Source of the DNA: Candidatus Aminicenantes bacterium
Lineage (GTDB): Bacteria > Acidobacteriota > Aminicenantia > Aminicenantales > JAFGBC01
Direction: 5' to 3'
Assembly (NCBI GenBank): GCA_963702005.1
Contig: OY969696.1
Coordinates: 256,001-320,000, forward strand
Length of the DNA: 64,000 nucleotides
Position 1 is the first letter of the stretch. Each line of letters begins with the position of its first letter. Shown piece after piece: positions 1 through 64,000 of this stretch. The translations under genes were made by a program, and so were the position numbers. The notes under the pieces were generated by a model. It was not told the origin of the DNA, ran no database searches, and was given only the letters and a program-made list of their open reading frames with translations.

Positions 1-2
1 CG

Positions 3-350
3 GGGTGGGACCAAGGTTATTCGATCGCCCTGGACGCGGCCGATTCGATCTATATCGCCGGCTATACACAAAGCCCGAATTTCCCGGTTAAGGATGCTTA
101 TCAATCAAGAAGAGTCGGAAGTGAGGATGCCTTCCTGACGATCTTCGACTCCAGCGGAAAAAAGCTCCTGACATCGACCTACCTTGGAGGCATATATAAG
201 GAAACCGCGTATCAAGCTATCCCCGAATCCGATGGGACGATCTACCTCACGGGAATTACCAACAGCCCGGATTTTCAGACCGTAAAGGCCTATCAGAGCA
301 CGCTCAAGGGGGATTTTGACGCCTTTATCGTGAAATTCAAACGGAAATAG
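3..350 (+). CDS. SBBP (beta-propeller) repeat protein, 3' part only (runs off window start)
   Basis: My translation of frame 3: GWDQGYSIALDAADSIYIAGYTQSPNFPVKDAYQ...DAFLTIF...STYLGG...IYLTGITNSPDF...DAFIVKFKRK*. It contains two SBBP-type repeats. Not in the ORF track because it has no start codon in the window. Confidence 0.85.
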   Translation, partial: GWDQGYSIALDAADSIYIAGYTQSPNFPVKDAYQSRRVGSEDAFLTIFDSSGKKLLTSTYLGGIYKETAYQAIPESDGTIYLTGITNSPDFQTVKAYQSTLKGDFDAFIVKFKRK

Positions 351-481
351 CGGATATAGTATTAAACCTTTCTTTTTTCACGGAGTTCCAACAGTCCAGA
401 TTTTCCGGTCGCAAAGCCTTATCAAAGAACGCTCAAAGGCAAACCGGACGCCTTCGTCCTGAAGTCCAGGCGGCAATAGGG

Positions 482-3142
482 TCAGCGCGTCCAAACCAGA
501 CGGAGATTCTGCCCTTCCTGCAGGGTCAAGCCTTTCGGCCAGTTCACGATGAGCCTGTTGCCGAGCCTGGTCAGCCGCGCGATCAAGGGACGGCTTCCGA
601 TGAACGTCTTCAGTGTAAAATTCGTGCCGGAGGGCCACGAGTCCGCCGCGGCGAGCTCGACCTCCTTGAGCGGAAGCGTCCCGGAGGCGACGGTGACCTC
701 GGCCGTCAACCCGGTTTGAGTCCGGGACTGCTCAAAGGAGCCCCAGGCGCTCCCCGTGCTCCAGAAACTCCGGAAAGACTCCGGCGAGAGCCGGGGGGCG
801 AACCCGATCCGCCCATCCGGTCCCGAATAGGTGAACCCGGACAGGGCCAGCAGGACGCCCCAGGATGACATGGCCCGGGCGTAGTGGTGCCCGCATTCGA
901 CCTCATTCCAGGGATTCCGCTTCCGGCCGTCGTAGCGGTCGCGGACGGCCTTGACCAGGCTCAGCCCCTCATCGACCTTTCCCTCGTAGATGAGGTGGGA
1001 AGCGACCTGATATTCGATGCCCGTCCAAACTTCGTCTGAATAGGGGAAAGGCAGGGGCGGTCGTCCGCCCCGCGGCCACGAGCAAAGGATCAGCCCTTTT
1101 TCGTCGCCAAGGGCATAGGTCCGCTGGCAGTTGGAAAAATCCCTGAAGTCGGCCAGAAAATTATTCTTGTAAATGGATTCAAGGGCGGAGACGATCCGGT
1201 CCTGGGGGAGGAAGCGGCCCAGGCCGGCGACCGTGGTCAGCCACTGTCCGAGGAGCTGGTCCGAGAGGCAGCCCTCCCCGTATTGGTACTTTGTCTCCAT
1301 GACGCGGTCGAATTTCTGGACGTAGAAGGCCCCGTTCCAGAGGAGCTCATCGTACTTGGCCCGTCCCTTCTCGTAGACCGCGCGGAAGATCCGGGCGGCC
1401 CCCGCGTCGCCCACGGCTTCGGCCATTTTCGACCCGGCCAGCAGGGCGCCGAGATAGAACCCGCTCAGCATGCTGTTCGGTCCGTAGAACTCGATGTCGT
1501 AAGTGTTATGCTGCTCGCCGTCGAGGAGCCCGTCCTTGTCCTTGTCCCAGGAAGTCCAGGCGTACTCGAGGGACCTGCGGACCTGGGGCCAGAGCCTGCC
1601 TAGGAAGGCCGTATCGCCCGAGATCTGCCAGTCGCGGTAGAGGTTGATGATCCGTCCCAGCTGGCCGTCGGCGGCGGGCTTGAAATCCCAGTAGGCGCCG
1701 CCCTCGATCGGCAGCGAGGTCCGGAAGACCATGGCGCCGTCCGGCCGGACATTGTGAAGAAAGTCCGTCTCCCGCATGGACCGCTCCAGCCCGGGAAACA
1801 GGAAGGCCAGGCTCTGCTCGTAGTTCCAGACGTGGGCGCAGTTGAGCGGGCAGCAGCCGCTCTGGTCGCCGCAGCCTTCGAACCCGAAGAAGCGGCCGCC
1901 TTCGAGCCAGAGCGCGGTCGTCGTCCGGATGATCGAAGCCTGGCTGGAAACGGCATCCAGGACGTAGGGCGGGAGGGTCGAGGCGAAGAAGACGTCGCGG
2001 AAGCGCCGCGTTTCCCGCTCCAGCCGGTCCAAGTTGGCGGCCAGGTAGTCCGCGGCCGCCCAGGCGTCTCCGAATCGCTCCGCGTAATGGTTCTTGAAGA
2101 TGCGGCCGCGCTGGGCGGGGACGACATCGAAATAGTTGAGGACGTTGGGAAAGTTCCAGGACAGGATGAAGGGAAGCGTCGCTTCTTGGGACGGCTGGAG
2201 CTCGACGCACAATCCCAGGGAGCCGATGTCGGTCCGGCCGGCCGGAGAGGGATCGGCGTCCGCTAAATCCTTGAGCCGGCCGTCGGCGGCGAAGTCGTCC
2301 CAGAAGATCTGGAGGTCGTCGAACCAATCCCCCCGTTGCCAGTGCGTGACGTAGGTGATGTCCTTCCAGGGCGTCGCCAGCGCGATTGTCCCGAAGGCCG
2401 GCGCGTTCGCGGCGACTTTGCGGGAGCTCATGACAAGCCCGGACAGGGCGTCGGTTCGACGGAGCTCATTGAGATTCTGGCCGAACTTGTCGCTCGCGAT
2501 CGATTCGAGCGGACCTTGACCGTCATAGCCGACCGGGTTCATCAGGGAGCCTAGGACGGTGAGGCGGAGCGGCGAGCCGCTCAAGTTCTTAATCCGGAAG
2601 CGGATAATGACGGCCGGAACCCCCGAGTCTTCGGGCTTGAGGGGTATGAAAGGATTGAAGGCCTCGAGCTTGACCTCGAGCGGAAGCCGTCCGTCCGAAA
2701 GTTCGACTTCGGCGAACGGATAGGCGCCGCTGAAACGGGCCTTCTCCATGCGCGGGAAGCCGGGCACGTCCTCGCGCCGAAATCCGAACCCGGTCGTCAG
2801 GGGCGGGAGGAGAGGGCCTTCTAAGACGCGGACCGCCGGCTTTTTCCCCCCTTCCTCGCAGTACAGGGCGAAGAACGTGAACGGCAGGTTGACGCCCTTC
2901 CCGGGCCGATTGAAGATCTCCCAGTCCCTGAGGTTTCCTCGGCCGCCGAGCGAGATCGTCCCCGTCCCGATCCCGCCCAGGGGAAAGGCGACCTCGCGCA
3001 GGGATTCGCCCTCGAAAACCCGCTGGGGGCCGAGGCTGAAGAGTTCGTCCCGGCTGTAGGCGGACCGGCCGGGCACTTCGGCACCTGCCGTCACCGCCGC
3101 GAGCCCGAACATTGCCAAGAGAACAATCGTTTGAGTTTTCAT
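482..3142 (-). CDS. GH116 family glycoside hydrolase (non-lysosomal glucosylceramidase-like), with signal peptide
   Basis: Motifs FPLGGIGTGTI, EAFNPFIP, FFGFEG..C...HVWNYEQ, QHNTYDIEFYG, EVWTGIEY, NPWNEVECGHHYARAM. Start placed at MKTQ (3142), which follows a GGAG SD. Confidence 0.9.
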   Translation of the reverse strand: MKTQTIVLLAMFGLAAVTAGAEVPGRSAYSRDELFSLGPQRVFEGESLREVAFPLGGIGTGTISLGGRGNLRDWEIFNRPGKGVNLPFTFFALYCEEGGKKPAVRVLEGPLLPPLTTGFGFRREDVPGFPRMEKARFSGAYPFAEVELSDGRLPLEVKLEAFNPFIPLKPEDSGVPAVIIRFRIKNLSGSPLRLTVLGSLMNPVGYDGQGPLESIASDKFGQNLNELRRTDALSGLVMSSRKVAANAPAFGTIALATPWKDITYVTHWQRGDWFDDLQIFWDDFAADGRLKDLADADPSPAGRTDIGSLGLCVELQPSQEATLPFILSWNFPNVLNYFDVVPAQRGRIFKNHYAERFGDAWAAADYLAANLDRLERETRRFRDVFFASTLPPYVLDAVSSQASIIRTTTALWLEGGRFFGFEGCGDQSGCCPLNCAHVWNYEQSLAFLFPGLERSMRETDFLHNVRPDGAMVFRTSLPIEGGAYWDFKPAADGQLGRIINLYRDWQISGDTAFLGRLWPQVRRSLEYAWTSWDKDKDGLLDGEQHNTYDIEFYGPNSMLSGFYLGALLAGSKMAEAVGDAGAARIFRAVYEKGRAKYDELLWNGAFYVQKFDRVMETKYQYGEGCLSDQLLGQWLTTVAGLGRFLPQDRIVSALESIYKNNFLADFRDFSNCQRTYALGDEKGLILCSWPRGGRPPLPFPYSDEVWTGIEYQVASHLIYEGKVDEGLSLVKAVRDRYDGRKRNPWNEVECGHHYARAMSSWGVLLALSGFTYSGPDGRIGFAPRLSPESFRSFWSTGSAWGSFEQSRTQTGLTAEVTVASGTLPLKEVELAAADSWPSGTNFTLKTFIGSRPLIARLTRLGNRLIVNWPKGLTLQEGQNLRLVWTR

Positions 3143-3233
3143 CGAGCCGTCTCCTTCCCGGATGACCATTGGACGGAAATAAGTATCTCTTGATTCGTTT
3201 TAGAATACAACAGAAAAACGCCGCCGTCCGGGC

Positions 3234-3701
3234 CTATCCCTGCGAATCCTCAGCCAGCAAAGAACGGATCCGGTCTTCCATATCGGCGGCGTGGCTCCCT
3301 TTCCAATAAACCCGGCCGCAGCTCGGACAGAGAGAGAACCGACTTCCTCGTTCCAGGATGAACGGAACGACCAAGTTCCGGGCCCTCTCCCTGGAGAGGG
3401 ATTTGAGGGCGATGTTGCAGGCGATGCAGCGAGAGTGGGGCGCGGCCTCGTCCCGGAGCGAGAAGACGTCGAGGACTTGGCGGACCTGGTCCTCCCACTT
3501 CTCGCTGTTGATAAGCAGGGACCGGACCGCCCGGGCCCGGCCGGCCAGTTTGGTATCCCTGGTCAAGAGGACCCGGCCGTCGCGGCCGGCGATGCGGATG
3601 AGCTCGCTATCCTCGATCTTGGAAAAGTAAAGGACATCGAAGCCGAGGATGCGCAGCCACTTGGCGAGCTTTCCCAGCATGCAGTCGGCGATGAAGGTCA
3701 T
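3234..3701 (-). CDS. Mut7-C RNase (PIN-like) domain protein with Zn ribbon
   Basis: FIADCMLGKLAKWLRILGFD, RVLLTRD, SRCIACN...CPSCGRVYWKGSH. Confidence 0.9.
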   Translation of the reverse strand: MTFIADCMLGKLAKWLRILGFDVLYFSKIEDSELIRIAGRDGRVLLTRDTKLAGRARAVRSLLINSEKWEDQVRQVLDVFSLRDEAAPHSRCIACNIALKSLSRERARNLVVPFILERGSRFSLCPSCGRVYWKGSHAADMEDRIRSLLAEDSQG

Positions 3702-3720
3702 GAAATCAAGCGCCCCGGCC

Positions 3721-3749
3721 ATTATAGAAAATACCCTGCTTCAGGTCCA
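3721..3749 (-). promoter_or_regulatory. sigma70-type promoter for the Mut7-C gene
   Basis: TGGACC-N17-TATAAT on the minus strand, ending about 20 nt before the ATG. Confidence 0.55.
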
Positions 3750-3848
3750 TCCGGAGCCCTAACGTTTTGACATTGCCCCTTCATCCATGGTAGTTAAGAT
3801 ATCGACCCATGTGCCGATCGACCGATTCCAAGCCGGAGAGGAAATCCC

Positions 3849-4475
3849 ATGTTCAAATCGCTCGTCCCTAAGAACGAAGCTTTTTATGACCTGTTCGATA
3901 AAATGTGCGCCGGCATCGTCGAGGGCGCCCAAATCCTCAACACTATGATCGAGGCCGGGAGTCGTACGGCCGAATTTTCCCAAAGAATCAAAACCATCGA
4001 GCACGAGGTCGATCAAACCGTGCACGCCATGATGGCCATGCTCCATAAAACGTTCATCACGCCCATCAATCGGGAGGATATCCACCAGTTGGCCGTCCAT
4101 CTCGACGACATCCTCGACCAAACCGAAGCCGCCTCCTCCCGGATCGACCTCTTCTGCCCCGACTGCATGCCCAGCGAAGTTCGCGATCTCGCCTCCGTCC
4201 TCCTCGAAAGCGTCAAGCTCGTCCAGGAGATGGTCGGACTCCTCCGCCGTCTCAAGGAGCCGAGCCGCATTCTCGAGCTGACCGTCGAGATCAACCGCCT
4301 CGAAGATCAGGCCGATTACATCCGGCGCAGCACGGTCGCCCGCCTCTTCCGGGAAGAGAAGAATCCCTTCGAGCTCGTCAAGTGGAAGGACATTCTCGAG
4401 TTTATGGAGAACGCGACGGACTGCTGCGAGGACGTGGCCAACATTACCGAAGGAATCGTGCTCGAGAATACGTGA
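3849..4475 (+). CDS. DUF47 / PhoU-like phosphate transport regulator
   Basis: IEHEVD, LHKTFITPINREDIHQLAVHLDDILD, LEDQAD, D.CEDVANITEGIV. Lies directly upstream of a PiT transporter. Confidence 0.92.
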   Translation: MFKSLVPKNEAFYDLFDKMCAGIVEGAQILNTMIEAGSRTAEFSQRIKTIEHEVDQTVHAMMAMLHKTFITPINREDIHQLAVHLDDILDQTEAASSRIDLFCPDCMPSEVRDLASVLLESVKLVQEMVGLLRRLKEPSRILELTVEINRLEDQADYIRRSTVARLFREEKNPFELVKWKDILEFMENATDCCEDVANITEGIVLENT

Positions 4476-4485
4476 GGAGGCGCCC

Positions 4486-5484
4486 GTGACCATCCTCCTC
4501 GTCGTTATCATCGGCCTCGCCCTCCTCTTCGACTTCATCAACGGCATGAACGACGCGGCCAATTCCGTGGCCACGATCGTCGCCACCCGGGTTCTCACCC
4601 CCCGCCTGGCCGTTCTCTGGGCGGCCTTTTTCAACTTCATCGCGGCCTTTTTTTTCGGCGTCCATGTCGCCACGACCATAGGGAAGGGAGTCGTGGATTC
4701 GGCCGCGATCTCATCGTTAATGATATTGGCTACCTTGCTGGGCGGTATCATCTGGTCCTACCTATGCACTCACATGGGTTTTCCGATCAGCGTCTCTCAT
4801 TCCCTGGTCGGAGGCTTGGTCGGATCGGCGATCGTGAAAACCGGATTCCATGCCCTCATTCTGCCTGGCCTCCTAAAAATCTCGCTTTTCATCTTCTTGG
4901 CTCCGCTCATGGGGATGATCTTGGGATACGTGATCATGATCATCGTGTATTGGACGGTCCGCCATAAGCCCCTGCGGGCCGTGGACCGGTTGTTCCGCCG
5001 GCTCCAGCTCTTATCGGCGGCCCTCTATAGCCTCGGTCACGGCACCAACGACGCCCAGAAGACGATGGGGATCATCGCCATGCTTCTTTTCAGCGCGGGC
5101 CGCCTCGGTCCCGAATTCCATGTCCCCCTCTGGGTCATCCTCAGCTGCCATTTCGCGATCGCGATGGGGACGCTGAGCGGCGGCTGGCGCGTCATCGAAA
5201 CATTAGGAATGAAAATGACCAAGCTTAGGCCCGTCCACGGCTTCAGCGCCGAGACGGCCGCCGCCGCGTCCATTCTCTTCTCATCCGTCATCGGCGCGCC
5301 AGTCTCCACAACCCACACCATCACTGGTTCAATCATCGGCGTCGGAGCCACGACTCATTTTAAGTCCATTAGCTGGGGCATGGCCTATCGCATCGTCTGG
5401 GCTTGGCTGCTGACCATCCCTGGTTCGGCCCTGATCTCGGCCGCTGTCTGGCTGGCCATGTCCGCCCTCGGCCTTACATCCTAA
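4486..5484 (+). CDS. pit: Inorganic phosphate transporter, PiT family
   Basis: FDFINGMNDAANSVAT, GFPISVSHSLVGG, HGTNDAQKTMG, PVSTTHTITGSIIGVG. Confidence 0.95.
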   Translation: MTILLVVIIGLALLFDFINGMNDAANSVATIVATRVLTPRLAVLWAAFFNFIAAFFFGVHVATTIGKGVVDSAAISSLMILATLLGGIIWSYLCTHMGFPISVSHSLVGGLVGSAIVKTGFHALILPGLLKISLFIFLAPLMGMILGYVIMIIVYWTVRHKPLRAVDRLFRRLQLLSAALYSLGHGTNDAQKTMGIIAMLLFSAGRLGPEFHVPLWVILSCHFAIAMGTLSGGWRVIETLGMKMTKLRPVHGFSAETAAAASILFSSVIGAPVSTTHTITGSIIGVGATTHFKSISWGMAYRIVWAWLLTIPGSALISAAVWLAMSALGLTS

Positions 5485-5625
5485 AAAAGCCCTCCGAACC
5501 CGTTTGTCGGGGAAAGGAAATGCGTCTTATTTCTCAGCGGAGACCTGCATTCCGGGGAGGGTCCGTTATTCGCGGAGAGATGAAGAATCCCTATTCGGAG
5601 GCGCCGCTCCGCGCCGAGGGCCGAA

Positions 5626-6348
5626 TCAGAGTCCCAGGAACCGGACCGACAGGCCTGACAGGAAGATCATGGCGCCCGCCAAGGCGTGGGCGTAGCGTTC
5701 GAGCCGCCCCATGCGGAGGAAGCTCACCCCCCAGGACGAAAGTCCGATGATGACGAGCATGGTCAGGATGGTCGTCAGGCCGAAGGCCCCGGCGACGAAG
5801 GCGACGCCGGCCCCGCTGTGCTTGGCCGCCGGGTACATGACAAGCGGGATGAGCGGCTCGCAGGGCCCGAAGACGAAGATCGTGAACAAAATCCAGGGCG
5901 TCAGGTTGACCTTGTGATCGGCCTCGTCGTGGGGATGGCAATGGTCGGAGGAGTGGTCGTGGACGTGATCATGCTCCTCTCCGTGTCCATGGAGGTGGCG
6001 GTGGCTGTGGGGCTTGTTCTTCCAAGCCCGGCGCAGCCCCCACAGGCCATAGGCGAACCCGAACCCGATCAGGAACCAGGCGGCCAAGCCGCCCCGGAAG
6101 GATTCGATGCCCTGGAGCTTGGTCACGGCCAGCCCGAGAGCGAGCCCCAGGAATCCGAGGACGACCGAGCTCAAGATGTGGCCCAGCCCCGCCAAGAAAG
6201 CGACGAAGAGGGTCTTGCGCAACCGCCAGCGCCGGGCCCGTCCGATGACGATGAAGGGGAGGTAGTGGTCCGGCCCGACGACGGTATGGATGAAGCCGAT
6301 GGAGGCGGCCGTCGCCGTCAGGATCAGGATGTCGCGTTCCATGATCAA
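5626..6348 (-). CDS. His-rich membrane protein, NiCoT/UreH/TauE-like nickel-cobalt transporter
   Basis: GFIHTVVGPDHYLPF, a His-rich loop (HSHRHLHGHGEEHDHVHDH), FVFGPCEPLIP, several hydrophobic helices. Confidence 0.75.
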   Translation of the reverse strand: MIMERDILILTATAASIGFIHTVVGPDHYLPFIVIGRARRWRLRKTLFVAFLAGLGHILSSVVLGFLGLALGLAVTKLQGIESFRGGLAAWFLIGFGFAYGLWGLRRAWKNKPHSHRHLHGHGEEHDHVHDHSSDHCHPHDEADHKVNLTPWILFTIFVFGPCEPLIPLVMYPAAKHSGAGVAFVAGAFGLTTILTMLVIIGLSSWGVSFLRMGRLERYAHALAGAMIFLSGLSVRFLGL

Positions 6349-6361
6349 CCTCGGAAAAAAA

Positions 6362-6437
6362 TGGTGGACGGTAGGGGATTCGAACCCCCGACCTCAGCGT
6401 TGCGAACGCCGCGCTCTCCCAGCTGAGCTAACCGCCC
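6362..6437 (-). tRNA. tRNA-Ala (anticodon CGC)
   Basis: GGGCGGTTAGCTCAGCTGGGAGAGCGCGGCGTTCGCAACGCTGAGGTCGGGGGTTCGAATCCCCTACCGTCCACCA. Cloverleaf, G3.U70 Ala identity pair, encoded CCA. Confidence 0.97.
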
Positions 6438-6517
6438 ACGCTCACCGCCCGGGCCGGCAGGCTCTCTAATTTACCATGTCGCCGGAATATTTTCCAGATC
6501 GATCTCGGACGGCGGAT

Positions 6518-6584
6518 CCGGTTTTCAAAACAGCCTCGCTCCCCTTCAACCTTCAATGGTCGCTTCGGCTGTTATGAAAACCGG
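6518..6584 (-). repeat. Short copy of a structured (REP-like) element: 18-bp inverted arms around a conserved tandem-G.A core
   Basis: Arms CCGGTTTTCAAAACAGCC / GGCTGTTATGAAAACCGG (17/18 complementary). The minus-strand core CCGAAGCGACCATTGAAGGTT-GAAGGGGAGCGAGG matches the two ends of the 11600-11847 element. Confidence 0.75.
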
Positions 6585-6632
6585 TTCTTGCTCGAGGAAG
6601 TCATCTTAGTTACAATTTTGTCCACAGGGATA

Positions 6633-8264
6633 ATGGATATTAAGATTTTCGGCAAGAAACAGGCGGAGGGACATGGCCGCTGCAGCATACGTAAAGCCCG
6701 GGTGGAATACAAGATCGAAAAAATCGCCGGCGGCTTGATGGTCACCGGCGCCGTCCGCGGCGGGCCGGGACGGTTCGAGATCGTCCGCCTGCCGGCGCCC
6801 CGCGAGTTCCTCCTCAACAACTGGCAGTCCTGGGGTCCGACCCAGAAGGTGACCAGGGAAGCGCGTTTCCCCGAGCTCGAAGCGATCCAGCGGGACTACA
6901 GCCCCTACCTCTTCTCCCCCGTCCCGGACCTGATGGCGCGGGGGCTCGTCAGCGATTATTTCGCGGCCGGCGACTCCTGGCTGGCCGGCTTCCTGGCCTC
7001 CCGGATCGCGCACCCTTTCTTCACCGTCGAGGGCGGCGACCTCGTCGGATACTTCGATTATTTTGATTTCCGTTCCGATGAGCCCGTCCCGCTCGAGCCG
7101 CTCGTTTTCCTCGAGGGGACTCCCGTCGAAAGGCTTCTCGGCCGCTATGCCGCGCTGGCCCAGGCCGAGAACGGCATCGTCATCAATCCCTGGAACCCGA
7201 TCGGATGGTGCAGTTGGTATCACTACTTCGGCAAGCTTGCGTGGGAAGACGTCCTCAAGAACCTCGATATCGCCCGGAGCGTCCCCGGCTTCCCCTTCGA
7301 GGTCTTCCAGGTCGACGACGGCTACGAGACCGACATCGGCGATTGGCTCGAGGGCCGGCCCGGATATCCGGCGCCGGCCGAGATGGCGGCGGCCATCCGC
7401 TCCCGCGGCTTCCGGGCCGGCATTTGGACGGCCCCCTTCAGCGCGGCCGAGACATCGCGGCTGTTCCGGTCCCATCCGGACTGGATGGTGTCCGAGGCGG
7501 GCCGGCCCAAGCCCTCCTATCGCGGCTGGAAAAAAACGATCTACGCCCTCGACACGAGCCGGGCCGACGTCCGCGCCTGGCTCGCGGAGGTGTTCGGAGC
7601 CTTGAAAGCGGCCGGGTTCGATTACTTTAAAATCGACTTCCTGTTCGCCGCCGCCATGCCGGGCGATCGAGCCCGCCCCCAAACGCCTGTCCAAGCCTAT
7701 CGGGAAGGGTTGAAGGCCGTCCGCGAGGCCGTCGGCCCATCTTCGTTCCTCCTCGGCTGCGGGGCGCCCCTCCTTCCTTCGGCCGGCCTGGTCGACGGGA
7801 TGCGGATCGGCGAGGACACGGCGCCGTTCTGGAAGACCAAGCCCTCGGCCTTCCAAGGCCCGAACGCCTATTTCGCCCTCAAGAATACCCTGATGCGGTC
7901 CTTCCTACACAAGACCCTCTGGCTGAACGACCCGGACTGCCTCCTGCTGCGTCCGAGCGAGATCGAGCTCTCCGAGAACGAACGGGCTTGCTACGCCCTG
8001 GCGGCCGGAGCGCTGGACAACATGATCCTGGACAGCGACGACCTGTCCCTCATCAACGATGCGGGGCGGTCCCTCCTCGGACAGACCCTGCGTCTGCGGG
8101 GCGGCCGGGCCGTCGTCCGCGGCCTCCTCGGCGACGATTTCTACTTGATCGAGTCGAGGGGAGGTCCGGCCGGACCGCTGGACCTGGCCGTGAACCTCTC
8201 GGATGAGCGCCGCCTCTACAAGGAGCGCGCCGTGCCGCCCAGGAGCGCCGTCTTCATCCGTTGA
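6633..8264 (+). CDS. Alpha-galactosidase, GH36 family
   Basis: NNWQSW, GWCSWYHYF, FQVDDGY, AGIWTAPF, YFKIDFL, LGCGAP, MRIGED, LWLNDPDC. Start placed at MDIK (6633). Confidence 0.9.
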   Translation: MDIKIFGKKQAEGHGRCSIRKARVEYKIEKIAGGLMVTGAVRGGPGRFEIVRLPAPREFLLNNWQSWGPTQKVTREARFPELEAIQRDYSPYLFSPVPDLMARGLVSDYFAAGDSWLAGFLASRIAHPFFTVEGGDLVGYFDYFDFRSDEPVPLEPLVFLEGTPVERLLGRYAALAQAENGIVINPWNPIGWCSWYHYFGKLAWEDVLKNLDIARSVPGFPFEVFQVDDGYETDIGDWLEGRPGYPAPAEMAAAIRSRGFRAGIWTAPFSAAETSRLFRSHPDWMVSEAGRPKPSYRGWKKTIYALDTSRADVRAWLAEVFGALKAAGFDYFKIDFLFAAAMPGDRARPQTPVQAYREGLKAVREAVGPSSFLLGCGAPLLPSAGLVDGMRIGEDTAPFWKTKPSAFQGPNAYFALKNTLMRSFLHKTLWLNDPDCLLLRPSEIELSENERACYALAAGALDNMILDSDDLSLINDAGRSLLGQTLRLRGGRAVVRGLLGDDFYLIESRGGPAGPLDLAVNLSDERRLYKERAVPPRSAVFIR

Positions 8265-8423
8265 GATTTTATCAACACAGCGAACCGCTTCCTTGCGGGG
8301 CTTGTTGTGGGATTTTGAACGGCGGCTTTCTTGGCGGGGCCCCCGCCACCTTGGCTCCTTTAAACGGGGACCCCTCCTTTCTCAATTTTCAGTAGATGCC
8401 TATAAGCCGGCCGCGTCAACCCC

Positions 8424-8460
8424 TTGTCGTATTATGTCGCATCATGTCGCATTGTGTCTG
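8424..8460. promoter_or_regulatory. Four direct repeats (TGTCG core) at 10-bp period, candidate operator
   Basis: ttgtcgtatt atgtcgcatc atgtcgcatt gtgtctg; TGTC begins at 8425, 8435, 8445 and 8455. Confidence 0.55.
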
Positions 8461-8543
8461 TCCGAGCCCGGGAGCCGGGCCGGCCTGGGGCCGGACCTTG
8501 ACTGCTATGTCCATTTCCGAATATATAATATAAAGAGATTGCT

Positions 8544-9911
8544 ATGGCCCCGTCCGGTCCGAAGAAAGAGGAGAGGCTGGCCTCCTGGAAGGAAATCGCG
8601 GCCTACCTCGGATGCGACGAGCGAACCTGCCTCCGCTGGGAAAAGAAGCTCGGCCTCCCCGTTCATAGGATGGAGGGCGCTTCTAAATCCCGGGTTTTCG
8701 CCTACCGGGAGGAACTCGACCGCTGGATGCGGGAACGGATCACTTTGGCCAACGTTCCAACCCCTCTCTTGCAGCCGCGACTTTTCCTCCGCAAGTCCCA
8801 CCGCGTCTTTGTTGCGATCGCGGCATTGGTCGGGGTCGCCATCGCCGCCATCTGGATCGGATCAAGGACCGGTTCGATTCCGTCTAATTTCCGGATTGAG
8901 GACTCGACCTTCTTCGCCCTGAATAAGAAAGGCCGGACCCTCTGGAGCTACAACACGGGGTTGTTCAATCTCAGGGACGAGAGCTTTTATCGAGACCGTT
9001 TCCAGATCAAGGTCCGGGCTAAGACTGAGGATGCCCTATTCCCCCTGCTTTTGATGAAGGACATCAACGGGGACGGCCGGGCCGAGGTCCTGTTCGCTCT
9101 TAAGACCCAGGACGAGTTCAACGAGGGCCGTATTTTGTGCTTCAACGACCGGGGAAAACTCCTCTGGGACTTCGCTGCGGGCAGGGAACTCCTCTACGGC
9201 GACGCCATCTACGCGAGGGATTACAGGGTCGCGGGGATAGGGCTTCACGATTTTGACGGCGACGGCCTTCCCAAAATATTCTTTTTCGCCTACCAAAAGC
9301 CCGACTTCCCTTGCCAGCTCGGCGTCCTCAACGCCAAGGGCGAACTCATCGGAGAGTATTGGAACTCGGGCTTTTTCTCCGACATCGTCTTCCTGGATAT
9401 CGACGGGGACGGCCGGGACGAAGTCCTGGCCGCGGGCCTCAACAACGAATACGGGAAAGGGTGCCTGGTCGCGTTCGCCCCCGACCGGATCTCGGGCAGC
9501 TCCCCCCAGAGGAATCCCGCGTTCCTGTGCCGAGACCTCGCGCCCGGGTCCGAGCTCTTTTACGTCTTGTTCCCGAGGACCGACGTCGACCTGGCCGAAT
9601 ATCCGGTCGAATGCATCATGACCATCGACATTCTCCGGAACCACCGCATCTACTTGAACGCCCTGCTCAGCCGGATCTTTTTCGAAATGACCCCGGCCAT
9701 GGAGTTGGTCCTGGTCCACTCCAGCCATAGTTTCCAGAAGATGCACGCCGAGGCCGTCCGCGCGGGAAAGGTTCGGAGCAGCCTCGAGCCCGCTTATTTC
9801 GAGAGGCTGAGGCGCGGCGTCCTTTATTGGAACGGGACGGACTGGGTTTCCACCCGGACCCCAAACTTGAGAAACGCCAAGACAGGGACGCCCCTCGTTC
9901 CGATAAAATAG
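8544..9911 (+). CDS. Membrane-anchored regulator-like protein: N-terminal Xis/MerR-type HTH, one TM helix, extracytoplasmic FG-GAP-like repeats
   Basis: RLASWKEIAAYLGCDERTCLRWEKKLGLPVHR...VFAYREELDRW; TM VFVAIAALVGVAIAAIWIG; DINGDGRAEV, DFDGDG, DIDGDGRDEV. Confidence 0.8.
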   Translation: MAPSGPKKEERLASWKEIAAYLGCDERTCLRWEKKLGLPVHRMEGASKSRVFAYREELDRWMRERITLANVPTPLLQPRLFLRKSHRVFVAIAALVGVAIAAIWIGSRTGSIPSNFRIEDSTFFALNKKGRTLWSYNTGLFNLRDESFYRDRFQIKVRAKTEDALFPLLLMKDINGDGRAEVLFALKTQDEFNEGRILCFNDRGKLLWDFAAGRELLYGDAIYARDYRVAGIGLHDFDGDGLPKIFFFAYQKPDFPCQLGVLNAKGELIGEYWNSGFFSDIVFLDIDGDGRDEVLAAGLNNEYGKGCLVAFAPDRISGSSPQRNPAFLCRDLAPGSELFYVLFPRTDVDLAEYPVECIMTIDILRNHRIYLNALLSRIFFEMTPAMELVLVHSSHSFQKMHAEAVRAGKVRSSLEPAYFERLRRGVLYWNGTDWVSTRTPNLRNAKTGTPLVPIK

Positions 9912-9944
9912 ACGTGCGCCGGCCCCCCGTGGAGAGCTATTCTT

Positions 9945-10367
9945 TCAGTGACTCCCCTTGATCGTGATTTTAAGGACAAAGGAATCGATGAAGGCCTCTT
10001 TTTCCCACGGGCGGCGCAGCCGGAGCTCGAGCTCCCCGGACCCCGCCTTCAACGCCTTGAACACCATGACCTTGGTCCCGCCCCGTCCCACGATCCGGGG
10101 ATCGGCCGTTTCGGCCTCAAAGCTCTCAGATTCGGGTCGCAGCAGACCCTCCGGGATCTTTACGGCGGCCCAAGTGTAGCCCGTGGTCGGGTTCTCGGGA
10201 AGGCGGATCTCGAAGTTCTCTCCCACCTCCAGCTCGCAGGTAGTCCCGCTATCTGTTTTGACGAAAGCCTTCATTGCATCCACCCGCTTCGGATTCTCGG
10301 GCTGCCTCGAGCAGCCCGAGAGCGCCGCACCCAGGATCAAGCCGAGGAGAATACTAAGCCCTTTCAT
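9945..10367 (-). CDS. Chagasin-family (I42) cysteine protease inhibitor lipoprotein
   Basis: Lipobox LSGC; LPENPTTGYTW, VGRGG, LRRPWE. Confidence 0.9.
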   Translation of the reverse strand: MKGLSILLGLILGAALSGCSRQPENPKRVDAMKAFVKTDSGTTCELEVGENFEIRLPENPTTGYTWAAVKIPEGLLRPESESFEAETADPRIVGRGGTKVMVFKALKAGSGELELRLRRPWEKEAFIDSFVLKITIKGSH

Positions 10368-10427
10368 CTTGATGGCTGCATTACAGCTCGATCAACGTCC
10401 ATTCGTCAAGCGATAATATCGCGGGCT

Positions 10428-11429
10428 TTATTCGAGGACGACTTCGCGCCGGCCGGATATGACGTCGCCGATGACCCAGGCCGGAGAGCGGAGTCCCTCA
10501 AAAAAGCGGATCGCGTCCCGGGCCAAGCGCCTGTCGAGGACGACAACCATGCCGATCCCCATGTTGAAAGTCCGGAACATCTCTCGTTCCCCGACCGAGC
10601 CTCGGGCCCGGATCGTCCGGAACGGCTCGGGAATCGGCCAGCTGCCGCGCCGAATCCGCGCGCCGCGGCCCTCGGGCAGGACTCGCGGGATGTTGTCGTA
10701 AAATCCGCCGCCCGTGATGTGGGCCATGGCCTTGACCGGAAACCTCCGGAGCGCCTTGAGGATGAGCGGCGTGTAGATGCGGGTCGGCTTGAGAAGGCAC
10801 CGGCCCCAATCTCCCCTAAGCTCTCTCTCCGAGAACGCATTTCGGGCCAGGCTGAATCCGTTGCTGTGAAGTCCGCTCGAGGCAAGGCCGACGACGACGT
10901 CGCCCTCCCGCGCCCGGCGGCCGTCGATGATCCTGTCTTCGTCGACGATCCCGACGCAAAACCCGGCCAGGTCCCACTGCTCGGGAGCGTAGAGCCCGGG
11001 AAGTTCCGCCGTCTCCCCGCCAATGAGGGCGCAGCCGGCCTGTCGGCAGCCCTTGACGATCCCCTTCATGACCTCGGCCAGAAGGCCGCTTCGGACCCGG
11101 CCGCAAGCGATGTAGTCCAGGAAGAAGAGCGGCTCGGCGCCGCTGACGACGACGTCGTCCACGTTCATGGCGACAAGATCGATCCCGACCGTGTCGTACT
11201 TGCGGAGGATGTCGGCCAGCATGAGCTTGGTGCCGACGCCGTCCGTGGACGAGACCAGGACCGGTTTCCGCATCCCCTTGAGCCGGAGCCGGACCAGGCC
11301 GCTGAATCCGCCGATCCCGGCCAGGACTTCGGGCCTCATGGTCGAACGGACCATAGGCTTGATCTTCCGGATGAAGCGGTCGGCCTCGTCGATGTTCACG
11401 CCGGCCTTCCGGTAGGTCAGGGCGGCCAT
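10428..11429 (-). CDS. purM: Phosphoribosylformylglycinamidine cyclo-ligase
   Basis: YRKAGVNID, STDGVGTKL, GAEPLFFLDY, IGGETAE, SSGLHSNGFSL, HITGGG, TFNMGIG. Confidence 0.98.
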   Translation of the reverse strand: MAALTYRKAGVNIDEADRFIRKIKPMVRSTMRPEVLAGIGGFSGLVRLRLKGMRKPVLVSSTDGVGTKLMLADILRKYDTVGIDLVAMNVDDVVVSGAEPLFFLDYIACGRVRSGLLAEVMKGIVKGCRQAGCALIGGETAELPGLYAPEQWDLAGFCVGIVDEDRIIDGRRAREGDVVVGLASSGLHSNGFSLARNAFSERELRGDWGRCLLKPTRIYTPLILKALRRFPVKAMAHITGGGFYDNIPRVLPEGRGARIRRGSWPIPEPFRTIRARGSVGEREMFRTFNMGIGMVVVLDRRLARDAIRFFEGLRSPAWVIGDVISGRREVVLE

Positions 11430-11599
11430 CTCGCTCTCCTTATCGGTTTTTTTCCTTATATCACCCCCCGGAAATCAAGTCAAACCATTGACACTCATGA
11501 AAGCCACGAGTATTGCAAGCCGGGGCTCCGATTTTAAGCCCCGCCTTCCTCATTTTGACCAAGCTAGCACCCTGGAGCAGTAAGCGGCCGGCTAATACA

Positions 11600-11847
11600 A
11601 AAGGAGACGTGGGCGCCCGAAGCGACCATTGAGGGTTTAGCCTTCCCTTGCCGTTCTTCGAGGGAATCCCCTTTCGGGGGCGCCGAGTATGTTTGAGCAC
11701 GCTAGAACACATTAAATAAAGCCGAGGATGCCGTGGCTCTTGTGAATCGGCTCGTTCTGACGTGCGGAGTTACGCAGGCGCCGAGAAGGACGGCAAGGGA
11801 ACGGCGTATAAAACCCGAAGGGGAGCGAGGGTGCCCACGTCTCCTTT
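11600..11847 (+). ncRNA. Putative rod-shaped structured RNA or ssDNA element, family unassigned
   Basis: Nested helices AAAGGAGACGTGGGCGCCC/GGGTGCCCACGTCTCCTTT, GGGTTT/AAACCC, TTCCCTTGCCGTTCTTC/GAAGGACGGCAAGGGAA, GCGCC/GGCGC, GCACG/CGTGC, TAGAAC/GTTCTG, AGCCGA/TCGGCT. The stem mismatches are G.U on the + strand. A T-rich tail follows. Confidence 0.65.
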
Positions 11848-11859
11848 CGTTCTTTTGGC

Positions 11860-11888
11860 TGTAACCTTGGGCTATAATTCGAGTATAT
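11860..11888 (+). promoter_or_regulatory. Candidate ECF-sigma autoregulatory promoter
   Basis: TGTAAC-N17-GTATAT ending about 35 nt upstream of the ECF sigma ATG. The same AAC-N17-GTATAT occurs upstream of the orphan TolC gene. Confidence 0.5.
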
Positions 11889-11923
11889 CCCCCTGAAAGG
11901 ACGCGAATCTTCAGGTAGCGACT

Positions 11924-12487
11924 ATGGCCCCCCACGACGACAGCCGGATCATGAAAGACGTCCAGGAGGGCGAGGTTGAAAAGCTGGCCATTCTTTTCGA
12001 ACGGCACCACCTCTCCCTCTACAACTTTTTTCTCCGCCTGACCGGGAACCGGGCCGCCAGCGAGGACCTCGTCCAGGACGTCTTCGTCCGCATCCTCAAA
12101 TACCGTTCCAGCTTCCAGGCCCAGGGCCCTTTCGCCGTCTGGATGTACCAAATCGCCAGAAACGCGCATATCGACCACATCCGGAAACGCCGGGATAAGG
12201 ACACGCTCCCGCTCGACGACCAATGGGCCGAAGCCGTCAGCCCGGAACCCCCGCCCGAAGCGGCCCTCGAATTCCGCCGGGACCGGATCCTGATCAGGAA
12301 GGCTCTTGATTCGCTCCCGGAGAAGAAACGGGAGGTCCTGTTGCTGAGCCGATTCCAAGACCTCAAGTACAGGGAGATCGCCAAGATCCTCGGCAGCAGC
12401 GAAGCCGCCGTTAAAACCATCGTCCACCGCTCGCTCAAGGAGCTGGGCAAAGCCTTCGCCGCCCTCCAGGAAGGAGTAACCTCATGA
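11924..12487 (+). CDS. ECF RNA polymerase sigma factor
   Basis: SEDLVQDVFVRIL, FAVWMYQIARN, ALDSLPEKKREVLLLSRFQDLKYREIAKILG...VKTIVHR. Confidence 0.95.
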   Translation: MAPHDDSRIMKDVQEGEVEKLAILFERHHLSLYNFFLRLTGNRAASEDLVQDVFVRILKYRSSFQAQGPFAVWMYQIARNAHIDHIRKRRDKDTLPLDDQWAEAVSPEPPPEAALEFRRDRILIRKALDSLPEKKREVLLLSRFQDLKYREIAKILGSSEAAVKTIVHRSLKELGKAFAALQEGVTS

Positions 12488-13305
12488 ATTGCCAGGAGAT
12501 CCAGGACCGCTTCGTCGATTTCTTGACCGGCGACGCCGCCCCCGACACCCAGAAAAAAGTCCGGGCGCACGTCGCTCTCTGCGCCGCCTGCCGCGAGGAG
12601 CTCGAGACCATGACCCTGGCCTGGACCAAGCTGGGCGTCCTTCCCGAGCAGAAGCCCGGGCCGGCGCTGAAGACCCGGTTCTACACGATGCTCGAGACCT
12701 ATAAAGACCGCTTGGAGGATGAAGTCATCGAGACGGGGGGACGCCGCCGGGCGCGGTTCGCCGCTTGGCTCGCGGGCCGCTGGCCCAAGACCCCGGCGCT
12801 CCAGCTGGCTGTATCGGCCCTATTCCTCGCCGCCGGCCTTCTGGCCGGATTCCTCCTGAAGCCCGGCGCGGCCCGCTTCGCGGAGATCGCCCGGCTCGAG
12901 GCCGAGGTCCGGGACATGCGGCAGCAAGTTTCCCTTTCCCTGCTGGACCGCTCCTCGCCCAGCGACCGGCTCAGCGGGCTGAGCGTCGCCTCCCAGGTCC
13001 GCGACCCGAATCCCCGGACCCTCGACGCCCTGTTCAGGGCCCTCGACGAGGACTCGAACACGAACGTCCGGCTTGCGGCCGTGGACGCGCTCTATCTGTT
13101 CCGGGACGACGCCCGCGTCCGTAAGGGCCTGATCGATTCCTTAACCCGGCAGACGTCGCCCCTGGTGCAGGTCGCCCTCATCAACCTTCTCGCCGACATC
13201 AAGGAGACCCGGGCCGCCGAGGCCCTCAAGAGCCTCATCGCCGACCGCGCGCTCAGGCCCGAAGTCCGGCAGAAGGCGGAGTGGGGACTCCGGAAGCTCA
13301 TCTGA
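12484..13305 (+). CDS. Anti-sigma factor: zf-HC2 domain, TM helix, HEAT-repeat domain
   Basis: MNCQE...HVALCAAC; TM segment; DSNTNVRLAAVDAL, QTSPLVQVALINLL. Overlaps the sigma stop (ATGA). Confidence 0.88.
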   Translation: MNCQEIQDRFVDFLTGDAAPDTQKKVRAHVALCAACREELETMTLAWTKLGVLPEQKPGPALKTRFYTMLETYKDRLEDEVIETGGRRRARFAAWLAGRWPKTPALQLAVSALFLAAGLLAGFLLKPGAARFAEIARLEAEVRDMRQQVSLSLLDRSSPSDRLSGLSVASQVRDPNPRTLDALFRALDEDSNTNVRLAAVDALYLFRDDARVRKGLIDSLTRQTSPLVQVALINLLADIKETRAAEALKSLIADRALRPEVRQKAEWGLRKLI

Positions 13306-13318
13306 GGAGACAACGGCC

Positions 13319-14182
13319 ATGAAAAAGTCTTTAGCGCTTTTTGCCGTCGCCTTTCTGGCGGCCTCCACCCTGGCCGCCGCGACGGAATGGAACGCCCAAG
13401 AGAAGGAAGAAATCCGCAAGACACTCCACTTCCAAGACGCCGCCAAACCCGGCGAGGTCGTCGTTGACAACGTCTGGGGCGCGATTTCGGTCGAAGGCGC
13501 GGATATCCGCGAGGTCGAGCTTGTCGCCCGAAAGACGATTCGGGCCCGCAATCAAGACCGGCTGGCCAGGGCCAAAGAGGAAGTCAAGCTGGAGATCAGC
13601 GAGAGCGCCGCGGCGGTCGAAATCTATGTCGATGGGCCTTTCCGCTGCGACGAACATGGGGGTCATGGCCTCCACTTCAATCGCGATCCGGGATATGAAG
13701 TTCAATACGACTTCGAGCTGCGGGTCCCGCGGACGGCGAGTATCATCCTTAGAACCGTCATGGATGGAGACGTCCGGGTTCGGGACGTCGAAGGCGGCTT
13801 CGAGGTCCACAACGTCAACGGCCGGATCGACCTCGAGGACATGAGCGGCGCCGGGGACGCCGAGACCGTCAACGGCGGGGTCATGGTCGCCTTCCGCCGC
13901 GCCCCGGCCTCGGGCTGCGCTTTCAAGACCATCAACGGCAAGGTCGACCTGACCTTCCCGGCGGCGCCCTCGGCCGATTTCCGGCTCAAGACCTTCAACG
14001 GCGAAGCTTGGTCCGATTTCCCGGTTGAATACCTTCCGGCCGCGCCCGGAAAGGCCGGGCGCAAGGACGGGATGTTCGTCTATAAGAGCGGCGGCTTCAC
14101 CAACGTCCGGAGCGGCCGGGGCGGCGTCGCCGTCGAGGTCGAAACGCTCAACGGCGGCATCTATCTTCACACAGCGAAATGA
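13319..14182 (+). CDS. DUF4097 beta-strand repeat protein, secreted
   Basis: Signal peptide; NVWGAISV, NVNGRI, TVNGGV, TINGKV, TFNG, TLNGGI repeats. Confidence 0.85.
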   Translation: MKKSLALFAVAFLAASTLAAATEWNAQEKEEIRKTLHFQDAAKPGEVVVDNVWGAISVEGADIREVELVARKTIRARNQDRLARAKEEVKLEISESAAAVEIYVDGPFRCDEHGGHGLHFNRDPGYEVQYDFELRVPRTASIILRTVMDGDVRVRDVEGGFEVHNVNGRIDLEDMSGAGDAETVNGGVMVAFRRAPASGCAFKTINGKVDLTFPAAPSADFRLKTFNGEAWSDFPVEYLPAAPGKAGRKDGMFVYKSGGFTNVRSGRGGVAVEVETLNGGIYLHTAK

Positions 14183-14201
14183 ATCCTTTAAGGAGGACAT
14201 C

Positions 14202-15128
14202 ATGAGAACATACACGCGAATCGTCATCGGAACGATCCTGATCCTGGCGGCCGGCTGGCCGGCCCTCGCCCAGGAGCAGGCGCCCGAGCGGGCCGTCGTC
14301 CCGCTCAGCAACCCGGCCAAGCCCGCCCTGGTCGAGGTCGAGACCATGAGGGGCGGGATCACCGTCAAGGGCTACGAAGGGAAAGAGGTCATCGTCGAGG
14401 CCCGGACTCGGGATAAGCTGATCGCCCGGAGCATAGAGGGGATCACTCCCGCACCGGCCTCGGTTGCCGCGCCGGCCCTGGCTCCCGTCCCCCCCGAACC
14501 ACCCGAACGGCCGGGCCGCCGGTTCAAGGACAAGGAGGCCAAAGCGGCCGGAATGAAGCTCATCCCGCTCGCAAGCTCGGGCCTCAGCATCGAGGAAGAG
14601 GACAACGTCGTCACTATCAGCACCGAATCCTGGAAGCGGGCCGTCGACCTCGTCATCCAGGTTCCCTTCTCGTCTTCGCTCCGGCTCCACGCTCAAAACG
14701 ACGGCGATATCAAGGTCGATAACGTCAGCGGCGAGATCGAGGTCGAGAACTTGAACGGCCCCGACACTCTGGCCAACGTCTCGGGGACGGTCGTGGCCAG
14801 CACCATGAACGGGGACGTGACCGTCACTTTCGTCAAGGTCGCCGCCGACAAGCCGATGTCCTTCAGCACCATGAACGGGGACATCGATATCACCTTTCCG
14901 GCCGACTTCAAGGCCACGGTCAGGATGAAATCCGAGCAGGGCGAGGTCTACAGCGATTTCGACATGAGCCTCAAGCAGGACGTCGCCAAGAAGGAAGTGC
15001 CCCAACGCGAAGGCGGCAAGTATCAAATCAGCTTCGACCGTTCGGTGGTGGGCACCATCAACGGCGGCGGGCCCGAGATCCAGTTCAGCACGTTCAACGG
15101 CAACATCTACATCCGGAAAAAGAAATAG
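14202..15128 (+). CDS. DUF4097 beta-strand repeat protein, secreted
   Basis: SD AAGGAGG then ATG at 14202 (MRTYTR); signal peptide; STMNGD twice, TINGGGPEIQFSTFNGNIYIRK. Confidence 0.85.
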   Translation: MRTYTRIVIGTILILAAGWPALAQEQAPERAVVPLSNPAKPALVEVETMRGGITVKGYEGKEVIVEARTRDKLIARSIEGITPAPASVAAPALAPVPPEPPERPGRRFKDKEAKAAGMKLIPLASSGLSIEEEDNVVTISTESWKRAVDLVIQVPFSSSLRLHAQNDGDIKVDNVSGEIEVENLNGPDTLANVSGTVVASTMNGDVTVTFVKVAADKPMSFSTMNGDIDITFPADFKATVRMKSEQGEVYSDFDMSLKQDVAKKEVPQREGGKYQISFDRSVVGTINGGGPEIQFSTFNGNIYIRKKK

Positions 15129-15153
15129 CGTCCGCCGTCAAGACGGTTACGAC

Positions 15154-15183
15154 AGGGGCGGCCTTCGGGCCGCCCCTTTCTTT
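15154..15183 (+). terminator. Rho-independent terminator
   Basis: AGGGGCGGCC-TTCG-GGCCGCCCCT followed by TTCTTT, after the ECF operon. Confidence 0.85.
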
Positions 15184-15261
15184 ATCCGGGCACCGGGCTC
15201 CTCCGCTAGGATCGGCTTGCCGGACGCGGAAAAGAAAACTATAATTCCGGGGGGAGCCAGC

Positions 15262-16144
15262 ATGACAAAAACATACGGAAGCCAGAGCATGACCGCCCCG
15301 TTGCGGAGGGTCATCCTCAAGCGGCCGGCCCAAGCCTTCCGGGACGAGGCCAGCATCGCCGCCCAGTGGAAGGCCCTCGCTTTCACGGCCCGGCCCGACC
15401 TCTGGCGCGCCGAAGCCGAGTTCGAGGGGCTCGTCTCGATCCTGAAAAGCCAGGGAATCGAGATCCTTTCCCTGCCCGAGGATGATCGGACCGGCCTGGA
15501 TTCCATCTATGTCCATGACCCGGCCCTCATCACGGACGCCGGCGCCGTCATCTTCCAGACGGGCAAGATCGTCCGGCGCGGGGAGGGTCCCGCCATGGCC
15601 GATGCCCTGACGCGTTGGAACGTCCCCATCCTAGCCCGGATCGACGGCCCGGCCACGGCCGAGGGCGGCGATATGGTCTGGCTCGATCCCACGACGCTGA
15701 TGGTGGGACGGGGGTTCCGGACCAACGGGCATGGCGTGGAAGCTCTGCGGACCGCACTCCGGCCGCTCGGCGTCACGGTCTTGGATTATCATCTCCCCTA
15801 CTGGAGCGGCTCCGGCGACGTCCTTCATTCTCATGTCCTTCCTGAGCCTTCTCGACCAAGACCTGGCCGTCGTCTATCGCAAACTCCTGCCCGTCCCCCT
15901 CTTCGAGCTTCTGGAAGAGCGGCGGATCCGCCTCGTGGATATCCCCGAGGATGAGTTTCCGACCCAAGCCTGCAACGTGCTGGCCCTGGCGCCGCGCCGG
16001 ATCGTCATGCTTGAAGGGAATCCCGTGACCAAGGCGCGGCTTGAGGCGGCCGGATGCACCGTGTTCGAGATCCGCGGGGAGGAAATCGCCATTAAAGGGA
16101 GCGGCGGACCGACCTGCCTGACCAGGCCTCTATTGCGCGGATAG
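15262..16144 (+). pseudogene. Amidinotransferase (DDAH/arginine deiminase family), frameshifted
   Basis: First frame has DSIYVHD, EGGD, GFRTN, DVLH; second frame has LMSFLS...CNVLAL...GSGGPTCLTRP. An extra T near 15829 (CAT-T-CTC-ATG) splits the HLMS motif. Confidence 0.8.
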
Positions 16145-16158
16145 CCGGGGGGATAGCC

Positions 16159-17577
16159 ATGCGAAGCATCAGAAAAGCGGCCTTCGCCATTGGGCTCAGC
16201 GTCCTGGTCGGACCGGCCAATCTCCCGCCGGCCGCCGCGCGGACCCAATCCCGGCTTGCCAGACCCTCCTCTGGGGCTGTCGATAGCGGCCTGGAAGCCA
16301 AGGTCGATGCCTACCTCCAGCCCTTCCTCGATGCCCGGGGATTCAGCGGGGCCGTCCTGCTAGCGCGGCAGGGACGAACCGTTCTCGCCAAAGGCTATGG
16401 GATGGCGAACCAGGAGCTTGGGGTCCCCAACACGGTCAAGACCAAATTTCAGATCGCCTCAGTTTCCAAATCTTTCACCGCGGCGGCCGTGCTCCTGCTC
16501 GAGGAGCGCGGACGGCTCGCTCTCAAAGACCCGGTCGCGAGATTCATCCCGAACTTCGTGGCAGGGGATCGAATCACCATCCATCATCTCCTGGCCCACA
16601 CCTCGGGCATCCCCGACGTCAACGGTTTTCCCGATTATGACAGGCAGTCGCGGTTCCCCCAGACACCCGAAACGATCGTTTCCTGGTTCAAGAATCGGCC
16701 CCTCGCATTTGCCCCGGGCGACAGGTACCAATACAGCAACTCCAATTACAACCTGCTGGCGTTGATCATCGAGAAAGCTTCCGGACGGAGCTACGGCGCG
16801 TTCCTGAAGGAGAATATCTTCGACCCACTCGGGATGCGGGACACCGGCCACCCGGCCTCGGCGGCCGCTCTTCTGCCGGGACGGGCATCGGGCTATGTTC
16901 CGACGGGAGCTGCCGACATCGAAAATGCTCCCTATCTGGACTGGACCGTCAAGACCGGGAACGGCTCCCTGTATTCAACGGTCGAGGACCTCTACCGTTG
17001 GGACCGGGCGCTGCGGACGGAAACGATCCTGAGCCGGGCTTCGCTGGAAAAAGTTTTTTCCGAGCAAACGCCCGGCGTCGGATACGGCTGGTTCATCGGG
17101 CGGCAGCTCGGCCGCCGCGTCGTCACCATCAACGGCCGGAGTCCGGGATTCACGTCCTATTTGGACCGTTTCCTGGACGATGACGCCTGCCTCGTCATCC
17201 TCAGCAATAATTACGCGCCCGTCCCCCATCTCGTCGCGAAGGACCTGGCCGCCATCCTGTTCGGCGAGCGCTATGACCAGCCCGGGGACCTGAAACCCGT
17301 TCATGTCCCGCCCGACGGATTGGATCGTCTAGCCGGACGCTACAAGTTCGGAACGGATTTTTATCGCCCGGGGGCTGAAGTCTTCGTCGAAAGGGAAGGG
17401 GACCATCTCGTCCTGGCCTGGACCGCGACATACAGGAGCCCGCTGCTGGCCTTGTCACCGACCGAATTTCTCGATAGGTCCTTCTGGGCGAGAATTTCCT
17501 TCGATCTGGAAGCCGGGGGGAGCCCTTCGGGATTCCGCTGGCGCGATACGTCCGAGTACCGGGCGGAAAAAAAATAA
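16159..17577 (+). CDS. Serine hydrolase, beta-lactamase class C/PBP family, secreted
   Basis: FQIASVSK (SxxK), LLAHTSG, YQYSNSNY, IFDPLGM, GSLYST. Confidence 0.9.
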   Translation: MRSIRKAAFAIGLSVLVGPANLPPAAARTQSRLARPSSGAVDSGLEAKVDAYLQPFLDARGFSGAVLLARQGRTVLAKGYGMANQELGVPNTVKTKFQIASVSKSFTAAAVLLLEERGRLALKDPVARFIPNFVAGDRITIHHLLAHTSGIPDVNGFPDYDRQSRFPQTPETIVSWFKNRPLAFAPGDRYQYSNSNYNLLALIIEKASGRSYGAFLKENIFDPLGMRDTGHPASAAALLPGRASGYVPTGAADIENAPYLDWTVKTGNGSLYSTVEDLYRWDRALRTETILSRASLEKVFSEQTPGVGYGWFIGRQLGRRVVTINGRSPGFTSYLDRFLDDDACLVILSNNYAPVPHLVAKDLAAILFGERYDQPGDLKPVHVPPDGLDRLAGRYKFGTDFYRPGAEVFVEREGDHLVLAWTATYRSPLLALSPTEFLDRSFWARISFDLEAGGSPSGFRWRDTSEYRAEKK

Positions 17578-17642
17578 CGGGGCAAGGGCAAGCTTAGCCC
17601 CGGCGTTTTAAGTGAAGATGATCTGGCCGCCGGCGGCCTTGA

Positions 17643-17960
17643 TTAAACGCAGCCGACCGGCTTGGGCAACCCGGCGATCTTAGCCGATTTCTTAGCCGGC
17701 CCGCCGGGAAAAATCTCGTAGAGCTCCTTGGTGCCGATGACGCCGGTCTTGTTGAGCCTGCGGACGGTCGGGACCGCGCCGTTCTCCTTGAAGTCCCTCT
17801 GCATGAACTCGATAACCTTCCAGTGGGAGGGCGTCAGGACCGGGATCCCTTCCTCGCGGGCGATCGCTTCGGCGATCTCCCGCGTCCACTGGGAGACGTT
17901 CGTCATGAAGCCCTCGGCGTCGACCTCGACGGGACTTCCTCCGTATGTCTTCTGGGGAAT
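17643..17960 (-). CDS. tusE: TusE/DsrC-family sulfur relay protein (single C-terminal Cys); apparent ATT start
   Basis: (ATT)PQKTYGGSPVEVDAEGFM...HWKVIEFM...LYEIFPGGPAKKSAKIAGLPKPVGCV. SD AAGGAGG sits 5 nt before the ATT at 17960. Confidence 0.85.
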   Translation of the reverse strand: MPQKTYGGSPVEVDAEGFMTNVSQWTREIAEAIAREEGIPVLTPSHWKVIEFMQRDFKENGAVPTVRRLNKTGVIGTKELYEIFPGGPAKKSAKIAGLPKPVGCV

Positions 17961-17982
17961 GGGAACCTCCTTGGAAGGATGA

Positions 17983-19233
17983 TTAGGTCGCGGGGCCCTT
18001 TTTACCGGCCAGGCGCATCCGGGCCGGGATAAAGGGGAGGGGGCCCGCCTTGAGCAGCATATGCCAATAGACCCAGCGGAAAGCGAGCTTCCCGACGTGG
18101 TTGAGCCGGCTCTCCTTGAGAAGGGGAAGAGGGCCGAGGACCGGGAACGGGAAGCGGCCGGGAAGCGGCTCGACTTCGTAGTTGTAATCGATCAGGAAGG
18201 CCCGGCCCCGCCCGCTTTCGATGAAACAATTGACGTGTCCGTCGAATCCGGGTTCGAGCTCTTTGCCTTCGATCGTCCTCAGCACATTGGCGGCGATCGT
18301 TTCGGACTGGAAGTGGGCAACCGAACCCGCCTTGGAGGCCGGGGCGTTCGAGGCGTCGCCGATGACGAAGATGTCGGGGTGAACCTTGGAGCGGAGCGTC
18401 CGGGGATCGACCGGGACGAAGCGGAGCTCGTCGCCCAGGCCGGAGCGCTCGATGAAGTCGGCGCCCATATTGGTCGGGACCGTGACCAAGAGGTCGTAAG
18501 GGACCTCGCGGCCGTCGTAGGAGATGATCTTACGGGCGGCCGGGTCGATGCGCTCGGCGCCGAAGTCCGAGACGACCCGGATGCCGCGTTCCTCGAGGAG
18601 GCCGCCCAGGACGCGGGAAGCGACCGGCTTGGTGAAGGCTCCGGCCAGGGGCGTCACCAGGGTGATGTCCACCCCTTCCCGCATCTTGCGCCGGGAGAAG
18701 TGCCAGTCGGCGAGGAGGGCGAATTCGAGGGGCGCGACGGGGCACTTGATCGGCATCTCGTTGAGGTGTACGACCAGGGAGCCGCCGGGAAAGACCTCCA
18801 AGGCCCGGGCCAGGGCTTCGCTGCCCTCGGGTGTATAGAAGTCGAAGATCGTGTCGCGCCAGCCGTCCGCGAGCCCGGCCGTCTCCCCGGGGACTATCTC
18901 CGCTCCGGTCGCGATGATGAGGATGTCGTAGGGAAGGGTTCGCCCGTCCTCGAGGAGGACGGATTTCGCGGCGGCGTCGATCCGCTCGACCCCGGACAGG
19001 ACGAACTCGACGCCCTTGGGCAGGAACCGGGTCCGGTCCTTGACGAGCTGGGAGCGCTCCAAGAGACCGAAGGGGACGAATAGAAAACCCGGCTGGTAGT
19101 AATGGTCCGTGTCCCTGTCGACGACGGTGATTGTCCAGTCGGAGCGGCCGGCGCGTCCGTCCAGCCGTTTGCTCAGCAGGTTGGCCATGATCGTGCCGCC
19201 CGTCCCTGCTCCCAAAATGAGGAGTTTCTTCAT
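17983..19233 (-). CDS. sqr: Sulfide:quinone oxidoreductase-like flavoprotein (type III SQR)
   Basis: LILGAGTGG, HYYQPGFLF, IKCPVAPLE, IFVIGDA..P.SKAGS, CFIESG. Adjacent to tusE. Confidence 0.85.
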   Translation of the reverse strand: MKKLLILGAGTGGTIMANLLSKRLDGRAGRSDWTITVVDRDTDHYYQPGFLFVPFGLLERSQLVKDRTRFLPKGVEFVLSGVERIDAAAKSVLLEDGRTLPYDILIIATGAEIVPGETAGLADGWRDTIFDFYTPEGSEALARALEVFPGGSLVVHLNEMPIKCPVAPLEFALLADWHFSRRKMREGVDITLVTPLAGAFTKPVASRVLGGLLEERGIRVVSDFGAERIDPAARKIISYDGREVPYDLLVTVPTNMGADFIERSGLGDELRFVPVDPRTLRSKVHPDIFVIGDASNAPASKAGSVAHFQSETIAANVLRTIEGKELEPGFDGHVNCFIESGRGRAFLIDYNYEVEPLPGRFPFPVLGPLPLLKESRLNHVGKLAFRWVYWHMLLKAGPLPFIPARMRLAGKKGPAT

Positions 19234-19252
19234 TTAATTTTAAACCTTACGA

Positions 19253-19281
19253 ATACTATCGAATATATGTGTCTATGTCAA
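19253..19281 (-). promoter_or_regulatory. sigma70 promoter for sqr-tusE
   Basis: TTGACA-N17-TAGTAT. Confidence 0.6.
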
Positions 19282-19317
19282 CGGACGACGAAGGAAACAG
19301 GTCGCGCGTTCCCGGAA

Positions 19318-20427
19318 TCAGGGCTTGAAGACTTCGCTGCGAAGGGCCGCCTTCCTGATCCGTTTCTCGACCGGGAAGACCCCGATCCCGGCTTCGGTCG
19401 GCACCTTGATCGTCCCCGGACCGCTGAGCTCGATGAAGGGATCGATGAGGTCCTCTTTATAGTAGCGGCGGCTCGCCGAGAGGTCGTGGGGAAGCTTGAA
19501 ATTGGGGAGGGCGGCGATATGCAGGTTGTGGGCCCTTCCTACTCCGGACTCGAGCATGCCGCCGCACCAGACGGGGACGCCTTTCTCCTGGCAGTGGTCG
19601 TGAATGCGGCGGGCCTCGACGAACCCGCCCACCCGGCCGACCTTGATATTGATGATCCGGCAGCTCCCCATCTCGAGCGCGGCCCGGGCCGTGGCCAGGG
19701 AAAGAATACTCTCGTCCAGACAGAGGGGCGTCTGCATCTCTTTCTGGAGCTTGGCGTGCTCCCAGAGGTCGTAGGGCGGGAAGGGCTGCTCGACGAGAAG
19801 GAGGTTGAAGGCGTCGAGCTCTTTGAGACGGGGGAGATCGGCCGGGCTGTAGGCGCCGTTGGCGTCGACCTGGAGAATGACGTCCGGGTATTTCGCGCGC
19901 ACGGCCGCGCAGGCCTCGACGTCCCAGCCCGGCTTGATCTTGATCTTGATCCGCCGGTAGCCTTCGGCCAGATAAGCGCCGATCCTGGTCTGGAGCTCGG
20001 GGATGGAATCCTCGATCCCGCAGCTGACGCCGGCCTCGACTTCGCTCCGGACGCCGCCGTAGATTTTGGACAGGGACACGTTCATCCGCCGCGCCTTGAG
20101 GTCCCAGAAGGCCAGTTCGAGCCCGGCCTTGGCCATCAGGTTGCCCCGAAAGCGGCGGGCTTCGCGCTCGAAGTCCTCGGGCTCCTCGATCTTTTTGGAG
20201 AAGACGAGCGGGACTAGGAAGTCCTTAAGGACGTGCCAAGCGCCTTCGGTCGTCTCGCCGCTGTAGAGCGGGGCTCGCTCGGCCACGACCTCGCCCCAGC
20301 CGCAGAGGCCGTCCGCGTAGACGCGGGCCAGGATGAAGGTCCGGTCATACTCCCGGCCAAAGCTCGTCTCGAAGAAATGGACGTAGGGCAGCTTGCAGAG
20401 GGTCAACTCGATGCGTTCGACGGTCAC
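19318..20427 (-). CDS. menC: o-succinylbenzoate synthase / N-succinylamino acid racemase (enolase superfamily)
   Basis: FETSFG, RIKIKIKPG, VDANGAY, VEQP, LDES, NIKVGRVGG, WCGGMLESGVG. GTG start inferred. Confidence 0.85.
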   Translation of the reverse strand: MTVERIELTLCKLPYVHFFETSFGREYDRTFILARVYADGLCGWGEVVAERAPLYSGETTEGAWHVLKDFLVPLVFSKKIEEPEDFEREARRFRGNLMAKAGLELAFWDLKARRMNVSLSKIYGGVRSEVEAGVSCGIEDSIPELQTRIGAYLAEGYRRIKIKIKPGWDVEACAAVRAKYPDVILQVDANGAYSPADLPRLKELDAFNLLLVEQPFPPYDLWEHAKLQKEMQTPLCLDESILSLATARAALEMGSCRIINIKVGRVGGFVEARRIHDHCQEKGVPVWCGGMLESGVGRAHNLHIAALPNFKLPHDLSASRRYYKEDLIDPFIELSGPGTIKVPTEAGIGVFPVEKRIRKAALRSEVFKP

Positions 20428-20431
20428 GGCC

Positions 20432-21253
20432 TCATCCTTTCCGGTCCCTGCGCAGGACATAATAACAGCGGTCGCCGAATATAAAGTCGTCCGCGATCCA
20501 GCCCCGCTTGAAATAGCTCTTGAGGACCGTCCTGAGGACCGACTGCCAGGCGGCGATGAGATCCGAACGGGGCTTGAGCGCCTTGATGTTGCCGGGAACC
20601 TCGGCCAAGAGGACGCGGTCCTTCAATCTCATCCGCGGCTTTCCCGGAAGCGGGAAGGGATCGCCGCTCTCGACCGCCCGCTCCAGCGCTTTGGGCAGGG
20701 CCTCCGCCTCGCAGCGCTCGCGCTTCCTGTCCAACCTGTCCCGGCCCCGTCCGGCTTTGATCCGCCATTCGACAAGGAGCCGGTCGGTCGGGATCTCCGG
20801 CCCCAAGCACAGGGACGGCGTGAACCCGTAGAAATTGTCGAGGTAGGTCCGGCTCCGGACGCCCAAGGTGTGGAGGTTGAGGTTCGCGTTCCGGGCCAGC
20901 ATCGGATCGTAAGTCCAGGTGATCAGATCCAGGCCCTGCCTGAGGGCTTCACGCCGCTGGGCCCATTTGAGCTTTTTCCCCAGCCCGTACCCCTGGAAGG
21001 CCGGAAGCACGGCCAAGTGATGGGAATGCTGGAAGAGCCGTCCGCGCCGGACGGCCGGAAAAGAATAGACATAGCCGACCAGGGCGCCGTCGACGAAAGC
21101 CCCGAGCAGGATGGCGCCCATCAGCGCGTGAATACAGAATTGGTGGACGGGCGTCAGGTCCAGCTCGTCGCGCCCCCAGATTTCGCGTTGGATGTCCAGA
21201 AGCCGCTCGAACTCGGCTTGGTTTTCGAGCTTCCGGATGCTTAGGTTAGCCAT
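20432..21253 (-). CDS. GNAT acyltransferase (N-succinyltransferase-like partner of NSAR)
   Basis: HSHHLAV, QGYGLGKKLKWAQR, WTYDP..RNANLNL.LG, Y.DNFYG, PTDRLLVEW. Confidence 0.85.
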   Translation of the reverse strand: MANLSIRKLENQAEFERLLDIQREIWGRDELDLTPVHQFCIHALMGAILLGAFVDGALVGYVYSFPAVRRGRLFQHSHHLAVLPAFQGYGLGKKLKWAQRREALRQGLDLITWTYDPMLARNANLNLHTLGVRSRTYLDNFYGFTPSLCLGPEIPTDRLLVEWRIKAGRGRDRLDRKRERCEAEALPKALERAVESGDPFPLPGKPRMRLKDRVLLAEVPGNIKALKPRSDLIAAWQSVLRTVLKSYFKRGWIADDFIFGDRCYYVLRRDRKG

Positions 21254-22346
21254 CCAGTCTGATCCTCTTCCGGCCGGCGATGCGCTCGTAGACGCCGATG
21301 ATTCGCTCGGCCATGGCTTCGGCCGAGAATTTTTCGTGGACGACTCGAAAGCCCCGTTCGCCGAGCGCTGCGGCGAGGCTCCGGTCGTGATAGAGCTTGA
21401 GGACGGCCTCGGCCAGGGCCGCCGGACTCCGGGGCGGGACGAGCAGGCCGGTCTCTCTATGAATGACGACCTCGGGAATCCCGCCGGCGCGGGTAGCCAC
21501 GACCGGCAGCTTGGCCGCCATGGCGTCCATGATCGAGCTCCCCAGACCCTCCAGGTGGGAGGACATCACGAACAAGTCCAGCGAGGCCAGGAGGCGGGGG
21601 ACGTCGTCCCGGAAGCCGAGGAAGAAAACGAGGTCCTCGACGCCGAGGTCCTGGACCTGGCGGGTCAGCTCCATCTCGAGCGAGCCCGAACCGACGACGA
21701 TGAGCTTGACCCGGGGCGTTTCTTTCTTGATGATCCGGGCCGCCTCGATGAGGTAGCGGTGGCCCTTGTGGTCCTCCAGCTGGGCGACAATCCCAACCAG
21801 AAAATCGTCGGGACGGAAACGGAGCTCCCGGCGCAGGAAGTCGCGGTCGGCGGCCTCCCGGAACGGCGCGAAGTCGACGCCCGAAGGGATGACCTCGATA
21901 AGCTTGGCCGGGACGCCGCCCTTGACCAAGATTCTCTTGACCTCGTCCGAGATGGCGATGACGGCGTCGATGTTTTTGATGTACTTCCGCCGGGACTTGA
22001 CCGGGAAGTCGACGCGGCGGGAGACGATCCGGACCGGAACCTTGGCCAGGGCGGCCGCCGCCTTTCCGATCGAAACGGCGTGGGCGTCGTGGAAATGGGC
22101 GACCCGGCAGCCGAGCTTGCTCATGGCCCGGCCGAGCTTGAGCACGGCCAGGAGGTCGAGCTCGCTCCTCATCCGGAGGGGCAGCACGGACAGGCCCTCG
22201 GCCGACGCTTTTTGATGGAGGGGGCTTCCCGGCTGGCAGACGAGCCGGAAGGAGCGCCCCCCGGCCTTGAGGGCGCGGGCCAGAAACAGGACCTGGCGCT
22301 GGCCGCCCCGCCATTCCTTCCCGGCGTCAATCTGGAAAAGGCTCAA
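21246..22346 (-). CDS. Glycosyltransferase family 4
   Basis: WRGGQRQV, KGH, FLGFRDD, EGLGSSIMDAMA..PVVATRAGGIPE. TTG start after GGAG. Confidence 0.9.
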   Translation of the reverse strand: MSLFQIDAGKEWRGGQRQVLFLARALKAGGRSFRLVCQPGSPLHQKASAEGLSVLPLRMRSELDLLAVLKLGRAMSKLGCRVAHFHDAHAVSIGKAAAALAKVPVRIVSRRVDFPVKSRRKYIKNIDAVIAISDEVKRILVKGGVPAKLIEVIPSGVDFAPFREAADRDFLRRELRFRPDDFLVGIVAQLEDHKGHRYLIEAARIIKKETPRVKLIVVGSGSLEMELTRQVQDLGVEDLVFFLGFRDDVPRLLASLDLFVMSSHLEGLGSSIMDAMAAKLPVVATRAGGIPEVVIHRETGLLVPPRSPAALAEAVLKLYHDRSLAAALGERGFRVVHEKFSAEAMAERIIGVYERIAGRKRIRLDG

Positions 22347-23106
22347 TCCGCTCTCCTTTCTTCCAGATCTCGCGGAGCTTGGCATAGCGGGCGAACACGG
22401 CATACCCGTTGAGGACCGAAATGACGAGGCCGGGGAATCCGTCCAGGAACCCGCGCTTGAGGAAATAAGATTTAACGAACCGGGCCGGCGGGAGAAAGAT
22501 CAGGTGAGCGGCCCGGCATTTCTTCTTCTTGGCGTAGAGCTTTTGGGCGCCCAGGCTGGAAAATTTGTTGATCCGCTCCAGGTGGTCGGCGATGTCCCGG
22601 TAGCTTAAATGATAAACGTCGCCCTTGAGCCTCTCGATCCGGCCGGCCACGATCAGACTCTCGTGGACGTAGTCCCCCTCCCAGCGGGCCGCTTCTTTGC
22701 GGAAGAGCCGGACCCTGCGGTCGGGATACCAGCCCGAATGCCTGATCCAGCGGCCGAGGTAGAAGACGCGGCGCGGCATCGAGAATCCGGCGCAGCCGGG
22801 CTCCTTGAAGGCCGCTTTCAGAGCCAGGAGCTCCTCGCGAAGGCCGGGCGAGAGCCGTTCGTCGGCGTCCAGGGACAGGATCCAGGGGCCGGCGGCCAGG
22901 CCGTTCGCGTAATTTTTCTGGTCCGCGTAGTTCGTCCAGGTCCGCTGGACGACGCGCGGGGTGTGCTTCTTGGCGATCCGGAAGGTCGCGTCGGTCGAGA
23001 AGCTGTCGACGACGACGACCTCGGAGACGATCCCCCGCAGGCTGCCGAGGGCGGCCTCGAGGTTCTTCTCCTCGTTGTAGGTGATGACGACCGCCGATAT
23101 CTCCAC
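22327..23106 (-). CDS. Glycosyltransferase family 2 (WaaE/KdtX-like)
   Basis: ITYNEEKN, VDSFSTD, WILSLDADE, WYPD, VHE, GFLDG.PG. Confidence 0.92.
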   Translation of the reverse strand: MEISAVVITYNEEKNLEAALGSLRGIVSEVVVVDSFSTDATFRIAKKHTPRVVQRTWTNYADQKNYANGLAAGPWILSLDADERLSPGLREELLALKAAFKEPGCAGFSMPRRVFYLGRWIRHSGWYPDRRVRLFRKEAARWEGDYVHESLIVAGRIERLKGDVYHLSYRDIADHLERINKFSSLGAQKLYAKKKKCRAAHLIFLPPARFVKSYFLKRGFLDGFPGLVISVLNGYAVFARYAKLREIWKKGERIEPFPD

Positions 23107-23145
23107 GGCGGCATCTTATCACAGGCTAAAATTTCAAATCAAACG

Positions 23146-24470
23146 TCACTTGACCCAATCGGGGAACGTGCTGAGGGTGCTCAATCCCGCGTAGGGAGAG
23201 GACATGTATTCAAGGTTGTTGACGACGGCCAGAAGCCCGCGTTCTTTTTGTAGAGGTTCGTCGTATGAATTCTCGACAGGAACAGCTGCGGCGTCCCTGT
23301 CGCATCGGAAGCGACGATTGGGGTGAAAGCGTCGAACTCGGAATATGTGATATAGGCCGGGTCATAACTGAAGGCATGGACCAGGTTGCCCAGAGTCAGC
23401 TTTTTGGTCTGGACGGGGACGCCTCCGTAATTGAGACGGACCAGGCTGAAGGTATGCTTATCCTTTTCCAGCCTCCGTTGGGCCTCGGGAATCTCCTTGG
23501 TTTTCTTGATGAAAAGCCATAGGTCCGTCTTCGATCCGGGATAGGGCGCCAGCCAGAGCTCCCCGTACCAAGTTAAAGGATCCTTGACGGATTCGATCTC
23601 GGTCAGATAAACGGAATGCGAGGCGTCGCCGCTGACCGCAAGAACCAGGGCTTCGTGAAGATAGAGGTCGTCCCAGCTGCCCGGGCTGCTGTAAACAGAG
23701 TCCGCGACCGGAACCAGCCAATACGACCCATTCCAGACGGGGCGATAAACATCGCAGAAGATAAAGCTCCCGTCACCCAGGACGGGCAGGAAGACGGGAG
23801 CGCCCGTGCGCCCTCCGGTCTGGAGATCGGCCTCGACGAAATAGGATAAAGATTTCCGCATCCGCCAGGGCGAGACGTCGTTGATGCCGACGCTGAAAAC
23901 GACTCCGATGACGTCTCCCCGGTTGCAGGCGAACAGGTCCGATCCGCCCAAGTACGTGCCTTTCGGGGTCGTCGTCCTCCAGATCTCTTTCCAGGCGCTC
24001 GTCCGCTGCCCGGTCGCCCCGAACTTGGCGACTCGAACCGTCACCGTCGACCATTCAGGATTGGAATGGTCTTCCTCGAAGAAGACGTAAACGAGGCCGT
24101 ATCCACCGGCGGCGGACGGGCCGGAGCCCGAGGCCGCGATCCAGAGCGCGGCGGCGTTGCGGGGCGACCCCATCCCCGAGCCGAACGTCCGCGAAGAAGA
24201 ACAGGCGCCGGTCTTGGACAGCTGGAAACTCAGCAAGCTCGCGGGGCCGCCGGACGCGCTCTTGTTGACGGCGAAAGCGACGCACGAGGATTCCGAAACC
24301 GGGGCCATGTCCAGGATCCCTTTGAAGACGCTGAAACCCGTCGGGGCGAGCGTCTTAAGCGGGTAGGGAGGCGCGACGCCGTCCCGAGATCCGGCTGGGG
24401 CGCCCGCCCGGGCTGAAACAAGCCATCCGGCCGATAACAAAAGACAAATCGCCACGCGGTTTTTCTTCAC
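23146..24470 (-). pseudogene. Secreted protein family A, copy 1, with an internal deletion and frameshift near the 3' end
   Basis: Paralog of 26141-27601 (RPVWNGSYWLVPV, LAPYPGS, TPQLFLSRIHTTNL). After KKNAG about 50 codons are missing, and the homologous tail LAVVNNLEY...STFPDWVK* lies in another frame ending at 23146. Confidence 0.75.
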
Positions 24471-24518
24471 GGCGCTCCTCCTCCCTTCTCGATGATCATG
24501 ATATGGCGCCACCCTTTT

Positions 24519-25958
24519 TCAATAATTGAACAGCGCCAAGTAGTTGTCCCAGGGGTAGGGCGATGGGATGTGGTAAGCGCAATTGACGACGCCGATCGGC
24601 CCGCCCGGAAAGATATCAATCCAGGGCCGGAACAGGTTGATCTTATCCCAGACATGAACGGTTCGCGCCCTGTGCCCGGCGGCACCGGTCAGGGGATTGA
24701 CGGCGTAAAAATCAACCTCTTGCTCGTACTTCTCATCCCCCGAGTTTTCCTTCAAAAGTTCAACAGTACGGGCCCGGGATATATAAATCGTCCCGTCCTT
24801 GGCCAGACACTCCGACAGGTAATCGTATTCCCACCAGAGCTTGTAGGCGGCATCGTAGACGAGCTTGTGGACGGGAGCCGGCAGGGAAACGGCCACGCTA
24901 TTGACGAGTTGGCCGCGGATGTCGAGCCGTTTCAGAGAGAAATCGTATTTGAACAAGTCCAGTTTTTGCTGACTTTTCGGAATCAGCGTCCTGTGCCTGA
25001 CGAACATCAACATGTCGGCGTCGGATTCGGGATGGCGCGTCAGGCAGAGATCATAGGTCCCCGCCGAGATGACCTTATCCGTCGCGATCTCGTTCATGAC
25101 GGCCGTATGGGTCTCTCCGCCCGAGACGACATAGACCAAAGCCTTATTCTCCAGGATATCTTTCCAATCCCCATTGGGTTTATACGCCGTAGTCGCCGCG
25201 GGAACCAGCCACGAGGTCCCGTTCCAGCCCGGCGCAAATCCCAGGCCGTAGATGTCCCGGCCGTTCTTGGGCAGCGGAAGTTGCTTGGCGCCTCCGATCA
25301 GGCCGCCGTCCGCGGCTGCGGCTTCCAGAAAATAGATCAGCGATTTCGGACTGTACCCGCTGTGCTTCTGGAGACACAACGTGGGAACGACCCCGACCGA
25401 CTTGCCTCTGCGGAGGGCGAATAAGGCCTCCTCGCAGATGTACCATCCTTTGGGCGTGGTCGCCTTGAGGATTTGTGTCCAGCCGCCGACGACTCCTCCC
25501 GATGAATTGAATTTCGCGACAGAGACAGTGGCCGTGTCGGTGGACTTCCCCCAGGTCTCGGACAGGACGAACACAAGCCCATAAGGTCCGGCGGCCCGAT
25601 CACCGGAGACGCCGTCGTCAATCCAAACGCAGGCGGCGGCCCGGGGATTTATCCCGGCCGCGATCGTCCGCGGCGAGGAACAGACACCCTCCTTAGACAG
25701 GGAATAGCTGACCAGGGAATAATTCCCTGTTTTTTCGTCCTTATTCCGGGCGAAGGCGATCCCTTTGTCGGCGGACACCGGAACCCAGTCCCAAATCCCC
25801 TGGTAGACGGAGAATCCCTTGGGAACGATCTTAATCAGCGGATAAGAGAGGACGGCGTAGGATGGAACGGCGCCGGCCGGAGTCGTCCGGACGGCCGCCC
25901 ACCCGCCCCAGCCCGCCAGGACGACGGCCAGGGCTCCGCAAAGAATCGGTCGCCTCAT
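24519..25958 (-). CDS. Secreted protein family A, copy 2 (unknown, beta-rich)
   Basis: SD TAAGGAGGT then MRRPILCG signal peptide. Shares PKGFS, VAKFN, KSLIYFLEA, WNG.WLVP, YDAAY, EQE, FPGGP..VVN with copy 3. Confidence 0.75.
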   Translation of the reverse strand: MRRPILCGALAVVLAGWGGWAAVRTTPAGAVPSYAVLSYPLIKIVPKGFSVYQGIWDWVPVSADKGIAFARNKDEKTGNYSLVSYSLSKEGVCSSPRTIAAGINPRAAACVWIDDGVSGDRAAGPYGLVFVLSETWGKSTDTATVSVAKFNSSGGVVGGWTQILKATTPKGWYICEEALFALRRGKSVGVVPTLCLQKHSGYSPKSLIYFLEAAAADGGLIGGAKQLPLPKNGRDIYGLGFAPGWNGTSWLVPAATTAYKPNGDWKDILENKALVYVVSGGETHTAVMNEIATDKVISAGTYDLCLTRHPESDADMLMFVRHRTLIPKSQQKLDLFKYDFSLKRLDIRGQLVNSVAVSLPAPVHKLVYDAAYKLWWEYDYLSECLAKDGTIYISRARTVELLKENSGDEKYEQEVDFYAVNPLTGAAGHRARTVHVWDKINLFRPWIDIFPGGPIGVVNCAYHIPSPYPWDNYLALFNY

Positions 25959-26140
25959 GGCTGACCTCCTTAGGATCAGGACAGCGATCCCGCCCAGACG
26001 ATTTTTCATTTCCGCCTCCCTCCTTCGAATCGTGTGAGTCAAACCCGCGACTCCGGGCCTCGAAAGGCGGCACCCATGGCTTCCATGAGCGCTGCAAGGC
26101 GGGCTCGGCGCCGGCGAACGGCCGGGACCGATCTCCCCGT

Positions 26141-27601
26141 TCAATCGGCCAAATGGGGGAACGTCGAGATCCCGCTCCACGCATCAAAGGGAAAGGTGTC
26201 GACGATCAGGTTGTTGACGACGGCTAACGGCCCGCCGGGAAAGACGAAAATGATCGGCCTGCGGCCATATTGGACACCGATGGACCCCTTCGTAACATAC
26301 TTGTTCTTCAGCGCCACGCCTCCGGTCCGGGCGTTGATATCGTAGAGGGAGAATTGCTGTTCGCTGGGATGATCGGCCATATAATCGTCTTTCTTCACGA
26401 GGTTAGTCGTGTGGATTCTCGACAGGAAGAGCTGCGGCGTCCCGGAGGCTGCGGAAGCGACGATCGGCGAGAACGAGTCATATTCGTAATAGATCTCATA
26501 GGCCGGATCATAGGCAAGTCTATGCGCCAGAGTGCTGATGGCCAGCGTCTTGGTCTGAACGGTGTGGCCCTCGGAGTTGAGCCGGACAAGGCTGAATCCG
26601 AATTGATATTTGTCCAGCTTTCGCTGGGCTTGGGAAATCGCCTTGGCTGTTTTTATGAACAGCCACTGGTCCGTCGTTGATCCGGGATAAGGCGCAAGCG
26701 CCAGATCTCCGAAGGTCATCGACGTATCCTTGCTGTATTTGATCTGGGTGAGAAGGACTACTGGCTGAGAGGTGTCGCTGCCGATGGCGAGTATCGAGGT
26801 TTCGCCGAGATAGATGTCATCCTCCCCGCCGGGGCTCAGGTAAACATAATCCGAGACCGGGACCAGCCAATAACTGCCGTTCCAGGCGGGGCGATAGACC
26901 GAGCAACCTACGAGGCTCCCATCGCCATAGACGGGGGTCGAGATGAGGGAATGCGTCGGCTGGCCGTTTTTGATGTTGGCCTCGAAGAAATAGACCAAGG
27001 ATTTCTGATTCCGCCATGGCTCGGCGTAGGCAACCCAGACGCTGAAGACGACCCCGATGAGGTCGCCCCTGTTGGTGGCGTTCAGCCGGGCGTCGACCAC
27101 GTAAGTGTTTTGCGGCGTGCTCAGATTCCAGATCTCTTTCCAGCCGCTCGTCCGTTGGCCCGACGCGTTGAATTTGGCGATCCGGAGCGACAGCGCCGAC
27201 CATTCGGGGTTGCTGTGCGCGGTTTCGAACAGGGCGTAGACCAACCCATAGCCGGATCCGCTGGAGGTAATCCAGAGCGCGGCGATTTTTCGGATCTCTC
27301 CCATCCCCGAGCCGAACATCCGGCCGCGGGTCGTGACGCCGCTGCCCGTCAGCTGGTAGGTGAGAAGGCTGTTGACAAAGCCGGTTGAGGTCATATTGCC
27401 GGCAAAGGCCACGCCGGAGGATTTCGAAACCGGGACCATATCATAGATCCCCGCGCTATGGCTGAAGCCTTGCGGAAAAAACCACGTGACCCGATAATCG
27501 GGCACGGCGCCGTCGTTTGGCGGAGCCGCCGGTCGCACGCCCGGCAGGAGAATTCCCCCCATTAACATGAGGATTGCGATCCCGCCCATAAACTTCTTCA
27601 T
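26141..27601 (-). CDS. Secreted protein family A, copy 3 (unknown, beta-rich)
   Basis: SD then MKKFMGGIAILML signal peptide; clear paralog of copies 1 and 2. Confidence 0.78.
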   Translation of the reverse strand: MKKFMGGIAILMLMGGILLPGVRPAAPPNDGAVPDYRVTWFFPQGFSHSAGIYDMVPVSKSSGVAFAGNMTSTGFVNSLLTYQLTGSGVTTRGRMFGSGMGEIRKIAALWITSSGSGYGLVYALFETAHSNPEWSALSLRIAKFNASGQRTSGWKEIWNLSTPQNTYVVDARLNATNRGDLIGVVFSVWVAYAEPWRNQKSLVYFFEANIKNGQPTHSLISTPVYGDGSLVGCSVYRPAWNGSYWLVPVSDYVYLSPGGEDDIYLGETSILAIGSDTSQPVVLLTQIKYSKDTSMTFGDLALAPYPGSTTDQWLFIKTAKAISQAQRKLDKYQFGFSLVRLNSEGHTVQTKTLAISTLAHRLAYDPAYEIYYEYDSFSPIVASAASGTPQLFLSRIHTTNLVKKDDYMADHPSEQQFSLYDINARTGGVALKNKYVTKGSIGVQYGRRPIIFVFPGGPLAVVNNLIVDTFPFDAWSGISTFPHLAD

Positions 27602-27748
27602 TTCCGCTTCCCTCCTCGGACTCAATTTATCCTTGCTCGGAAGAATACACTGGCAGGGCCTCAAAGTAAAGACAGTTTCTCGATCTCCCCGGCGCGGAGG
27701 GTCCGAGGGCGGCCGCGGCGGATCGCCTCCGCCGCCGGCCGGGACGCG

Positions 27749-29302
27749 TCAGCGGGCGGTCACATCCGAGACCTTGATGCCGTGGATGTCGAGGCTCGAG
27801 CCGACCGACCTCTCGTAGCGAGCCCAGGACAGATTGTAGTCGATGAGGGACTTGATCTCCATGGACCGGGCGTTGGCCAGCTCCTCTTGGTACTGGAGGA
27901 CGAAATAATTCGTCGTCAGCCCGACCCGGAGCTTCTTCTCCTCGGCCTCGAGGCGCTTCTCGGCCAGCTCACGGGCAAGCTTGTAGGCGTTGACCCGCTT
28001 GGCGTCGGTCTCGATGCTCCGGACGGCGTCCAAGACCTCGAGCATCACTTGCTGTTCCTGGGCCTTGAGCCGGGCCATGTTCTGGCCGAGGTCAAGCTTG
28101 GCCTGGGCGTACTGAGACCGGGTCAGGAAATTCGACAGGGGGAGGCTCAGGGTCAGCCCGACCGTCCAGTTGTTGTAGAGGAGCCTCATCGCGTCGCGCA
28201 GGGAACCGGAAGCGCTCCCCTTCTCCTTCCCGATGATGACCCCCAGGAACGGATTATCGTCGAGATATTTGATCCGGTCGCCCGAGATGCCGGGGCTCCA
28301 GTAGGAAACCTGGAGGTCCAGCCCGGGGAGCATCTGGTTGCGGGCGACGCTGAAGTTGATCTCGCTCGACTCGATCGTCTTACGCGACGACTCGAGGTCG
28401 GGCCGCCGTGACAGGGCCTCGCTCAAGGCCGCGTCGAGCGAAACGTCCTTTTTCTCGAAGGAGGGCTTATCGGCGGGGATGATCCGCCGGGCCGCCTCGT
28501 CCCTCGACAGGTTAACGATGCTCTTGAGGACGTCCTCGCTCCGCGTGATCAGGGATTCGGCCTGGAGGATGTCGGCCTCCCGCTGAGCGACGACCGCTTC
28601 GGCGTTCAGGACCTCAAGCGGGGCCAGCACTCCGACGTCGACTTCCTTGCGGCTCTTGGCCAGGAGGTCCCGCGCGAGCTGGAGGGACTGCTGGTTGACC
28701 TTGTAGCTCTCAATAGCATAGACGAGGTTCCAGTAAGCCTCCTGGACCTGGTAGAGCGTGTCCTGGAGGGTCGTCCGGAGCTGGCTGCGCGAGATGTCCA
28801 GGTTGTTCTGGGCGATCAGGATTTCCCTCCGGCTGACCTTGAACCCGAAGTTGCGGAGGAGGGGCTGGGTGATGTCGAGGCGGAGCGTGCTGCCGTAGCG
28901 GGGGTTGATGAGCTGGAAGGACTCGTTCGTCTCGGACCGGTAGCTGGCCAGGGACAGCGAAATGTCGGCGCCGCTCGGGACCCGCTGCACGAGGGTCGCC
29001 CCGTAGTCTTTCTGATTGGTTTTGATCGTCCCCGCGCCCTGGAGCCACCAGTAGGGAGGGTTCTCGTTCTTCTGGGAGTTATAGGTGAGGTCGAGCCGGG
29101 GCAGGAAGGCTTCCTTGGCCAGGGACACGCCGGCATCGGCGAGCTCGGGGCCGTAGTAAGAAACGGCCACATTGAGGTTGTTCTTGAGGGCCTTGAGGAT
29201 GGCGTCTTCGAGCGAAAGCGTCAGGCCTTTTTGGTCCTGGCCGAATCCCGTTCCCAGGGCCGTCAGGAAAACGATCGAACACAGTGCGATGGTCTTTTTC
29301 AC
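27749..29302 (-). CDS. TolC family outer membrane protein (orphan)
   Basis: LSLEDAILKALKNN, ITQPLLRNFG, AYWNL, RNQMLP.LDL, AEEKKLRVGLTTN. GTG start after AGGAGG. Confidence 0.9.
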   Translation of the reverse strand: MKKTIALCSIVFLTALGTGFGQDQKGLTLSLEDAILKALKNNLNVAVSYYGPELADAGVSLAKEAFLPRLDLTYNSQKNENPPYWWLQGAGTIKTNQKDYGATLVQRVPSGADISLSLASYRSETNESFQLINPRYGSTLRLDITQPLLRNFGFKVSRREILIAQNNLDISRSQLRTTLQDTLYQVQEAYWNLVYAIESYKVNQQSLQLARDLLAKSRKEVDVGVLAPLEVLNAEAVVAQREADILQAESLITRSEDVLKSIVNLSRDEAARRIIPADKPSFEKKDVSLDAALSEALSRRPDLESSRKTIESSEINFSVARNQMLPGLDLQVSYWSPGISGDRIKYLDDNPFLGVIIGKEKGSASGSLRDAMRLLYNNWTVGLTLSLPLSNFLTRSQYAQAKLDLGQNMARLKAQEQQVMLEVLDAVRSIETDAKRVNAYKLARELAEKRLEAEEKKLRVGLTTNYFVLQYQEELANARSMEIKSLIDYNLSWARYERSVGSSLDIHGIKVSDVTAR

Positions 29303-29383
29303 GTCAGTCCTCCTCGCGTACGGTGGCCCCCGTGGGCCCATCTGACAAGACGAAAACGGACAAATTCGCGCTCATCTTTAATT

Positions 29384-29412
29384 ATATACGCAGGAGCGGC
29401 GCCCGAGTTCAC
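29384..29412 (-). promoter_or_regulatory. Candidate ECF-type promoter for the TolC gene
   Basis: GTGAAC-N16-CGTATAT, matching the AAC...CGT form of ECF promoters. Confidence 0.5.
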
Positions 29413-29481
29413 GGAAACGCGATCCGGCCGCCCGTCGCCCCGCCTTGACAATCCGGCCGGACTCCGCTAATAGTCAGACAG

Positions 29482-31866
29482 ATGAGAAAGGCGATCATTC
29501 GCTTCGGACCGGGAGCGCTGATCCTGTCGCTGGTCCTGAGCCTTTATATCCTTTTTCTGAGACAGGCGCCCCGGTTCACGATCGACGCCCATTCGCTCCG
29601 GATCTCGCCCTTCTCTCTGCTGAGCCGTGGCCTTATCCTCCTCGTCTTCCTCGTCATCCTCTGGGAAGGTTATTCCCGGGGAACCGCGGCGCTCCTCCAT
29701 CTCAGGCCGGACGAAGTCCTGGCCCGGGACCGGCTCAGCTATATACCTCTGCTGTTCCTGGCGCTTGTCCCGCTGGTTTCCCTCCACTACATCGGCGCGA
29801 ATGACCTGACCGATCGGATCTGCCTTTTCGGCCTGGCGGCCCTGGCGGCGGTCCTTTATCTCAAGGCCGTCCAGCTCGCCCGCCTCTCGACGGCCCCCGA
29901 ATCGCCGCTTCAAACTTGGCCGGCGCGTCTCAAGCGTCTTGCGTTGAGGAAAAAACTCGTCCTGCTGTTCGCGGCCGGCCTCCTCCTCATGAACCTCGGC
30001 TCCCTCAAGCTTCTTCGGGAAGGGAACACGTTCACGGGCGACGAGCCCCACTACCTGCTCATCGCCCACAGCCTGCTCGCGGACGGCGACCTCGACCTCG
30101 CCAACAACTATGCTGAGAAAGACTACGAAGCCTACATGCCGGCCGGCGTCGTCCTCGATCCTCATACCGTGCCCGGCGCGAAGCCGGGAAGCCGGTATTC
30201 CTTCCATTCCCCGGGAACCGCCTTTTACCTCCTGCCCTTCTACGCCCTGGGCAGGCTCTTCGGCCGGGACGGCCTCGTCCTCTTCGTCCGGTTCGGAATG
30301 AGTCTCATCGGCGCCCTGTTCGGCCTTCAGCTGTTCCTGTTTGCCCGCTGGGAATGGGGCCGCGAATCCCTGGCCTTCTGGCTCTGGCTCTTGGTCTCCT
30401 TCTCGACGCCCGTCTATTTCTATTCCATCCATGTCTACGCGGAGCTCTTCGTCGGATTGTTCGCCCTGACCATCTTCAGGCACTTCCGTCACAAGCGTCC
30501 GCTGCCGGCCGGGAAGCTTCTCGTCTGCGGATTGCTCTTGTCCTTCTTCCTCTGGTTCCATGCCCTGAAATATCTTTTTCTGCTCGCCCCCTTCGGCCTG
30601 TACGCCGTCTGGGTTCTGGTCCGGAGGCAGCGGAACTTCAGGAGTCTGGCGAGCTTCCTCGTTTTCCCGGTGACGATCACCGGCCTCTACTTCGTTTTCC
30701 AAAAAGTCTTCTACGGCTCCATCTCCCTATCGACGGTCTCCTGGAGAGGAAGCCTGGGGACGGGAGAGAGCCTGTCCTATCTCAAGTGGCTCCTGACCGG
30801 CATACCCTTCCGTTTCCGCTGGGAAACGCTGGCGGGCTATTTCCTCGACCAGCGAGATGGCCTCCTGCTCTACGCGCCCATCTTTTTTTTCGCGTTCCTG
30901 GGGATCATCGAAATGGCGCGGCGCCGTTTCAAGGGACTCCTCGTCCTCCTCTTCCTGACGGCGCCCTACGTCTTCGTCTCGGCCTTCCTGACCCAGCGGG
31001 CGGGCTACGCCCCCCAGGCGCGGCCGCTGGTGTCGGTCATTTGGGCTCTGGCCGTTCCCGTCGGCTATTTTCTTGCCTATAACGCCAAGACTCTATTTCT
31101 CCGGCTCTTCAATATCGCGGCCGGCCTCGGATTCTTCTTTGTCTGGCTTCTCCTCCAGAATCCGCTCTTCCTTTATCAGGAAACGACCCAGGGGACGACC
31201 GAGCGGGGCGGAGGGATTTTCTATGTTCTCAGCAACTTGCACTTCCGCCTTCCGGACTTTCTCCCCTCCTATATCAAGGTCGAGGAAACCGGCTGGCTCC
31301 CGAACACGGTCTGGATCGGAATCCTGGCCGTCTTTGTCATCGCCTATCTTCTCATCCGGCCGCGGCCGCCGGAGAGGAAGGCCGCGATTCCGATGCCGCT
31401 CCACGTCGCGTTCGCCTCGGGCGCTCTCGTGCTCGTCTTTTTCTGGATCGCCTTCTATCCCCGGCTCGTCCTGTATACGCCCGTCAAAGTCGCCTTCACC
31501 TCCAGGGAGAGAATCACGTTCTATTCGCTGTCCCGGGTGGCCCGGATGAAGGAACCGGGACGGTTCGCCCTTCTCGAGGATAACCGTTCCTACACATTCA
31601 CCTTCACCTCCCCGCGCCGGCTCCAAGAATTGAACCTCGAAGTCGGCTCGGAGCAGGGGGATTACCGGACCAGGCTGATCCTTTTCGATAAGCCCGTTTT
31701 CGACGAAGAAACGCGGCGGGAGTTCAAGACCGTCTCGATCCCGGCGCCCCCTTCCTACAAGCTCGGAAAGCTCAGTCTCTACATGGTCACGATCGAACTC
31801 GAGCGCCGCTCGGACGTCGAGACCGCCCTCAATCCCTTCCTGTTCGCCCTCCGACCGGTCAGCTGA
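29482..31866 (+). CDS. Polytopic GT-C-fold glycosyltransferase-like membrane protein, copy 1
   Basis: Many TM helices; loop motif FTGDEPHYL...DGDLDLANNY; YFLDQRDGLLLYAP; GYAPQAR. 794 aa. Confidence 0.7.
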   Translation: MRKAIIRFGPGALILSLVLSLYILFLRQAPRFTIDAHSLRISPFSLLSRGLILLVFLVILWEGYSRGTAALLHLRPDEVLARDRLSYIPLLFLALVPLVSLHYIGANDLTDRICLFGLAALAAVLYLKAVQLARLSTAPESPLQTWPARLKRLALRKKLVLLFAAGLLLMNLGSLKLLREGNTFTGDEPHYLLIAHSLLADGDLDLANNYAEKDYEAYMPAGVVLDPHTVPGAKPGSRYSFHSPGTAFYLLPFYALGRLFGRDGLVLFVRFGMSLIGALFGLQLFLFARWEWGRESLAFWLWLLVSFSTPVYFYSIHVYAELFVGLFALTIFRHFRHKRPLPAGKLLVCGLLLSFFLWFHALKYLFLLAPFGLYAVWVLVRRQRNFRSLASFLVFPVTITGLYFVFQKVFYGSISLSTVSWRGSLGTGESLSYLKWLLTGIPFRFRWETLAGYFLDQRDGLLLYAPIFFFAFLGIIEMARRRFKGLLVLLFLTAPYVFVSAFLTQRAGYAPQARPLVSVIWALAVPVGYFLAYNAKTLFLRLFNIAAGLGFFFVWLLLQNPLFLYQETTQGTTERGGGIFYVLSNLHFRLPDFLPSYIKVEETGWLPNTVWIGILAVFVIAYLLIRPRPPERKAAIPMPLHVAFASGALVLVFFWIAFYPRLVLYTPVKVAFTSRERITFYSLSRVARMKEPGRFALLEDNRSYTFTFTSPRRLQELNLEVGSEQGDYRTRLILFDKPVFDEETRREFKTVSIPAPPSYKLGKLSLYMVTIELERRSDVETALNPFLFALRPVS

Positions 31867-32629
31867 ATATCCGGAACTTGAGAATCCCCTTCTTGTGGAG
31901 CTTGAACTTGAGGAGCGTCAAGAGGATGGACAAGCCATAGACGACGCTCCGCCCAAATCCGATCCGGGAGGCCTCCTCGAAGTAGCGGGTCTCGATCGGG
32001 ATCTCCTTGATCCTCATTCCGTGGATGACGCCCTGGGCGATGATCTCCGAGTCGAAGACGAAGTCGTCGGAGTTCGCTAAGAAATTCACGGCTTCGAGGT
32101 AGCGGCGCGAATAAGCCCGCAGGCCCGAATGGTACTCGGTCAAGTACATGTAAAAGACGGCGTTCTCGACGGCCGTCAGGAAGATGTTGGCGAAATATTT
32201 CCACTTGGGCATCCCGCCCTCGAGGGGCCGGCCGCCCAGCATCCGCGACCCGAACACGGCGTTGCACTCGCCCTCGAGGAGGGGCTGGACGAGCTGGGGA
32301 ATGACCGTCGGGTCGTACTGGTGGTCGGGATGGACCATGACCATGATCTGGCCGCCTAGCTTGAGGGCTTCCGTGTAGCAAGTTTTCTGGTTCCCGCCGT
32401 AGCCGCGGTTCCGGTCGTGGACGAAGACGCGCAGGCCAAGACGGCGGGCGAGCGCGGCCGTTCCGTCCCGCGAGCAGTCGTCGACCAGGATGATCTCGTC
32501 GACCCAGCCGCGCGGGATATCGTCGAGCGTCCGCTCGAGGGTTCTTTCGGCGTTATAAGCCGGCATGACCACGACGACCTTAAGGCCCCTTTTGCTTTTC
32601 CCGGACTGCCCGGTTTTTTTGATCGTCAT
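31859..32629 (-). CDS. GT2 polyprenyl-phosphate glycosyltransferase (DPM1-like)
   Basis: VMPAYNAE, LVDDCSRD, NRGYGGNQK, VHPDHQY, FGSR, LTEYHSG, FVFD, EIPI.TRY. Confidence 0.88.
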   Translation of the reverse strand: MTIKKTGQSGKSKRGLKVVVVMPAYNAERTLERTLDDIPRGWVDEIILVDDCSRDGTAALARRLGLRVFVHDRNRGYGGNQKTCYTEALKLGGQIMVMVHPDHQYDPTVIPQLVQPLLEGECNAVFGSRMLGGRPLEGGMPKWKYFANIFLTAVENAVFYMYLTEYHSGLRAYSRRYLEAVNFLANSDDFVFDSEIIAQGVIHGMRIKEIPIETRYFEEASRIGFGRSVVYGLSILLTLLKFKLHKKGILKFRIFS

Positions 32630-32739
32630 GCGGATCTCGGGACTTCTTTTTTATACCATATTTCGGGATTCGCTGAAACCCAAAGCCCGCGAATGCCCCC
32701 TTCGGAGCCGTCCCGGCTGCGGCCGCTCGAAACGAGCGG

Positions 32740-32876
32740 CTATTTGTAGATCAGGCCCCAGCTCTCGTTGGTGGAGGTTGCCATCCGCTCGATCTCATAA
32801 GCGGCCAGATAGGAATTGTCCCAGCTGTTATGGACCATGATGTCCAAAAACATCCATGCGCTCGGGTCTCACGCAT
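32740..32876 (-). pseudogene. Remnant of secreted protein family B, copy 3 (start codon fused to the last 42 codons)
   Basis: AGGAG-aaa-ATG CGT GA is followed directly by DPSAWMFLD...YLAAYEIE...ESWGLIYK*, which matches the C-termini DPTIGMI...DWGLIYK* and DPKVGMI...EAWGLTYK* of the two upstream paralogs. Confidence 0.8.
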
Positions 32877-33016
32877 TTTCTCCTGGTTCAGAACTCGGAC
32901 GTCCTGTTCGGAACGCCCATCATAACAAAAACAGCGGCACCCGCCCAGGAAAAAGAACGCCGGGCTTGAATGAAGGATCCGGATCCGCCGGAAGGAACGA
33001 GGGACGCTGCGGGGGA

Positions 33017-34384
33017 TTACTTGTAAATCAACCCCCAGTCTTCGAAATGAGCTTCAGAACTCAAGTAAATAATCATGTAAGTGATCAGGAAGCTTTTATC
33101 CTTGGCCCGGAATGTCAGGCCTCCTGGGATCATCCCGATCGTCGGGTCGAGGAAGGTCATCGTCAGGGGAATCGGGGCGACGACATAGTTCCCCTGCTTG
33201 TCCTCGAGACGCCCCCGCTCGTCCATATAGAAGCCCCACAGCTTCCCGCCGAAAAATTGACGCAAGGGCTTCTGGCTGCTCATGATCTTGTACTCGGAGC
33301 AGACCAGGAAGAACCTCTTCTCGGACTGGACGTACTGGACCAGGGGCTGCATCTGGAACGCCTCCCGCTTGGGGATCTTCAGAACCGCGCTCTTAAAGAC
33401 GCCGCCCGTATCCATCATCCGATAGCAGTTCTCCAGATATGTGATAGAGCCTTGGCTGGGATTGTCGGCGGAATTCCAGGATAGAAGGACAATGCCGTGA
33501 TCCTGGTCCAGGGCCGGCTGGACGTAGCCAAGAGACTTTAGTGTTCCGCCGGGATAAATCAGGCCGTTCGCGCCGTAATTCGTGAGCACCCGGCCCTTGA
33601 AGTCCGTGAACCAAACGACGGGTTTCACGTTTCCGCCCGGGGCGTCGTCGGCGCTCCCCCACAGGATTTTGTCCTCGAGGGGCAGGAGGAAGGCGGGATG
33701 GCCCTGGACCATGGTCTGCTGTCTGACCAGTCTCGGCCCGATAACCTTCTTGAAGTTCCGGTCGTAGACAGCCAGGTATTGGCCGTTGCGGGCGTCGCCG
33801 GCGTCTAGGAGTATGCAGCTCCACTGGACGACGAACTGGTTGGAGGCGGGGAGCCAGACGACTCTCACCGGCCCCGCCGTATATTCTCCCGACTTCGGCT
33901 TGATGATAAAGGGCGTCGCCTTTCCGCCGCGCGGCAGGCCGCGGCCGTCCAGGGCCAGGCCGTAGATTTGATCATCCGCCCCATCCGTCCCGACCATGAA
34001 GATCGTATTGTCCCGGCCGTTATAGCCCAGGCCCGTTTCTCCGATCGAATCGGGCTCATTCTCCCAGATTTTCTGCCAGGCGCTCGCCGGCTGTCCTTTC
34101 GGGTTGAGCTGGCGGCTATAGATGTTATCGGCGGCCGCTGTTCTCTCAAACAGAAATACGATATGGCGGTCGAGGACGGGATTGTAGACGCCGCCAATGA
34201 GCAGGAAACCGCTCTGGCGAAGGGGCGAGATCTGGAAGGCCTGGGGAAGGTCGGGAGGACTCCACGGCTCCATAAAGCGCGGACCGGCCGAGGCCCTCGA
34301 CGCCGAGTCCCGGGCCGCCGATGATCCTCCAGCCAAAGATATCGAACAAACAATGACTAGAAGGGCGGTAAGCGAGATTTTCAT
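33017..34384 (-). CDS. Secreted protein family B, copy 2 (unknown, beta-rich)
   Basis: Signal peptide; 455 aa; paralog of 34407-35774 (PRFM.P.SPP.LPQAF, KPVVW.TDFKG, GGKLWGFYMD). Confidence 0.78.
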   Translation of the reverse strand: MKISLTALLVIVCSISLAGGSSAARDSASRASAGPRFMEPWSPPDLPQAFQISPLRQSGFLLIGGVYNPVLDRHIVFLFERTAAADNIYSRQLNPKGQPASAWQKIWENEPDSIGETGLGYNGRDNTIFMVGTDGADDQIYGLALDGRGLPRGGKATPFIIKPKSGEYTAGPVRVVWLPASNQFVVQWSCILLDAGDARNGQYLAVYDRNFKKVIGPRLVRQQTMVQGHPAFLLPLEDKILWGSADDAPGGNVKPVVWFTDFKGRVLTNYGANGLIYPGGTLKSLGYVQPALDQDHGIVLLSWNSADNPSQGSITYLENCYRMMDTGGVFKSAVLKIPKREAFQMQPLVQYVQSEKRFFLVCSEYKIMSSQKPLRQFFGGKLWGFYMDERGRLEDKQGNYVVAPIPLTMTFLDPTIGMIPGGLTFRAKDKSFLITYMIIYLSSEAHFEDWGLIYK

Positions 34385-34406
34385 GGAGTTCCGGGTTTCT
34401 GGCCGT

Positions 34407-35774
34407 CTATTTATAGGTCAGTCCCCAAGCTTCTGATGTCTGGCCCAAGACCTGCTCCAACTCGTAGGCGACGAACAGCGCGCCCTCCCGGGCCGGTCCC
34501 GTCAGAGACTGCAGGATCATCCCGACCTTGGGATCCGTGAACGTCCCGGTCAGCGGGACGGGAACGGCGGCCGCCCCCCCCGCCTTGGTCACCAGGTTTC
34601 CCCGGGAATCCATGTAAAAGCCCCAGAGCTTGCCCCCGTAATCGATAAGCCTCGGATTAATCGTGCCGACGTCCTGATATTCCGGGCAGACCAGAAAATA
34701 CCTTTTTTCGGAGGCAAGATACATGGTCCGGGGCGCGGTCTGGAAAGGCTGTTTTTTGGGGATTTTCCGGATAGCGTTCAGGAAGCTCCCATCAGAATTC
34801 AGGAGGCGGTAGTGGTTTTCCGCCTTTGTCTGGTCCCAGGGGAATAGCTGGTCCGCGGCGTTCCAGACAAGGAGGACCGTACCCGTGTTGGTATCCAGGA
34901 CAGGGTGGACGTATCCGCTGTATCCCCCGGCCGGTTCCGGGTAGGCGAAACCCTCCGCCCCGAATCCGGTCTGGATTTTGCCTTTGAAATCCGTAAGCCA
35001 AACGACGGGTTTGAGCTTCGTCCCAGCCCCGTCCTCGGCCGATCCCCAGAGCAGGCCGTTTGCGAGAGGACAGAGATAGGAGACGCAGTTGTTGTTCTTG
35101 GCCGTCTGCTGTCGGACGTGGCGCGGTCCCGCGACGCGGACGAAATCCTTATCGTAGACGGACAGGTAGTGCCCGTTGAGGGGGTCGAGCGGCTTTTCCC
35201 ACCAGGAGTGCCCCCAGGTCACCGCGTATTGGTTCGTGGCCGGTATCCAGTAGACTTTGGGGATTAATCCCGAGTATACCGTCGAGTGCGGCTTGATTTC
35301 GATTATGGTCAGCACCCCGCCCGGAAGGCGGCCGGAGCCGTCGAGAGGAATGCCTCTGATCTCGTCGTAGGTGCCCTCGCCCCCGACCAGAAAGATCTCG
35401 TCTTCGACGGGATTGTAGGCGAAGCTGAGCCGGCCCATGGTCTTGGGATTCGCATCAAAAAGCTTGACCGGGCTTCCCAACGCCCGACCTTGTGCGTCGA
35501 AGACGCGGCTGTAGACGGTATCCCGGGCAAAGCTCTCGATGTAGAAAGCTATGAAGCGGTCGGTCCGGGAATTATAGACGGCGTCCAGGTAGTAAAACTT
35601 CCCCTTGTACGGCGGCGTGATCCGGAAGGCTTGGGGAAGGGCGGGCGGACTCCCCGGCTTCATAAAGCGCGGGGCGGCCGCAGCGCTCGACGCGGCCCTG
35701 GGATAAGGGATGACTCCTCCGGCCAAGAGTAATAAGAACAGCGCGGAGATCACGGAACGAGGCCGAACTTTCAT
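34407..35774 (-). CDS. Secreted protein family B, copy 1 (unknown, beta-rich)
   Basis: SD AAGGAG; signal peptide; 455 aa; paralog of 33017-34384. Confidence 0.78.
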   Translation of the reverse strand: MKVRPRSVISALFLLLLAGGVIPYPRAASSAAAAPRFMKPGSPPALPQAFRITPPYKGKFYYLDAVYNSRTDRFIAFYIESFARDTVYSRVFDAQGRALGSPVKLFDANPKTMGRLSFAYNPVEDEIFLVGGEGTYDEIRGIPLDGSGRLPGGVLTIIEIKPHSTVYSGLIPKVYWIPATNQYAVTWGHSWWEKPLDPLNGHYLSVYDKDFVRVAGPRHVRQQTAKNNNCVSYLCPLANGLLWGSAEDGAGTKLKPVVWLTDFKGKIQTGFGAEGFAYPEPAGGYSGYVHPVLDTNTGTVLLVWNAADQLFPWDQTKAENHYRLLNSDGSFLNAIRKIPKKQPFQTAPRTMYLASEKRYFLVCPEYQDVGTINPRLIDYGGKLWGFYMDSRGNLVTKAGGAAAVPVPLTGTFTDPKVGMILQSLTGPAREGALFVAYELEQVLGQTSEAWGLTYK

Positions 35775-35854
35775 TGTTTCCTCCTTGGTGTTGATATTAT
35801 ACTCAAGCCGAGCCGCCGTTCAATTAGGAATATATCGGAACACCCTCATAATTA

Positions 35855-35883
35855 TTGACAATCCGCGCCGCCGGTGCTATAAA
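35855..35883 (+). promoter_or_regulatory. sigma70 promoter for the cysteine synthase-family gene
   Basis: TTGACA-N17-TATAAA with an extended -10 TG. Confidence 0.7.
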
Positions 35884-35911
35884 ACGCCTTTTGGCGGGAA
35901 GGGAAATAAGC

Positions 35912-36898
35912 ATGCCCGACTATCGCGTCTACGACACCATCCTGGACGGCGTCGGCCGCACGCCGCTTCTCCGCCTGGCCCGGCTCGGCGCCGGCCTCGA
36001 AGCCGAGATTTTCGCCAAGCTCGAGTTCCTGAACCCGATGGGAAGCATCAAGGACCGGATCGCCAAATACATGATCGAGAAAGCCGAGCGCGAGGGCCGG
36101 ATCCGGCCCGGCGACACGATCGTCGACAACTCCTCGGGGAACACGGCCCTCGGCCTGGCCATGGTCTGCGCCCTCAAGGGCTACCGGGTCAAGATGGTCG
36201 TCCGGGACAGCCTCAGCCCCGAAAAGGTCAAGTTCCTCAAGGCCCTCGACGTCGAGGTCGTCAAGGTCGACCACAAGCTCCCGCCCGAATCCCCCGACAG
36301 CTACAACAACATCACGCCCCGGATCGCCCGCGAGACGCCCCGCGGTTTTTACCTCGACCAGCACAACAACCGCGACAACAACGAATGCCACTATCGGACG
36401 ACCGGCCCCGAGATTTGGGAGCAGATGGAGGGACGGATCGACCTGGTCGTGGCCGGGGTCGGCACGGGCGGCACCCTGGGCGGGACCGCCCGGTTCCTCA
36501 AGGAAAAGGATACGAGCATCCGGGTCGTCGGAGTCGACCCCGAGGGATCTGTTTTCTACGACTACTTCCACTCCAAGACCCTCGTCCGGCCGGCCTCCTA
36601 CGCCATCGAGGGTTTGGGAGACGAATTCCTGATCGGGTGCGTCGACTTCGACGTCATGGACGACATGATCAGGGTCACGGACAAGGACGCCTTCGCCATG
36701 ACCCGAAGGCTGGTCAAAACCGAGGGGCTTCTCGTCGGCGGGTCGAGCGGGGCCGCGGCTTGGGCCGCCCTCAAGCTCGCCTGGGAGCTCGGCCGCCCGG
36801 CCCGGATCGTGACCGTTTTCCCGGACTCGGCCGGCCGCTACTTGAGCACGATCTTCAACGACGCCTGGCTCCGCGAGCGGGGGCTCAAGCCGTCTTGA
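35912..36898 (+). CDS. Cysteine synthase / cystathionine beta-synthase family PLP enzyme
   Basis: GRTPL, KLEFLNPMGSIKDRIA, SSGNTA, HYRTTGPEIW, GVGTGGT, IEGLG, EGLLVGGSSG, FPDSAGRYLS. Confidence 0.93.
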   Translation: MPDYRVYDTILDGVGRTPLLRLARLGAGLEAEIFAKLEFLNPMGSIKDRIAKYMIEKAEREGRIRPGDTIVDNSSGNTALGLAMVCALKGYRVKMVVRDSLSPEKVKFLKALDVEVVKVDHKLPPESPDSYNNITPRIARETPRGFYLDQHNNRDNNECHYRTTGPEIWEQMEGRIDLVVAGVGTGGTLGGTARFLKEKDTSIRVVGVDPEGSVFYDYFHSKTLVRPASYAIEGLGDEFLIGCVDFDVMDDMIRVTDKDAFAMTRRLVKTEGLLVGGSSGAAAWAALKLAWELGRPARIVTVFPDSAGRYLSTIFNDAWLRERGLKPS

Positions 36899-36931
36899 CA
36901 TCCGTTCCCGACTCGACTATACCTCTGGACG

Positions 36932-39316
36932 ATGAAGCCTCGCGTTTCGCCCGCGGCCGTCGCCCTGCTGTTCCCGGCGGCGGGCGGCCTCGCGCTTTTT
37001 GTTATGACCTGGGCGCGCTCGGGCCGCTTCACCATCCTTGATCATGGCTTCCGGTTCGATCCCATTCCCTTTCTTGGGCTGACGATTCTTTTTTTCCTCG
37101 GGCTGGCTTTCGCCTGGATCGGCGCGGCTCGGCTCGAAGCCGGCGCCGATCGGGTTCGCTTCCCGGACGCGCTCAAGTCGGGCCTCCTCTCTTGGTTCCC
37201 GCTTTTATTCCTGCTCCTCTCGCCGATCTTGTTAAACGATTATCTGGACCGGGGCGATTTCAGGCGCCGGCTCCTCACCCTTGGCTTAGCCGTCCTGGCC
37301 GCCCTCCTTTATCTTAAAGCCGTCGACCTCGGCCCCGCCCTCACAGCCCGGACCGGGAGACTCAAGAAATGGGAAGAGACATTCGCGGCCCTGCCCATCC
37401 GGAAAAAGCTCGTCATCCTCTTCCTGGCCGCCTTTCTCATCTACAACCTGGCGACCCTGGTCCTCGTCCTCCGGGGGATCACGTTCACGGGGGACGAACC
37501 GAACTACCTCATGACGACCCACAGCCTGTTTCGGGACGGCGATATCAACCTGGCCAACAACTACGCCCAGAAAGATTATTTTCAATTCTATTCCCAGAAG
37601 GATAACCCGCGCCTCAAGCTCGCCGTCTACGCCCGCCACGGAAAGAAGGGGCCGGACTTCGTCTATCCCATCAACCTGCCCGGGCTCTCGGTCTTGCTTC
37701 TTCCCCGCTATGCGCTCTCGCGGCTTTTCGAGGGCGGGGCGCGGACCTTCCTCATCAAAGGGAGCCTGGCCGTCTGGGCCGCGCTCCTCGGCCTCCAAGT
37801 CTACCTGCTCATCCTGCGGCTATGGCGAAACGAGAGGCGGTCGCTCGGCGTCTGGTTCCTCTACTCGTTCACGGCGCCGGTTCTTTTCTTCGCCAGCCAC
37901 CTTTACCCGGAAGTCTTCATCGCTTTCTGCTCGGTCCTCATCTACAGGCGGCTCACGGATGACCGCCCTATCTCGACGGGGACGGCCCTGGCCCTCGGCT
38001 TTCTGCTCTCGACCTTCCTCTGGTTCGGCGTCAAGTACAATTTTTTGTTCGGTCCGCTGGCCATCTTCGGCGTCTATCATATTTTCCGAAAGGGGCGCGA
38101 TTGGCCGAGGGCCGTCGCCTTCGCCGCCCTCCCCGTCCTTTCGCTGCTGCTGTTCGCCTTCTTCGTCTGGACGCTTTACGGGACGTTCTCGCCCTTCGCC
38201 GTCTACGAGGGCGTCATGACGGCCGAGAAAGCCCAATCCTTCAAGGAGGCGCTGCTCGGGATTCCCCTCCTCCAGAGGGTCGAGACGTTCTTCGACTACT
38301 TCCTGGATCAGAGGGACGGGCTCATCCTCTACGCCCCGTTCGCCGCGTTTACCCTGCTCGGGATGGTCGAGATGTTCCGGCGCCGCCGGCGCGAAGTCTG
38401 GTGGATCCTGTTTCTAACCATGCCCTTTCTCCTTAATTACGCTTTCTTCACCCACCGGCAGGGCTACTCCCCTCAGGGGCGGGTCCTGATGCCCATCTCC
38501 TGGGCCGGCGCCATCTTCATTGGGTATTTCCTGGCTTATAACATCAAGAGAATATTCGCCTATCTGTTCAAGGCCGCCGCTCTAGCGAGCTTCGCCTTGG
38601 CGGGATTGCTTTTAGCCCATCCACCTTTCCTTTACCAGTCGACCACCCATGAGTTCACGGACCGGGCCGGCGACCTGTTCGTTTATCTCTCCAATGTCCG
38701 CTTTTTCCTGCCCGGTTTTCTGCCTTCCTTCATCAAGGTCGACAACGTCGGCTACGGACCCAATTATGCCTGGATCCTCGGCCTGGCGCTCTTCGTCATC
38801 TGGTACGCGCGATCTCAAAAGCCGGGGACGCTCCGGCCTGTATTTCACCGGGCGGTCGCCTTGGTTTTTCTCGGGGCGGCCGTATTTCTGTGGTGTCTCT
38901 TCCCGCGAACCATGCCCTATGCGGCAACAACCGTGATCTACTCGCCCCAGACGGAGCTCGGGTTTTACGCCTTCCCTTGGGGACGGGGCATCGTAATCAG
39001 GAAAACCGGAACCCTCTACATCCACGAGCCCAAGGATTACACAATCCTGTTCAGCTCGAGGGCGAAGCTTGATACGATCACGCTCCGTTTCGGGTCGGAA
39101 AAAGGGGATTACGCGGTCGAGGCCCGCCTTTTCGACCTCCCCCTCCTCGACGAGCGGACGAGCTTCGCCAAGAAGGAGGTCGTCGTCAGCCCTCCGGCTT
39201 ATTATCCTTATCGAAACCTGAGCCTCTACGAGATCAAGCTCAGACTCCGCCATCTGTCGGACGAATCCATGCAGCTCGCCCCTTACCCGTTCCAGGTCGT
39301 CCCGGTTCGGGAGTAG
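36932..39316 (+). CDS. Polytopic GT-C-fold glycosyltransferase-like membrane protein, copy 2
   Basis: FTGDEPNYL...DGDINLANNY, YFLDQRDGLILYAP, GYSPQGR; 794 aa; paralog of 29482-31866. Confidence 0.7.
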   Translation: MKPRVSPAAVALLFPAAGGLALFVMTWARSGRFTILDHGFRFDPIPFLGLTILFFLGLAFAWIGAARLEAGADRVRFPDALKSGLLSWFPLLFLLLSPILLNDYLDRGDFRRRLLTLGLAVLAALLYLKAVDLGPALTARTGRLKKWEETFAALPIRKKLVILFLAAFLIYNLATLVLVLRGITFTGDEPNYLMTTHSLFRDGDINLANNYAQKDYFQFYSQKDNPRLKLAVYARHGKKGPDFVYPINLPGLSVLLLPRYALSRLFEGGARTFLIKGSLAVWAALLGLQVYLLILRLWRNERRSLGVWFLYSFTAPVLFFASHLYPEVFIAFCSVLIYRRLTDDRPISTGTALALGFLLSTFLWFGVKYNFLFGPLAIFGVYHIFRKGRDWPRAVAFAALPVLSLLLFAFFVWTLYGTFSPFAVYEGVMTAEKAQSFKEALLGIPLLQRVETFFDYFLDQRDGLILYAPFAAFTLLGMVEMFRRRRREVWWILFLTMPFLLNYAFFTHRQGYSPQGRVLMPISWAGAIFIGYFLAYNIKRIFAYLFKAAALASFALAGLLLAHPPFLYQSTTHEFTDRAGDLFVYLSNVRFFLPGFLPSFIKVDNVGYGPNYAWILGLALFVIWYARSQKPGTLRPVFHRAVALVFLGAAVFLWCLFPRTMPYAATTVIYSPQTELGFYAFPWGRGIVIRKTGTLYIHEPKDYTILFSSRAKLDTITLRFGSEKGDYAVEARLFDLPLLDERTSFAKKEVVVSPPAYYPYRNLSLYEIKLRLRHLSDESMQLAPYPFQVVPVRE

Positions 39317-39542
39317 TTCCCAAGTCACCCAAACGATCTTCCTCGTCAACCTGGACTTCACCGCCCCCCGGCTCCTTTTGACGCCCGAGGCCGGGTGGGC
39401 GGATGTCCTTGATCGTCGTCGCCCCCAAGATCAAGTTCGGCCTGACCTTCGCCCTGCTCTTCATTGCCGTCATGGTGGCCATCGACCTCATCAAGAGCTT
39501 GACCGTCCTCGGCTGGAAACACCTGGCAAATAATAAGACTAT

Positions 39543-39580
39543 ATTGCATTAATATGCCAATTATGGCATATTAATGCAAT
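39543..39580. promoter_or_regulatory. Perfect 17-bp-arm inverted repeat over the abiE promoter and start codon (AbiEi operator)
   Basis: ATTGCATTAATATGCCA-ATTA-TGGCATATTAATGCAAT; it contains TTGCAT-N17-CATATT. Confidence 0.8.
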
Positions 39581-40205
39581 GCGTTTTGACGAACTCCTGC
39601 GGATCGTCGCCAAGGAGGCCGTCTTTCGGTCAAGCTTTCTGACGGCCGAATCCGCCGACGCCAACGATCTGGGAAGACAACTGTCTCGGTGGGTCAAGTC
39701 CGGCCGGCTCATCCAGTTGCGCCGGGGCGTCTACGCTCTCTCTGAGCGCTATCGAAAAAGCGATCCTCACCCTTTTACGGCCGCCAACCTCATGAAACTC
39801 GCTTCCTATGTAAGCCTCCAATCGGCCCTGGAATTTTACGGCCTAATTCCCGAACATGTGCCCTCCGTGACAAGCGTCACGACGGGGCGCCCGGAACATT
39901 TTAGCAACCCGCTCGGATCGTTTTTTTACAGGCATATCCGCAAGACGTTCTTCTTCGGATATCGCCGCCTCGACCTCGGGCAGGGATTGAGCGCTTTCGT
40001 GGCCGATCCCGAGAAGGCTCTCCTGGACCTGCTCTACCTGACGCCCGGATCCGGTGATCCAGCCTATCTCCGTGAGCTCAGACTGCAAAATCTCGCGTCT
40101 TTGAACATGGAACGTTTTAAGAACCTTGCGGCCCAAACGAAGAGCCCGAAGCTCCTTGCGGCTTACTTAAGAATCCACAAGCTTCGGAAGGAGGACCGGA
40201 CATGA
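39579..40205 (+). CDS. abiEi: Type IV TA antitoxin AbiEi (wHTH)
   Basis: LSRWVKSGRLIQLRRGVY, SYVSLQSALEFYGLIPE, VADPEKALLD. Confidence 0.88.
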   Translation: MRFDELLRIVAKEAVFRSSFLTAESADANDLGRQLSRWVKSGRLIQLRRGVYALSERYRKSDPHPFTAANLMKLASYVSLQSALEFYGLIPEHVPSVTSVTTGRPEHFSNPLGSFFYRHIRKTFFFGYRRLDLGQGLSAFVADPEKALLDLLYLTPGSGDPAYLRELRLQNLASLNMERFKNLAAQTKSPKLLAAYLRIHKLRKEDRT

Positions 40206-41026
40206 AAGACTACCTGCGGCAGATCGTCGCCGAAGCGCCCGACCGCTTGCGGGCCAGGAGTCTGGCCAGGGAATACGTTCAAGCCAGGATAATGCAGATG
40301 CTCCAGGAGAACGGAGCTTCCCGGCGCTGGATCTTTCATGGCGGAACGGCCCTGCGCTTTCTCTACGGTCTTCCTAGATATTCCGAGGACCTGGACTTCG
40401 CTTTGGACAAGCCGGGGACCGAGCCGGACTTCTCGAACCTCGTGGAATCCGTCCGACGCGGATTCCAGGCCGAAGCTTACGACGTCGTGATGACAGTTCA
40501 GCAAAGGACCGCCGTCTTATCGGCGTTTGTCCGGTTCAAAGGCCTGTATTACGAACTCGGCCTGTCTCCGCGCCGTTCGGAAGTCCTGTCGGTCAAAATC
40601 GAGCTGGACTCCCAGCCCCCCGCCCGCGGACAAACGGAAACCTCCGTGATCCGCCGCTATACGGCCATTTTGAACTTCAAACATTACGATAAGTCCTCGT
40701 TGCTGAGCGGCAAACTCCACGCCCTTCTCGCCCGTCCCTACACGAAAGGCCGGGACCTATATGATCTTTTTTGGTACCTGTCCGATCGGAGCTGGCCGGA
40801 GCCGAACATCCCCTTCTTGGCGGCCGCCCTCCGCCAGACGCGGTGGGCGGGACCTAAACTCGCCAAGGATAATTGGAAATCCGTGATCGCAAGGAAACTC
40901 GGACGTCTGAACTGGAAGAAAGCCGTCGCTGACGTCCGCCCCTTTCTCGAACGCCCCGCCGAGCTGGATCAATTAACAAAGGAAAACGTCTTGCTCCTGC
41001 TCAAGAGAGACCGTATTTCTGTTTGA
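40202..41026 (+). CDS. abiEii: Type IV TA toxin AbiEii (nucleotidyltransferase)
   Basis: FHGGTALRFLYGLPRYSEDLDF, KLHALL.R..KGRDLYDL. Coupled to abiEi by an ATGA overlap. Confidence 0.92.
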   Translation: MKDYLRQIVAEAPDRLRARSLAREYVQARIMQMLQENGASRRWIFHGGTALRFLYGLPRYSEDLDFALDKPGTEPDFSNLVESVRRGFQAEAYDVVMTVQQRTAVLSAFVRFKGLYYELGLSPRRSEVLSVKIELDSQPPARGQTETSVIRRYTAILNFKHYDKSSLLSGKLHALLARPYTKGRDLYDLFWYLSDRSWPEPNIPFLAAALRQTRWAGPKLAKDNWKSVIARKLGRLNWKKAVADVRPFLERPAELDQLTKENVLLLLKRDRISV

Positions 41027-41050
41027 TTAATCATCAGTATTTATATTCGC

Positions 41051-41533
41051 TTACTTTTTACTCCGCGGCAGAGCCATTTTCACTGATCGGCGGGCGATCT
41101 TTTCCATATCTATCCCTGAACACTTCTCGCAGAAATACTCATTTCCTTTAATTGAATGACCATCGGTGCCGAGCCTTATTACAACTCCGCACCTTGAGCA
41201 CTTGGTCGGTTCATAAGAAGGAGGATTGGGCAGTTTTTCGAAGTTGAATTCGTTTGTCCCATACCAGACATACATTTCGGTCTCGATGGCCTCCCTGCAC
41301 TTTGGACAGTCTTTCCAATCCCCCGCGTGTTTTTCGGCATGGTGGCTACCGCACAGCGTATAACGCCGATGATTGCGGGAACAACTATCCCTTGAGTACG
41401 AATAAAGCACATATTTGTCCTCATCGTCGCAAATCCACTGGCCGCAACACTCGGCTCTCGTCAGCTTCCTTGTTTTACCGCAGAGCCCGCATCTCGGCGT
41501 TTTTGTGCCAACACCCTTATTTCTTTGTGACAT
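41051..41533 (-). CDS. Cys/His-rich hypothetical protein (putative multi-Zn-binding)
   Basis: 13 Cys: CGLC, CC.QWIC, C..NH...LC..HH, CPKC, CSRC, CEKC. Start could be 41533 or 41545. Confidence 0.75.
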   Translation of the reverse strand: MSQRNKGVGTKTPRCGLCGKTRKLTRAECCGQWICDDEDKYVLYSYSRDSCSRNHRRYTLCGSHHAEKHAGDWKDCPKCREAIETEMYVWYGTNEFNFEKLPNPPSYEPTKCSRCGVVIRLGTDGHSIKGNEYFCEKCSGIDMEKIARRSVKMALPRSKK

Positions 41534-41894
41534 CTCATCACCCATTTATGTCAAATAAATTGCATAACTTGAGCACGGCAAAAAGCATTAAGATTCCTCT
41601 TTCTATAATAGATTTCTTAACGCGCAGATTTCCTCATAACGGTTTACGCCTTAATCTAATTGGCGTCAGCTTCAACCTGACAGGAGATGTAATCCCCGGT
41701 TCTAAATCTATAAAATACTTTAAAAGATTCTGCGCTTCTTCGGCTCCAGCCGCATATATTTCATCAACCTCAGGATTAGTGCTTATCGGGTTTTTTTCAG
41801 CAAATTCTTGGCAGATAAAATTATGATATCTTGCAGCCCATTCATATTTTGTCCTTACCTCAGGAATTCCATCGTATTCTTTTAAATACTTAGT

Positions 41895-43330
41895 TGGCAG
41901 CCGTAAGGACATCGATAAGCGTTTCTTAATGAGTGAAACCGTAAGGACATCGATAACTGATCGGCCTTCAAGCGATCGGATCGACGACTTTACCGACGAA
42001 CGGAAAAGGAAACGTCTTGATAACCTTCCCCTCGTACTTGACGAAGACTCTGCGATGGTACGTCGAGAGTGTGGCCACGACGTACTGTCGTTCCAGTCTA
42101 CGGAGGATGAAATACGCGGCGCCGTTGAATTCGATGCAACCGTGGGCATCCACCTTGCGGACGAACGAGACGCAGCCCTTGGCGATCGGCAGATCGAGGT
42201 GTCCCCGGGAATCGAGATGCTGATCGAGATTGAAGGCGGATGGGAGATGACGAAGTGCGGACCAGAGCCGGTCGCGGAGTTGGCCGGGAAAGCGGGTGCC
42301 GTGATCGGTTGCCCGGAGGCTTCGATTCGGCTTCTCGAAGTGGTAGTAGCGGAGGAATCGTTCGCTCGTGCGGCGCAAGGACCGAAGATCCGGACAGGGA
42401 TGACGGAGCACCCGCGCCTGCCAGACCGCATTGAAGCTTTCGATAGCGGCGTTGCGGCCGGGTTCTTTCGGGGGAATGAAGCGAAGCTGGATGCCCAACA
42501 AAAGATGGAGCCGGATGAGCTGAGAGAGACTGTAGCGATACCGTCCCCCTCCCGTCGCGGCCATCTCGTTGTCCATCTGGGAGATTCGGGGAAGCCCCAT
42601 AACTTGCCAGGAATCAACCAGATGACGGCAGAGCGAGATCGTTCTCTTGTCGCGGACCTGGCTGGCCGCAGTGGTCTGTCCGGCGGCGTCGATGGTGTGG
42701 ATGGAGTAGAAGCGGGTGACTCCCGCAGGACCGCGGAGATGACGGGGCCCGACCAGGTCGGTTTGCTGAAGGTCGCCCATCTTACGGGCCGGGACGTAGG
42801 GATAGGGAGGCCCGTTGGAGGAGCGTTTGGCCTTGGCCTTTTTCGTTCGTCCGGCACGGGCCAGGATCTTCTCGATGGTCGAGATGGCGGGAAGCTGGCG
42901 GACGCCCCGTCGCTGAAGCTCGAAATGGATCGTTTCGGCGCCGATGCCGGCAAAAGCGGCGCGACGGGTCTTGTGGGCCGCCAGTTCGTCGCGCAGGACC
43001 AGGATTTTCCGGACCAAGGGCTCCCGCGTTTGATGGGGGATATGTCTCGGTACCCGACTTTGGTCGCGAAGCCCATCAAGCCCGAATTTTCGATGGCGAT
43101 TGAGCCATTTGGAGAGCCAAAAGCCGCTCCGATGGACGGTGCGGAGGATTTCGTTAAACCCAATCCCATCATAGTAATTTTCAATGGCTTTCTTCCGAGT
43201 CTCATATTCGCTCTTGATGCTCACCGCAAAGATCTCCTTCCCACTGGAATGGGAAAGAGTTTAAGCGATGAGCAAATCGCTTATCGATGTCCTTACGGTT
43301 ATTCACTTAGCGATGTCCTTACGGGAACCC
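41895..43330 (-). mobile_element. IS481-like insertion sequence, 1436 bp, with 6-bp TSD CTTAGT
   Basis: TSD at 41889-41894 and 43331-43336. Imperfect 25-bp terminal IRs TGGCAGCCGTAAGGACATCGATAAG / GGGTTCCCGTAAGGACATCGCTAAG. The 18-bp motif CCGTAAGGACATCGATAA occurs twice at each end. GC-rich inside an AT-rich gene. Confidence 0.9.
41968..43224 (-). CDS. DDE transposase (HTH + rve integrase core; IS481-like)
   Basis: KWLNRHRKFGLDGLRDQSRVP, STIEKILAR, QQTD...QMDN...NAAIESFN, YYHFEKPNRSL. Confidence 0.9.
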   Translation of the reverse strand: MSIKSEYETRKKAIENYYDGIGFNEILRTVHRSGFWLSKWLNRHRKFGLDGLRDQSRVPRHIPHQTREPLVRKILVLRDELAAHKTRRAAFAGIGAETIHFELQRRGVRQLPAISTIEKILARAGRTKKAKAKRSSNGPPYPYVPARKMGDLQQTDLVGPRHLRGPAGVTRFYSIHTIDAAGQTTAASQVRDKRTISLCRHLVDSWQVMGLPRISQMDNEMAATGGGRYRYSLSQLIRLHLLLGIQLRFIPPKEPGRNAAIESFNAVWQARVLRHPCPDLRSLRRTSERFLRYYHFEKPNRSLRATDHGTRFPGQLRDRLWSALRHLPSAFNLDQHLDSRGHLDLPIAKGCVSFVRKVDAHGCIEFNGAAYFILRRLERQYVVATLSTYHRRVFVKYEGKVIKTFPFPFVGKVVDPIA

Positions 43331-44070
43331 CTTAGTAATATTTTCGCGATGAGCTTTTATTGACTCGAAAAATATCCCTCCTTCAGGAAATACAGAAAAT
43401 GCTTCATTGAGATAGTTAATAAAAATAGTACCATCAGCATTTTCCAAGAGATCTTCATAATGTGGCGCATTAATAAGTTTATTATAAAATCCCAAGTGAA
43501 GCCGGACGATTTCTTTTGCAGAGGGAGCCAGCGATATAAAAGGAGGGCCTCCCTTAACATCTTGAGCTACGGCCTGCAAAAATGCATTACCAAAGACAAT
43601 ATCATCATCCATGTAGTGTTCCCCATAGGCGATTCCTCCCCTTACAAAGAAGCCCTCCATGGCAAGAGCAAGTTGAAAATTAGAAAATATCCTGAAAATA
43701 TCACCAAGCTCCGGTTCGCCGTAATCATAGTCTCTACGCAAGGGATAACCGACAACAATATTATCAGTAAATACCTTTACTGCATAATAAGAATCTTCTC
43801 CAGGCCCTGATGAGGAATCCCTAATTCGATCATAAGCACAGGATAAAGCTTGACGTAATCTATGAAGGAACTGAAGGCCATTCCCCGATTCAATTGCATT
43901 TCTGCTTAGCTGATTAAAGCCCAGAATATCTGCATAACAGACGAAAGAAGGAAGCATTTTTGGAGGGTTAAAAAGCTTATAAGGGTTGTTCATTTTACCT
44001 TATTACACCCCGCAACGTACTTTTAACCTCACTATTCCTATAGCGAGAGGTTGAGTCCTTTGTTCTCAGA

Positions 44071-45783
44071 TCATTTCATCTTTTCTTGTTTACGAAGTTT
44101 TTTGGTAATTTTTTTTGAGTGATCCGAAAGCAGCCTTTTTTCAAGCTTAGTGCCTTTTGCCACCTGATCATCGCCCCCAAGTTCAGCATATCTCTTGAAA
44201 ATATTTTTTGCCGCTTCGGCGATAACTGGTTCAGTCAGTTTGGTAAGGTCCAATTTGGATACCGCGGCTATCGAAGGCGTTGGTACGCCGCAAAGGCGTA
44301 AGACAACAAGGGTAGCAATATAGAAGCGCAAGTTATTTGCGTGTTCCTTTAACTCCGGAATGCTTCCAGATTTGAGGTAGGTCTCGCAATCTTTAGCTAC
44401 AACAAGCGTCTTGAAGTAAAGCTCCAATGGATAGGAAGGATTGAAGATACGCGCGTAGGCAGCATCATCCTTGATCAAAGTGGATGGCCTAGCGCGTGCA
44501 TTAGCGGGTTCGCGCAGCGCGCAAGCGATGACTGACTGGGCAAGGAATGATATACTTACGATTCTCTTTGCGGGCTTACCAGCGTTCTTGTAATAGTTCT
44601 TCCGGCGATCATAAAACCATCCTTTTGGACTCAAGTACTCCTCAATATCACGATGAATTTTATCTGTGGCGCGAAGTGATGCGGGGGGAATGTCTGTTTG
44701 GCTATTCGTTGCTTTAATGATTTGGTCTCGGCTCTTCTCTCCCTGCGGCTTAATGACTCGGACCAAGATATGCCGTTTTTCATAAGCCAAGTCACGCTTT
44801 GAAAGGACTTCGAAAACCTCTCTCGAAGTTTGAAGTCCGTTTACGATCTCTGGATCCTCAATAGTCAAGGTTTTGCCAGAGAGGCTGGCTTTGGCACAGA
44901 GCAACGATATTCCATTGTTAAGCCACCAGAAATCCTCCGATGTCGGATTCTCAAGTGTGCGACGAATCTCCTTGTTCACCTCGACGTTCCCTTGGTAGTC
45001 ACGAACGTTACTCTCAAATAGATGAGACCGCAACTTACCATGCTCATCTTTTATAAATTCGAAGAAATCTCGGAGAGATACCAAGCATAAGAATCCCTCT
45101 TGGCCCGTAGAAATTGGATTCTCTGCTAAGGGCAATCAGTGAGTAGTCGCTGGTTTCTCTCTTGCTAGAGCGATAAGCTCTGAGGCTCCAAGGAAACGAA
45201 ATTCAAAAGTGACAGGGGATATCAATCTTTCGAGTGTTTCACGTATTACATCCGACTTCCTCTGTACATTGGGATGCACTTGCGTTGCCTTGGCCGAATA
45301 GCCAAAGACAAACTTAACTATAGGAAACCGGGAGGCAAACTCAAGATAAGCATGCCGAAATTGTTTAACTTTCAGGAGCAGTTCCTTGTGATATACCTTT
45401 TGTAATTTCTCCAACGGACGATTGAGGTCAAATAATTCGTTTGTAGCACTGATAAAATTATCCATAGAATCTTCTCCGAAGCCCGAACCGGTCTTTGCTT
45501 GGAGAAGAACTACCTTGAGTTCGATGTTCTTTTTGAATGCTGAGAGATTTAGATCTTCTCTAAAAAGGGTCCCGTTTATGAATAAATAGAAACCGTCGAT
45601 ACCACCATCCCGGCTGGAGTCGATGAGCCCTGATTCAAGCTCCTCATAAGACAGGTCTTCGTCCTTCAGAATTTGTTCAGCAGAAAAGATCTCGAAAAAC
45701 TCGGAAGGATCAGACTCCAAACCTGCTGAAGACATTCGTTGATCGAGTAGCTGATTTAAAAGTATTAGATCATTTTGGCTCAT
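44071..45783 (-). pseudogene. AIPR family abortive-infection protein with an in-frame TGA at 45136-45138
   Basis: N-part has DGGIDGFY, QAK; C-part has LFESNVRDYQG, FWWLNNGI, IVNGLQTS, ATNSQ, YDRRKNYY. The two track ORFs abut in the same frame. Confidence 0.88.
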
Positions 45784-45948
45784 TTTGCACCTAGCTGAAT
45801 GATATTAATATCCCCCTAATGAATATATTGTTAAGAGTAATTCTACAACGTTCAAAATTATGCTGCAAGCCTAGTAAATTCGGGCGATTACCTCTAGGTA
45901 AAAAGTATCAAAAGAAAGTAAGAGAAATGTCTTCTTGGAATTTGAGAT

Positions 45949-46947
45949 CTATCTCGGGTAAGCGTTAAGATCAAGCGAAAAAAAAGCGTCGGCGCCCGCT
46001 TTGAGCTTAGCTAAGGCCAGGCTTCCGACCATGGCAGCATTGTCCGTACAGAGCTTTGGGGATGGGATGACCGCCTCGATCCTGTTCTCGGCCGCAAACC
46101 TTTCAAAGCGCGCCCGGAGCCGCTTGTTGCGGGCGACGCCGCCGCTCAGGATGAGGGCACGCGGCTCGAAGGTCTCGACCATCCGCTCGACCTTTTTCAT
46201 TACCGCCCGGACGACGGCGTCTTCGAAGCTGGCCAGGAAATCGCCGAGGGCTTTGCCGTCCCTCACGATCCCCTCCGTCCGGATAATCTTCAGAGCGGCC
46301 GTCTTAAGCCCGCTGAAGCTGAAGTCTAGACTGCGGTCCGTCATCTTGGGAAGCCCGAACGGATACCGCTTGGGATTTCCGTCCTTGGCCAGCCTTTCGA
46401 TGACCGGCCCGCCGGGATAGCCCAGTCCTAAAAATTTAGAGATCTTATCCAAAGCCTCCCCCGCCGCGTCATCACGCGTCCGGGCTAAGAGCTCATAGTG
46501 AAGAGGCTCCTTGAGGAGGAACGCCGAAGTGTGGCCGCCCGAAACGACGAGGGCCAGAATCGGATAGCTGATCTCGGCCTTCTCGATAAAGGCCGCCTGG
46601 ATGTGGGCCTGGAGATGGTCGACGCCGACGAGGGGCTTGTGGAAATAATAGGCAAGCCCCTTGGCGAAGGAGATTCCAACCACGAGCGACCCGACCAGGC
46701 CCGGACCCTGGGTCACGGCGAAGGCGTCGAGGTCGGCCGCCCGGACGCCGGCCAGGGCAAGGCTCTCGCCGACCACGAGGTCGATCGATTTCAGGTGCTC
46801 GCGCGAAGCGAGCTCCGGAACGACCCCGCCGTAGGGGGCATGGATCGCGTCCTGGGACAGGACGACGTTCGAAACGATCTCGGTCTCGCCGGCGAGCACG
46901 GCGGCCGACGTCTCGTCGCAGGAGGTTTCGATAGCCAGCAGTCGCAT
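45949..46947 (-). CDS. tsaD: tRNA N6-adenosine threonylcarbamoyltransferase
   Basis: AIETSCDETS, YGGVVPELASREH, GPGL, HLQAH, VSGGHT, DDAAGEA.DK, FSFSGLKT, CTDNAAM. Confidence 0.97.
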   Translation of the reverse strand: MRLLAIETSCDETSAAVLAGETEIVSNVVLSQDAIHAPYGGVVPELASREHLKSIDLVVGESLALAGVRAADLDAFAVTQGPGLVGSLVVGISFAKGLAYYFHKPLVGVDHLQAHIQAAFIEKAEISYPILALVVSGGHTSAFLLKEPLHYELLARTRDDAAGEALDKISKFLGLGYPGGPVIERLAKDGNPKRYPFGLPKMTDRSLDFSFSGLKTAALKIIRTEGIVRDGKALGDFLASFEDAVVRAVMKKVERMVETFEPRALILSGGVARNKRLRARFERFAAENRIEAVIPSPKLCTDNAAMVGSLALAKLKAGADAFFSLDLNAYPR

Positions 46948-46960
46948 CGGAGGAAACCGT

Positions 46961-47992
46961 TTATTTCTTTTTCTGCACGGCCAGGCTCCGGGCCAAGGGC
47001 GGCCGGGCGATCCCTTTCTCGGTGATAATAGCCGCGATAAATTTCGCCGGCGTTACGTCGAAGGCCGGGTTGCGGACGGTAACCTTAGGGAGCGTGATGA
47101 GCCTGCCCCCGACCCGGCGCACCTCATCGCCCGAGCGCTCCTCGATCGGAATCCCGCTCCCGTTCTTCAAGCTGAAATCGATCGTGCTCAGCGGCGCAGC
47201 AACGTAAAACGGAATCCCGTGTTCCTTGGCCAGGACGGCGACCCCGTAGGTCCCGATCTTGTTGGCCGTGTCGCCGTTGCGAGCGATCCGGTCGGCGCCG
47301 ACGATGACGAAGTCGATCTCGCCCCGCGCCATCAGCGACGCCGCCATGTTGTCCGTGATGAGCGTCACCGGAATCTTGTCCCGGCTGAGCTCCCAGCAGG
47401 TCAGCCGCGCGCCCTGGAGTACGGGCCGCGTTTCGTCGGCTACGACCCGGACTTTCTTCCCGCGCTCGACGGCGGCCCGGACGACTCCCAAGGCCGTCCC
47501 GTATCCGGCCGTGGCAAGCGCGCCCGCGTTGCAGTGGGTCAGGACCGTGGCGCCGCTGTTAATGAGAGCGCTCCCGAAGCCTCCCATACGGCGGTTAATG
47601 GCCACGTCCTCCCGATCGATCGCGACGGCTTCGGCCAGGAGCCTTTTCTTGAGCGCCGCGAGCCCGAAACCCCAGCTATTCTCGTAGACGGCCTTCATCC
47701 GCTCCAGGGCCCAGAACAGGTTTCGGGCTGTAGGACGAGTCCGCCACAATCTTTGATAGATTTTCGCGAAGGCCGCGTCCAAATTCATTCCCGCTCTGAG
47801 CCGCGAAACGCCCAGGGCGACGCCGTAGGCGGCGGCGACCCCGATCGCCGGGGCGCCCCGGATCGCGAGCGTCTCGATGGCTTCGGCGACGCGCTCATAG
47901 TCTTTGCATACAGCATAGACCTCGCGGTGAGGGAGTTTGCGCTGGTCGATCAGGACGACGCGGCCGTTCTTCCACCAGATTGTAGGCTGCAT
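46961..47992 (-). CDS. mtnA: S-methyl-5-thioribose-1-phosphate isomerase
   Basis: [60 protein letters not shown]. Confidence 0.96.
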
Positions 47993-48002
47993 GGTGCTTC
48001 CC

Positions 48003-49793
<1,791 letters not shown>

Positions 49794-49947
49794 GGGAGTG
49801 AGTATCATACCGCCCGGATCGTCCCCTGTCCAGCCCGGCGGCGGGCCGCCCCGTTGCCTTGACTTTTCGGGGGCGACACAGTAAATTGAGGGAGTTCGAT
49901 TCCGCCTGTTTCCGGCTTCGAGACAACCCCTCGAGAGGAGGTTAGCG

Positions 49948-50148
49948 ATGTTTCTATTCGGACCCGTTGGACCGATGGAACTCCTGATCATCGTCCTGAT
50001 CATCGTCATCATCTTCGGCGCCAAGCGGCTCCCCGATCTGGGCAAATCCTTGGGGGAGGGCATTCGCAACTTCAAGAAGTCCGTCAGCGGAAAGGAATCC
50101 GACGAGAAGGAACTCCCGCCCGACAAGAACCAGCCGCCCGCCAAGTAA
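49948..50148 (+). CDS. tatA: Twin-arginine translocase TatA/E subunit
   Basis: [37 protein letters not shown]; SD GAGGAGG. Confidence 0.96.
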
Positions 50149-50150
50149 GC

Positions 50151-51350
50151 ATGCGACGGGTCATCGAGAAGCTCGCCCAGGACCGGCAGGAGACCGAAGA
50201 CCTCGTCCAGAAAAAAATCCGCGCTCTCGAGGATAAAGGCGACGACGATTTCGCGGCGCGGACCAAGCTTCGCCTCGACGCCCTGCTCGACCGCCTCGAA
50301 CCCCTGCTGAAGGGCGGCTCCGCCGAGGAGTCCGTCCGCCGTCAGACCTTCGAGATCCTCGAAGAATTCAAGAACGTCCTGGTCCACGACCTGGAGCGGA
50401 CCCGGGACGCGACCGCCTCCCTCCGCGAGCTCTTCGACCTCCAGGTCCGGCTCATGGACGCCAAGGACCGGGAATGGGACGCCCTGGGCAGCAACCACGT
50501 CGGGATGATCTTCAAGAGCATGGAGTGGCGGGTCGACAAACTGGCCGCCCTCTATGAGGACGTCGCGGCCCTGATGAAAACGTTCATCCTCATCAGGGAA
50601 AAGCTCGATCGCCTCCTGGCCGCGCTCGAGTCCAAAGCCCTCCCGACGGCCGCCCAAGTCAGAGAAGTCCATACGCCCCTCGAAGAGGCTCGCTACACCG
50701 GGTTTGAGGTCCGCTTTCGAGGCGATGAAGAGAAAATCCGGGCTCAGCAGGTCCGCTACCTTTCCTATTTCAAGCCGGGCGGACGGGTTCTGGACCTGGG
50801 CTGCGGACGCGGCGAGTTCCTGACCCTTCTCGCCGAAAAAGGGGTCGAGGCCGTGGGGATCGAGGCGAACGGCCAGATGGCCGGCGCCTGCCGGGACAAA
50901 GGGCTTTCCTGCCTCCAGGGGGACATCCTGGAAAAGCTGGCCGAGGTCGAGGACGGAAGCTTCGACGGCGTCTTCTCCTCCCAAGTCGTCGAGCATCTCC
51001 CCCCGTCCTACCTGATGCGGATGCTGGGGCTTTCCTTTGCTAAGCTCAAGCCGGGCGGAACGATCGTCCTCGAGACGGTGAATCCGACCTCCGTCTTTGT
51101 CCTGGTCCAGGTCTTTTTCCTGGACCTCTCTCACCACAAGCCGCTCCATCCCCAGGCCCTCAAGTACCTGGTCGAGTCGGCCGGGTTCACGGAGACCGAA
51201 GTCCTCGTCTCCGACCCGCTCGAAGCCGAGCGTCTCCAGACGCTTCCCGGCGCGGATGAAAAGACATCCATCCTGAATAGGAATATCGACAGGCTCAACG
51301 ATCTCCTCTACGGCCCGGCCAATTACGCCGTCATCGGGAGGAAACGATGA
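50151..51350 (+). CDS. Coiled-coil protein with class I SAM methyltransferase domain
   Basis: Heptad-rich N-half; [39 protein letters not shown]. Confidence 0.85.
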
Positions 51351-52273
51351 GCCGAACCCTCTACGCCGGCTTCGACCTGGGCGGAACCCAGCTCAAATAC
51401 GGTCTCGTCGATGACGAAGGAACCGTCGTTTTCAAAGACAAGACGCCTACTCCGGTTACGATCGCCGGCCTGATCGAGCTCATCCGGTCCGTTTGGACGG
51501 AGTTGAAGGCCAAGGGAGACGCCCCGGTCGCGGCCGCCGGCCTCGGCTTTCCCGGCATCTTCAGCCTCAAGGACAGCCGGGTTCTCCAGTCCCCCAATTA
51601 CCCCGGCCTCGACGAGTTCGACCTCGCGCCCGCTCTGGCCGGGGTCATCGACGCTCCCCATTGGGTCAACAACGACGCCAACCTGGGCGCTTACGGCGAA
51701 TGGGCCGCCGGGGCCGGCCGGGGAACGCGGAGCCTCGTCCTCCTGACTATTGGGACCGGAATCGGCTCCGGGATCATCCTCGATGGAGAGCTCTGGATGG
51801 GAGCCTGCGGGTTCGCGGGCGAGCTGGGGCACGTCGTCGTCAATCCCGAGGGCGAAGTCTGCAACTGCGGCGTGCGGGGCTGTCTCGAAACGGAAACGTC
51901 CGCACCCAAGATCATCAAGAACTACCTGGCCTTCAGCGGCCGGACCGAGGCGGTCACGGCCGAAGAGGTCTATTATCGGGCCAAGGCCGGCGATTCGGAC
52001 GCCCGGCAAAGCTTCACCCAGGCCGGTTACTATTTGGGCATCGGCCTGGGCATCGTCATCAACTTCCTCAATCCCGAAAAGATCCTCCTGGGCGGCGGCG
52101 TCATGACGACCGGAGAGTATCTGATGGACCCGGCCATCGCCGAAGCCCGGCGCCGTTGCTTCAAAGCCTCATTCGCCTGCTGTTCGATCGAGAAAGCCGT
52201 TTTGGGGAACGACGCCGGCCTGGTCGGAGCCGCCTCCTGGGCCAAATCCCGCCTGGCCAAGATCAAGGCCTGA
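51347..52273 (+). CDS. ROK family sugar kinase (glucokinase-like)
   Basis: [43 protein letters not shown]. Confidence 0.93.
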
Positions 52274-52386
52274 ACGAAAGTCTCCTTGATTCGGTGTTGA
52301 AAACGGATATAATGATGGTGCCTTTCCCCGAGAGACGGACATACACGGAGCGAAAACAGCCACGCTAAAGGTCTAAGGAGGCCGAT

Positions 52387-55300
52387 GTGACCAAGCCGAT
52401 AACGAGATGCCTGATCCTGTTGAGTTGCGTCCTATGTCTCGCGTCCCTGGCCTCGGCCCAGCTGGGCACGGGCTCGATCGAGGGAAAGGTCGCAGATAAG
52501 GAGGGCTTCGCTCTCCCGGGAGCTTTTATCTACGTGTCGTCCCCGGCCCTGCTCGGCAACCAGGTCTACATCACTTCCGATATGGGCCTCTTCCATTTCC
52601 GAGCTTTGCCGCCGGGACTCTATAAAATCTCGGTCGAGATGCCCGGTTTCAAGACGATCGCGATCAAAGACATTCAGGTCCGGCTGGGCCAGACAGTCAC
52701 CTTCGACCTGACCATGGAGATGAGCGCCGTCGAGGAAGAAGTCACGCTGCCGCTCGCCTCTCCCTTGATCGATTTCAAATCCCTCGAGAAGGGCGTCATC
52801 CTCGACGCGAACCTGCTCGCCCATGTGCCTCTGCCCCGGACTCTCGCCGGCGTCGTCCAGGCCGCCCCCGGCGTCATCGCCGAGGAGTCGGTCGGGAATC
52901 CCTTATTGGCCGTCAGCGGATCCACGGTCCGCGCCACCCTCTATGCGCTGGACGGGGCCGTCCTTAACGACCCCCTGACCATGACCGTCCCCTCCGACCT
53001 CAATTTCGACATCATGGACGAAGTCGAAGTCGGGACATCGGCCCAGCCCGCCGCGGACGGAGGTTCGGACGGCGGGTTCGTCCGGGTCATCGCCAAGGCG
53101 GGCGCCAACTCGGCCTCGGGTTCTTTGGCGCTCTACCATACCAGCGACCGGCTGGCCAAGGACCTCTGGGCGGGGGAATCCGGCCCGGCTCCCTCGACCG
53201 TGTTCGACAAGAAGCTCTGGGACGCGTCGTTCACCCTGGGCGGGCCCGTCCTGGCCGACCGGGGTTGGTACTTCAGCAACGCCAGGATCCTCTATAATAC
53301 CCGCCCGACGAGTTTCCTGAAATGGACTGACCCCCAAGGCAAGATCCACGGGGAATACGACTGGACCAACCGGGAGGTCATGGCCTTCTTTAAGGCCAGC
53401 GTCGCCTTCATGGGCTTCCGCTTCAGCGGAATGTTCAGCTTCTGGGATCGCTTTCAGCCCGTCGCCGACCCGGCGCCGGCCTGGAACATGACGCGGGAAG
53501 GAACGCGCATCCTCGACGGCGAGGCCGGCTACGCAGCCTCGGGCATTCTCAATTACGCCCTTAATCAAAACACCGAAGTTGATTTCCGTCTCGCCTTTTC
53601 CCAGAATAAGACGCCCCTCTTAATCCGGGGAGGGGCTGACGCAAGTCCCCGGTATGTGGACGCCGGGACGGGCCATGTCTGGGGCAGCGGGGGGATCAAC
53701 GAGTCGACGAGCCGGAAACGCTTTCAGGGCGGCGTCCATTTTACGCGCTTCCAGGAACGGACTTTAGGGGGCAACCACGAGCTCAAGCTGGGCGGCGAAT
53801 ACGAACAGCTGAACGGCGATTCGAGCTCCTGGAAGGGCAACAACCTTCTCCTGACCTTTCTCAACGGAAGCCCCTATTTCTTCGGACAGGCCGTATCGCC
53901 CACGACCGGGAACACGGTCGGGAAAGGGCTCGTTTCCTTTTATCTCGCGCCCAGCCAGAGCGGGGCGTTGGATATCAAGGGCGATTATCGTAGGCTGGGC
54001 GGCTACCTCCAGGACTCGTGGTCTGTGGCCAACCGGCTGACCTTTCTCCTGGGACTCCGCTTCGACCACAGCGACGTCCGGATGCCCGCCTTCGCCAAGG
54101 GGGAGAGCGGAAACGCCGTTTCCGTCAAGGTCGGCGACGATCTCATCAAGCCGATCGCGGCCATCAACCCTTACGCGTCGGGTTCGTCCACGGCCTGGAA
54201 CAGCCAAGTCAACTGGAACGTGCTCTCCCCGCGCCTGGGCGTTTCGCTCGATGTCCTCGGCAACGGCCGGACCGCCTTCAAGGCCGGCTACGCCCGCGTC
54301 CCCGAGCTTCTGACGCTCCTCTACGGCACGGAGGTCAGCCCCTTCCCGATGGGCGGCATCCACGCCTTCGAATGGTATGACGAGAACATGAACGGGCTGG
54401 TCGAGACGACCGACAGCTTCGCCCTGACCCCCGACGACTACCGGATCTACGAACCCGACTACTTCAAAAAGCGGATCAATCCCGACCTCAAGCCGCCGCT
54501 GACCGAGGAGTGGACGCTCGGCCTCGAGCAAGATGTTCTGACGGACTTCTCGGTCGCCGTCCGGCTCGTCTCCCGGACTAAGACAAACATCATCCGGAAC
54601 GTCCTCTACGACCCGGACGGCAACCGGGATTGGTACACGGCCGACCCGGCCCAAGGCTGGTGGGTGCCGTTTTCGACGGTCGTGCCCGGAAACGGCGTTT
54701 ATCCCGAGACGCCGGTAACGGTCTATTTCAGGTCCGCGACGGCGCCGGCTCTCTTCGAGCGGCTGACAAACGTCCCCGAGCTCCGCAGAAAATACCGGGC
54801 CGTCGAATTGACATTCCAGAAGCGGATGTCCCGAGGCTGGCAGTTCCTGGGGTCGCTCGTCCTCAGCGAAGCGACCGGAACGGCCGGGCTGGGCGCCGCC
54901 GCAGACTCCGGGTTTACCTTGGCCGCCCTCAACCCGAATGCGTTCGTGAACCTGCCGGGCAACTCCCGTTTGGACCTGGATCGCCCGATTGTCGCCAAGC
55001 TGATGGGGACCGCCCGTTTGCCGCTGGACTTTATCCTGAGCTTCTTCTTCGTCCATGCCAGCGGAGCCCCCTGGGCCCGGAGCGTCACCGTCGTTCCTCC
55101 GGCCGATTGGGTCGCGGCCCACGGCATCGCCAGCCCCTACGCCCAGGTCTATCTCGAACGGCCGGGGAACCGGCGCTACACGGCCAGCGAGACCCTCGAC
55201 CTGCGCATCGAAAAGGAGCTCCACCTCAAGGGGCTGGGTGGCCTCGGCATCTACATGGACGTCTTCAATCTCCTCTCCGCCAGGTCCAGCATCCTCAACG

Positions 55301-55437
55301 GGAACGACGGCGGATTCTGGTACCCGAACGCCGAAAACAGCGGGATGGGCACGCGGGTCTTGGATCCCTCCTACGACAGCTTCATCGCGCGGTCGGGCGC
55401 CCGCGTCATCAAATTCAGCCTCAGCTTGAGATTCTGA
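52387..55437 (+). CDS. TonB-dependent receptor with carboxypeptidase-regulatory-like N-domain
   Basis: Signal peptide, GSIEGKV, LPPGLY, LGGP, YLQDSW, LGLRFD, SPRLG, C-terminal ...LSLRF. Confidence 0.9.
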   Translation: MTKPITRCLILLSCVLCLASLASAQLGTGSIEGKVADKEGFALPGAFIYVSSPALLGNQVYITSDMGLFHFRALPPGLYKISVEMPGFKTIAIKDIQVRLGQTVTFDLTMEMSAVEEEVTLPLASPLIDFKSLEKGVILDANLLAHVPLPRTLAGVVQAAPGVIAEESVGNPLLAVSGSTVRATLYALDGAVLNDPLTMTVPSDLNFDIMDEVEVGTSAQPAADGGSDGGFVRVIAKAGANSASGSLALYHTSDRLAKDLWAGESGPAPSTVFDKKLWDASFTLGGPVLADRGWYFSNARILYNTRPTSFLKWTDPQGKIHGEYDWTNREVMAFFKASVAFMGFRFSGMFSFWDRFQPVADPAPAWNMTREGTRILDGEAGYAASGILNYALNQNTEVDFRLAFSQNKTPLLIRGGADASPRYVDAGTGHVWGSGGINESTSRKRFQGGVHFTRFQERTLGGNHELKLGGEYEQLNGDSSSWKGNNLLLTFLNGSPYFFGQAVSPTTGNTVGKGLVSFYLAPSQSGALDIKGDYRRLGGYLQDSWSVANRLTFLLGLRFDHSDVRMPAFAKGESGNAVSVKVGDDLIKPIAAINPYASGSSTAWNSQVNWNVLSPRLGVSLDVLGNGRTAFKAGYARVPELLTLLYGTEVSPFPMGGIHAFEWYDENMNGLVETTDSFALTPDDYRIYEPDYFKKRINPDLKPPLTEEWTLGLEQDVLTDFSVAVRLVSRTKTNIIRNVLYDPDGNRDWYTADPAQGWWVPFSTVVPGNGVYPETPVTVYFRSATAPALFERLTNVPELRRKYRAVELTFQKRMSRGWQFLGSLVLSEATGTAGLGAAADSGFTLAALNPNAFVNLPGNSRLDLDRPIVAKLMGTARLPLDFILSFFFVHASGAPWARSVTVVPPADWVAAHGIASPYAQVYLERPGNRRYTASETLDLRIEKELHLKGLGGLGIYMDVFNLLSARSSILNGNDGGFWYPNAENSGMGTRVLDPSYDSFIARSGARVIKFSLSLRF

Positions 55438-55452
55438 ACGAAAGCGGCCGTT

Positions 55453-56430
55453 TTAAAAGGCGACGTCGAGGGCCTTCTTGACTTCCTCGCCGCCGGTCCG
55501 GTTTCGGACCAGGATCTTGAGTTTGTTCGTCCGGCCCGAGACGAGGCCGGCCTTGTCCGTCACCAGAAGGGGAAGGATAAGGACATAATCCCGGCCTTTG
55601 AGGTCTTTGAGCTTGTCCTCATCGACGACGACCTCCTCGTCCCTGGCCAAGGTCCAGACGCTCTCCCCCGACTCCGCCACGAGCTCGAGCCGGATCTCGA
55701 AGGTCGTCCGGAGCCGGCCCTCGACGGACTGGAACCAAATGCCCGAATAGGGCGTCTCGATCGTGATCGAGGCCTCGATTTTGTCCGGACCGGCCGAGAT
55801 TTTTTCGACCTTCCAGCGGAAATCGAAAAAGGCCTTCTCCTGGTCAAACGTTTTCTGGAACGAGTCCAGGGCCTGGTTCAGGTCATGGAGATGCTCGAGG
55901 TTCAGCGTGACCAGGATATAGTCCCCCGTGCAATTCGCGTCGCTGAAGATGACCGGAAACGAACCGTAATACCAGACTTCGCTACACCGGCCGTATTTGC
56001 TCTGTCCGAGGGAATCGGCGATCCGCTCCTGGGGCGGCCCGAACAGAATGTAGATCCGGCCCCGGTCCGTCATCCAGCCGGGCTTGCCCTCTCCCATGAA
56101 GAGCTTGTCGCTTTCCTCCATCCGGGCGAAGTAGGCCGTTTTGAATTCATTCTCTTCGGTCGCCGGGTCCGGGTCGCGGCGCTTCCAGAACTCCTCCTTG
56201 AAGGCTACCCGTTCGGAGGCGGGAAGCTCCAGGAAAATCTTTCTCTCCTGGGAGGTCATGATGTATTGGACGCGGGCGAAGAAGTCCGCGTCGTCCGGTC
56301 CCAGCTTTTTCTCCAGGTTGTACAATCGGCAGCCGCCGAGGATCATGACGACGAGGCCGGCCAGCCCCCAACCGATCAAGGCTGCGGGGCGCCGGGCTCC
56401 GCAGGAGGCGATGGGAGGGGAGACGTTCAT
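55453..56430 (-). CDS. GWxTD domain lipoprotein
   Basis: Lipobox LGGC; FWKRRDPDPAT.ENEF, GWMTDRGRIYILFGPP, EVWYY. Confidence 0.92.
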   Translation of the reverse strand: MNVSPPIASCGARRPAALIGWGLAGLVVMILGGCRLYNLEKKLGPDDADFFARVQYIMTSQERKIFLELPASERVAFKEEFWKRRDPDPATEENEFKTAYFARMEESDKLFMGEGKPGWMTDRGRIYILFGPPQERIADSLGQSKYGRCSEVWYYGSFPVIFSDANCTGDYILVTLNLEHLHDLNQALDSFQKTFDQEKAFFDFRWKVEKISAGPDKIEASITIETPYSGIWFQSVEGRLRTTFEIRLELVAESGESVWTLARDEEVVVDEDKLKDLKGRDYVLILPLLVTDKAGLVSGRTNKLKILVRNRTGGEEVKKALDVAF

Positions 56431-56532
56431 GAAGGCTCCTTTGGCCGGGAGGGTTGCTCCCGGCACTAATACGTTACGCGTCCGCGGAAATAAAAGCAAG
56501 ATGAAGAAACGGGCTCGGGGGAGATCGGGGAG

Positions 56533-56616
56533 TGCGGAAGGAGGGACTCGAACCCTCACGGTCTTTCGACCATAAACTCCTGAGGCTTACGCGTCTGCCA
56601 ATTCCGCCACTTCCGC
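56533..56616 (-). tRNA. tRNA-Leu (anticodon CAG)
   Basis: GCGGAAGTGGCGGAATTGGCAGACGCGTAAGCCTCAGGAGTTTATGGTCGAAAGACCGTGAGGGTTCGAGTCCCTCCTTCCGCA. Long variable arm; CCA not encoded. Confidence 0.96.
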
Positions 56617-56630
56617 AGGGAAGGCCCATT

Positions 56631-56698
56631 ATTATAGCCAGAGTCCCCGGCCGTGTAAAGCCGCCGTACTTGACAAATCGGCGGGCCGCTTCTATCGT
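56631..56698. promoter_or_regulatory. Back-to-back sigma70 promoters (tRNA-Leu on -, baeRF gene on +)
   Basis: Minus strand TTTACA-N17-TATAAT (56659-56631); plus strand TTGACA-N17-TATCGT (56670-56698). Confidence 0.65.
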
Positions 56699-56778
56699 AA
56701 AGGTACGTGTTCTTCGATCGTTCTTACCCCCCAGCCAAGCAACGCCGCATCCGTCAATCCCTGGCATAAGGAGGCTTC

Positions 56779-57924
56779 ATGAAACGTCTGAGTCGAGACC
56801 CCATCGAGGCCTTAACTCGTTTCAAGGGGGACCCCTTCTGGACGACCTCGTTCTATCTCGACACCGACAAGGGCAAATTCACTAAAAAGGAAATCGGCCT
56901 GGCCTTCAAGAACCTTCTGGCCGAAGGCCGCCTCCGGCTCGAGGCCCTCGCCCTTTCCAAGGACAGGAAAGAGTCGCTCCTCGAGGACCTGGACCGGATC
57001 GCCGCTTTCGGCGCCCAGAGCCTGACGGCCCACGGCCAGCCCGGGCTGGCCGTATTTTCCTGCAACAAGAAAAAATTCTGGGAGGTCCTGGGCCTTCCCC
57101 ACGGCCCCCGCGACCGCCTCCTGTTCGATCAGAATCCCTATGTGCGGCCCTTGGTCGCCATCCTCGATAAGTACCGCCGCTTGTGCGTCTTCCTGGTCAA
57201 CCGGCGCGAAGCCAAGTGGTACGAGGTTTTCATGGAGGAAATCGCGCCGCTCCAGGATCTCACCAGCGACGTCCCGAGCCGGGTCAAGGTCGGCGGCTTC
57301 GAGGGAACCGAGGGCAAGCGGATCGAGCGCCGCCTCGAGGCCCATGTCCTCGACCACCTCAAAAAGTCCGCCCAGCTGACCTTCGACCTGTTCAAGAAGA
57401 ATCGCTTCGACGGGCTCCTGCTGGGCTGTGAGGAAAAATACTGTTCGGAGCTCGAGCCCCTCCTCCACACCTACCTCAAGGAGAGGCTGGCCGGCCGGAT
57501 CAAGGCCAAGCCCGGGGATCCCCCGGCCGAGATCCTCAAGGAAGCCGTCAAGCTCGAGGAGAAGATGGAGCAGAAGTCCGAGGAAGAGACCGTCGGCACG
57601 CTCGTCGCCGAGCTCGAGCGCGGGGGACGGGCCTGCTCGGGCCTCAAGGATACCCTGCGCCACATCAACCAGGGAGACGTCCAGATCCTCGCCGTCAGCC
57701 ATAACTTCTCCAAGAAAGGCCGACTCTGCCCGTCTTGCCGTTTCCTCTACGTCGAAGAGACGATCTGCCCGGTCTGCGACAAGGCGACGACGGCCGTCCT
57801 CGACGTCGTCGACGAGGCCATCGAAGCCGCGGTCGCCAAGAACGCCCAGGTCAAGCAGGTCACGCCGCCCTCCAAGCTCGACCACTACGGCAAGATCGGA
57901 GCCCTATTGAGATATAAAGTCTAA
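56779..57924 (+). CDS. Bacterial aeRF1/Pelota-like protein (baeRF family) with C-terminal Zn ribbon
   Basis: TSFYLD, GLAVF, PYVRPL, DVPSRVKVGGF, G.A.SGL.DTL, CPSC...CPVC, IGALLRY. Confidence 0.85.
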   Translation: MKRLSRDPIEALTRFKGDPFWTTSFYLDTDKGKFTKKEIGLAFKNLLAEGRLRLEALALSKDRKESLLEDLDRIAAFGAQSLTAHGQPGLAVFSCNKKKFWEVLGLPHGPRDRLLFDQNPYVRPLVAILDKYRRLCVFLVNRREAKWYEVFMEEIAPLQDLTSDVPSRVKVGGFEGTEGKRIERRLEAHVLDHLKKSAQLTFDLFKKNRFDGLLLGCEEKYCSELEPLLHTYLKERLAGRIKAKPGDPPAEILKEAVKLEEKMEQKSEEETVGTLVAELERGGRACSGLKDTLRHINQGDVQILAVSHNFSKKGRLCPSCRFLYVEETICPVCDKATTAVLDVVDEAIEAAVAKNAQVKQVTPPSKLDHYGKIGALLRYKV

Positions 57925-58073
57925 AAAGCTCTCGGGAAGATTCTGTTGGGGAATCGATAAAGCCCATTTTTAAATGGATTTTCTTTGACGATCAGGACGC
58001 TGGGGTTCGGGTCGCCCATCTCGTCCCGGGTCCGGAGTCCGGGGACGGGCCGGGAAGAGCCCCCTTTATCAGC

Positions 58074-61000
58074 TTAAGCGGTTTTGCGGCTCTTGTCCCT
58101 GAACGAAATCCTGTTGATGTAGCTGTAGACGACGGGGATGACGAACAGGGTCAGGAAAGTCGTGGCCGTCAGGCCTCCGGTCAGGGAGGTCGCCAGCGGC
58201 GAGCGAAACTCGAACCCCGAGGAGCGGCTGAACATCATGGGGAGCATGCCCAGGACGGTCGTCAGGGCCGTCAGCAGGACCGGCCGGAGCCGAGTCACGG
58301 CGCCCTGAACGATGGCTTCCCGGCCGCCCATCCCTTTCCGCCGGAGCTGGTTGATGTAGTCGATCATGACGATACCATTGTTGACGGCGATCCCGGCCAG
58401 GATGATAACCCCGATGATCGAGGGCAGGCTGAGCGGCTGCCCCATGGCCAACAGAGCCAGGATGACGCCGACAACGCCGAGGGGGATAGTGAACATGATC
58501 ACGAAAGGATGGGAGAACGATTCGAATTGGGAAGCCATGACCATATAGACGAGGAGGACGGCCAGGGCGAAGACTCCGGCCAGGATCAGGAAAGCCTCGG
58601 TCATCTCCTGGTACTGTCCGCCGTATTCCATGAAGTAGCCGGGGGGAAGGTTTCTTTCCGTGCCGGCCAGTCTCTTCTTGATGTCGCGGGTGATGCTGTT
58701 GATGTCCCGCCCGGCCAGGTTGCCCGTCACGGTTACGATGCGGGACTGGTTCTCATGGGCGATCTGGATCGGGCCCTCCCGAGAGTCCACGACCGCCACC
58801 TGGTCCAGGTAAACAATCCTATTTAGCGGAGTTAAGATGGGGATGTTCTTGACGGCCTCGATCGTGCTCCGGTCCTTCTCCTGGAACCGGACGCGGACGT
58901 CGATCTCGTCGCTTCCCTCCCGAAAGCGGGTGGCGACCCGGCCTAATGTTGCTGTCTGGGCCGCCTGTGCAACCTGGCCCGTCATGAGCCCGAGCCGGGA
59001 AGCCTTCTCCCGGTCGATTCTAACTTGGTATTCCGGCTTGCCGGTCGACAGGGTATGGGTGACGTCCCGGAGTCCCTCAACGTCCCTGATCCGGGCGACG
59101 ACCAAGTCGGCCAGCCCTTTGAGGACGTCCAAGTCTTTCCCGAAAATCTTAATACTGACGGGCGCTTGGGCCCCGCCCATCATCATCTGCGAGACGTCGA
59201 CCGCCTCGAACTTGACGTTGGGAAGGTGGGGGAGTCGCCGCCGGATTTTTTCCAGAACTTCGATGTCCGAGAGCTTGCGCGTTTTCTTGGGAACCAATCC
59301 CGTCCAGAGCAATCCCTCGTAGGTACCGCTGTTGCTCATCCCGCCCGCCTGGTCGGAAGGATTCTCCTCGGCGTTCGAACCGGTCTGAGCCGAGACGATC
59401 TTGACTTCGGGTTCGCTGAGCATGATCTTTTCGACCATGGCAACGACGCGGTCCGTTTCGGCCAGGGCCGTTCCGACCGGCATCTTGACCTTGAGCAGAA
59501 TCATATCCCGGTCCTGGGCCGGCATGAATTCCTTCCCCAGGAAGGGAATAAGGGCCAGCGAGAAGAGAAAAACTCCGAAGGAACCGAGCACAACCCATTT
59601 CCTGTTGACGAGAGCGCGGGTCAGGGTCTTGTGATAGTAGGCCTTGACCTTCTCGAACCAAATTTTCTCGCCCGTGACCGTCCACTCGACGCCGCCCTTC
59701 TTTTTCCGGAACAGGACAGACGCCAGAAGCGGGACGATGGTCAGGGCGACAAAAAGAGACGACATCAAGGAGAAGGTGATGGACAGGGCCATCGCCTGGG
59801 TCAGCTTCCCGGTGATCCCCGAAGCGAAAACGAGGGGAAGGAAGACGACCACGGTCGTCAGCGTCGAGGCCGTTATGGCCATGCCGACTTCGGAAGCGCC
59901 CACGATGGCCGCTTGTTCGCAGTCCTTGCCCTCCAGCCTGTGCCGGAACATGTTCTCGATGACGACGATGGCGTTGTCGACAAGCATGCCCACCCCCAAG
60001 GCGAGACCGCCGAGCGTCAGCAGGTTCAGGGTGTAGCCGGCGAAATAGAAAACGATGAAGGTCGTGATGATGGACAGCGGGATGGCCAGCCCGATGATCA
60101 AGGTCGGCCGCCAGTTGGCCAGGAACAGGAAAATGAGAAGAACGGCCAGGATCCCTCCCTGCCAAGCGTTGTTGATCGTGTTCTTGGTCACTTCCAGGAT
60201 CATATCGGACTGGTCCATGGCCGTATGGAACTCGATGCCGGCCGGGAGCATCTTTTGGATGCGCGCCAGCTCGGCTTTGATCCTTCGGCCCACCGTTGCC
60301 GTATTGGCTCCCGAGCGCTTGCTGAGGATGAGATAGATTCCGTTCTTCTGCTGGATGCGGGCCGTGTTCCGGACCTCCTTCAACCCGTCCTTGATAACGG
60401 CAACGTCGCTGAGATAGATAGGATCGCCGGCCGCCGAGGCTCCGATCAGGGTCTCTCCGATGTCATCGAGTGTTTTAAACTCGCCCATGGTCCGTACCAG
60501 GATATCCGAATGCCGTTCGACGAGATTCCCGGCCGGCAGGTTGAGGTTCTCGGCCCGGAGGGCCAGGAGGATCGCTTCCAGGGAGAGGTTGCGGCTCTCC
60601 AGGGCCGCCTTGTCGACGTTGACCAGGATTTCTCGTATGTCGGTCGCGAAAACTTGAGCGGCGGCAACTCCGTCAAGCCGCTCCAGGCGGGGGGCGACGT
60701 CGTCCTCGATAAGCTTCTTGAGCTCGAGCGGCCGCATCGGGCCGGTGATCCCGTAAAAGACGACCGGCAACATGGCCATGTTGAACTTGACGACCAGGGG
60801 ATCGCTCGCTTCTTCGGGAAGGAAGGACCGGTATAGGCCGATCTGGTCCCGGAGGTCCTGGGCCCCGAAATCGAGGTTCGTCCCCCATTCGAACTCGACG
60901 GTGACGACCGAAAGGCTTTCCGAAGTCAGGGAGGTGACCTTCTTGACGCGGCTGACGGAGCTGACCATCTGCTCGAGCGGCTTGGTGATCGTTTTCTCGA

Positions 61001-61175
61001 TGTCTTCGGAGGACGCCCCCTGGTAGGTCGTGATGACCGAGACCGTCGGAAACTCAAGGTCGGGGAAGAAATCGAGCCCGAGGCGCGATAGGGAGATGAA
61101 TCCGACGACGACCAGGATCATGACGATCATGGTCGTCGTGACTTTGCGATGGACGGAGAATTCGGGGAGCTTCAT
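58074..61175 (-). CDS. RND efflux permease (AcrB/SwrC-like)
   Basis: AIPLSII, GVGMLVDNAIVVIEN, ASTLTT.VFLP, SQFES, GIAVNNGIV, RLRPVL.T.LTT. Confidence 0.96.
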   Translation of the reverse strand: MKLPEFSVHRKVTTTMIVMILVVVGFISLSRLGLDFFPDLEFPTVSVITTYQGASSEDIEKTITKPLEQMVSSVSRVKKVTSLTSESLSVVTVEFEWGTNLDFGAQDLRDQIGLYRSFLPEEASDPLVVKFNMAMLPVVFYGITGPMRPLELKKLIEDDVAPRLERLDGVAAAQVFATDIREILVNVDKAALESRNLSLEAILLALRAENLNLPAGNLVERHSDILVRTMGEFKTLDDIGETLIGASAAGDPIYLSDVAVIKDGLKEVRNTARIQQKNGIYLILSKRSGANTATVGRRIKAELARIQKMLPAGIEFHTAMDQSDMILEVTKNTINNAWQGGILAVLLIFLFLANWRPTLIIGLAIPLSIITTFIVFYFAGYTLNLLTLGGLALGVGMLVDNAIVVIENMFRHRLEGKDCEQAAIVGASEVGMAITASTLTTVVVFLPLVFASGITGKLTQAMALSITFSLMSSLFVALTIVPLLASVLFRKKKGGVEWTVTGEKIWFEKVKAYYHKTLTRALVNRKWVVLGSFGVFLFSLALIPFLGKEFMPAQDRDMILLKVKMPVGTALAETDRVVAMVEKIMLSEPEVKIVSAQTGSNAEENPSDQAGGMSNSGTYEGLLWTGLVPKKTRKLSDIEVLEKIRRRLPHLPNVKFEAVDVSQMMMGGAQAPVSIKIFGKDLDVLKGLADLVVARIRDVEGLRDVTHTLSTGKPEYQVRIDREKASRLGLMTGQVAQAAQTATLGRVATRFREGSDEIDVRVRFQEKDRSTIEAVKNIPILTPLNRIVYLDQVAVVDSREGPIQIAHENQSRIVTVTGNLAGRDINSITRDIKKRLAGTERNLPPGYFMEYGGQYQEMTEAFLILAGVFALAVLLVYMVMASQFESFSHPFVIMFTIPLGVVGVILALLAMGQPLSLPSIIGVIILAGIAVNNGIVMIDYINQLRRKGMGGREAIVQGAVTRLRPVLLTALTTVLGMLPMMFSRSSGFEFRSPLATSLTGGLTATTFLTLFVIPVVYSYINRISFRDKSRKTA

Positions 61176-62284
61176 TTCTGGACCTCGCCGTTCGTTTGGA
61201 TCGGAGCCCCGTCTTCGAGGCTGTAGTTGCCCTCGATGATGACCGACTCGCCCTCCTGGAGGCCGCTCAGGATCTCGGCCGATTCGGAGGTCTGGAGGCC
61301 GAGCTTGACCGCCCTCTTGACGGCTTTGCCCCCCTGGGCGACGAACACGAATCCGTCATCGACGATGGCCTTTTGAGGTACGGCCAAGGCGTTCTCCCGG
61401 CTGTCGACTTCGACGGCGACTTCGCCGAACGTCCCGGGACGCAGGGCGAGGTCGGGGTTGTCGGCGGTGACTTCGATGCCGAACTTCTTCGTCAGCGGGT
61501 TGGCCGCCAGGTTGGCGATGGTCACCGTGCCCGGGAAGATCCGTCCCGGGAACGACGTGACGCGGAGCTGGGCCGGCTGGCCCTTACGGATCTTGAGGAC
61601 GGTATCCTGGGAGACGTCGAGGCCGATCTTGACCTTGGAGAAATCGACCAGGGTCAGAACCCCGCTGGTCGGCGAAAAACCGCCCATCATCGGGTTGACG
61701 ACGTCGCCCACTTCCGCGTTTTTGGAGGCGATGACGCCGGCGAAGGGGGCCTTCATGATCGAAATATCGAGGGCGTGGCTGGCCATGTTGACGGCGGCCC
61801 GTGCCTGTTCGAGCTGGGCTTGAGCGGAGTCGAGCCCGAGCGCGACCTGCTCGCGCTGCTGCTCGGAAACCGCGTTCTCCTTGAAGAGCCGATCCAGCCG
61901 TTCCTTGTTTCGGACGGCATCCTTGTGGGCGGCCTCGGCTACGGCCAAACCGGCCTCGGCCTGCTTGAGCTGGAGCCGGAGGGATTCGGTGTCGATTTCG
62001 GCCAGGACCTGGCCCTTGGCGACGCGGTCGCCCTCGTCGACGTAGATCCGGGCGATCTTGCCGCCCAGGTCGGGAGTGATCGTAATTTTCTGCCAGGCTT
62101 CGATCGTTCCCGTCGCGCTGATCGTCTGGGCCAACCGTTGCCGCGTTACGCTAAGGACCCTAACCGGCGCCGCGCCGAAGGCGTCGCTGCCGGTTTCGCT
62201 CGTTTTCTGGGGGGGCTTGCAGGCGACGAGGAGCGCCGCCAAGGACAACGCCAGCCAAACCTTGTGAATGCGCACGTTTGTCAT
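61172..62284 (-). CDS. RND periplasmic adaptor (MFP) lipoprotein
   Basis: Start MTNV after AGGAGG; lipobox LVAC; VDEGDRVAKGQVLA, APFAG, LRPG.F, VPQKAI. Confidence 0.93.
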   Translation of the reverse strand: MTNVRIHKVWLALSLAALLVACKPPQKTSETGSDAFGAAPVRVLSVTRQRLAQTISATGTIEAWQKITITPDLGGKIARIYVDEGDRVAKGQVLAEIDTESLRLQLKQAEAGLAVAEAAHKDAVRNKERLDRLFKENAVSEQQREQVALGLDSAQAQLEQARAAVNMASHALDISIMKAPFAGVIASKNAEVGDVVNPMMGGFSPTSGVLTLVDFSKVKIGLDVSQDTVLKIRKGQPAQLRVTSFPGRIFPGTVTIANLAANPLTKKFGIEVTADNPDLALRPGTFGEVAVEVDSRENALAVPQKAIVDDGFVFVAQGGKAVKRAVKLGLQTSESAEILSGLQEGESVIIEGNYSLEDGAPIQTNGEVQK

Positions 62285-62301
62285 CTCAGTCCTCCTAGTG
62301 T

Positions 62302-63648
62302 CTAGTCCGTCTCGCCGGTTTGATATCCATCCGATCCCTTGGCCTTGTCCAGCTGGGCCAAGGATACGACATAGTCGTACTGAGCCTGGGCATAGTTCGT
62401 CCGGGCTTGGGCCAGGGCGACCTGGGCGGAGCTCACGTCGAGGCTGGTGGCCAGCCCTTCGGAAAAATTCAGCTCCGCGATCCGGACGCTCTCTTGAGCC
62501 TGCTCGACGTTCTTTTCTTGGGAGAGGAGCGATTCCTTGGCCTGCTGGAAGTTGAGCAGGGCTTCCTGGACCTCGTACTTGACCATCTCGGCAAGACCTT
62601 TCCGGTTCCACTCGAGCTCCTTGAGGAGGGCCTTGGACTGGCCGACCTGGGCCTGGACCGAGAATCCGTTGAAGATCGGGACGGTCAGGACCAAGTTGAT
62701 GGAATAATAGCTCTGCCAAGTTCCTCTCCGAAAGCTGAACTGGTCGGCCCAGAAGTTGTAGTTCCCCCCGATGGCCAGGATCGGAAGGGCGGAGGCGCGG
62801 GCCATCTTGACCATCTCCCCGGCCATCCGGCTTTGAAATTGGAGTTGAGCGAGCTCGGGCCGGGCCGCCAAGGCCTGGGCTTCGCTCGCCGCGGCGTCGC
62901 ATTCGACGGCCTGGGCGGTGAGCTCCCCGCGGATCTCGACCGATCGAGCCAAGTCCAAGCCGAGCAAAGTTTTCAGGCCGAGCTCGGACGCCCGGAGACC
63001 GTTTCGGGCCCGGATGAGCTGCGGCTTGAGGTTGGCGACCTGGACTTCGGACCGGAGGAGATCGAATTTGGAGGCCATCCCGACATCGTAGAGGTTCTTG
63101 ACGTTGGCGTAGTGCTTGTCGGCCAGGGCGACGGCCTCTTCGGAGACCGCGACGAACTTCGTGGCCAGCAGGTATCCGTAGAAGGCCTTCTTGACGTTGA
63201 AAATGGTGTCCTGCCGGGATTGCTTGACCGCTTCCTGGGCCGCATCCAGGTTATAGCGGGCCTGCTTGAATCCCGACACGAGCCGTCCGCCCGTGAACAG
63301 GGGGAGCGCGAAGGACAGGCTGAACTGGTAATCTTTGGTGAAGTCGACGGAGATGCGCTGGGCCGGCTGTCCGGGGATGAAGGACGGGAACTCGAGGACG
63401 AAGAGTTTCTCATCCAGGGTGTAGAGTCCCTGCCCGTTCAGGGTGGGGAAGAAGCCGGCGGCCGCCTCGTTGACGAGGGACCTGGCCGCCTGGACCTTCT
63501 GCTGGGAGGCCTGATGGAAGGGATTCTGGGCCAAGGCCAGTCGGACGCTGTCCTCGAGGGTGAGGACGAGCGTCTCCTGGGCCGAAACGGCGCCGGCCAG
63601 GCCGGCCAGGAAAACGAGGCAAACCGCGAATCGTGATGGTCTCATCAT
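62302..63648 (-). CDS. TolC family outer membrane efflux protein
   Basis: LTLEDSVRLALAQN, PLFTGG, RPEL, VPIFNG, EGLATSLDV. Confidence 0.93.
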   Translation of the reverse strand: MMRPSRFAVCLVFLAGLAGAVSAQETLVLTLEDSVRLALAQNPFHQASQQKVQAARSLVNEAAAGFFPTLNGQGLYTLDEKLFVLEFPSFIPGQPAQRISVDFTKDYQFSLSFALPLFTGGRLVSGFKQARYNLDAAQEAVKQSRQDTIFNVKKAFYGYLLATKFVAVSEEAVALADKHYANVKNLYDVGMASKFDLLRSEVQVANLKPQLIRARNGLRASELGLKTLLGLDLARSVEIRGELTAQAVECDAAASEAQALAARPELAQLQFQSRMAGEMVKMARASALPILAIGGNYNFWADQFSFRRGTWQSYYSINLVLTVPIFNGFSVQAQVGQSKALLKELEWNRKGLAEMVKYEVQEALLNFQQAKESLLSQEKNVEQAQESVRIAELNFSEGLATSLDVSSAQVALAQARTNYAQAQYDYVVSLAQLDKAKGSDGYQTGETD

Positions 63649-64000
63649 CGTGACGCTCCTTTGGGGGGTTCGGGTTTCCTTTCGATCCCGCGCAGGACGA
63701 ACCCGGCGATCGTTTCCGTCAGATCGTCGATCGACAGATCTTTTTCGAACAAGACCCGGTTGTGGATGAACCCCTGGAGGACGGCCTCCAGGAACTGGAC
63801 GGCGGCCGGGACGTCCAGATCGCGGAATTCTCCGCTCTCCACGCCCAGCCCGATGAGCCGAATCCCGGTGTCCATGACGTCCTGGCGCCGGGTTTTCAAC
63901 ATCTGGAGAAAGCGGCGGCCTGAGGCCGATCGGGCCCGGGCTTCTTCGTCGACGAAGACGCGCATGAGCTTGAGGACGGATGGATCCATCAGGATGACCC
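63645..64000 (-). CDS. TetR-family regulator, C-terminal part (runs off window end)
   Basis: GVESGEFRDLD motif; overlaps the tolC start at the head of the RND operon. Confidence 0.7.
   Translation of the reverse strand, partial: VILMDPSVLKLMRVFVDEEARARSASGRRFLQMLKTRRQDVMDTGIRLIGLGVESGEFRDLDVPAAVQFLEAVLQGFIHNRVLFEKDLSIDDLTETIAGFVLRGIERKPEPPKGASR

Follow-up and report, generated by a model that had tools for sequence, protein, structure and literature searches.

A dispersed repeat family of the Aminicenantales with a conserved, strand-specific interior and variable ends

The window, a stretch of 64,000 nt from Candidatus Aminicenantes bacterium, carries between purM and an ECF sigma factor gene a rod-like element that very probably belongs to a family of mobile repeats. 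In the overall reading that we consider the best, and which we regard as fairly probable, it is an immobile copy of a mobile, order-wide structured repeat module that probably acts at the RNA level. What is distinctive about the family, to judge from comparison of its sequences, is an elaborate strand-specific interior that is conserved across the order while the ends vary or are absent. The family appears to be undescribed so far, a superficial search of the literature on Aminicenantes repeats, noncoding RNA, miniature inverted elements and ISL3 miniature inverted-repeat transposable elements (MITEs) having found no description of it; its kind (structured dispersed repeats, MITEs) is known.

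At 11600-11847 the earlier note had described a rod of ~250 nt, and this rod is real in that all of the features listed for it are visible in the sequence (Table 1). The + strand of this segment folds at -135.3 kcal/mol (z -8.7) with none of 200 shuffles equally stable, and the - strand at -116.6 kcal/mol (z -8.1). The closing stem of 19 bp contains one G.U and is adjoined by tandem G.A loops as noticed before, P2 is formed by GGGTTT/AAACCC, and the inner stem comprises 17 bp plus GCC/GGC (11640-11659 with 11785-11805). The side hairpin was found to read CCCC-TTTC-GGGG (11668-11679), and the T-rich tail is present at the 3′ end. An AAAGGAG followed by GTG and seven codons, to which attention had been drawn as an element locked in the closing stem, exists in the window copy but is not conserved across copies because the closing stem differs in every one of them.

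Table 1. Features of the rod, of its neighbours and of the miniature copy in the window
Feature	Position	Strand	Remarks
Miniature copy	6512-6584	-	Closing stem of ~20 bp and basal module only; 53 bits, model R1
purM	10428-11429	-	Flanks the rod
P1 (closing stem, 19 bp), 5′ arm	11600-11618	+	Copy-specific sequence; from the fold
Basal module, 5′ side, GAAGCGACCATTGA	11619-11632	+	G.A loops opposite 11817-11828
P2 (GGGTTT) and P3 (GCC + 17 bp), 5′ strands	11633-11659	+	Paired with 11785-11816
Three-way junction	11660-11686	+	CGAG module: GA 11660-11661 opposite GA 11783-11784
Pairing in three-way junction	GG 11662-11663 with CC 11781-11782	+	
Side hairpin within three-way junction	11667-11680	+	
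P4, CGCC	11681-11684	+	Paired with 11777-11780; inside the three-way junction segment
P5 (GTA) and P6 (GCACG), 5′ strands, with conserved TGAGC G.A loop	11687-11701	+	Pairs with 11761-11773
Apical region	11702-11760	+	Variable sequence, weakly structured
P6, P5 and P4, 3′ strands, and junction GA	11761-11784	+	From fold, covariation and GA/GA counts
P3 and P2, 3′ strands	11785-11816	+	Bulged C 11802; asymmetric loop GTATA 11806-11810
Basal module, 3′ side, GAAGGGGAGCGA	11817-11828	+	
P1, 3′ arm of closing stem, then T-rich tail 11845-11858	11829-11847	+	From sequence and fold
ECF sigma factor gene	11924-12487	+	Flanks the rod; starts 76 nt 3′ of it
zf-HC2 anti-sigma protein, then DUF4097 protein		+	Same side as the ECF sigma factor

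Members of the family are non-coding repeats of ~190-260 nt. A covariance model finds seven of them in the genome from which the window comes (G000), four full copies and three miniature copies of ~75 nt. Searches by BLAST and nhmmer detect two full copies besides that of the window, at ~70% identity, together with fragments. The recurrence of the outer core at 6518-6584, noticed earlier, was confirmed and proved to be a miniature copy on the - strand. All three miniature copies consist only of the basal module (GAAGCGACC ... GGGGAGCGA) and of a closing stem of ~17-21 bp that is their own. Two partial copies were also seen in the same genome, a rearranged one at C1:2841486-2841534, in which the 5′ core is joined to other hairpin sequence, and one at C1:3713703-3713757, in which a 3′ half lies immediately past the stop codon of a gene.

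Beyond this genome the family appears to be confined to one order and is patchy within it. The covariance model was positive in 43/151 genomes of a sample of the class, all in the one order, with matches in 42/64 other genomes of the order versus 0/86 from other orders and with no match in the remaining 22/64; no more than 13 candidates were scored in any one genome, so that the counts per genome (at least 13 in several genomes) are lower bounds at the top of the range. At the level of BLAST, 26/41 genomes of the order are positive and have between 1 and 37 matches, and presence varies even within genera (25 versus 0 BLAST matches in genus g2). In a BLAST sample of the whole phylum 3/251 genomes were positive, all within the order. 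When genomes of named species were scanned with a pattern, most matches were to records of Candidatus Aminicenantes or Aminicenantales, with some chance matches in unrelated taxa to be expected from a pattern of 17 specified bases.

The architecture of the rod was compared across 87 distinct full copies (66 clusters) drawn from 185 loci, of which 49 diverse representatives were aligned. RNAalifold predicts 39 pairs in the 49 copies, 27 of them with compensatory changes. In a check for covariation against a structure of 64 pairs and eight helices, hand-written from folds of the same sequences, 45/64 pairs were found changed on both sides among the 49 copies. The paired cells amount to 87.8% compared with 74.5% when columns are shuffled (0/500 shuffles reach the observed value), and to 39-47% when partners are slid by 1-3 columns, the latter control being somewhat flattering since the structure was derived from the same sequences. 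All 18 modelled pairs of P1 have changed on both sides in the 49 copies, P2 is 99.7% paired, P3 is 94.3% paired with double changes in 12/20 pairs of the helix, and helices 5 and 6 in the junction segment each have double changes in 3/4 pairs. Single pairs illustrate the pattern, one that is never broken being A-U in 27 copies and G-C in 21, and one in P4 being C-G in 21 copies and G-C in 21.

Five 2x2 GA/GA loops in a CGAG-like context recur along the rod and are kept in 45, 42, 35, 44 and 47 of the 49 copies. The two basal loops lie at columns 28-29/252-253 (retained in 45/49) and 38-39/245-246 (42/49) of alignment A2, the junction GA/GA is retained in 44/49 and that of the TGAGC segment in 47/49, while the least-kept loop (35/49) has given way to Watson-Crick pairs in several copies. 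The stem of the side hairpin is kept across copies with varying length and sequence. The tip of ~60 nt has little sequence conservation and carries GGA motifs, its purine fraction on the + strand having a mean of 0.63 (above 0.55 in 39/49 copies, below 0.50 in 1/49) and a value of 0.53 in the window copy.

These features are strand-specific. The + strand is the more stable in 64/66 cluster representatives, with a mean difference of 16.7 kcal/mol, and the modelled pairs of the 49 copies include 170 G.U versus 78 A.C (83 versus 26 in the closing stem), counts that are inflated by the kinship of the copies. On the - strand the GA/GA loops would become pyrimidine mismatches. Taken together, the fold preference for the + strand, the excess of G.U over A.C and the GA/GA loops indicate a single-stranded functional form, such that the conserved strand-specific architecture would point to a single-stranded form of the + strand, probably RNA. 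RNA is suggested as the simpler reading of that form than single-stranded DNA; among mismatches, G.T is the one best tolerated in single-stranded DNA too, and the two forms are therefore not distinguished by this excess. No consensus promoter was found in 11380-11980. The orientation of the repeat relative to neighbouring genes could be called with both neighbours in 26/87 copies (10 divergent, 6 convergent and, among co-directional pairs, 5 sense and 5 antisense) and revealed no bias. The test has low power, since of 400 trials the strand caller got 266 right and 94 wrong and made no call in 40; stricter length settings left most copies uncalled.

The closing stem differs from the rest of the rod in that its pairing is kept while its sequence is free. 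In an anchored scan 65/87 copies showed a closing stem with a length of 12 bp or more beside the core, the misses comprising 14 copies without the anchor motifs and eight that were mis-anchored; the second full copy of the window's own genome is among the mis-anchored and has a plain closing stem of 19-20 bp. The sequence of the stem differs between subfamilies and is common within a subfamily, and two copies of the own genome that are 87% identical in the core share nothing in the closing stem. CGGGAATGGCY adjoins the core in many subfamilies, and the outermost 2-6 pairs of the stem, although complementary, are often specific to one copy. One miniature copy of G000, at C1:2450333, has an ortholog in G001, a genome of the same genus. 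The two have a 3′ core identical over 41 nt (query 164-204) beside differing intergenic DNA, and the outer ~8 pairs of the stem have changed at ~5 positions on both arms. Template switching at quasi-palindromes is a DNA-level source of compensatory stem changes that requires no selection, and the block changes in this orthologous stem would fit such a process. Since template switching can yield block changes of this kind, covariation in the closing stem alone is no proof of selection. An origin of the stem by insertion into a pre-existing palindrome, or by inverted target duplication, was considered and set aside on comparison of window 6525-6581 with the empty site in G001. Complementarity to the target there is limited to a CCG...CGG pair and 4 nt, so that the stem is mostly borne by the insert; this comparison is one clean empty site with flanks ~85% identical, and it is not decisive.

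The suggestion in the earlier note of a foldback mobile element is supported for the family, which is multi-copy and patchy with filled and empty sites and ISL3-type ends, but not for the ends of the window copy itself. ISL3-type inverted repeats were found at both ends of 29/87 copies, at one end of 9/87 and at neither end of 49/87, and target duplications of 8-9 bp with at most one mismatch accompany 19/28 testable repeat-bounded copies. In one complete sister genome ~10 nearly identical copies have GGCTCTATAACGAATAGTGTGG / ...CACACTTTTCGTCACAGAGCC at their borders together with direct repeats of 9 bp, and in another genome the ends are GGTTCTCTTCCATTTCGTGTGGG with AT-rich duplications of 8 bp. 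In this repeat-bounded form, which occurs in many lineages, the elements are miniature transposons of ~275-340 bp with the rod as their inner part. ISL3 elements are known to have ends that begin GGCTCTT and to generate 8-bp duplications. Transposases with the DDE_Tnp_ISL3 domain are encoded in 12/41 genomes of the order; in one of them (G023) an element of ~1.33 kb with an ORF of 420 aa has the ends GGTTCTCTTCCATTTACTGTGGG / GGTTCTCTTCCATTCGGTGTGGG and an 8-bp duplication, in a second (G011) a similar repeat pair flanks the transposase match, a third (G033) has one such ISL3-type end and a fourth (G031) a GGCTCT... variant. Because the ISL3 elements of sister genomes share the same terminal repeats, the repeat-bounded copies are, as far as their sequences tell, ISL3-type MITEs with the rod as interior.

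Terminal inverted repeats and a target duplication are both missing from the window copy, and in its genome no ISL3-type repeats were found at any copy and no match to an ISL3 transposase (0 matches). Its membership in the transposon form consequently rests on homology of the inner module. Copies in genome G008 likewise end at the closing stem, with unrelated flanks beyond it. A different arrangement was observed in one subfamily of G040 (L195-L201), in which an extra outer palindromic layer, GAGCGAAGAAGCGGGCGAA ... TTCGCCCGCTTCGAGCGAGC, lies beyond the ISL3-like repeat, and which looks like an element nested in another or a palindrome grown outward. A candidate autonomous element in G003 was rejected, the four repeat ends there being unpaired and the ORFs beside them encoding no transposase but peptidases, an amidohydrolase, EF-P and GMP synthase.

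Presence or absence at matching sites was checked for five sites of the own genome against genomes of the same genus, with three sites found empty, one rearranged and one conserved. The empty sites are those of the miniature copy in the window (6525-6581), 57 nt of which are lacking in G001, and of two other full copies, both absent from the matching sites in G001 and one also in G002; the conserved site is that of the miniature copy at C1:2450333. The rearranged site is the window locus, at which G001 has a spacer of 141 nt with a reversed family fragment compared with 373 nt in the window. Metagenome contigs ~97% identical to the window (two runs of one study) join 11440 to 11797 via 50 other letters and thus lack 11441-11796 while retaining the 3′ end of the element. 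The segment 11582-11788 has a metagenome depth several times that of its flanks, which is what a repeat present community-wide should give. Contigs that skip from 11666 to 11767 or from 11698 to 11767 were considered as alleles and set aside, their short sides measuring 23 letters, and are read as other family members.

Several observations were made on the surroundings of individual copies. At the site of the own genome's third full copy, which lies between two adjacent genes, G001 (L216; C82, ~1199-1250) has a spacer of 57 nt in which a 3′ core motif, GGGAGCGAGG, stands alone and the stem arm is a different one, and G002 has only ~4 nt; on this comparison the site appears to have been struck or remodelled more than once. 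In the window a TATAAT at 11873-11878, 5′ of the ECF sigma gene, is common to G001. The -35 region is not the same in the two, and in the window that stretch is provided by the rod's tail. Copies in three other genomes (L188, L189 and L191 in G008, L013 and L038 in G010 and G023) have TTGACA or TTGATA 15-25 nt past the 3′ arm of the closing stem, with a plausible -10 element ~17 nt further on. It is plausible that the element often lies directly 5′ of a promoter or supplies part of one. Just 5′ of the rod, at 11487-11558, is a second, unrelated short repeat with TTGAC at both sides, which has 25 BLAST matches in the own genome (one at C1:2442785-2442822) and ~35 in G001.

Comparison with known RNA families did not place the rod. 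When the window was searched against Rfam, as the earlier note had proposed for judging novelty, no family reached its gathering score except two tRNAs, and in a permissive scan of 11400-12000 the best match, to the hairpin of a plant miRNA, had 21 bits where the threshold is 200 bits; the permissive matches at the rod are chance-level hairpin matches. At ten other loci with family members no Rfam 15 family reached its threshold. The possibility of a divergent 6S-like RNA, raised earlier, was not borne out, the 6S model (RF00013) having no match in the window or in the own genome and the copy number and patchiness being unfitting. The silence of that model is weak evidence either way because it detected 6S in only 5/14 control genomes, while dozens of copies in some genomes and no match in 22/64 of the order are unlike a housekeeping RNA, of which nearly every member of a lineage would carry one or two copies. 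The rod resembles 6S RNA in shape, both being rod-like folds whose 5′ and 3′ ends pair to close them; it differs in belonging to a multi-copy, patchy family and in having a variable centre in which a conserved bubble is not evident. A CsrA sponge, prompted by the GGA-rich tips, was ruled out as CsrA (PF02599) was found in 0/41 genomes of the order by a search that was positive in 3/14 control genomes.

How the family is maintained can be read in several ways. We think it rather probable that an RNA-level structure is under selection in the family, in which case the conserved module would work single-stranded, most likely as RNA of the + strand, as inferred from CGAG/CGAG loops that are stable only on that strand, G.U in excess of A.C and better folds of the + strand. 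The closing stem, free in sequence and kept paired, might then be a clamp or a site of double-strand-specific processing (by RNase III, for example) that would free the rod from a carrier transcript; a role as processing site is itself rather doubtful. The window copy would be an immobile insertion that was gained, or rearranged, once its lineage had separated from the nearest relatives sampled. A more specific proposal, which we put forward only tentatively, sees in the rod a structured RNA of a new class, carried by ISL3 miniature transposons and serving as scaffold of a ribonucleoprotein. The five CGAG/CGAG modules and the three-way junction would be read by an order-specific protein, release from carrier transcripts would occur by cleavage in the ~20-bp closing stem, and after decay of the transposon ends the host would keep the rod, or its ~75-nt basal form, as a processing or regulatory element. 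Set against this is the view that the rod is a purely selfish DNA palindrome, a filler of miniature transposons whose pairing is kept and extended at the level of DNA, through template switching at quasi-palindromes and correction of one arm against the other, with no RNA role. The classic inverted repeats and target duplications at many copies, the lack of orientation bias, the lack of a promoter at the window copy, the concerted change of both arms in the orthologous stem and the copy-specific yet complementary outermost pairs are all in keeping with it. Template switching should perfect the arms, however, yet GA/GA loops are kept in 35-47 of the 49 copies, as are the bulged C, the asymmetric loops and the side hairpin; the + strand is favoured in 64 of the 66 representatives, and full and miniature copies without transposon ends stay intact in a genome that has no such repeats. 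We consider the selfish palindrome, with the processes named for it, rather unlikely.

Less probable again is that the copies are stand-alone genes for a trans-acting RNA, a 6S-like decoy of RNA polymerase or a protein sponge, that were captured and multiplied by transposons. Such genes would agree with the rod shape and its elaborate conserved architecture, with the purine-rich tip and its GGA motifs, and with the failure of the Rfam model to find a canonical 6S in the own genome, though the weakness of that model in the control genomes leaves its silence with little force in either direction. A range from 0 to at least 13 matches per genome within one order speaks against them, no conserved flanking gene or promoter was found, and with CsrA found in none of the 41 genomes a CsrA sponge is excluded. 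A locus-specific cis element, either a terminator or insulator or a 5′ leader of the ECF sigma operon, is very improbable. Rod and sigma gene do lie on one strand with the rod a short distance 5′, and the rod has a T-rich 3′ tail and is followed by a TATAAT common to G001, but G001 and the near-identical metagenome contigs are without the element at this locus, other copies adjoin unrelated genes and no promoter precedes the rod. The preferred reading remains that of an immobile copy of a mobile structured module.

Aminicenantes are uncultured and abundant in sediments and wetlands, and to our knowledge their non-coding repertoire is essentially unknown. The present family, unusual among dispersed bacterial repeats in conserving its interior rather than its ends, suggests either that a structured RNA is hitch-hiking in transposons or that hosts retain a cargo of transposons. 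If the RNA reading is true, more than 100 natural variants would be available as a target in the search for a new RNA-protein partnership, and the family would help to account for the seeding of regulatory RNA structures by mobile repeats. If it is false, the family still marks genome plasticity in the order and is also a source of spurious calls of novel ncRNA.

Among the closest known systems are the ISL3 elements and their MITEs. The ends GGYTCT...GTGTGG of the repeat-bounded copies are also found on the ~1.3-kb DDE_Tnp_ISL3 elements of sister genomes, and the repeat-bounded copies are flanked by duplications of 8-9 bp. The insertion sequence itself has no rod, its 420-aa ORF filling the element, whereas the rod family conserves its interior rather than its ends, which are lacking in 49/87 copies including that of the window. 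REPs are ~35 nt long with a conserved tetranucleotide, and REP/BIME sequences share with the rod family the dispersal of intergenic palindromes that are possibly nested. Correia elements of Neisseria, ERIC of enterobacteria and BOX and RUP of pneumococci are short multi-copy intergenic foldbacks, co-transcribed with neighbouring genes and folding as RNA, the Correia hairpins being a substrate of RNase III. They are defined by conserved ends and form simple hairpins. Compared by described features and not by sequence, they are like the rod family in being intergenic foldback repeats, while the rod differs in conserving across the order a module of ~200 nt with five G.A loops and a three-way junction, its closing stem being free.
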